This document shows, in pieces, positions 1-25,186 of a stretch of 25,186 nt of DNA. This stretch comes from a virus (lineage: Duplodnaviria; Heunggongvirae; Uroviricota; Caudoviricetes). The first letter of the stretch is position 1. Every line of letters starts with the position of its first letter. Location of the stretch: IMG/VR virus record IMGVR_UViG_3300037587_000312, positions 96,552 to 121,737 of that record; one strand, given 5' to 3'. Under the pieces are notes generated by a model. It saw only the letters and a list, made by a program, of their open reading frames with translations. It was not told the DNA's origin and did not search any database. The position numbers were made by a program, and so were the translations under genes.

Positions 1-231
1 TTCACCTGTTGGTAAGTATCTCACCTCTTTCATTGTCGCGCTCTCGAATTCGACGTGCTTTCTGAGACCAACGTCATAATATCGCTTGGAAATAGTGACA
101 TTTGTTAGAGGATCTGGGTATGCCTCACGAGCCTCCTTAGTAATAACCCCTATCAATGTCTCTTTGCAACCAATACCCTTACCCACACCCTTGCGACCAT
201 CGTGCATTAAATAGAACTTGAAGTTTTTCAT
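1..231 (-). CDS. Hypothetical protein, partial (runs off window start)
   Basis: ATG at 231 overlaps the cca stop (ATGA). Open for 77 codons to the edge: MKNFKFYLMHDGRKGVGKGIGCKETLIG... Not in the ORF track. Confidence 0.6.
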   Translation of the reverse strand, partial: MKNFKFYLMHDGRKGVGKGIGCKETLIGVITKEAREAYPDPLTNVTISKRYYDVGLRKHVEFESATMKEVRYLPTGE

Positions 232-1298
232 TTCAATACCTCCTCAATCCGTTTGATACGTTCTTCGCGCATCTTATCACCAATGTCCTTACCTGTAAAG
301 CCCTGATCAATAAACTGTTGAGCCTTCACTGATTTAGCTGCCTGTAGTGCGTTAGACCACCGCCAAAATAACGAGTGTGAAGTCTCGAAGTCTCTAATGA
401 TAACGTCAAGAACACTGAACAGTTCAAGCAACCTTGATGAGGATTCCTTAACCACATTAATATGAAGAAAGAACTCAAGCATAGTTTCTGGTTTAGTAGC
501 CGTGATAGCACCAATAGCAATACCAAGGTGACTAACAGCCTGCTTAAAGCGTGTAGGTGCCTTTATGGCCTCCCCAAGTGCTTCCCCAGTACCGAAGGGT
601 AGGTTCATACAGAAGATAGCCCACAGGAACTCAGGGGATACTCTCTTATTAACGGCGTTGGTTAGCTCATCCTGAATCTTATGGAAGATAGGTATGTCTA
701 TTGCGGATACCTCTGCAAGGATTCTAAGGAATCGCCAAGGTGCCTGCTCAGACAATGCCTTCTCTGTCTCTTTCCAGATACGCTCTGCTGATATTTTACG
801 TACCTGTGGGATAAGACGGTGCATAGTGTGTGCTGTTGCCCTGTCAATAGTCCACTCATCGCCTAGACGAGCAAGGAAACGAGCCACACGAAGGACACGC
901 AAAGGGTCTTCTTCAAATGCCTCAGATGTTGCACGTAGGATCTTATCCTTAATGTCCTGTTGACCACCAAACGGATCGATGACCTCACTAGTGTGCATAT
1001 CCATAGCCATAGAATTGATTGTAAGATCCCTACGCAGCAGATCCTCTTCAAGGGTGACATCCCTCACATCACACTCAAAATCAGTGTGGGAGCTTCCTGT
1101 AGAGATCTCCTTGCGTGCGAGAGCATACTCATCACCTGTTTCTGGATGAAGGAACACAGGGAAGTCCTTACCTACCTGTGTGAATCCTAGTGAGAGCATT
1201 TCCTCTACGGAAGAACCTACCACCACGAAATCCTTATCTTTAGGCTCTAGGCCAAGGAGGATGTCTCTCACGGCACCTCCCACTAGGAATGTTTTCAT
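228..1298 (-). CDS. cca: Class II tRNA nucleotidyltransferase (CCA-adding enzyme) without HD domain
   Basis: LVGGAVRD..KDKDF (DxD), VGKDFPVFLHP, LARKE plus flexible loop, EEDLLRRDLTINSMA, EDPLRVLRVARF and ERIWKE motifs. No HDxGK motif in the C-terminal half. Confidence 0.95.
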   Translation of the reverse strand: MKTFLVGGAVRDILLGLEPKDKDFVVVGSSVEEMLSLGFTQVGKDFPVFLHPETGDEYALARKEISTGSSHTDFECDVRDVTLEEDLLRRDLTINSMAMDMHTSEVIDPFGGQQDIKDKILRATSEAFEEDPLRVLRVARFLARLGDEWTIDRATAHTMHRLIPQVRKISAERIWKETEKALSEQAPWRFLRILAEVSAIDIPIFHKIQDELTNAVNKRVSPEFLWAIFCMNLPFGTGEALGEAIKAPTRFKQAVSHLGIAIGAITATKPETMLEFFLHINVVKESSSRLLELFSVLDVIIRDFETSHSLFWRWSNALQAAKSVKAQQFIDQGFTGKDIGDKMREERIKRIEEVLK

Positions 1299-1337
1299 CA
1301 GTTTTTCCCTCTAATCTTTGAACAAATTGAATCAATG

Positions 1338-1366
1338 ATCATACAGTCCCATACAACCAAAAGCAA
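1338..1366 (-). promoter_or_regulatory. Putative sigma70-like promoter for cca
   Basis: Minus strand TTGCTT-N17-TATGAT in the intergenic gap, 40 nt upstream of the cca ATG. Confidence 0.55.
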
Positions 1367-1370
1367 GAAG

Positions 1371-1398
1371 AAATAGAAAGCTATTTGCCCACTGGGCA
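1371..1398 (-). terminator. Tandem short hairpins, possible weak terminator
   Basis: TGCCC-AGT-GGGCA followed by AAATAG-CTTT-CTATTT and then a T-rich tract. Stems are only 5-6 bp. Confidence 0.3.
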
Positions 1399-1446
1399 GC
1401 TCAATAAGATTTTGTGTTAACATGTATAGGAATGCAAGTATAAACA

Positions 1447-1923
1447 TTAGCTCATTAACCTCTTACTGTTGATTAGTTGAATAAGTTCAAGTTCCCACTT
1501 AGTGTAAATATATGAAGTGTCCTCTCGCGAGAGTACACTAGGGTTGACCATCTGCGAGTATGGATTAGCCTTCAAGTACTCTTTTACCCACTTCCCATAC
1601 ATATAGATCTTCTCAGGGAGAATGATACTGACATTGGTTACAGCTCCATTCAATGCCTCCTCTGATTCAGTGAAGAATTCCCAAGGGTAAGGATTTTCCT
1701 CTTCCGATAATAGATTGGTTATCTCAATCAGTTGTGCTTGCATACCACCATTCAGGAGAATTGTTGTCTTGTGGTTCTCCACCCATTCGTAGAGTATTGC
1801 TGCATCAGCCTCCATCACCTCATCCCAAGGGTAACTATTAAATAGTTCTGCTGTACAATGCTGACACTGGATACCTGCTTGGATACCCAATAGATACATA
1901 TTACCGAAACTATATAATCTCAT
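1447..1923 (-). CDS. Peptidyl-tRNA hydrolase 2 (PTH2)-like protein
   Basis: GIQAGIQCQH resembles the PTH2 GKxAAQxxH motif. EWVENHKTTILLNGG and ESEEALNGAVTNVSIILP match the downstream PTH2-like pattern. Confidence 0.6.
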   Translation of the reverse strand: MRLYSFGNMYLLGIQAGIQCQHCTAELFNSYPWDEVMEADAAILYEWVENHKTTILLNGGMQAQLIEITNLLSEEENPYPWEFFTESEEALNGAVTNVSIILPEKIYMYGKWVKEYLKANPYSQMVNPSVLSREDTSYIYTKWELELIQLINSKRLMS

Positions 1924-2267
1924 TTGTAACTCCTTATGACTCTTTTCTCAATTATTTGCATATGTATGTCACAATGACAATCCAACATTTGCCACCCTAA
2001 ATCTTTATCACATTGTCCACAGTAGAAAGGTATCCCCCAGTTATCACAGCAACCCCAACCTTGTTGGAATTCTGGTACTCTACAGGAAACAATGTTTTCA
2101 GGGTTTACAGCGAAGATTCTATCATCTGCCCAAGTTTTGAACCGGAGGAAACTTCCTTTGGTGACAAAGTGTTGTCCGTCATGGTAACCATCACGATCAA
2201 AACCCCATTTCTTTGTGGGATAAAGCCCAGTAGTGATAGTATTACCACAGGTGCATTTAAGTTTCAT
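1920..2267 (-). CDS. Cys-rich putative Zn-binding protein
   Basis: N-terminal CTCG and C-terminal GCCD..CGQC..LGW..DCHCD. Coupled by overlaps on both sides. Confidence 0.55.
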   Translation of the reverse strand: MKLKCTCGNTITTGLYPTKKWGFDRDGYHDGQHFVTKGSFLRFKTWADDRIFAVNPENIVSCRVPEFQQGWGCCDNWGIPFYCGQCDKDLGWQMLDCHCDIHMQIIEKRVIRSYK

Positions 2268-2745
2268 CTTTATTTGCCCTCGTTAATTGAAAATTTGAGT
2301 ACTTCTTGATCCCCGTTAACTCTCGGTCTATCCATTTAGGTAGTTCCACAGAAAGAACCTTCTCACGATCCTCGTGTTCAAACTCTGCGGTGATCAATCC
2401 AGTCAGAGCCTCAGTATACACATCAACATCCCAAATGTCACCTGAATTATTAACTTTAAACCGTACCTTCTGAAGTTTGTGCTCACATCGTTCAAGAAGT
2501 TCTATTGCATCTTGATGAGGTATCTCATATTCATACTCATCTACTTCAAAATCTTCGTAATCTTCCTTTGTACATTTGACAGTGAGGAAACCTTTACCGC
2601 TATATGTACGTACACGCACCATAGCTCCCTCAGAGGAGGCTAGATACCCTTGGTTGATCAGATAACTCTGGGATGCACGGAATATCTTATTTAGACCCAG
2701 TTGTGGTAGGATTACCAGAAATTTACGCTCTAATTCCTTAGCCAT
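2257..2745 (-). CDS. CYTH (triphosphate tunnel metalloenzyme) family protein
   Basis: ELERKFLV (ExExK), QGYL, VRVR, FLTVK, EYEYEIP, KVRF, WDVDVY, TAEFE, KYSNFQL. Confidence 0.9.
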   Translation of the reverse strand: MAKELERKFLVILPQLGLNKIFRASQSYLINQGYLASSEGAMVRVRTYSGKGFLTVKCTKEDYEDFEVDEYEYEIPHQDAIELLERCEHKLQKVRFKVNNSGDIWDVDVYTEALTGLITAEFEHEDREKVLSVELPKWIDRELTGIKKYSNFQLTRANKDET

Positions 2746-3012
2746 TTAATCCTCCCTATACATTCTTGTGTTGAATTCATAATTGGATTGTTGTTTTAGT
2801 GTCAAGGGAAAATTATCCTCTCGGAAATCACAATCTTTCAATGCGAATTCCTTAATTATCTCATCTTCCATGCACCAAGCAACCAAAAGCCACTGCATTT
2901 CGGTGTGATACCGGGTAACACCCCACCGGAGAGAGATAGGTTTGATCTCCCGCTCCCGTGTATTACCTTTCCAGTTGGTATATTGTACCTTTAAAACTTC
3001 ATTCGTCATCAT
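2746..3012 (-). CDS. Stand-alone WYL-like domain protein
   Basis: YTNWKGNTREREIKP..QWLLVAWC..KEFAL follows the WYL pattern (Y..kG....R.v.P ... WYL.a.c ... R.F.l). No HTH domain. Confidence 0.7.
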   Translation of the reverse strand: MMTNEVLKVQYTNWKGNTREREIKPISLRWGVTRYHTEMQWLLVAWCMEDEIIKEFALKDCDFREDNFPLTLKQQSNYEFNTRMYRED

Positions 3013-3196
3013 AATGCTCCACCCAACATTTTTCTACCCCCTCTATTGTCTTTTCTAATGATGCTGCATATCTACTAACCCTTTGAAAGATACGTCTGTC
3101 CTCAAAACCATGTTCACTAGTAGGGTTATTATTAGCTAAGGGTTTAATCTCCCCGTAATCCCCATCTTCATGCTCAAAACAAAGTTTATACGGCAT
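2999..3196 (-). CDS. Hypothetical protein
   Basis: 65 aa ORF coupled to both neighbours. Confidence 0.6.
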   Translation of the reverse strand: MPYKLCFEHEDGDYGEIKPLANNNPTSEHGFEDRRIFQRVSRYAASLEKTIEGVEKCWVEHYDDE

Positions 3197-3300
3197 CAGA
3201 AGGTTACCCTAAGCTCATAATAACCCCCGTGGTCAATAACCCGTGTAAAACTGATACACGTATTCATCGCTTTTAAAATCCATTCAGGTGTATCTTTCAT
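3196..3300 (-). CDS. Small hypothetical protein (34 aa, MKDTPEWILK...)
   Basis: Start revised from the track to the ATG at 3300, which has a GGAGG RBS at 3307-3311 and abuts the upstream stop. Confidence 0.5.
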   Translation of the reverse strand: MKDTPEWILKAMNTCISFTRVIDHGGYYELRVTF

Positions 3301-3301
3301 A

Positions 3302-3523
3302 TTAGACCTCCCTAACCACGTAAGTAAAGATAATATCCTGATGGTAGGAAAGACCTTCGTGAGTCCACTCCTCATTACCATCATCGTCGTGTCTTACGTA
3401 ACGTTCCAAGTAACCCTCTACCCACTTATAGGTCTCAGACCAGAGCCTTCCACGATACTCCCAGTAAGCAATAAATTGTCCTTCAGTTGGACGGGTCTTT
3501 GTTACTCTCATATTATTCTCCAT
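3302..3523 (-). CDS. Hypothetical protein
   Basis: 73 aa ORF overlapping the radical SAM stop. Confidence 0.6.
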   Translation of the reverse strand: MENNMRVTKTRPTEGQFIAYWEYRGRLWSETYKWVEGYLERYVRHDDDGNEEWTHEGLSYHQDIIFTYVVREV

Positions 3524-4502
3524 AGATAGTCTTCACAGCTTTGTTGTTATAATCACGACAAACATCTAAGCAGTTACCTTTGCAGATAGGGTCACAGTGT
3601 GTGTCATGAGTCTTATCCCAAGCAATACGTTCTTCCCGCATGTTTGGACCAACCTCACCAATGGGTGTTCCTTGCTCTCGCATATAGATTACACAAGGGT
3701 AATGCTCTTGTCCAGCGATCACAGAATCATCATAGACCAGAGGACATTTGGTTGTGTCACCTTCATCCAACCCACGGACAGTTTTACCTTCCATGAAATT
3801 CTGGATACGGTACGCTAGAATCGGATGCTGAGCCAAAAGATCCTTATCAACTGCACTCAGTTCTGGAAGAGCCTGATTCCATTGTGCAGAAGGAATAACT
3901 CGGATATCACTTACACCTAGTCCGTTAGCGAATTCAACAATCTTCATGAATCCTTCAATATTCTCAGGAGTGAATACAACACCAACAGTAACATAAGTCA
4001 ATTGGGAGATGATACGGATATTCCGCACAACTTTATCCCAAGCACCCATGATATTACCAGCCATCATATCGCCCGTGGCCGCATCAGCTGCATCCAGTGA
4101 GATAGAGAAGTCATTACAGCCAGCCTCAACTAGTCGCTCATATAATTCTGTCTTGTTGGAACCATTTGTGGAGATAGCAATACGCTCGATACCTTTTGAC
4201 TTGGCATAGGCGACAATCTCAACAATATTCTTATGGTAAGTTGGCTCTCCACCAGAGAATCGGATATTTTTCAGAGGTTGACCCTCACACCAGTAATCAA
4301 TATTGCGCTTGATCTCTTCCAAGGTCAATTCCTTACGCTTACGATCACCGAATACACGGTCGGTAAGTCCACGGCAATACTCACACTTGAAATTGCAGTA
4401 GTCGTTGATGATCATCTCACAACGCTTCATCTGAGAGTCCATAGATACGTTCTCAGCCCGAGAATCTGTCAATGTGTAAAATCCGATATCTTCCAGTTTC
4501 AT
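3513..4502 (-). CDS. Radical SAM enzyme with Cys-rich C-terminal (Twitch/SPASM-like) domain
   Basis: CNFKCEYC (CxxxCxxC), FSGGEP, ISTNGS, SISLD, plus six further Cys in the C-terminal 80 aa. AGGAG RBS. Confidence 0.9.
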   Translation of the reverse strand: MKLEDIGFYTLTDSRAENVSMDSQMKRCEMIINDYCNFKCEYCRGLTDRVFGDRKRKELTLEEIKRNIDYWCEGQPLKNIRFSGGEPTYHKNIVEIVAYAKSKGIERIAISTNGSNKTELYERLVEAGCNDFSISLDAADAATGDMMAGNIMGAWDKVVRNIRIISQLTYVTVGVVFTPENIEGFMKIVEFANGLGVSDIRVIPSAQWNQALPELSAVDKDLLAQHPILAYRIQNFMEGKTVRGLDEGDTTKCPLVYDDSVIAGQEHYPCVIYMREQGTPIGEVGPNMREERIAWDKTHDTHCDPICKGNCLDVCRDYNNKAVKTIYGE

Positions 4503-4515
4503 TTTATTTCTCCTC

Positions 4516-5271
4516 TTAATTTGGATAGGGTATAACTACCCAATTCATAAGTGTATTGTAGACTTCGATAGAGATCTCTCCCTTATTATAACAATCTTTG
4601 GCAACAGTCTTGATATATTTTTCTTTAACCTTTTTATAGGCAGCGAATGCCTGTTCGGGAGAGCTATATGTACCTATGTAGTTTTGGCCCCCACCTTCCC
4701 CTACTTTCGCCTTAAACTTGTTCCTAGACTCAGACACACCTACAGGGTATTTACCCCTAGCCTTATTCCTGCTGGAAAGAAGTGCGTTAATCCGATGGGG
4801 TATGAATTCGCAGGTCGCTTCAGAATACACCATTGAACCCGGCTGGCGCAAATCCTTATCAACGTGAAAACCCTCGATATAATTATCCTCGTACCACCTA
4901 GCATATATCTGAAAATTGTACCATTCCTCACAAACCGTAACACCTCTGCCACCGTAGCGGTGATAGCGGTCATCAGTAATATCGTAACATCTTTCTAGCA
5001 TTCTTTTCCAAACAGCATACGCAGGTTTTTTCTTACAATCAATACTACTGGTGTAAATACCCTCCCCAAAATACCCCACTCCCTGTATGGAGGGTACATA
5101 AGGGTCTTTCACCCCACCTTTACGGAGGCTTCCTGCACCTGTCACGGTTACATACCCTGTATTGGTGAATTCAACGACCACTTTGTAACTATCTATATAC
5201 TCAAGAACCCTACAATCACCATAATTATTAGTTTCAAAAACATCTCCAATCTTAATCCGTAATTTAACCAT
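4516..5271 (-). mobile_element. Free-standing HNH-type homing endonuclease with C-terminal AP2-like domain
   Basis: W..MLERCY..YHRYGGRGVTVCEEW..F, VDKD..YS..TCEFIP..IN, and C-terminal GVS..KFKAKV..YIGTYSSPEQAFAAY. Confidence 0.8.
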
Positions 5272-5291
5272 ACCTCACTGCTCCTGCCGTA

Positions 5292-5486
5292 CTAATACAT
5301 CAAAAACCATCCTACGAAATAACTGATTTGCTTATCTTCATTCATGATACTGAGTTTCGGATCTTCTGTCAACCGTTTATACGCCTTTTTCATATTCGGG
5401 CGTGTAACTTTCTTCAAACCCCGTTGATCCCTGCGGTTGGTTGTCTTCTGGTGAATGAGATCAGAGAAATATTCAAATTCCATCAT
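5292..5486 (-). CDS. Hypothetical protein (64 aa)
   Basis: Start revised to the ATG at 5486, which overlaps the MazG-like stop (ATGA). Confidence 0.6.
   Translation of the reverse strand: MMEFEYFSDLIHQKTTNRRDQRGLKKVTRPNMKKAYKRLTEDPKLSIMNEDKQISYFVGWFLMY
5344..5372 (-). promoter_or_regulatory. Near-consensus sigma70 promoter inside a CDS
   Basis: TTGACA (5372-5367)-N17-TATCAT (5349-5344), 73 nt upstream of the HNH-AP2 start. Confidence 0.6.
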
Positions 5487-5767
5487 GTGTTCTTTCCTTC
5501 GTACCAAAATTCAAGTTTTTTAAGCTTCCTTTTCTTAGCTTCATATAGCTTATGACTACAAAGTATTCCTTGGTCTACAAGAATATCAACTATTGCAAGA
5601 AAATCCCCCACCTCTTGCTCGAGTTCAGAGCGGTTGGTGTGTTCCCTTCCTTTATCTGGGTGATATGATCCAATCCCAAACCGTTGTATCTTACAACAGA
5701 TCTGAGCTACTTCGCAAGCCTCCTCTGTGAGGAGGGTTATGTTAGTGTTTAGATTATTAAATTTCAT
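5483..5767 (-). CDS. MazG-like NTP pyrophosphohydrolase
   Basis: LLTEEACEVAQICCK (EExxE) and ELEQEVGDFLAIVDIL (ExxD). Single all-alpha domain. Confidence 0.8.
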   Translation of the reverse strand: MKFNNLNTNITLLTEEACEVAQICCKIQRFGIGSYHPDKGREHTNRSELEQEVGDFLAIVDILVDQGILCSHKLYEAKKRKLKKLEFWYEGKNT

Positions 5768-5990
5768 CCCCTAGTTCCTTCTGCATACGGGCTAGACAGT
5801 CATTGTGAATTATCATCTTTTTACCGCTCTGCAATCTCAGTGCTGTAGTAAAACTATCATCTAGTTCAAAACCACAGTGATCACAACGGGTTTGTGATAT
5901 TACCCAAGTTTCTACTATAGTTTTATCTGTAATAGGCTCAGAGAGTATCTCAAACTCTTGCTTTACGACACGTTTAAAATAAGCTTTCAT
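5757..5990 (-). CDS. Hypothetical protein, possible Zn ligands
   Basis: CDHC..HNDC. Coupled by overlaps. Confidence 0.6.
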   Translation of the reverse strand: MKAYFKRVVKQEFEILSEPITDKTIVETWVISQTRCDHCGFELDDSFTTALRLQSGKKMIIHNDCLARMQKELGDEI

Positions 5991-6190
5991 CGTTCAAACA
6001 CCATACTAAGAGATGTTTTGCCCATAGACAAAATACTATAAATCTCCCTATTAAGTGGATATCTCTTGAACTCTCTTTCGAGATGTTCTTGACATTCCTC
6101 CATACTCATTAGAGTAGTATCCTGAACCCAGACCTCCTCCTCTTTTCGGATTACCATTCCGACTTCAATCTCAAAATTAAGCTCCATCAT
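5987..6190 (-). CDS. Hypothetical protein
   Basis: 67 aa ORF with ATGA overlaps on both sides. Confidence 0.6.
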   Translation of the reverse strand: MMELNFEIEVGMVIRKEEEVWVQDTTLMSMEECQEHLEREFKRYPLNREIYSILSMGKTSLSMVFER

Positions 6191-7017
6191 TCAATCTCCG
6201 TAAACATACCACATGATGCTGATTCCTTTTTCCCCTTACTAACCTGCCACTTAATGCCAACACCACCTCGCTGGAATAACTTATAAAGTGTATTCAACTG
6301 AGGGATAGAAGGTCTTTCGTAAACACTTTCAGGGTGTGGATTAAACTCAAGCATCCTGATTGAACAGCCTGTTTCCTTTGCAACTCTTAAGACAGATAGT
6401 GCATCTGTTAGAGAGTCATTCAACCCTTTGATGGGGGTATAATGAATAAACTTATCCCCTTCCCAACAGTTCATCGCAAAAATCTGATTCTCTATATCAC
6501 CGCCACGGGGGATTATAAGATCTCTCTGGAACGGGTTGCCACTGTGGAGAGAATAGAAGATCCGTACAGGTGCATCCTTAATCCGGCGGTTGATTGACCC
6601 AAGTTTACCCTCATCAGGAACAATAGTAGAGATATCTACTTCAATAACCATTAGGTAAGCCGTAATCATGTTCGTTGCTAGGATTGTTTGGGCTGTATCA
6701 ATTAACGGGTCACCCATGCCCATCCAGCACAGCTTGAACCGATCTTTACGAGACACGAATGTACATTCATCAATAGCTTCGTCTACATTAGCCGCTATAT
6801 CTCGAGCACTCAGCTTCTTGAAAGGCATTTCCATTTCAGTCAAGTGGCAGAATACACATTTCTTAGGACAACCCACAGAACTTGAGATGAAGATACTGGT
6901 TACAGTTTCATCCCGCTCACAGTAGTTACCCTGCTCATCGCGGAAAGCTGAGCGTACTTGTTTGATTACAGTTTCAGACCCATCATCATGAATCTTCTTG
7001 AATATTTTGTCGCTCAT
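6187..7017 (-). CDS. RlmN/Cfr-like (class A) radical SAM protein, truncated and atypical
   Basis: ISSSVGCPKKCVFC, WMGMGDPL, YSLHS, Y..IKGLNDS..DA, FNP and C-terminal SASCGM align with RlmN VSSQVGCxxxCxFC, MGMGEP, ISLH, YVML..VND, WNP and AACGQL. Confidence 0.85.
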   Translation of the reverse strand: MSDKIFKKIHDDGSETVIKQVRSAFRDEQGNYCERDETVTSIFISSSVGCPKKCVFCHLTEMEMPFKKLSARDIAANVDEAIDECTFVSRKDRFKLCWMGMGDPLIDTAQTILATNMITAYLMVIEVDISTIVPDEGKLGSINRRIKDAPVRIFYSLHSGNPFQRDLIIPRGGDIENQIFAMNCWEGDKFIHYTPIKGLNDSLTDALSVLRVAKETGCSIRMLEFNPHPESVYERPSIPQLNTLYKLFQRGGVGIKWQVSKGKKESASCGMFTEIE

Positions 7018-7192
7018 ATTCTTCCCCCAGTGATTTGAAATAATTATCAGTACACTCAGTTAACCACCCGTCATTTGCCTTCCAAGTACTCGCGTAAAAT
7101 TCCCTTACTATATCCTCTAAAGAGGGTTCAGGGCCATATTTTTCTTCAGTTACCTGAGGCTCAATTTTCTTCAATCTATTAAGATCCACCAT
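6986..7192 (-). CDS. Hypothetical protein (68 aa)
   Basis: Start revised to the ATG at 7192, within the HNH 3' end. Confidence 0.55.
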   Translation of the reverse strand: MVDLNRLKKIEPQVTEEKYGPEPSLEDIVREFYASTWKANDGWLTECTDNYFKSLGEEYERQNIQEDS

Positions 7193-7823
7193 AAAATTTC
7201 TCCCATTCATATAAATTCTTAAATTTGCTGTAGTATTTCTCCCCGTCTAGGAGCAAATGCCATTTTGTCCAATCTTGTTGGATATTAACACAGGTTTGTT
7301 TGGCTTGCAACACCTCTGCTCTCTGAATAAGCTCTTTGTGGTACTGGTGATTCGGGAACATCTCACAGTAGAGGTAAGCTGTCCCAAAGAAAGGGTCCAG
7401 TTTAGCCTCTTTAAGGATTCGCATACCTCGCTCAACGATAATCTTAGCGTTAGCTCGGCTCACACCCTGTTTGGTTCCCATAAGAGCCTTAAGCCTCCCT
7501 GAATGGATGAAGCTATGACAAGCATGGCAGAGAGGTACTATCTCCTTGATCCTCATGGACCCTTCTTCATAATCTATGGAATAGTCCTCATGAGCCTCTA
7601 GGTGTTGCTTAAAGAGTGCATCATTTTTATGTGTTCCACAAGCCATACAACGGAAATTATTATCTTCATAAGCTTTCTTGCGAGTCTTGTCCCACCAATA
7701 TTTACCCTTAACTTCTCGGGGAGCTAACCCATGTAGAGGTTTAGGTAAATTTGGATGGGTCAACAGTTCCGGCCTAACAATTTTTGGTGGAAGAACTTGA
7801 ATTTTAGGTTTACTTGGTTTCAT
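7179..7823 (-). CDS. HNH endonuclease family protein
   Basis: RCMACG..LEAHE..VPLCHACHSFIH (Zn-coordinated HNH core). Confidence 0.75.
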   Translation of the reverse strand: MKPSKPKIQVLPPKIVRPELLTHPNLPKPLHGLAPREVKGKYWWDKTRKKAYEDNNFRCMACGTHKNDALFKQHLEAHEDYSIDYEEGSMRIKEIVPLCHACHSFIHSGRLKALMGTKQGVSRANAKIIVERGMRILKEAKLDPFFGTAYLYCEMFPNHQYHKELIQRAEVLQAKQTCVNIQQDWTKWHLLLDGEKYYSKFKNLYEWEKFYGGS

Positions 7824-8956
7824 ATATCTCTCTCTTCAAGTTCTTTAATCATTGACTTAATATCCTGTACAGCACGGCTACGCATATGCTTCTTATTCTT
7901 TATTAAGAATGCTGCAAGCATTTCTTTTACAGGGACTAGTTTTACTGATACTAATTTCTCTAGTTGTTTATTATCAAACAGTTGAAAGAAAGCTTTAGTA
8001 ATTGTTATAGGCTTCAAGCCAGCAGCAATCGCCCGACCAGTGATAACTTTGATTTTACCAACATTCCAATCTTTATTGATCGGATAGGCATCCTTCCCAT
8101 ATTTATCATAGAACCGCTTAATAGAACCTTCTGAAATCTCCTTAGATATCTCAGAAGGTTCTGAATCATAGTAGCCGCCACTGGACCCAATGTTCACATA
8201 ATCATTTACATCAGGACATTCCTCCGATGCCAGATCCATGAGCAGTTCATACTCACCGGCTCGGTTGAGAAGTGAAGTAGCTTCATATCCGATAGTGAAA
8301 GCACTGACTGTCTGACGATCACGATCCAGATTTACAATATCAGGCGCAAAGTTGTAGCTGAAGGCATAGTCCTTTCCTCCGACAGGTTCAAGTCTGCAAA
8401 CAAATAATCCACCAACGTACACACTAGGGGTATTATCTTCAAAAGCATAAGATTCCCCGTCATCGGCTACAATACAGAGAGAATCCTTTATAAGGGTACG
8501 GTTTTGTACCGTATCAATATCTTCACGAGACAACCCATGAATAGTAAACCGGACAGTCTCAAATTCATCAGAGAACGCATCATCAGTAATTCCAATAGTC
8601 AGGCACTCAGCCTCTAATTGAGGGTGTGGCTTCATAAAAGGAATCCATCGTTGAGATCCATTCTTGATAGTAACCCCAATATTCTGACGAGCCAATACCA
8701 ACAAGGCTAATTTATAACCCTCTCCGAATTTACCTCTCATATCAGGGTTATCTGCTTTAGATGTATTACCTAATAGGAGGCTATCCTTCTCCATCACACC
8801 TTTGTGACTCTCGATGCTGATACTACCAGTCTCGTAGCTAATATCAACACTATAATCCCCTTGATCCATAGCATTCTGGATGATCTCTCGGATAGCCTCC
8901 CAAGTCCCCCAGTGTGAAATGTAATTCCGAGATAGTGGTAATGCAATGTATTCCAT
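7820..8956 (-). CDS. GHKL (HSP90/gyrase-type) ATPase domain protein
   Basis: AIREIIQNAMD (N box), LLLGNTSK and RGKFGEGYKLALLVL (G boxes). AAGGAG RBS. Confidence 0.8.
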   Translation of the reverse strand: MEYIALPLSRNYISHWGTWEAIREIIQNAMDQGDYSVDISYETGSISIESHKGVMEKDSLLLGNTSKADNPDMRGKFGEGYKLALLVLARQNIGVTIKNGSQRWIPFMKPHPQLEAECLTIGITDDAFSDEFETVRFTIHGLSREDIDTVQNRTLIKDSLCIVADDGESYAFEDNTPSVYVGGLFVCRLEPVGGKDYAFSYNFAPDIVNLDRDRQTVSAFTIGYEATSLLNRAGEYELLMDLASEECPDVNDYVNIGSSGGYYDSEPSEISKEISEGSIKRFYDKYGKDAYPINKDWNVGKIKVITGRAIAAGLKPITITKAFFQLFDNKQLEKLVSVKLVPVKEMLAAFLIKNKKHMRSRAVQDIKSMIKELEERDI

Positions 8957-8969
8957 AATGTTCTCCTTA

Positions 8970-9026
8970 AACTAAAAAGCCGTTGTTTCAAAGTATGTGT
9001 GTAGAATACTCGAAACAACGGCTCTT
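8970..9026 (-). terminator. Rho-independent terminator-like hairpin after the NAMPT-like gene
   Basis: Perfect 12-bp arms at 8978-8989 and 9012-9023 (AGCCGTTGTTTC/GAAACAACGGCT), a 5-bp inner stem at 8992-8996/9006-9010, then TTTTAGTTT on the minus strand. Confidence 0.7.
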
Positions 9027-9031
9027 GTCTA
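9003..9031 (-). promoter_or_regulatory. Putative sigma70-like promoter overlapping the hairpin
   Basis: TAGACA (9031-9026)-N17-TATTCT (9008-9003), upstream of the GHKL ATPase RBS. Confidence 0.5.
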
Positions 9032-9044
9032 TAACTTATTTATC

Positions 9045-10598
9045 TTATTCTCCTCGTTGTGAGCGCAGGCGAATCTCAGCCCAAGGTGTTTCTCTCACCA
9101 TCTTACTATCTCGGGCGATAATTGCAAGCTCACCAGTAAGAGCCTCCTCCTCAGTCTGGTTCTCCCACAACCGATACTCTGAACCTTCGCGGCTAACCCG
9201 TAGCAGACCACAAGCAGACTTCTTAGCACCTAGTGCAGTCTTAGGATTCTTCTGCATCGAGACACCTTCACCATTAACAATACTGTGTGTACCTTTAATA
9301 GCAATGCTAAATGAGTCACGAGATGCATCCTTAAGGAATCCCCAAGATCCAGTTCCCATCAGCACGTTTGAAACACACCACCCCTGAGAGACCATAGTCT
9401 CATAGATATTCCACTGCATCTGTGGAGTGATTGCCTCTCCATAAATCAGACCAACTTTAGGATTCAGAATCCGCAGACCTTCATCATTAGTGGTTCCACC
9501 GAAAGTATCCCACAACAACCACAATGCACCCTTACGTTCTGCTGCTGATGCACCATCTGGATCACCACAGATAACCTCAAGAGGTGTCTTAGGTGAAGAG
9601 TCAGGACGGAATACAGCCTTACACAGACCAAAAGAGTCAGGTTGACGAGCAAGGATTTCATCCTTAACCATTGGCAGACCTGTCTCCATCAAACCGAAGA
9701 AATCTTCACTGTCAGCTACATAACTGACAATACCTGTTGGGTAGAGATTAGTATAAACATCTCGTAGTGATTCTACTTCAGCCTGAAGAGGGAATTCATT
9801 GTATCCCAAATTCTTCCGGTAGTAAGCAATCCGTTGAGTTGCAGTGGCATGCTCAAAAGCGTTTACACTCACACCGAGACATTCTTTGTCGCTATCCCCG
9901 TTGTAGTACTCTTCAATACCATCAATCGCCCAAAGGGTATCAGTTCCAATACCAAACAACAAGTGAGCCATAGCGGAGATCATTGAATCCTCCTGTCCAC
10001 GGTGCCCACGACCAGCGAAACAGTGATTTGCAATAGCCAACCATTCAGTAGGAGCGCCACATTTCTCTGCCCAGAACTTACTAGTCTTAAAGTACTGCTC
10101 TGTTACAGTTGCAGCGTTAGCCATAGGCCAATACATACAGGATAGAAATGTCTCACAGTAATTGGTTACCCAATAAAACTCTGGAACAGTATTCCGTACA
10201 GTGAAAACAGGGATACCCATATTTACCTTACAGCCTTCCGGCAAAGCGCGAACTTCAACTGGAAGATATTGCAAGTCATGCAAAGCAGCCATAGCTGCGA
10301 TCTGCTCGTCACCGTGATCTGGCCCAAGATAGTTCTTAACTCGACGAGTGAACTTCTTCATAACCTTCTCTTTCGGTAGAGAAAAGAATGTATCTTCCCA
10401 TTGTTGGAATAGGATCTTTGTTACCATCTCAATACCAAAGTTAACCATCTTACCATCATAATGCTCACGCAATACGTTAGCTAGTCGATCACTTCGTGGC
10501 GTGGCATTAGCTGAAACAGATTCAGTGCCGTTGATATACTGGGAAATGTGGCCCAGTTTATAACCATCTACAATTACATTTTGTGGGATATTTTTCAT
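9045..10598 (-). CDS. Nicotinamide phosphoribosyltransferase-like protein (candidate Namat of NARP1)
   Basis: DGYKLGH..QY, TPRS, LHDLQYLP..ALPEG, WVTNYCETFLS, GTDT, EH, FRPDS, GLIYG, RDSFSIAIK, KNPKT..KKSACGLL. Start revised to 10598 (AGGAG RBS). Confidence 0.9.
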   Translation of the reverse strand: MKNIPQNVIVDGYKLGHISQYINGTESVSANATPRSDRLANVLREHYDGKMVNFGIEMVTKILFQQWEDTFFSLPKEKVMKKFTRRVKNYLGPDHGDEQIAAMAALHDLQYLPVEVRALPEGCKVNMGIPVFTVRNTVPEFYWVTNYCETFLSCMYWPMANAATVTEQYFKTSKFWAEKCGAPTEWLAIANHCFAGRGHRGQEDSMISAMAHLLFGIGTDTLWAIDGIEEYYNGDSDKECLGVSVNAFEHATATQRIAYYRKNLGYNEFPLQAEVESLRDVYTNLYPTGIVSYVADSEDFFGLMETGLPMVKDEILARQPDSFGLCKAVFRPDSSPKTPLEVICGDPDGASAAERKGALWLLWDTFGGTTNDEGLRILNPKVGLIYGEAITPQMQWNIYETMVSQGWCVSNVLMGTGSWGFLKDASRDSFSIAIKGTHSIVNGEGVSMQKNPKTALGAKKSACGLLRVSREGSEYRLWENQTEEEALTGELAIIARDSKMVRETPWAEIRLRSQRGE

Positions 10599-10599
10599 T

Positions 10600-10932
10600 T
10601 TATTTCTCCTTCTCATCAGTATTATCTAGTGTAACTCGTAATTCATTCAGCCGTGTATGTACTTCCTTCAATTTACCCTGAAGTATTGCTTTTGCATACT
10701 CCGCAACCTCGAGACCAACATAGCACCCAGACATATCAATACCTTGTCCTGATCCATCACTGTGTTTGTGGACATGACTATAGTATCCGATATTAAAGTT
10801 TTCAAACCCTCCACTGTCAGGACGGTCATTAGTAATTTCATGGATTGTTTTATCAGCCTCTACTAAAGCTTTCTCGAGCCGACTTTTTAATTTGAACAGG
10901 AATTCCACTTCTGCAAAATCACTTTGTAACAT
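10600..10932 (-). CDS. Hypothetical protein between macrodomain and NAMPT-like genes
   Basis: 110 aa. TAATG overlap with the macro stop, and 1 nt from the NAMPT-like start. Helical ends with a Gly/His-rich middle. Confidence 0.7.
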   Translation of the reverse strand: MLQSDFAEVEFLFKLKSRLEKALVEADKTIHEITNDRPDSGGFENFNIGYYSHVHKHSDGSGQGIDMSGCYVGLEVAEYAKAILQGKLKEVHTRLNELRVTLDNTDEKEK

Positions 10933-11459
10933 TAGGTATCTCCTTGGAGTGAATACATACGATCCTTTGCTGGGATCTCGTTTGGTTTCAGTACGTAAAT
11001 AGTAACGTCATACCCTTTGTCTGTCAACTCTTCTTTGATGATATTCTCGATAATATTCCAATCGCCGCCAGCGAGCTTAGACCCTATTTTAGGGAGACCG
11101 ATTGTTGCAGCAGTCTTGAAATTTCCGAAGCCCATTCTCAAGGAGGATCGGAGAGCATCATAATCAAGATCCATCCGCCCTTCTTTTCTACCCCACCAAG
11201 CGTACTGAGAATATAGGTTCAACACATGGATGCCACCCTCTGGATAAAAGGCATGATACCCGTATGAAAATCCTCCGAGTTTCTCTTTATCCCCTTTTAC
11301 AGTCGCTTGGTCTGCCTCCCAAGCTTCAGGGAACTCCTTAGCGATCAAAGGTGCAATACCACTCTTCATTACATTAAAGCAGTTGCATCCATGACCAATG
11401 ACATCAACTTCCCCATCAAGTGCAGCTTGGATCAGGCTCTTTACTTTATACTTTGACAT
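10932..11459 (-). CDS. Macrodomain (ADP-ribose binding/hydrolase) protein
   Basis: VIGHGCNCFNVMKSGIAPLIAKEFP, VLNLYSQY, IGLPKIGSKLAGGDW. Start revised to 11459 (AGGAGG RBS). Confidence 0.9.
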   Translation of the reverse strand: MSKYKVKSLIQAALDGEVDVIGHGCNCFNVMKSGIAPLIAKEFPEAWEADQATVKGDKEKLGGFSYGYHAFYPEGGIHVLNLYSQYAWWGRKEGRMDLDYDALRSSLRMGFGNFKTAATIGLPKIGSKLAGGDWNIIENIIKEELTDKGYDVTIYVLKPNEIPAKDRMYSLQGDT

Positions 11460-12057
11460 ATTTCCTCCTAAACTTATGACCACAATGGGATTTTCTTTTC
11501 CCGTGAACAACAGCCGATACTAATCTAAAATCGAACCCTTTCTCAGCCATTTCTTTGTTCCCATGTAAAGAGTATAGGTAATTCCCCTCCATATCAAGAA
11601 CTTCTACAGGTGACTCATACCTAGCTGAATCTTTTCCTATCTTGATAACCTTAAGGCCAATACTTATGGCATGCGTTTGATTTTCACTATTGGTACACCA
11701 TTCTAGATTAGAGATATAATTATTTTCCTTATCCCCATCGATATGATTAACCTGCTCTTTTCCTTTAGGATTCGCTATGAATGTCTGGGCGACTAACCTG
11801 TGAACCTTCCTTGTAACAGATTTACGGTTTAATCTCAACCTAATCCTCACATAACCATACTTATCCACTTGTGGTGAAAGCATGTGTCCTTTCAAGACCC
11901 TATCAGGCTTATTATCTGAGTATTGAATAACCCTAGTCACAGATCTTACTGACCCATAAGTAGAAACTTCATAGGCTCCTTGGAATTCCTCAATCGGCAA
12001 CCATACCTCAGACTTTGATGTAGTTAACTCTGTCACGCAACTCCTCTGGAACTTCAT
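11446..12057 (-). mobile_element. NUMOD4-HNH free-standing homing endonuclease
   Basis: EVWLPI..YEVSTYGSVRS (NUMOD4) and VHRLVAQTFI..VNHIDGDKENNYISNLEW (HNH). An in-frame GTG at 12036 preceded by GAGGAG is a likelier start. Confidence 0.9.
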
Positions 12058-12856
12058 CTTGGTCTATAAAACAGTTAGCAACATAAAGTTCATCAATTTT
12101 TCCCATTAAGGAATCAAAACCATCAGGAAGAATGGCGTGGGTTACGTATAGAATAACCTTAGCCGCACCTTTCTCCCGAAGCTTGTCTGAAAGGAACATA
12201 AATGTACCCCCTTTGTCAGCAATATCATCTACAATAACACACACCTTACCAGACACATCACCATAAACTTCAGTCCCTGTGATCTTCCCTGTAGCCGCAT
12301 TACGAACTTTATCAGCTCGAACTACCTCACACCCGCCATACATCCAAGCAAGATCGAGAGTCTTCTTATTAGCACCAGCATCGGGTGATACCAGAACTGT
12401 ATTACCATCAAGGATAATATCTGAAAGATCCTGACAGGCGGGAATAATATTCTTTTGTGGACGATTCACACAATTATCCAGAAGAGCAACCCCTACATCG
12501 CTGTGACAGTCCCAGATTTGGACGCTATCAAACTTTAATCCGTTAATGAGGTCAGTGCATACCTTCAAGGCTAACGCCTCACCAGAGGCACATACGCGAT
12601 CCTGACGGGCATACGGAAGATAAGGCATAACAAGGTTAATTACCTTAGGGTTTCGATCACGGCGGATAGCATCTGTCAAAAGTAGCAATGTCATCAGATC
12701 ATCTGAATTACGTACATGGGCTTCGATACGACAAACCTCATTTCCGTAAATAGGTGCTTGTGATACTTTAACCTGTACTTCTCCTCCACTAAAATTAAAA
12801 ATCTTAACGGATGCCTCTTTCTCGTTGAAATATACCTTAAACTTTTCCATTTTCAT
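12008..12856 (-). CDS. Ribose-phosphate pyrophosphokinase-like protein (candidate Adps of NARP1)
   Basis: FSGGEVQVKV, MPYLPYARQDR, DCHS, VSPDAGA, IVDDIADKGGTF, LYVTH. Shorter N-terminus than cellular Prs. Confidence 0.92.
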   Translation of the reverse strand: MKMEKFKVYFNEKEASVKIFNFSGGEVQVKVSQAPIYGNEVCRIEAHVRNSDDLMTLLLLTDAIRRDRNPKVINLVMPYLPYARQDRVCASGEALALKVCTDLINGLKFDSVQIWDCHSDVGVALLDNCVNRPQKNIIPACQDLSDIILDGNTVLVSPDAGANKKTLDLAWMYGGCEVVRADKVRNAATGKITGTEVYGDVSGKVCVIVDDIADKGGTFMFLSDKLREKGAAKVILYVTHAILPDGFDSLMGKIDELYVANCFIDQDEVPEELRDRVNYIKV

Positions 12857-13386
12857 TCTCCTGATATTAATTTAGTAGCGGAAGCAGTAATCTCTTGTTT
12901 TAGGAACCTATAACGAACTTCGTTCAAATCAATCGGTGTGTAATCAGTTTGCTCCAAGCATATATTAAGATACCTAGGATCGTCAAGTACATGCCCGTGC
13001 GTGTGACCATGAATATTCTTCTTACCTCGCAGTTCATCCGTATGAATAGGTGCATGTGTGATCCAGAACTCCTTGTGCTTATACATAGAGTGGATCTCAA
13101 CAAAAACCTCCAGCATATCACTGATACTAGGTCTTGTTTTGTTATCCGTATCATGATTACCCAAGATTAACACTTTCCGCCCTAGAAGGCCAGCAATAAT
13201 CTCTAGGGATGCTGAGTCGAATGCAATATCACCACCAAAAATAATCTTATCACGCTTAGTCACAACACGGTTGTAATTATCCAAGATTATTTTTGTTCGA
13301 TGCTCAACAGTCTCAAAATCTGGCTGGAATTTAAGTATATTCTTATGACCAATGTGCCAGTCCGAGGTAAAATATAGATTAGCCAT
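12853..13386 (-). CDS. Calcineurin-like metallophosphoesterase
   Basis: SDWH (DxH), GGDI (GD), LGNHD (GNH), THAP, HGHTH. Confidence 0.92.
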   Translation of the reverse strand: MANLYFTSDWHIGHKNILKFQPDFETVEHRTKIILDNYNRVVTKRDKIIFGGDIAFDSASLEIIAGLLGRKVLILGNHDTDNKTRPSISDMLEVFVEIHSMYKHKEFWITHAPIHTDELRGKKNIHGHTHGHVLDDPRYLNICLEQTDYTPIDLNEVRYRFLKQEITASATKLISGE

Positions 13387-13729
13387 CTACTCCCCCATAT
13401 AATCTATTAGCTTCATCTGCATCTATCAGGTCTCGAGTCAACCTATTAATCTTAGCTAGATCAAAACGGTGAGCATCACCTCCGCAGACAAACACTGACC
13501 CAACACTACGATAGTGTGTAAATTCCTTAACCTCTGTACCGAATTTATCTTGACATATCTGTGCCGCTTGAAGTTGCTCTTTTTCTTTAGAACTGAGTCC
13601 ACTAAATCCCCAAATAAGGAGTCCAACAAACACAGGGACAATAATGGAGAGTATAATTCTATTAACTGGTTGATCTATACCAATAGAACTGAATGCATTA
13701 TCGATAAAAGTTTTGATCTTTTCCATCAT
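13379..13729 (-). CDS. Predicted single-pass membrane protein
   Basis: Hydrophobic stretch IILSIIVPVFVGLLIWGF followed by a Cys pair. Confidence 0.65.
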   Translation of the reverse strand: MMEKIKTFIDNAFSSIGIDQPVNRIILSIIVPVFVGLLIWGFSGLSSKEKEQLQAAQICQDKFGTEVKEFTHYRSVGSVFVCGGDAHRFDLAKINRLTRDLIDADEANRLYGGVDG

Positions 13730-13738
13730 ATTTCTCCT

Positions 13739-13915
13739 CTATTTCGGACCCGTGTAAGCTGGGGCTGGGATTTTAATCATTGCTTGATAGAACCAATCAC
13801 CAGAACTTACAACCATACCTCCTTGAGGTGTCCAGCCTAGACGTATGTGGCGATTAACCTCAAATTCAAAATTCTCAATAACCCTATCCTTGATAGTCTT
13901 GTATTCAATCATCAT
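13739..13915 (-). CDS. Small protein resembling DUF1737 (58 aa)
   Basis: Not in the track. AAGGAG RBS; MMIEYKTIKDRVIENFEFEVNRHIRLGWTPQGGMVVSSGDWFYQAMIK.. contains the V..GW..QGG..YQAM pattern. Confidence 0.6.
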   Translation of the reverse strand: MMIEYKTIKDRVIENFEFEVNRHIRLGWTPQGGMVVSSGDWFYQAMIKIPAPAYTGPK

Positions 13916-13958
13916 CTTACTCCTTTATTTTGATCCCGCAAAAGGGATTGAGCAAAGC

Positions 13959-14294
13959 TCAACAGCTGGGTGGCCATCTTGGTGGTGTCCACCCAATACC
14001 CTGTAAGGCTTGAGTATATAGCAACTCTTGGTCTCTTTCGTTTGCCCAAAGAGACCCTTTCTCTCTGGCTTCTTTAATAGCTTCAAGTAAAAGGAAGGTC
14101 TCTGCCTCATCGTTCGTTACAGCAAAAGATATATCAGCTCGAAGAGGTATCCCTGTTACAGGATCTACCAAGAAAACCTGATCTTGTTTAATGCTGTTCA
14201 TAATAGTTATCACTTTTACATCATCAATGATACCTGCACGGACATCTAAGACCTTACCTTTTGAACAATATAGTTTACCAAACCAATCAATCAT
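13959..14294 (-). CDS. Hypothetical protein (111 aa)
   Basis: Start revised to the ATG at 14294 (AAGGAG RBS, ATGA overlap). Confidence 0.6.
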   Translation of the reverse strand: MIDWFGKLYCSKGKVLDVRAGIIDDVKVITIMNSIKQDQVFLVDPVTGIPLRADISFAVTNDEAETFLLLEAIKEAREKGSLWANERDQELLYTQALQGIGWTPPRWPPSC

Positions 14295-14527
14295 TTCATC
14301 TCCTTCATTTGTTCCTCTGTTGGTAACAGGTGAGATGTATCTTCGCATACTCCATCCACAATTTCAAATGTTAATGGTAAACCTTGATACTCAAGGATCT
14401 GCCAGAGATGAGCATCCTTAACTTTCTCTATTGATCCACACCAACACGCCATAGGTTCATCAAAAGGATGGTCTAATAGTTCACCCATCCATTGGTTACC
14501 TTTAGTCTTTTTGATTTGTACTATCAC
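14291..14527 (-). CDS. Hypothetical protein
   Basis: 78 aa ORF with a GAGG RBS. Confidence 0.6.
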   Translation of the reverse strand: MIVQIKKTKGNQWMGELLDHPFDEPMACWCGSIEKVKDAHLWQILEYQGLPLTFEIVDGVCEDTSHLLPTEEQMKEMK

Positions 14528-14801
14528 GTTTATACCTCACTCTTCCCAATGCGTATCCGATTTCATTAGAGGAATACATCCCCTCCCAGAACCGAACATC
14601 ATGTACCTGTATACCACAGATCTGAGTCCACATCTTTTTAGCTTCAACAATGTAGATATATCCACTAGACCACTCGTGAACATATGGTCCCCATAATTCA
14701 GTAGCATTATATTCCTTGAGGACAGCGGGAAAATCCCGCTCGTCCTCTACTACAACCAGAAGCCTTTGGTCCTTTGGTGGGCTATACTCAGAAATCGACA
14801 T
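14502..14801 (-). CDS. Hypothetical protein
   Basis: 99 aa ORF overlapping the Pnk stop. Confidence 0.55.
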   Translation of the reverse strand: MSISEYSPPKDQRLLVVVEDERDFPAVLKEYNATELWGPYVHEWSSGYIYIVEAKKMWTQICGIQVHDVRFWEGMYSSNEIGYALGRVRYKRDSTNQKD

Positions 14802-15705
14802 AAGGATCTGCTACTTGTATTACATTGACCCCTAGCAACCTCAGGTGATTTGAAACTTGCGGTCTATCATCGACCCAAGCACAGATATTGTACTTCTTCT
14901 CCATCTCCCAAAGCATACGCTCTTTGATGACGAAATCTTTCTCAAAGTTGCCCTCAGGACGGATGTAGAAATCATCATATAGAAGATCACCTGCATCAAG
15001 CCACTTTTTAGTTAGTTCCTCCGCAGAGCCATCACGACCTGTCGCGATAATGATCTCATAATCCTTAACTACGAAACCATCTAACATATCGCAAACTTCA
15101 CGACGATAATGGTCCTGATCAACCTTCATCCAATCAAAAGGTCCACGGTTATGCATTGTAGCGAGTGTTCCATCTACATCGAAGACGATTGCATCAGGGA
15201 GGCTGTCATTTTGGACATACTTACGAGCACCTTTGTACTCAAGCCATTGCTGATACTGACGATAGATAACCAAATGACCTACACCACCAAACCGTTGTGC
15301 ATCACGTTTCCACAGAGTGTTCAGATCAACTTCAAACTCTTTGAATTCTACTGAATAGCCCATTTCTGTCAGTTTCAGTACCATTGCGTTACGGTTCTTA
15401 GGATTAAGATTCGTTTCACAAATGATGATGTTCTGACCATTATCAAAAGCCTCTTGGATCTGACGATCCTGAATAACGGTTACTTTTTCCTCATTCTGAC
15501 GCTTGAATTTATAACGAGTCCAATCTTTTACGCCCTTGTTTTGAAGGATATCAGTGAAACGGATAACATCTCGCTCGATGACTACCCAAGGATTCTTATC
15601 AGTATCAATATCATTTAGTGGTTGGGTCCGAACGAACTCATCAACCCAAGTGTTTTTGCCGCATGCACTGCAGCCGATTGTCATAATTGCTTTTAGTTTA
15701 TTCAT
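14788..15705 (-). CDS. pseT: T4 PseT-like polynucleotide 5'-kinase/3'-phosphatase
   Basis: N-terminal P-loop GCSACGKNTW, ERD..R and ETNL. C-terminal HAD domain with FDVDGTL, TGR, KDFVIK and VDDRPQV. Confidence 0.93.
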   Translation of the reverse strand: MNKLKAIMTIGCSACGKNTWVDEFVRTQPLNDIDTDKNPWVVIERDVIRFTDILQNKGVKDWTRYKFKRQNEEKVTVIQDRQIQEAFDNGQNIIICETNLNPKNRNAMVLKLTEMGYSVEFKEFEVDLNTLWKRDAQRFGGVGHLVIYRQYQQWLEYKGARKYVQNDSLPDAIVFDVDGTLATMHNRGPFDWMKVDQDHYRREVCDMLDGFVVKDYEIIIATGRDGSAEELTKKWLDAGDLLYDDFYIRPEGNFEKDFVIKERMLWEMEKKYNICAWVDDRPQVSNHLRLLGVNVIQVADPYVDF

Positions 15706-15905
15706 TTAGCCTCCATAAATTTTTCACATGCCTCAATATATACTTCTGAAGCACCGTTGACCTGTTGTTCAAGGTACTCTTGGAATCCTTTTGAGACTTT
15801 ATTAGATCCCCAGTTATTGGCCACATAGTATTTCTTGTGGACACGGAGAATCACCTCTAGGGTTCTCTTATTTTCTTTTAATCTTATTAGCTTCTCGGAA
15901 TCCAT
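15702..15905 (-). CDS. Hypothetical protein (67 aa)
   Basis: Start revised to 15905 (TAATG overlap). Confidence 0.6.
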   Translation of the reverse strand: MDSEKLIRLKENKRTLEVILRVHKKYYVANNWGSNKVSKGFQEYLEQQVNGASEVYIEACEKFMEAK

Positions 15906-16225
15906 TATTTTTCCCACTTAGGTTTAAATTCACGTACCGTTTTAGTAACCTTCCTCGCTCCAGATCCATCATGACCTGACCACTCAAACCCATATTTCTC
16001 ATGGTATTTGATCTTACCTCGTAAGGTTACAGGTTCGAAATCTAAATCATGAAATTTCATAGCTAACTCTATCATTCGTAGATAGAGATTATCAGGTGTT
16101 TCCTTATCCACTTTGAGTGTGATACGTCCACTACAAGGATTGATTGTAATTTTATTCCGTTTACTCTCAACCAAAAGAATATCTAGGTGACGATCCTCTT
16201 TAGGACAACATACTTGATTAACCAT
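15905..16225 (-). CDS. Hypothetical basic protein
   Basis: 106 aa ORF with an AAGGGG RBS. Confidence 0.6.
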   Translation of the reverse strand: MVNQVCCPKEDRHLDILLVESKRNKITINPCSGRITLKVDKETPDNLYLRMIELAMKFHDLDFEPVTLRGKIKYHEKYGFEWSGHDGSGARKVTKTVREFKPKWEK

Positions 16226-16227
16226 GA

Positions 16228-16350
16228 TTAATTCCCCTTCATAAAAGTTTTACAGTTACAATTCTTGCAGACTCTGAGAAGACGATTTTTCTTATCGTTT
16301 CTCAGCTCCTGCTTCTTATTTACCGTTAAACAACGATAGCAGATGTACAC
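16228..16350 (-). CDS. Small Zn-finger-like protein (40 aa)
   Basis: Not in the track. GTG start; MYICYRC..VCKNCNCKTF has two CxxC motifs and fills the gap exactly. Confidence 0.55.
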   Translation of the reverse strand: MYICYRCLTVNKKQELRNDKKNRLLRVCKNCNCKTFMKGN

Positions 16351-16354
16351 TTTA

Positions 16355-16696
16355 TCAGCTGGCTCCTTCCAAGTCAACATTATTTATTTCCTCTTGAGCC
16401 TTGAGATAATTATGCCATTTACGCCCATTCCCGAGACCGTAATACCATGCTGGTTCACGTTTTCTCATCCAAGGATAATACCAACCATTCCAAATTTCGG
16501 GGTAGTTATCATACAAATCCCAATCTTCAGCTACAAGGTCAATATCCTTAGGATACCAGCCACCACTCCACCCGCTTCTATACGGGTTATAGCGACTGTC
16601 TTCCACATACCTGACGAACTGTTTTGGTGAATGCCAAGCTATGCGCCTAACAGGGTATCCTGCTATAGCGAGTAACATGGCCTCTTCATAGGTCAT
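16355..16696 (-). CDS. Tad2/DUF2829-like protein with aromatic C-terminal extension
   Basis: MTYEEAM..AGYPVRRIAW..WYPKDIDLVAEDW matches the DUF2829 pattern M.F.EAl..G..V.R..W..W.Ps..D.lA.DW. About 50 extra residues follow. Confidence 0.72.
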   Translation of the reverse strand: MTYEEAMLLAIAGYPVRRIAWHSPKQFVRYVEDSRYNPYRSGWSGGWYPKDIDLVAEDWDLYDNYPEIWNGWYYPWMRKREPAWYYGLGNGRKWHNYLKAQEEINNVDLEGAS

Positions 16697-16920
16697 GAAG
16701 CATCTTCAATGTTTAAATTCATGCAAATGTCATGGTATGCTTTAGAAACGATCTCCAAGTTATCATTTGTCGTTGCTTTGAGACACGCCTCTGCACAAGC
16801 ATGGCGAGTGTCTCTATCCTGAATCTTGAGGAGTAAGCTTAAATCCTTAACATCCTTATCTGTGAAAGTTCCTCCGCGCCACTCGAAGAAATCCAGAGCC
16901 TTTTCTTTCATGGTTTTCAT
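16693..16920 (-). CDS. Hypothetical protein
   Basis: 75 aa ORF with an AAGGGG RBS. Confidence 0.65.
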   Translation of the reverse strand: MKTMKEKALDFFEWRGGTFTDKDVKDLSLLLKIQDRDTRHACAEACLKATTNDNLEIVSKAYHDICMNLNIEDAS

Positions 16921-16969
16921 ATAATCCCCTTAATTCGTTGATCTGTGTCAAGCTTTTAGTCAATACTGG

Positions 16970-16997
16970 TTGCGGTATCGCGAATCTATGATATAAT
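16970..16997 (+). promoter_or_regulatory. Extended -10 sigma70 promoter for the GIY-YIG gene
   Basis: TTGCGG (16970-16975)-N16-TATAAT (16992-16997) with TG at 16989-16990 (TGnTATAAT). Confidence 0.7.
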
Positions 16998-17035
16998 GTC
17001 TAATTGACCTTTTAATTTTATTCCTGAGACTCCTC

Positions 17036-17704
17036 ATGTTCCATATTCTATACCAAACCACAAACCTAGTCAACAATAAACTCTATATTGGTGTTCATTC
17101 TACCGAAGATCTTGGGGATGGTTACCTTGGTTCAGGGGTTCATCTCCAACGTGCTGTGAAGTATTATGGCAGAGAGAACTTTGAACGTCAAGTACTTTGT
17201 TTCACTGATTCTGCCGAAGATGCTTATGAAATTGAGGAGCTTATTGTTGACCTAGAGTTCATATCCCGAAAAGATACTTATAACCTAGCTATTGGTGGTA
17301 TTGGAGGAGTGCCTTCCCAGTTTGTTTCTCAGGAAACTAGACAAAAGATGTCTGAGAGTAAGAAAGAATCCTATCAAGGGGAAAATCATCCGCGTTTTGG
17401 GACTAAACATACCCAAGAAACCAAAGATAGGATTTCCTTAACTAAGACAGGTGTAAAACTTTCAGAGGAGGTCATACAAAAGTTGAGTGAGCGTAATAGC
17501 GGTAGCGGAAACCCTAACTTTTCCGGTTACTGGTATACACCCCAAGGTACGTTCGATTCTTGCCTGAAAGCTGGGAAAGCGAATGGGGTTAACCGAAAAA
17601 CTATAGTTAATCGATGTAAACCAACCGAGCCAATCCAAAGACCCCTGAAGTTACGAGGTAGGGCTTGGAAAGAACTCGGTTGGTGGTTCGAACCTAAGGA
17701 TTAA
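17036..17704 (+). mobile_element. Free-standing GIY-YIG homing endonuclease (Seg-like) with NUMOD3 repeats
   Basis: HILYQTTN..KLYIGVH, YLGSG, YGRENF, YNLAIGG, and repeats SQETRQKMSESK, HTQETKDRIS, SEEVIQKLSE. Confidence 0.92.
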
Positions 17705-19029
17705 GAGGCATCTTCCAAATCCACGTTACTTTCTTTGTAGATGCCCTCTAATACGCGGAAACAATATGACTTACTTTTATAAAACTTAGGTGCCATTTTC
17801 TCACCATCCATTCGGATAACAATACCTTCGCTGATGTGACTTGGGTCAGTGAGATCCTCACACATCACATCTCGACGCTCAGTCAATTCATCAACCAGAG
17901 CAGCCAACTTCTCTTGGTCTCCATCATACACGATATCATCATGCACTCGGAAGGTAGACTCTAGACCACGGTCCTTAGCCCACTTGATAACCTGTGAAGG
18001 TGTCATTTCCCAAACAGTTCCATCCTCAAGTGCCTGAGTCACACGGTAAACGAAGAATCGGTTCTGACCTTCATTACATCCATAAGAATAAGTCATAGTT
18101 TCACCATACTTCTTAGTGAACTTCTTATCCTTCATCACATGAGTCCCATGAACACCCATGATAGGTGATCCATTAGCGAATCCTACGATCTCACCATAGA
18201 CAGTCACACCTTTGTCCATAAAAGGCTTCAGCACATTTAACCAATCAAAACGCCACTGTTCAGGACCATTGAATCCAGCCTTCTGCTCCTGACCTTCAAA
18301 TAGGACTACACGACGAGTACCAGCAACATACTGCCAAGACTTTAGGCTAGGCATACCACCAAAGTTCCACTTAAACTTCTCCCACCAAGACATATTATCA
18401 TAGTTCTTCTCAACCAAAGTGTGGCTGTATCGAGCTGAAGTGCCATGCAGTTTGCTGTGGAATGATAATACAGTTCCAACAGGGATAGTCTGCAAGTAAT
18501 ACTTAAACTGCTCAGTATCAACGTGACGAGCAAACAAAGGAGTTTCAACAGCCTTAAGTTGCTTCTTAGCTTGACCTTGTGCCATGGCATTCTTGGTCTT
18601 CTCAGAGACAAACTTCTGGCAGATCTCCTTACCGTCTAAACTGTCAAACTGGAAGCCTTCTACTAGCTTCTCCGTTGCGTCTTCACTGTGTAGGTAACTT
18701 TTCGCACCGATATAATCAAAGAAACTCAATGGGCAAAAATACCCTTCGCTCTTGACTTTGAGGAACGGTTGTGCTCGAACTCGACGGTTATTATCGAAGA
18801 AACCAGCCTTGGTCTCATCCTTATTCTTTTCTGACTTACGGAATAGGTTATTCTCGTGACAGAATTCTTCACTTAATTGCAGATCAGGTTGGAAAAATAC
18901 TCCGATATCACCCACAACAGTATCCTTGCCCACGATAACCGCTTCACCCAGTACGTAAGCGATGTGGATGCGATCTGCACCCTTAATGTCTTCAGTTCGT
19001 GCTACAACAGCTACGATTGCTTTATGCAT
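17701..19029 (-). CDS. ATP-dependent RNA ligase with N-terminal OB-like domain (Rnl2/DRB0094-type)
   Basis: Motif I KLHGTS, III VYGEIVG, IIIa FFVYRV, IV EGIVIR and V FYKSKS; N-terminal GADRI..GDIGVFF. Start revised to 19029 (TAATG overlap). Confidence 0.88.
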   Translation of the reverse strand: MHKAIVAVVARTEDIKGADRIHIAYVLGEAVIVGKDTVVGDIGVFFQPDLQLSEEFCHENNLFRKSEKNKDETKAGFFDNNRRVRAQPFLKVKSEGYFCPLSFFDYIGAKSYLHSEDATEKLVEGFQFDSLDGKEICQKFVSEKTKNAMAQGQAKKQLKAVETPLFARHVDTEQFKYYLQTIPVGTVLSFHSKLHGTSARYSHTLVEKNYDNMSWWEKFKWNFGGMPSLKSWQYVAGTRRVVLFEGQEQKAGFNGPEQWRFDWLNVLKPFMDKGVTVYGEIVGFANGSPIMGVHGTHVMKDKKFTKKYGETMTYSYGCNEGQNRFFVYRVTQALEDGTVWEMTPSQVIKWAKDRGLESTFRVHDDIVYDGDQEKLAALVDELTERRDVMCEDLTDPSHISEGIVIRMDGEKMAPKFYKSKSYCFRVLEGIYKESNVDLEDAS

Positions 19030-19331
19030 TATGTAATCTCCTCTAATATTCTTAATCGTTGTGCCAATACCCACATACCGCCTTGGGATTCAGGTCGTTT
19101 GTGATACTCAAAATCCTCCACCTCCACCTTGTACCATTTACGATCTTTCTCAGACAGGTGAGGGGCTTCAGGACGGAGAGTACAATGCCATCCCGGCCTA
19201 TGAGCATAACCTTTAGTTGGGATATCCTCAGCATCATACCAAACATTCAGTGACAGTCTCTGTCTACGGTTGATGAACAATGGCCCAATGCTACCGTCTT
19301 TCTTAACACTAAACAGTTTGTATCCTATCAC
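19029..19331 (-). CDS. Hypothetical protein coupled to the RNA ligase
   Basis: 100 aa with GYKLF..RPGWHC..APHL..RPESQGGMW motifs. Confidence 0.7.
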   Translation of the reverse strand: MIGYKLFSVKKDGSIGPLFINRRQRLSLNVWYDAEDIPTKGYAHRPGWHCTLRPEAPHLSEKDRKWYKVEVEDFEYHKRPESQGGMWVLAQRLRILEEIT

Positions 19332-19517
19332 TTATCTACCTCCAAAACAATGAGAATCAACACCCTCATTGAAGCCTTCACTCATACCATGTTGATAACC
19401 TTGGTCGTAACCTTCACTACGACCCTCCTCCAGACCCTCTTGGTAACCTTCATGGTGGCCTTGGTCTAAACCTTGTTGGTGCGCATTGTCTAAATCATCT
19501 TGTGTAAAGTTATTCAT
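19332..19517 (-). CDS. GxxxG-repeat (FliH/Yae1-like) miniprotein
   Basis: Ten Gly residues at exact 4-residue spacing from G16 to G52. Confidence 0.7.
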   Translation of the reverse strand: MNNFTQDDLDNAHQQGLDQGHHEGYQEGLEEGRSEGYDQGYQHGMSEGFNEGVDSHCFGGR

Positions 19518-19798
19518 TTCTTATCCCCCATCCTCTTCAATTTACGTAACCACTTACTTTTCTCTGCTGTAAGTGAATCAATAGATGTTTTCATTCGGAT
19601 CATTTGATGCTGGGAGTCTTCCAGTTCATGAAGAGCATTCCTGAGATCTTTTTTAAGGATAGTGATCTCACGCCCATCCTGATTACGTTTCTGTTTGGAT
19701 TCTCTACTCAGCCTCTTTGATCTTTGGATTTTTACCTTCGCTTGGTCCAAACCCCGCCGGTATGCATTATCTAGATCCTCTTGTGTAAAGTCATTCAT
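19460..19798 (-). repeat. Imperfect 58-bp direct repeat (19460-19517 and 19741-19798) encoding the N-termini of two adjacent genes
   Basis: 47/58 nt identical by manual alignment; MNNFTQDDLDNAHQQGLDQ vs MNDFTQEDLDNAYRRGLDQ. Confidence 0.9.
19514..19798 (-). CDS. Basic coiled-coil protein (94 aa)
   Basis: Start revised to 19798 (AAGGGG RBS). The GTG start in the track overlaps the promoter -10 box. Confidence 0.7.
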   Translation of the reverse strand: MNDFTQEDLDNAYRRGLDQAKVKIQRSKRLSRESKQKRNQDGREITILKKDLRNALHELEDSQHQMIRMKTSIDSLTAEKSKWLRKLKRMGDKK

Positions 19799-19840
19799 AA
19801 TCTTCCCCTTAAACGTAAAACCCTCGATTTCATGTACGTA

Positions 19841-19869
19841 AGAGTACACTTCCTCGAGGGTTCTGTCAA
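19841..19869 (-). promoter_or_regulatory. Sigma70-like promoter embedded in an inverted repeat
   Basis: TTGACA (19869-19864)-N17-TACTCT (19846-19841) in the intergenic gap. Confidence 0.7.
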
Positions 19870-19878
19870 GCTTTAATT

Positions 19879-20121
19879 TTAAACATTTTCTGGTACATCA
19901 GGCACTTTCTTGTTGGGCCAAGCCTTGATAAGTTTCAGATGTTGTGACATCCGCTCAGCCACACCAAATGCGCCGCTCTCCTTACAACGAAGAATGTAAA
20001 ACTCTATAACCTCCTCCGTTAAGCAGTCTTGTCCTCGAAAAAGGACAACCGGCTCATCAATCGGGATTAACTCCAATCGATCCTGTACTCTTGCCGTGTA
20101 GTCACCTCTTGCGTGAATCAT
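19879..20121 (-). CDS. Small hypothetical protein with IPxDEPVxLFRxQD motif
   Basis: 80 aa; AGGAG RBS. Confidence 0.7.
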   Translation of the reverse strand: MIHARGDYTARVQDRLELIPIDEPVVLFRGQDCLTEEVIEFYILRCKESGAFGVAERMSQHLKLIKAWPNKKVPDVPENV

Positions 20122-20130
20122 CTTTCTCTC

Positions 20131-20310
20131 CTAATCTAATGAAAACTCTTGTGGATAAATCTTTACTGCCTCTGGATAGGGAATCCACTTATTATTGTAC
20201 TGTATTCGAATCATCCTATCACAATCCACATAGTACATTGCTTTGCTGGCACAGATCTTCTTCATTGCCTTCCCCATCAATACTGGGTCGTTAAAATCGT
20301 ACTCAATCAT
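20131..20310 (-). CDS. Hypothetical protein (59 aa)
   Basis: Not in the track. MIEYDFNDPVLMGK..; GGAG RBS; fills the gap exactly. Confidence 0.6.
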   Translation of the reverse strand: MIEYDFNDPVLMGKAMKKICASKAMYYVDCDRMIRIQYNNKWIPYPEAVKIYPQEFSLD

Positions 20311-20890
20311 TCAATAGCCACTCCTGTATACGTTCTAAATCATCTGGATTATTTATATTAAACCGTGGGACATTGTGCTTCTTCCCTAATTCCCACGCTG
20401 TCGATGTTCCTCCTGAGATTGTGTCCTCCCCTGTCATAGGTGCCCAGCAGATTAGAAATTTACTTGGTGTTTGCAAGTCATCTCCCAATAACTGCAATAC
20501 ATTCCGAGCATGCATAGCTTTAGCACCCTTTCCACATCTTTCCCAAGCTGGGTGAATCTCTTCTGCCATTTTCCTAGCTTTAAATCCAACTTCCTTACTT
20601 CTACAAAAGGGTGTTCTGAAACACCCCCAATAATGATCTACATTATATTGGTTGAATCCGTCCCAAGGTAGATAAATACCCTCAGGACGCTTCAGCGCAT
20701 CTCCATAGTGGTGATGATAGTAGTATCGACAAACACCTTGCCAGAACGCATCATCTGCCCCATCAGCGGCTCCTGACCGTAGAATATAACCATCACCCTT
20801 TAGCTTGAATGCAATATCACTCAATATCTTTTGCATAGGCTCTGGTGTGAGCCTCGCACCTATACCAGTATAATATTTAGTAGTACTCAT
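20303..20890 (-). CDS. SLOG superfamily (DprA/YpsA-like Rossmann fold) protein
   Basis: YTGIGARLTP, LRSGAADGADDAF, HARN..Q.LG, FLICW, GGTSTA. Start revised to 20890. Confidence 0.8.
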   Translation of the reverse strand: MSTTKYYTGIGARLTPEPMQKILSDIAFKLKGDGYILRSGAADGADDAFWQGVCRYYYHHHYGDALKRPEGIYLPWDGFNQYNVDHYWGCFRTPFCRSKEVGFKARKMAEEIHPAWERCGKGAKAMHARNVLQLLGDDLQTPSKFLICWAPMTGEDTISGGTSTAWELGKKHNVPRFNINNPDDLERIQEWLLND

Positions 20891-21146
20891 CTGGTTCATA
20901 GTCCTTATCAATATCCTCCACTAAGAGATCAAAAACTACTTCTTCCTCTCCCAGTAATCTTATGAGTTCCTCTTCTAAAATGTAATCATCTTCATCATCA
21001 ATCCACCACTCGAGTAATTGATAATCAAAGGAGTAGGAACTAGGATAACAATCCTCCATAGGTCCATATGAGTTACCCTTTTCGTAGTTGTAGTCATATT
21101 CGATTTCGATGCACCATCCACCGAAACAGACCTCTACCCTACTCAT
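20877..21146 (-). CDS. Highly acidic small protein
   Basis: 89 aa, dominated by Asp, Glu and Tyr with very few basic residues. Confidence 0.65.
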   Translation of the reverse strand: MSRVEVCFGGWCIEIEYDYNYEKGNSYGPMEDCYPSSYSFDYQLLEWWIDDEDDYILEEELIRLLGEEEVVFDLLVEDIDKDYEPDEYY

Positions 21147-21924
21147 CTATCGCCTCCAATACGCTTTTCTCAATCTTCTTACGTAAAGAGGTTGTACTGG
21201 CGTTCTTCTTATACGTAACTTCCATCAGGTCGAGGATTCGAAAACAAAGGCTACGTTCAGTCTCCCCTTCGATAACCGCCAATTCCAACTTTCCAGTTTC
21301 CTTGTCTACCGCCCCCAAAAGCTCATCTGTATCGAGTTCAACAATCTCAATAAAGGGTGATTCCTCCATCTCTGCCTCACGAGAATCAACCATCTTCTGA
21401 CAACGACTAAGAATCTCTTCAGCAGGGTAATAATAGATCTTCCCTTCGAGCATATCCTCAATCTCTTTGTCTGAGAGGAACCCCTTATAGGCATCTCTCA
21501 TGATGGTCTCTGCCCACTTAACATCGAAATCCATCTCTGCTTTTAGCTCATGACCTGATCCATAAAGACCCCCGTTGTAGTTATGGCACATAAATTTACA
21601 GTGATCTGAAACTTCGAACCCGTGGCTAGCCAAGAACATGAATGTGTAGGCTGATTGGCACTCACCCTCAACCGATCCTATAATTGTTCCCTTACACTCC
21701 TTGAAACAACGTAGGAATTGTATCATGGTGAAAGCATTACCACCGGGACCATTGTAATGGCACTTAAGTACATCATCCACATCCATATTACGGATCAGTT
21801 CAAATTCCTCTCTGTAATCCTCTGGGTTCCCTAAAGAACCATCAAAGTAAATCGCATACTTATTGATGATCTTAGACTGACCAAAAATTCTCTGTACTTT
21901 GAATAGATTCTCTGCTTGACTCAT
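21139..21924 (-). CDS. ClpP-like (peptidase S14) protein with C-terminal extension
   Basis: YNGPGG (NSPGG), ECQSAYTF (catalytic Ser), FMCH (catalytic His). GGAGG RBS. Confidence 0.85.
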   Translation of the reverse strand: MSQAENLFKVQRIFGQSKIINKYAIYFDGSLGNPEDYREEFELIRNMDVDDVLKCHYNGPGGNAFTMIQFLRCFKECKGTIIGSVEGECQSAYTFMFLASHGFEVSDHCKFMCHNYNGGLYGSGHELKAEMDFDVKWAETIMRDAYKGFLSDKEIEDMLEGKIYYYPAEEILSRCQKMVDSREAEMEESPFIEIVELDTDELLGAVDKETGKLELAVIEGETERSLCFRILDLMEVTYKKNASTTSLRKKIEKSVLEAIDE

Positions 21925-22094
21925 TGAATACCTCCTTCATAAATAAATTGTTCCAGTAGATTCAGGGACTCTTCAATCGTATCGCAAGCGAACCCTTTAC
22001 TCTCCCACCGACCATTTGTTTCATACCAACACCAACACGATGTTCCTTCTAAGCCTACCTTTCTATCTTTAATGAACTTAATATACTGTTCCAA
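21921..22094 (-). CDS. Hypothetical protein (57 aa)
   Basis: Not in the track. TTG start 6 nt after AGGAGGA; the stop overlaps the clpP-like ATG. Confidence 0.6.
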   Translation of the reverse strand: MEQYIKFIKDRKVGLEGTSCWCWYETNGRWESKGFACDTIEESLNLLEQFIYEGGIQ

Positions 22095-22151
22095 CTATTG
22101 TCCTCCTATAAGAGGGCATCCTTACCCCATTTGTAATCCTTTAAGTGTACA

Positions 22152-22751
22152 TTAACTGCACCGTGATCCTCCACAATCCAAGCAATTCATACAACCCTCT
22201 GAGAACACTAGTGTGCCTCCACATTCACTGCAAGAACTATCTTCAACCTTTTCACCGTCCTTAATATAACAAGCCAAGAATTTCTTGATCTGGAAAAGGA
22301 AACTGCCCACAAACACATCTTCCATCTTATCCAGCTCAGCTACAATATTCTTAATCAGGACACCATGACGAAGAAGAAGGCTAATAACTCTGGTGAGCTT
22401 ACTGACGTTACTCTCTGAATTTGTCTTTTCAAGAGTCCCATTAATATGCTTCTTAGCGATCTTCTTCTTCCTTGCCAGTTTAACCAACCGATCAACAGCA
22501 TCGCTAGTCTGAGCTGATTTATCTGAAGAGTTTGTATGGCAAAATAGTGCAAAAGGCTGCTCAGTTTCTTCGTGGTAAACAACCGTTAAATACCACTTCT
22601 TCCCTCCGGTTCTAAGCACTTTCATCCGTGCGGGAGAATCATCTGGCAATGTAACATCATCAGGGGTAATAACCTCCTCTGTCGGTGTTACATGGTTTGC
22701 ACCATCTTGAACTAACTCAAATCTCTCAATTTTACTATTAAAGCTAATCAT
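22152..22751 (-). CDS. nrdJb: Class II ribonucleotide reductase small chain (TSCPD domain plus Zn ribbon)
   Basis: PFALF, TRVISLLLRHGV, and C-terminal CSECGG..EGCMNCLDCGGSRC. TAATG-coupled to nrdJa. Confidence 0.85.
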   Translation of the reverse strand: MISFNSKIERFELVQDGANHVTPTEEVITPDDVTLPDDSPARMKVLRTGGKKWYLTVVYHEETEQPFALFCHTNSSDKSAQTSDAVDRLVKLARKKKIAKKHINGTLEKTNSESNVSKLTRVISLLLRHGVLIKNIVAELDKMEDVFVGSFLFQIKKFLACYIKDGEKVEDSSCSECGGTLVFSEGCMNCLDCGGSRCS

Positions 22752-24748
22752 TAAAATTTCCCATAATAATTTTCCTTGTGTGCATCGAAAAGATTAGCCG
22801 CAGTATGCTCTTCTCCTTCATAATTCACCATATCGTTTCCTTTTAAGATATATTCTTCTCCATCTTCTAGAACGAAACGATATAATGTCTTCTCCAGATC
22901 CTCTTCTTTAACCAGAACACCTTGGAAGGCTTCAGGATTAAACCTGAAAGTGGTACAACCTTTCAATCCCTGTTCATAGGCATAAATATAAACATCCTTA
23001 AACTCTTCAAATTCTATATCAGATGGGACATTAATAGTCTTACTAATAGAGCTATCACACCATTTCTGTGCCACAGCTTGAATGTCTACATGAGCTTTCC
23101 AACTAACATTATCAGTTGTAGAGAAGCTATCTGGAACCTCTTCAGTCCCATATTTAAGCTTATAACGTAACATCTCATATGAGTATACTGGTACAGCTTC
23201 TTTAGACTTCTTACCCTCCTTAATTACGTTCCGTATGTAGTGATGAGCAAATGTAGGCTCGATACCATTAGAGGCATTGTTGTTAAGGGAGAGACTGATA
23301 GTACCTGTAGGGGCAATACTAGTCGCATGAGTAAATCTACTACCATATTCTGCAAATCCTTCTCCTAATTCAGGGCATTCTTTAATAAGTTGTTGGATAT
23401 ACTTACCGGAGATCCACCTCTCGAGGTTATCACCCTCCTCCAAGAGAGGTGCCATACCTTTCTCTTTGGCAAGTTCGATACCCTCTTTGAAGCCCTCAAT
23501 AGCCAGCATCTTCATGATATTCTCTGTGAACTCAATAGAGTCCTCACAACCGTATTCTAACCCCATCATTGATAGGGCTGACCCTAGTCCTAGGAATCCC
23601 ATACCATGACGACGCTTCGATGTGATAGCTTCAACTTGCTCTGGTAGGGGTAAACCATTCATCTCAACAACATTATCCAGCATACGTGTAAAGATGTGGA
23701 TAACCTCTGAGAATCCTTCCCAATCAAAATCTGCATTATCCTCAAACTCATTGGTAACAAACTTTGCTAGGTTAATCGAACCCAGAAGACAAGACCCATA
23801 AGGTGGGAGTGGTTGCTCTCCACACGGATTCGTTGCCCTAATTGTCTCGCAAAAGTAGTTGTTATTCAACTCATTTATTTGGTCAATAAGAAGAAATCCC
23901 GGTTCAGAGAAGTCATACGTAGACTTCATCATGATATCCCATAGTTCTCGTGCCTGCACGGTCTCATACACCTTGCAAAGGATCTTACCGTTCTCTACGA
24001 AATATCCCCGATCTTGGCAGTATTCCTCTTCCCAGAACATATTCTTCCAGATAGTCTCTGGAGCAAATCCAAAATCAATTTCCTGTTGTGATACAGGGAA
24101 AACTAATTGAAACTCACCATCATTAATCACAGCATCCATGAATTCATTGTCAATCAATAACGAGAGGTTAAATTGCCGTAGGCGACCATCCTCCCGCTTC
24201 GCTTGAATAAAATCACGCACATCTGGATGCCAGATAGCAAATGTCCCCATCTGAGCACCGCGCCTGCCACCAGCAGAACTCACCGTAAAGCAAGTCTTGT
24301 CAAAGATATCCATAAAGGTCAACGGACCAGAGGTATAGGCTCCGGCTCCTGCTACAAATGCACCTCTTGGGCGCAGAGTGGAGAATTCATACCCAATCCC
24401 ACAACCAGCCTTCAATGTCAACCCTGCCTCTAGATTAGCGTAGAGGATATCCTTCATACTATCACCAACGATCTTGGAAACTGTACAATTGATCGTTGCT
24501 GTTGCTGGTTTATATTTCTCAGCCCCTGCATTGGACATTATTCGACCAGCTGGGGTTGCTCCACGATCTAATGCATATTTGAACTGCTCTTCCCAGTAAC
24601 CTGACTCAGCCCTATTTTCAAAGGACGCCAGTGCTTTTGCTACCCTGTTATTCGTATCCTCAATTGTATTGTCTACTGGATTCCCCTGTTGATCTACCAA
24701 CCGATACTTCTTTTCCCAGATCTCTTGGGATGTCTCTTGCAGTTCCAT
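22751..24748 (-). CDS. nrdJa: Class II (adenosylcobalamin-dependent) ribonucleotide reductase catalytic chain
   Basis: PAGRI, TINC, GGRRGAQM, TNPCGEQPL..YGSCLLGSINL, RRHGMG, IAPTGTIS, SNGIEP, SSISKT, KGCTTFR. Confidence 0.95.
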   Translation of the reverse strand: MELQETSQEIWEKKYRLVDQQGNPVDNTIEDTNNRVAKALASFENRAESGYWEEQFKYALDRGATPAGRIMSNAGAEKYKPATATINCTVSKIVGDSMKDILYANLEAGLTLKAGCGIGYEFSTLRPRGAFVAGAGAYTSGPLTFMDIFDKTCFTVSSAGGRRGAQMGTFAIWHPDVRDFIQAKREDGRLRQFNLSLLIDNEFMDAVINDGEFQLVFPVSQQEIDFGFAPETIWKNMFWEEEYCQDRGYFVENGKILCKVYETVQARELWDIMMKSTYDFSEPGFLLIDQINELNNNYFCETIRATNPCGEQPLPPYGSCLLGSINLAKFVTNEFEDNADFDWEGFSEVIHIFTRMLDNVVEMNGLPLPEQVEAITSKRRHGMGFLGLGSALSMMGLEYGCEDSIEFTENIMKMLAIEGFKEGIELAKEKGMAPLLEEGDNLERWISGKYIQQLIKECPELGEGFAEYGSRFTHATSIAPTGTISLSLNNNASNGIEPTFAHHYIRNVIKEGKKSKEAVPVYSYEMLRYKLKYGTEEVPDSFSTTDNVSWKAHVDIQAVAQKWCDSSISKTINVPSDIEFEEFKDVYIYAYEQGLKGCTTFRFNPEAFQGVLVKEEDLEKTLYRFVLEDGEEYILKGNDMVNYEGEEHTAANLFDAHKENYYGKF

Positions 24749-24756
24749 ATTACTCC

Positions 24757-25113
24757 TTATCGTCTTGAATCTAACATATCTTCAGAACCACGGTACTTCT
24801 TCTTATTCTTTAAATCATCAAGAACTATCTCGATGTGAGTACCACACATTTCAACCCATTTCTGGTCACGCCTAATAAACCCAACATACCGATTTGTTGT
24901 AAAGATCTTGTTGGTAATGCCCCTGTGGGTATCATGTACCACTTGATATGGTTGGGATAAATCAAGTCCATTATTATACAATGTAATTTCTAATTCTTCT
25001 CGTGAAAGATTCTGACATCCCCCATCCTTACAGATATCCAATTGTGCGATATCCCCAGAAGAGATTGAGAAATTGTATTCATGTAATAGAACTTCTCCTG
25101 TAATCTCTGGCAT
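24757..25113 (-). CDS. Hypothetical protein
   Basis: 118 aa ORF with an AAGGAG RBS. Confidence 0.65.
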   Translation of the reverse strand: MPEITGEVLLHEYNFSISSGDIAQLDICKDGGCQNLSREELEITLYNNGLDLSQPYQVVHDTHRGITNKIFTTNRYVGFIRRDQKWVEMCGTHIEIVLDDLKNKKKYRGSEDMLDSRR

Positions 25114-25186
25114 TGTTACTCCTTAATACGTCTACACGGGCAAAGTGAATATTGCCGTACCAACGGGGTACTTCATTATCATCATA

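Follow-up and report, generated by a model that had tools for sequence, protein, structure and literature searches.

How can a radical SAM methylase of the RlmN/Cfr type work when the cysteine that releases its product is replaced by phenylalanine? The question is raised by a gene found in a window of 25,186 nucleotides, which is the last part of a virus record of 121,737 bp; its product is called P0001 below. According to published work, class A radical SAM methylation uses two cysteines, one as the methyl carrier and one for product release. RlmN is the synthase of m2A2503 in 23S rRNA and m2A37 in tRNA, and Cfr is the 23S rRNA m8A2503 methyltransferase. Removal of the second cysteine is the standard laboratory means of trapping the enzyme-RNA cross-links. 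In RlmN and Cfr the second cysteine takes the C2 or C8 proton from the cross-linked intermediate, and this leads to C-S fragmentation. The C118A/S mutants of RlmN and the C105A/S mutants of Cfr stall as protein-RNA cross-links (PMC9692996; bioRxiv 10.64898/2026.02.27.707579).

The features of the gene are listed in Table 1. The coordinates of the ORF and of the codons given in the initial annotation are all correct on direct reading. The reading frame is uninterrupted and preceded by a ribosome-binding site, and its translation is coupled to that of the neighbour: the stop codon of the gene and the start codon of the next ORF share the tetranucleotide ATGA.

Table 1. Features of the P0001 gene and the encoded protein (positions in the window)
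Feature	Position	Strand	Evidence
Single-Cys RlmN/Cfr-like radical SAM gene (P0001, 276 aa)	6187..7017	-	ORF and translation
Shine-Dalgarno-like GGGGGAAG, 3 nt spacer to the ATG	7021..7028	-	direct read
Clade-specific N-terminal motif K7-x2-H10-D-D-G-S-E15-T16-x2-K19	6961..6999	-	conservation in the Phe clade
Cys33 (TGT), not conserved	6919..6921	-	direct codon read and alignments
Phe43 (TTC) in SIFISSSVGC, site of RlmN C118 / Cfr C105	6889..6891	-	codon read and alignments
CX3CX2C [4Fe-4S]/SAM cluster motif, C50, C54 and C57	6847..6870	-	invariant in all alignments
beta2 strand and SAM motif K95-L-C97-W-M-G-M-G-D-P104 (MGMGDP, residues 99-104, by direct read)	6706..6735	-	profile-to-Cfr alignment
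Asp128, strictly invariant, clade-specific	6634..6636	-	116/116 in the Phe clade
R152-I-F154 on beta4, at the sites of Cfr N208 and T210	6556..6564	-	profile-to-Cfr alignment
Arg221, strictly invariant, at the site of Cfr N288	6355..6357	-	alignment and clade frequencies
C-terminal loop G262-x6-C269 with the methyl-carrier Cys	6211..6234	-	invariance and loop spacing
Cys269 codon (TGT), within SASCGMF	6211..6213	-	direct read

Profile searches place P0001 near RlmN, at some distance. In Pfam, the single match is the generic domain Radical_SAM (33.8 bits), and the PHROGs match is phrog_27142, described as "Fe-S-cluster redox domain-containing". The best NCBIfam model is that of RlmN, TIGR00048, with 74 bits against a cut-off of 290; the Cfr models, with cut-offs of 468-550, give 30-34 bits (TIGR04432, 33.5 against 550). 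Among the solved structures, the sequence matches found by phmmer are RlmN and Cfr only (E-values 2e-14 for 6fz6, 4e-12 for E. coli RlmN and 2e-5 for Cfr 9p0p). The AlphaFold2 model, built with 64 homologues, has a pLDDT of 93.9 and a pTM of 0.91. When this model is compared to known structures by Foldseek, ranks 1-10 are occupied by RlmN chains, including 6fz6 (E 2e-17, TM 0.73) and 5hr7, and Cfr takes rank 11. P0001 is thus predicted by the model to have the RlmN-type fold, with the partial barrel, the beta' extension and the C-terminal loop. RlmN (E. coli YfgB; PDB 3RFA, 5HR7, 6FZ6; TIGR00048) is the best match in both sequence and fold, and the RlmN/Cfr-like identity proposed in the initial annotation is borne out by phmmer, Foldseek and the best NCBIfam model.

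P0001 shares with RlmN the CX3CX2C, MGMG(E/D)P, SLH, N-D and NP motifs and the C-terminal G-x6-C loop with the methyl-carrier cysteine; direct reading agrees with the earlier observation that MGMGEP has become MGMGDP. In the phmmer alignments, Phe43 is paired with RlmN C118 (TTVCVSCQVGC in 6fz6, and the alanine of the C118A proteins in 4pl1 and 5hr6), and Cys269 is paired with RlmN C355, the counterpart of Cfr C338. In the MAFFT alignment, the Phe43 column contains Cys in both RlmN outgroups and in both two-Cys viral groups. Both parts of the original claim, phenylalanine at the C118 site and retention of the methyl-carrier cysteine, therefore hold in the two alignments. With Cfr (PDB 9P0P) P0001 shares the cluster motif, the methyl-carrier cysteine, S41 at the site of S103, and the length of the loop, the spacing of 7 from G262 to C269 being that of Cfr G331-C338. 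Unlike Cfr, it has Phe for C105 and no N-terminal domain. This confirms P0001 as an RlmN/Cfr-like radical SAM protein with the methyl-carrier cysteine and without the resolving one. A phenylalanine at site 43 cannot perform the proton abstraction of the resolving cysteine.

The N-terminal part of P0001 also differs from RlmN. The N-terminal RlmN domain of roughly 90 residues, described as missing in the initial annotation, is indeed missing, and the loss amounts to about 87 residues if K7 is equated with RlmN K94 and counted by hand along K. pneumoniae RlmN. There is no match to Pfam RlmN_N in P0001, and the protein begins at approximately residue 88 of RlmN, so that the HhH2 RNA-docking domain is absent. 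The stretch from K7 to F43 comprises 36 residues in P0001 against 24 in RlmN, that is, a net insertion of about 12 amino acids in the beta' hairpin. An insertion of about 15 residues immediately after the ETV motif had been suggested; an inserted stretch does exist, at the smaller net size, but its position depends on the method. MAFFT pairs E15 of P0001 with the Glu of ETV and agrees with the suggested place, whereas hhalign and the profile-versus-Cfr alignment pair the SETVIK segment with the first beta' strand. Because of this disagreement at the N terminus, the exact site of insertion is uncertain.

The absence of the cysteine is not a peculiarity of this genome. The site seven residues before the first cluster cysteine could be scored in 227 homologues, where it is occupied by F (183), V (16), Y (8), I (7), C (7), M (3), L (2) and S (1). 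Thus the cysteine is missing in 220 of the 227, and the seven proteins that have it all lie in the lower third of the match list (E-values 8e-50 to 2e-30). A word-indexed search yielded 110 homologues, in which all scorable sequences have F, V, I or M at site 43, and the CG motif is kept in all of those that extend to the C terminus. When 1.84 billion representatives were searched with a profile, 145 clusters at 50% identity had E<=1e-30. The loss of C118 is family-wide, a point that the initial annotation had left to an alignment of homologues: close and distant homologues alike lack the cysteine, down to about 30% identity and with the catalytic motifs invariant. Gene decay, or an error in the sequencing of codon 43, would account for the missing cysteine, and for nothing else. 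Since more than 200 homologues with invariant catalytic motifs share the same state, this explanation can be ruled out, its probability being practically nil; the intact, translationally coupled ORF with its ribosome-binding site argues against it as well.

Other cysteines of P0001 do not offer a general substitute. Cys33, which lies in the inserted stretch, had been put forward as a new resolving residue. However, in the column of the 11 closest homologues (45-65% identity) the residues are C, K, Q, Q, V, H, K, C, H, V and V, cysteine being present only in P0001 and P0008, and in the wider Phe clade the column is variable or gapped. Thus Cys33 cannot be a conserved resolving residue, and this proposal was abandoned. 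Cys97, which corresponds to the active site residue S153 of Cfr, was considered too; here the clade is split between Cys (56 sequences) and Ser (55).

A maximum-likelihood tree of 148 rows was built (quick IQ-TREE, LG+C20 PMSF, rooted on two bacterial RlmN sequences). In this tree the Phe-type proteins (n=116) form one clade (SH-aLRT 99), with the two-Cys protein P0205 as its sister. The jumbo-phage proteins (Phabio, CcrPW and relatives), which have Tyr at the site, are the sister of a short two-Cys clade, and the large two-Cys phage family is a separate branch. Three state changes are needed, and at least two of them are forced by well-supported branches. The AU test on a 52-row subset (LG+G4) rejected a single clade of all proteins without the cysteine (delta lnL 62.5, p = 0.0013); the tested grouping was chosen after the first tree, support for the deep branches is weak and two sequences make up the outgroup. 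The cysteine must therefore have disappeared, or have disappeared and come back, on more than one occasion in the viral RlmN-like proteins. The clade of P0001 is best read as a large, mostly viral group that is sister to RlmN and Cfr, the class A radical SAM methylases.

The jumbo-phage proteins of PHROG 27142 (Phabio PHABIO_444, CcrPW gp289, 201phi2-1) resemble P0001 in being viral and short, and in having the methyl-carrier cysteine and no cysteine at the C118 site. They differ from it in the Tyr at this site, the absence of the HDDGSET motif, the separate position in the tree and the low identity (about 24%). A further family, that of short two-Cys phage RlmN-like proteins (PHROG 24834), is likewise phage-encoded and devoid of the N-terminal domain. 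Unlike P0001, its members keep both cysteines and form a separate clade. One of them, P0248, is encoded in the same genome as P0001 (G000:66304-67143, 306 aa, 120.9 bits to TIGR00048). It has both cysteines, in TVICCSTQSGC and GGGCGQLW, adjoins a YqeY-like gene and is 27% identical to P0001 over 161 aligned residues. The single-Cys gene occurs without the two-Cys one in phages 05F01 and Phabio and in two further phage records, of 363 kb and 543 kb, so the single-Cys enzyme does not depend on the latter. Together, the paralogue in the same genome and the records with the single-Cys gene only suggest that the two enzymes are functionally distinct.

The family is predominantly viral. The Atlas clusters are 67-89% viral, and the homologues sit on phage-like contigs of 17-543 kb. 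In a scan of one genome per species (185,579 prokaryote species), one locus was found among the matches listed, on a 197-kb MAG contig. The best match in a cultured phage is a protein of Klebsiella phage 05F01, 30% identical, which has Val at the site and HNNGTET as the N-terminal motif, and the Tyr type is found in the jumbo phages; a nucleotide search of cultured phages gave no match. In the literature searches, no description of a phage RlmN-like or a single-Cys class A enzyme was found.

In the alignments, a hydrophobic residue, mostly Phe, occupies the position of the resolving cysteine throughout the clade of P0001. The prevalence of this state (220 of 227 sequences), the number of clusters (145), monophyly, and the invariance of C50, C54, C57, C269, D128, R221, K19 and S260 indicate that the clade-wide absence of the cysteine is maintained under strong constraint. 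Thus there is a natural family of at least 145 clusters at 50% identity, almost all of them viral, that lacks the resolving cysteine and yet is strongly constrained, and there is a second viral clade with Tyr. This implies that either a natural alternative to the accepted release step exists, or the stalled chemistry is exploited by phages. Either outcome, if true, would be new for this well-studied enzyme class, as a type of reaction or as a phage-host interaction.

The cryo-EM structure of the Cfr-rRNA cross-link (bioRxiv 10.64898/2026.02.27.707579) shows which residues hold A2503 and the nucleotide next to it. There, N208 and T210 contact the 3'-neighbour base, N288 binds the target nucleotide by its phosphate, and the C-terminal loop, common to RlmN and Cfr, carries the methyl group and binds N1 and N6 of the adenine via backbone atoms (same source). 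These residues were mapped onto P0001 by the profile-to-Cfr alignment, and frequencies were counted in the 116 sequences of the Phe clade. Cfr S103 corresponds to S41 and is kept (S or T in 90/116), whereas C105 corresponds to F43 (F in 90, V in 15, I in 5 and M in 3 of the 116). The other contacts are replaced: S151 by K95 (114/116), N208 by R152 (112/116), T210 by F154 (113/116), N288 by R221 (116/116) and R327 by Q258 (115/116). In RlmN, the residues at the sites of K95, D128, R152, F154 and R221 are N172, T209, A229, A231 and N307.

Besides the three cluster cysteines, C269, G262 and G270 are invariant in the Phe clade. D128, K19 and S260 are found in 116/116 sequences each and are specific to this clade, RlmN having Thr at the D128 site; E15, H10 and T16 are conserved in 111, 109 and 110 of the 116 sequences, and H10, T16 and K19 are not common to RlmN or the two-Cys groups. 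This pattern suggests that the adenine-binding and methyl-carrier parts have been kept, and that the pocket for the sugar-phosphate backbone and the 3' neighbour has been remodelled by three cationic residues and an acidic one. If so, the substrate is probably presented differently from A2503 or A37. E15 and D128 are candidates for a non-thiol base (D128 for an acid or base), their positions relative to Phe43 being taken from strand register and alignment. A pocket with invariant K95, D128, R152, F154 and R221 favours a non-canonical substrate, which is one of the options of the initial annotation, a non-thiol base, or both.

A rebuilt pocket could also belong to a radical SAM enzyme that does not methylate at all, Cys269 serving as a hydrogen-atom donor or as a ligand in some other radical chemistry. 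The NCBIfam scores, far below all RlmN and Cfr cut-offs, would fit such an enzyme, as would the fact that the literature searches found no characterised member of the family. However, the C-terminal loop [AS][AS]CG[QM]F is conserved in sequence and length relative to the methyl-carrying, adenine-binding loop of RlmN and Cfr, and we consider this explanation very unlikely.

Another possibility is an ordinary RNA C-methylase that makes m2A or m8A in tRNA (at a position of the 37 type) or in rRNA, uses another residue or solvent as the base, and serves the phage tRNAs. All class A motifs are kept except for the base cysteine. Among the 22 tRNA genes in the source genome are Arg, Asp, Gln, Glu and His species in which the anticodon is followed by A, and the phage makes its own RNA ligase, PNKP and CCA-adding enzyme. 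In one other phage lineage, a YqeY-like gene is located directly upstream of the single-Cys gene, although the Pfam score of 25.6 bits is just below the cut-off. On the other hand, P0001 has no HhH2 domain for docking to tRNA or rRNA, and five positions that in Cfr or RlmN contact the sugar-phosphate backbone and the 3' neighbour are occupied by different invariant residues. Moreover, the same genome already has the two-Cys paralogue next to a YqeY-like gene. The median pI of about 7 in the Phe clade, compared to about 8.3 in two RlmN sequences, points weakly in the same direction, pI being uninformative as a sign of RNA binding. Taken as a whole, an ordinary methylase seems unlikely.

The protein might, as the initial annotation also proposed, be a natural suicide cross-linker. 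It would stop at the covalent Cys269-CH2-adenine adduct, spend one protein per host or defence RNA or nucleotide, and act as an inhibitor or a tag. Engineered loss of the cysteine in RlmN and Cfr yields just such a stalled adduct (PMC9692996; bioRxiv 10.64898/2026.02.27.707579), position 43 is devoid of an acid-base function clade-wide, and the loss has recurred in separate viral lineages. The price, however, would be one Fe-S protein for every target molecule. Furthermore, the preference for Phe (183/227), with Tyr in the other clade, points to a specific role at the site beyond the mere absence of a thiol, the invariant acidic residues E15 and D128 are at hand as other bases, and no partner or target gene is conserved alongside in 28 loci. 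Such a role is also improbable, to our judgement.

The reading we prefer is that P0001 is an active, mostly viral, uncharacterised single-Cys enzyme of the class A type, with a non-thiol product release, a non-canonical adenine-nucleotide target, or both; it has about an even chance of being correct. The reaction would begin as in RlmN, with SAM methylating Cys269. A second SAM would then give the 5'-deoxyadenosyl radical, which would convert the S-methyl group of Cys269 into a methylene radical, and the latter would add to an sp2 carbon in the adenine-type ring that the conserved loop binds. Release of the adduct would not involve a thiol at position 43; another base, Glu15 and Asp128 being the candidates, might take its place, or the target might make this step unnecessary. 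Turnover without the resolving cysteine is an assumption here, as the C118A/S and C105A/S mutants stall as cross-links. The substrate could be a phage or host tRNA or another RNA site, or else a free adenine nucleotide of the NAD/ADP-ribose type.

A more speculative extension is that phages repeatedly evolved class A enzymes without the releasing cysteine for tasks that RlmN and Cfr do not perform. They might serve as single-use inhibitors that covalently trap host or defence RNA or nucleotides, or might C-methylate the adenine in a free nucleotide of the NAD/ADP-ribose type as a counter-defence. We regard this as rather unlikely. In the case of counter-defence, the target might possibly be an immune signal or an intermediate of an NAD+ pathway, and K95, R152 and R221 would bind its phosphates.

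The genomic context does not name a substrate. When the ORFs located up to 6 kb on either side in 28 loci were clustered all against all, no conserved neighbour emerged, and a partner gene for the single-Cys gene is thus rejected for these loci; synteny is lineage-specific only. The immediate neighbours of the P0001 gene are HNH endonucleases and small ORFs without a family match. NAD/ADP-ribose genes occur less than 8 kb from the single-Cys gene in the lineage of the window and in L029, L002, L035, L032 and L007. On the genome level, NAPRTase is present in 14/14 large records with the single-Cys gene (the window included) and in 7/10 size-matched records with the two-Cys family, the latter being chosen by that family alone, so that they may also carry the single-Cys gene; the Fisher test, done by hand, gives approximately 0.06. 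The distance from NAPRTase to the single-Cys gene is 15-245 kb in 9/10 IMG/VR records. Hence a link to NAD+ salvage through NAPRTase is not specific and was discarded. The NAD link and the tRNA link of the single-Cys gene are leads rather than findings.

Two further observations concern the gene content of the window. It encodes two HNH endonucleases, a CCA-adding enzyme, PNKP, RNA ligase, NrdJ and, in addition to P0001, another radical SAM protein. It also contains PRPP-synthetase-like, macro-domain and Nampt-like genes in an arrangement similar to that of NARP1 (bioRxiv 10.1101/2024.02.11.579819).

The single-Cys RlmN/Cfr-like gene (product P0001) lies 2-5 kb downstream of a NARP1-like NAD+ reconstitution set and is co-directional with it. 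Proximity to NAD-salvage genes is not peculiar to the single-Cys clade, since a two-Cys RlmN-like gene is located within approximately 3 kb of NAPRTase in three of the seven NAPRTase-bearing control records (L069, L064 and L099, from IMG/VR records G023, G014 and G017, respectively). The Namat-like and single-Cys genes have a gene of the phrog_6077 family lying between them. An HNH endonuclease gene flanks the single-Cys gene on either side (phrog_5200 on one, phrog_953 on the other); both are probably mobile insertions that disrupted the synteny found in loci L006 and L046. The window also encodes a second radical SAM protein, for which the MoaA and SPASM/twitch-type NCBIfam scores are all far below the cut-off.

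Coordinates of the single-Cys gene's neighbours, Cys97, the two-Cys paralogue and tRNA-related genes (window positions unless stated; G000, whole phage genome; L, loci)
Feature	Position	Strand	Remarks
CCA-adding enzyme	228-1298		
Second radical SAM protein	3513-4502	-	329 aa; best NCBIfam matches MoaA and SPASM/twitch-type maturases
HNH endonuclease, phrog_953	4516-5271	-	
Cys97 of P0001	6727-6729	-	aligned with Cfr S153
HNH endonuclease, phrog_5200	7179-7823	-	
phrog_6077 protein	7820-8956	-	378 aa; N terminus weakly GHKL/HATPase_c_3-like (sacsin-like)
NARP1-like set	9045-12856	-	three genes (next three rows)
Nampt/Namat-like	9045-10616	-	
Macro-domain ORF	10932-11510	-	
PRPP-synthetase-like (Adps-like)	12008-12856	-	
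PNKP	14788-15705		
RNA ligase	17701-19074		
tRNA genes	G000: 16151-20014 and 68828-69714		
P0248, second RlmN-like gene	G000:C1:66304-67143; locus L011:1477-2397	+	306 aa; outside the window
YqeY-like small protein	L013:4481-4903; equivalent position in L016-L019 and L027		Pfam 25.6 bits, slightly below cut-off

In one phage lineage (L013, L016-L019, L027), the single-Cys gene is directly preceded by a YqeY-like gene. In G000 such a gene adjoins instead the two-Cys paralogue P0248, whose catalytic Cys pair is intact in the sequence and whose other neighbour encodes an HD-type protein. Four tRNA genes follow approximately 1.7-2.6 kb downstream of P0248. The whole genome contains 22 tRNA genes, the CCA end being encoded in every one; together with the RNA ligase, PNKP and the CCA-adding enzyme, this is a heavy phage investment in tRNA supply and repair.

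At the C118 site, Tyr is conserved among RlmN-like proteins of jumbo phages (PHABIO_444 of Pseudomonas phage Phabio, L008; gp289 of Caulobacter phage CcrPW, L009). These proteins form a separate clade that is sister to a two-Cys clade, which indicates that the Cys was replaced independently in these proteins.

In Cfr, S153 forms a hydrogen bond with the ribose of the target nucleotide; the aligned residue of P0001 is Cys97. All 11 close homologues share the Cys at this position, but the wider clade is split about evenly between Cys and Ser.

Follow-up and report, generated by a model that had tools for sequence, protein, structure and literature searches.

A probable NARP1-AP operon for NAD+ reconstitution in an uncultured phage

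The record of an uncultured phage, about 122 kb in length, contains six tightly packed minus-strand genes, at positions 13386–9045 of the 25,186-nucleotide stretch analysed here (the window), closed by a strong terminator hairpin (table 1). We conclude, from homology, that this block is probably a NARP1-AP operon: NAD+ reconstitution pathway 1 with its associated phosphatase. The core of such an operon (Prs-like, macrodomain and NAMPT-like genes) is not new, having been described by Osterman et al. (bioRxiv, January 2026). Operationally, Osterman et al. define NARP1 as Prs-homologous and NAMPT-homologous genes that lie close together on a phage genome. The definition describes the pair in the window, which lies within 3.8 kb, on one strand and in one transcription unit. 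Namat is adjacent in 79 of the 80 IMG/VR loci found with Adps.

Table 1. Features of the operon. The analysis shows gene identities, their arrangement and the frequency with which each gene is kept beside the pair; all enzymatic activities are predicted from homology.
Feature	Position	Strand	Evidence
Metallophosphoesterase (MPE), 177 aa, aq_1665-like family	12853..13386	-	PF00149 E 2.7e-5; phrog_547 E 1.8e-55
Adps, Prs-like, predicted ADP-ribose pyrophosphorylation	12008..12856	-	Pribosyltran_N; Pribosyl_synth; phrog_619 E 1.5e-78
HNH homing endonuclease, insertion at the Adps–Adpp junction	11446..12057	-	NUMOD4 + HNH_3 (Pfam); PHROG
Adpp, predicted ADP-ribose-1''-phosphate phosphatase macrodomain, TARG1/Poa1p/DarG class	10932..11459	-	phrog_335 E 4.7e-53
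ORF110, small helix / beta-hairpin / helix phage protein	10600..10932	-	predicted model; family search
Namat-like nicotinamide ADP-ribose transferase (predicted), uncharacterised subclade	9045..10598	-	phrog_448 E 1.5e-147
Intrinsic terminator hairpin + T-run, closes transcription unit	8974..9024	-	sequence; folding energy

How might such an operon restore NAD+? Host immune NADases would cleave NAD+ to nicotinamide and ADP-ribose (ADPR) or, where they are of the RES type, to nicotinamide and ADPR-1''-phosphate. The macrodomain Adpp would take off the 1''-phosphate, Adps would make ADPR-pyrophosphate (ADPR-PP) with ATP, and the Namat-like enzyme would form NAD+ from ADPR-PP and nicotinamide. 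In the published NARP1-AP it is the macrodomain Adpp, not a metallophosphoesterase, that converts ADPR-1''-phosphate to ADPR for Adps and Namat (bioRxiv 10.64898/2026.01.28.702374).

The run of six open reading frames from MPE to NAMPT-like, described in an earlier note on this DNA, was recovered complete, on the same strand and at the same coordinates, and its tight junctions are read from the sequence. The MPE stop and the Adps start share an ATGA overlap; should Adps start at the ATG at 12850, as is likely, the junction becomes a 2-nt gap. The HNH gene shares 29–50 nt with the 3' end of Adps and 14 nt with the start of the macrodomain gene. Although the macrodomain open reading frame spans 11510–10932, translation most likely begins at the ATG at 11459, which is preceded by AGGAGG. 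The macrodomain gene meets ORF110 in a 1-nt overlap (TAATG), and a 1-nt gap separates the ORF110 stop from the ATG at 10598, preceded by AAGGAG and the likely start of Namat (longest open reading frame 10616–9045). The strong hairpin that the earlier note placed at the end of the run is real: a stem with some 19 pairs, located at about 9024–8979 and followed by TTTTT, folds at −27.3 kcal/mol (z = −6.7 against shuffles, none of 200 of which folded equally well). A consensus terminator scan did not pick up this hairpin after the Namat gene; the loop, at about 9 nt, is probably too long for a scan limited to 3–8. The tight junctions, with only one strong terminator, point to a single transcription unit. 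The close relative L170 keeps the order MPE–Adps–macrodomain–ORF110–Namat and lacks the HNH gene. Genes for an RNA ligase (19074–17701) and Pnkp (15705–14788) lie just upstream, an order also kept in L170, and a Tad2-like anti-Thoeris gene 3 kb upstream of the operon points to a counter-defence neighbourhood. The operon would occupy the early or accessory region of the phage genome.

Is the Prs-like protein an Adps or a true Prs? It falls below every NCBIfam Prs equivalog cut-off (141 versus 297 bits, for example), while passing the NCBIfam subfamily model ribP_PPkin (149 versus 113 bits). The published Adps has the acceptor-site residues Arg87, His121, Asp161, Asp212, Asp213 and Asp216, Lys185 as its catalytic residue, and a PP loop that is remodelled and bears a Phe221/Phe223 lid. 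Present in the window's protein are R87 (or R84), H118, D159, D210, D211, D214 and K183, residues that are mostly common to true Prs and discriminate weakly, and a PP loop, DDIADKGGTFMF, with an F219/F221 lid. At the level of sequence, the discriminating weight is carried by the Phe lid and by the fact that no Prs equivalog model is passed.

The NAMPT-like protein resembles the solved Namat of Bacillus phage SPbetaL1 (9w5w; E 6.5e-84, 285 bits) far more than it does human NAMPT (E 1e-33, 119 bits); 7yqo, a 'Pre-B cell enhancing factor related protein', scores 96 bits. These comparisons uphold the earlier note's recognition of a NARP1-type pair. Two features set the protein apart. The pyridine-site Asp, found in 72 of 86 aligned Adps-paired Namats, is replaced by Cys (HCF, not HDF). 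In addition, the adenine-clamp motif, GSWGFLKDASRD, is a variant of the published Namat signature GS-X-phi-X-phi-X-phi-TRD, with Trp at position 3, Phe at position 5, one residue more, a non-aromatic position 7 and SRD for TRD. This clamp variant is shared by Vibrio phage 1.187.O, Aeromonas CC2, Pseudoalteromonas H101 and L170, each of which has a Prs-like partner gene. The Cys-type subclade includes Aeromonas T4-like phages, Vibrio phage 1.187.O and Pseudoalteromonas H101; the characterised Namats compared (SPbetaL1 and Gary) both fall outside it. Gene adjacency is consistent with an altered pyridine or ADPR-PP specificity of this subclade, which we put forward as a possibility.

What is the macrodomain? 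As a single sequence it matches the Pfam Macro model weakly (E 0.045). Its family profile, searched against structures, finds BT1257 (E 4e-22), TARG1 (E 2e-15) and Poa1p (E 5e-13). Enzymes that remove ADP-ribose from protein and DNA, TARG1 and DarG among them, also belong to this class of macrodomain. The window's protein aligns with the NARP1-associated macrodomains of Table S1 in bioRxiv 10.64898/2026.01.28.702374 and shares 46% identity (E 7e-34) with Vibrio phage Gary's Adpp, a tested enzyme. Its gene sits between Adps and Namat, with only the HNH insertion and ORF110 intervening. It agrees with the description of NARP1-AP as having a homologue of Gary Adpp or yeast Poa1p no more than two genes away from Adps or Namat. 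A macrodomain gene was found in 16 of the 80 IMG/VR NARP1 loci, in agreement with the published 15%.

Among the nearest known systems is the NARP1-AP of Gary (Adps gp181, Adpp gp182, Namat gp183; bioRxiv 10.64898/2026.01.28.702374), which has the same three families in the same order on a single strand. Beside the 46% of the macrodomains, Adps shares 40% identity (tblastn) and Namat 34%. Gary's Adpp was tested biochemically; the functions of the window's proteins are predicted from sequence. Gary too encodes a distantly related MPE (26%), three genes upstream of Adps, where the window couples its MPE directly to Adps; the window, unlike Gary, has an HNH gene separating Adps from Adpp and ORF110 separating Adpp from Namat. 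The Namat motifs, HCF and GSWGFL..SRD in the window against HDF and GSFTYQYVTRD in Gary, place the two in different subclades. The NARP1 of SPbetaL1 and of E. coli phage Bas63 (Osterman et al. 2024; structures PMC12774641, PMC13586617) consists of the same Prs-like and NAMPT-like pair but, unlike the window, of two genes without a phosphatase. Among solved structures SPbetaL1 Namat matches the window's Namat best, and the Adps donor-loop pattern is kept in the window; neither the canonical Asp nor the GSFTYQYNTRD clamp of SPbetaL1 Namat is present in the window's protein. In mycobacteriophage DyoEdafos, RyDEP with NARP1 (bioRxiv 10.64898/2026.05.28.727677) follows the same concept, a NARP1-side accessory that makes ADPR from an ADPR derivative that is not itself a substrate. 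RyDEP, a glycosidase or sponge for ADPR signals, was rejected for the window, as the record has no match to its RyR domain (PF02026), and ORF110, which has no Pfam match, differs in fold, being a helical hairpin tipped by a beta-hairpin.

The other established route, NARP2 (Nampt and an NMNAT, usually Nudix-fused), was likewise rejected. Neither NMNAT (PF01467) nor Nudix (PF00293) was matched anywhere in the 121,737-base record, the controls being positive in 14 of 14 genomes; the absence of NMNAT, from which the earlier note had favoured NARP1 over NARP2, extends to the whole record, though from a record estimated to be 85% complete it is not proof. NAD synthase NadE (PF02540) and isochorismatase/PncA (PF00857) also gave no match in the record.

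Could the pair instead carry out a classical salvage, the Prs-like enzyme making PRPP, the NAMPT-like enzyme making NMN from nicotinamide or another pyridine, and the host completing NAD+, while the macrodomain serves some other purpose? The ribP_PPkin match, the partly kept adenine clamp with Cys at the pyridine site, and the weak PRPP-dependent activity that published Namat retains would all suit this. However, every Prs equivalog model failed, the NAMPT-like protein is much nearer to Namat than to NAMPT, and its subclade always has a Prs-like partner in the relatives checked (CC2, H101, 1.187.O and L170). SPbetaL1 Adps, moreover, had no PRPP chemistry in the published test, and a homologue of an ADPR-1''-phosphate phosphatase between the two genes is sensible only with ADPR as substrate. 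We regard classical salvage as very improbable. Least probable of all is that the MPE and macrodomain genes belong to the neighbouring RNA-repair set (RNA ligase, Pnkp and CCA-adding enzyme), the MPE healing 2',3'-cyclic phosphate ends and the macrodomain clearing ADP-ribose-phosphate by-products in parallel to Poa1p in yeast tRNA splicing. The RNA ligase and Pnkp genes upstream, in an order conserved in L170, fit this reading, as do the fusion of an MPE with an RNA ligase domain at another locus (L020) and the MPEs of phages Gary and MAG1, which have an RNA ligase gene nearby. But those three MPEs belong to another subgroup, 23–27% identical to the window's; across 80 loci of the window's own subgroup an RNA ligase is found in two and Pnkp in two, and the macrodomain is enclosed within the NAD+ operon.

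The earlier note had proposed a larger funnel, in which the MPE makes ADPR from phospho-ADPR (2'-phospho-ADPR left by NADP+ cleavage, for example), the macrodomain releases ADPR from ADP-ribosylated DNA, protein or signals, and both feed Adps and Namat. That TARG1 and DarG share the macrodomain's fold class lends this some support, but the nearest characterised relative is a phosphatase, not a glycohydrolase, and the published activity of that relative does not support the role given to the macrodomain. As to the MPE, its metal-binding motifs are complete (D9xH11, GD53, GNH78, H111, GH128xH130), its nearest solved structure is Aquifex aq_1665 (1xm7, function unknown there; E 4e-27), and its juxtaposition with Adps is kept in L170 at 67% identity. 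A true MPE lies within 10 kb of 13 of the 80 NARP1 loci. At some it adjoins the pair, as MPE then Adps (L044, L092), Namat then MPE (L053, L084) or Namat, macrodomain, MPE (L040). Against a regular role, the family is common in phages and mostly apart from NARP1: 74 of its 80 closest loci have no Namat in reach, and no neighbour gene is constant or dominant. Ten long NARP1 contigs without an MPE within 10 kb were searched throughout; seven have none in the whole record and three have one 28–80 kb away. Nor is MPE occurrence linked to that of the macrodomain, which is present in 3 of the 13 MPE-bearing loci compared with 16 of all 80. Both the two-gene NARP1 and NARP1-AP (bioRxiv 10.64898/2026.01.28.702374) were active in published assays without any MPE. 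Nothing connects the phosphoesterase with phospho-ADPR, its expected co-conservation with the pair finds little in its favour, and the funnel as drawn is unlikely. Its general idea, an accessory enzyme that widens the substrate range, has since been demonstrated by experiment for the macrodomain (bioRxiv 10.64898/2026.01.28.702374); the roles appear to have been given to the wrong proteins.

Returning to the NARP1-AP reading, what would the MPE contribute? It appears to be an active-looking, free-floating phage accessory enzyme, co-transcribed and translationally coupled with Adps but not a regular component of the pathway. One doubtful role comes from the Cpd1/Poa1p logic of yeast, where ADP-ribose 1'',2''-cyclic phosphate is processed; the window likewise has a phosphodiesterase candidate beside a Poa1p-like macrodomain phosphatase. 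ADPR-PP, the product of Adps, decays spontaneously to ADPR-cyclic-phosphate, which builds up in infected cells (Osterman 2024). Going by gene adjacency, the MPE would open this compound to ADPR-1''-phosphate, which Adpp would return to ADPR, repairing the leak. Cpd1, however, is a 2H phosphoesterase and the window's candidate a metallophosphoesterase, whose link to the cyclic-phosphate substrate is by analogy. Adpp itself was first noticed by its adjoining NARP1 genes.

Two genes remain. The HNH gene is a homing-endonuclease insertion, a selfish element separating Adps from Adpp that would have no part in the pathway; it is absent from that junction in L170 and the P0003 contig, and Pseudoalteromonas phage H101 has a different HNH gene between Adps and Namat. 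ORF110 matches no Pfam or PHROG family and belongs to an unnamed family of prefoldin-like phage proteins of about 100 residues, with at least 145 representative clusters at E ≤ 1e-3. Its structure model (pLDDT 92.6) is prefoldin-beta-like by topology only. Homologues lie inside the NARP1-AP operons of the P0003 contig and L170, and elsewhere between RNR and Rnl2 genes. ORF110 would be a small, non-enzymatic coiled-coil protein, and its family is retained in the operon in the lineage of the window's phage alone. Its adjacency to these genes raises the possibility that the family binds and blocks a host NADase. The aRES inhibitor aRad1 is a small protein that inserts a loop into the active site and has a conserved tryptophan; in ORF110 a loop is strongly conserved, and there is no tryptophan.

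The operon is one more example of NARP1-AP, chiefly of use for annotation: in large marine-type phages, genes labelled Prs, NAMPT and 'phosphatase' should read Adps, Namat and Adpp. Three features could merit a test at the bench: the Cys-for-Asp exchange and different adenine clamp across a whole Namat subclade, the aq_1665-type MPE that adjoins NARP1 in several unrelated arrangements, and the ORF110 family, which now has a confident fold model.

The window comprises the final 25 kb of a linear 121,737-base IMG/VR record, estimated to be 85% complete, and the long genes of the region all lie on the minus strand. The earlier note had described a six-gene run with tight junctions, closed by a terminal hairpin. 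This is borne out by the open reading frames, by the junctions (overlaps or gaps of 1–2 nt) and by folding of the 3' end of the unit, where a hairpin of about 19 pairs is followed by TTTTT (-27.3 kcal/mol, z = -6.7). The operon is set among accessory and counter-defence genes. The Tad2-like protein, encoded 3 kb upstream on the same strand, is likely an anti-Thoeris sponge. An RNA repair set (RNA ligase, Pnkp and tRNA nucleotidyltransferase) is also present, and the ligase–Pnkp order is found again in a close relative, L170. Near-identical DNA was not found in the phage collection, and a single-protein search of IMG/VR with the NAMPT-like protein had no hits; relatives were obtained solely via alignments and protein collections.

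Features of the NAD+ operon and its surroundings, in operon order
Feature	Coordinates	Strand	Place	Details
RNR large subunit		-	upstream	
ClpP-like protease		-	upstream	
RNA ligase	17701-19074	-	upstream	PHA02142-type
Homing-endonuclease gene	17036-17704	+	upstream	
Tad2-like protein	16355-16696	-	upstream	113 aa; PF11195, E 3.1e-7, residues 1-61
T4-type Pnkp	14788-15705	-	upstream	kinase plus HAD phosphatase
Metallophosphoesterase (MPE)	13386-12853	-	operon	177 aa; Pfam, PHROGs, NCBIfam
Prs-like (Adps)	12856-12008	-	operon	Pfam, PHROGs, NCBIfam
NUMOD4/HNH endonuclease	12057-11446	-	operon	Pfam, PHROGs, NCBIfam
Macrodomain protein	ORF start 11510	-	operon	ATG 11459 most likely the real start, AGGAGG in front
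ORF110	10932-10600	-	operon	
NAMPT-like (Namat)	10616-9045	-	operon	likely start 10598, AAGGAG in front
378-aa protein	7820-8956	-	downstream	first gene past terminator; phrog_6077; weak HATPase_c_3 (GHKL ATPase) match, E 2.2e-4, below cut-off
HNH gene	7179-7823	-	downstream	
HNH gene	4516-5271	-	downstream	
RlmN-like and other radical-SAM genes			downstream	
tRNA nucleotidyltransferase (CCA-adding enzyme)	228-1298	-	downstream	

To which pathway does this operon belong? Phage Prs/NAMPT pairs act as Adps, which converts ADPR and ATP to ADPR-PP, and Namat, which converts ADPR-PP and nicotinamide to NAD+ (Osterman et al. 2024). In 15% of these NARP1 operons a macrodomain protein is also present. 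This protein, Adpp, is an ADPR-1''-phosphate phosphatase, a homologue of yeast Poa1p, and the three genes together (NARP1-AP) overcome a RES-domain defence whose product is ADPR-1''-P, not ADPR (Osterman et al. January 2026, bioRxiv 10.64898/2026.01.28.702374). The macrodomain protein of the window shares 46% identity (E 7e-34) with the Adpp purified from Vibrio phage Gary, and the NARP1-associated macrodomains of Table S1 of Osterman et al. 2026 can be aligned with it; its family profile matches BT1257, SCO6735, TARG1, DarG and Poa1p. The NAMPT-like protein matches the solved SPbetaL1 Namat at E 6.5e-84, as against 1e-33 for human NAMPT. In the Prs-like protein, which falls below every NCBIfam Prs equivalog model, the catalytic Lys is conserved, as are the residues of the acceptor site and the DDI-x-D-x-GG-T-F-x-F donor loop known from Adps. 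No gene for NMNAT, Nudix, NadE, PncA or RyR was found in the whole record (121,737 bases, estimated 85% complete); a nicotinate-type pathway was rejected, given that neither NadE nor PncA was among the genes found. These family matches, together with the absence of those genes from the record, identify the block, at the level of sequence, as a putative NARP1-AP operon, an already known system. The earlier interpretation, an ADP-ribose salvage funnel, is supported in part: its NARP1-type pair is retained, and the phospho-ADPR step that it assigned to the MPE is performed by the macrodomain in the published system.

What of the HNH gene within the operon? At least four genes of the window, this one included, encode homing endonucleases; those in the table lie within 14 kb. 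L170 has neighbouring genes in common with the window (identities of 74% for Rnl, 72% for Pnkp, 67% for MPE, 48% for Adps, 49% for the macrodomain and 80–83% for Namat), and there Adps leads straight into the macrodomain gene. The 2.3-kb contig carrying the nearest ORF110 homologue likewise has no HNH gene between the two. In phage H101 an unrelated HNH gene separates Adps and Namat. We conclude that the HNH gene of the window is an insertion, not a member of the pathway.

If the macrodomain takes the phospho-ADPR step, what is left for the MPE? Every motif of its binuclear centre is intact, and the closest protein with a solved structure is Aquifex aq_1665, to which no function is assigned. 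Members of the family are found in 1,877 phage records, among them T5-like and N4-like coliphages and KVP40-like phages; these three groups are not known to carry NARP1. An Adps alignment retrieved 80 IMG/VR loci, of which 13 have a true MPE no more than 10 kb away. The MPE adjoins a NARP1 gene in four distinct arrangements (L044, L053, L084 and L040), and by a rough estimate such adjacency is about twofold above a naive random model. Approached from the other side, the best 80 MPE loci contain Namat in six cases and Adps in four; no constant partner emerged across the 80, the largest neighbour family accounting for 10. Ten long NARP1 contigs have no MPE nearby: seven contain none at all and three have one 28–80 kb away. 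Nor does the MPE correlate with the macrodomain (3/13 vs 16/80). Since it is found mostly without Namat, has no constant partner and shows no correlation with the macrodomain, we conclude that the MPE is a floating accessory gene, not a regular component of the system. That it has any role related to NAD+ or ADPR is unlikely, and the specific funnel of the earlier note, with the MPE handling phospho-ADPR and the macrodomain freeing ADPR from marks or signals, is distinctly less probable still.

One such role, of low probability, would be leak repair. ADPR-cyclic-phosphate accumulates as a decay product of ADPR-PP (Osterman et al. 2024). By analogy with yeast Cpd1 and Poa1p, this compound could be brought back to ADPR by a phosphodiesterase and then Adpp, in which case the MPE would gain a role and Adpp a second one. 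What speaks for such leak repair is the adjacency of the MPE gene; the missing MPE–macrodomain correlation argues against it. A function of the MPE in RNA repair was rejected, that link being confined to another MPE subgroup, 23–27% identical, to which an MPE–RNA ligase fusion in locus L020 belongs. With a profile built from short members, after drift into RNA ligases via this fusion, the window's own subgroup showed no association with nearby RNA repair genes. The fusion is a 524-aa ORF of an uncultured phage (L020:3427-5001, minus strand; metallophosphoesterase at residues 3–187, RNA ligase domain at 231–429), with a NARP1 pair 4.9 kb away. Bacillus phage SPbetaL1 (L175/L176, OQ921341.1), the archetype of NARP1 phages, also encodes a distant homologue of the MPE (1027-1575). 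In its linear record of 133.5 kb, Adps and Namat occupy about 130.3–132.5 kb, which would put them about 2 kb from the MPE if the ends are joined.

With tblastn, ORF110 had no match in 50,697 phage records, and a word-indexed search gave one homologue. Its status as an orphan was overturned by an exhaustive HMMER profile search, which yielded 145 representative clusters, nearly all of about 100 aa and aligning end to end. A central motif (D-GG--GF--GY----S-H-DGSG---DL-GCYVG-E) is conserved across the family, which has no counterpart in Pfam or PHROGs. The model predicted from 60 sequences (pLDDT 92.6) consists of a pair of long helices that run antiparallel and are tipped by a beta-hairpin. 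Fold searches with this model gave generic helical hairpins and no significant match: the best by Foldseek was prefoldin beta (E 0.2), a likeness of topology only, and VIA gave coiled-coil hairpins at Z 9.8, below the level that is meaningful for helical proteins. ORF110 as RyR, RyDEP or an enzyme was rejected, given no RyR in the record and no Pfam or PHROG family. We read it as a small non-enzymatic protein, possibly a binder. In four family members of 336–407 aa (P0077, P0097, P0118 and P0141) the domain is N-terminal and two to four Big_2 Ig-like repeats follow.

Does ORF110 belong to NARP1? It is present in the NARP1-AP operons of the window, L170 and the 2.3-kb contig, at two different positions and with no consistent neighbour across the three. 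For three other members (P0004, P0005 and P0008) the flanking genes are those of an RNR small subunit and an Rnl2 ligase, and no member occurs among 160 IMG/VR Adps or MPE loci. Given these mixed contexts and the absence from the 160 loci, the link of ORF110 to NARP1 is specific to the lineage of the window phage.

The Namat departs from the usual sequence at two sites (residues ~197–204 and ~420–433). HDF is present in 72 of 86 Namat sequences, its Asp being, we presume, the residue with which human NAMPT reads the nicotinamide amide; the window has HCF. Most of the collected Adps-paired Namats have the clamp GS[YF]T[YF]Q[YFH]xTRD; that of the window is GSWGFLKDASRD (GSWGFLxxxSRD vs the published motif). 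HCF and the variant clamp are common to Vibrio phage 1.187.O, Aeromonas phage CC2, Pseudoalteromonas phage H101 and L170, and in each the variant Namat is paired with a Prs-like gene. From this pairing the subclade appears to be a regular NARP1-type partner. The L170 Namat (5553-7334) has an insertion of ~80 aa after residue ~354, which could represent either a mini-intein or an extra domain. A second HCF group, with the canonical clamp, occurs in phages of ~146–153 kb (L012, L018, L031, L032, L034 and L082). The characterised Namats compared, those of SPbetaL1 and Gary, both fall outside the subclade of the window Namat. Besides the NARP1-AP genes the operon thus carries a homing-endonuclease insertion and two lineage-specific genes, probable passengers, and its Namat is of an uncharacterised subclade.
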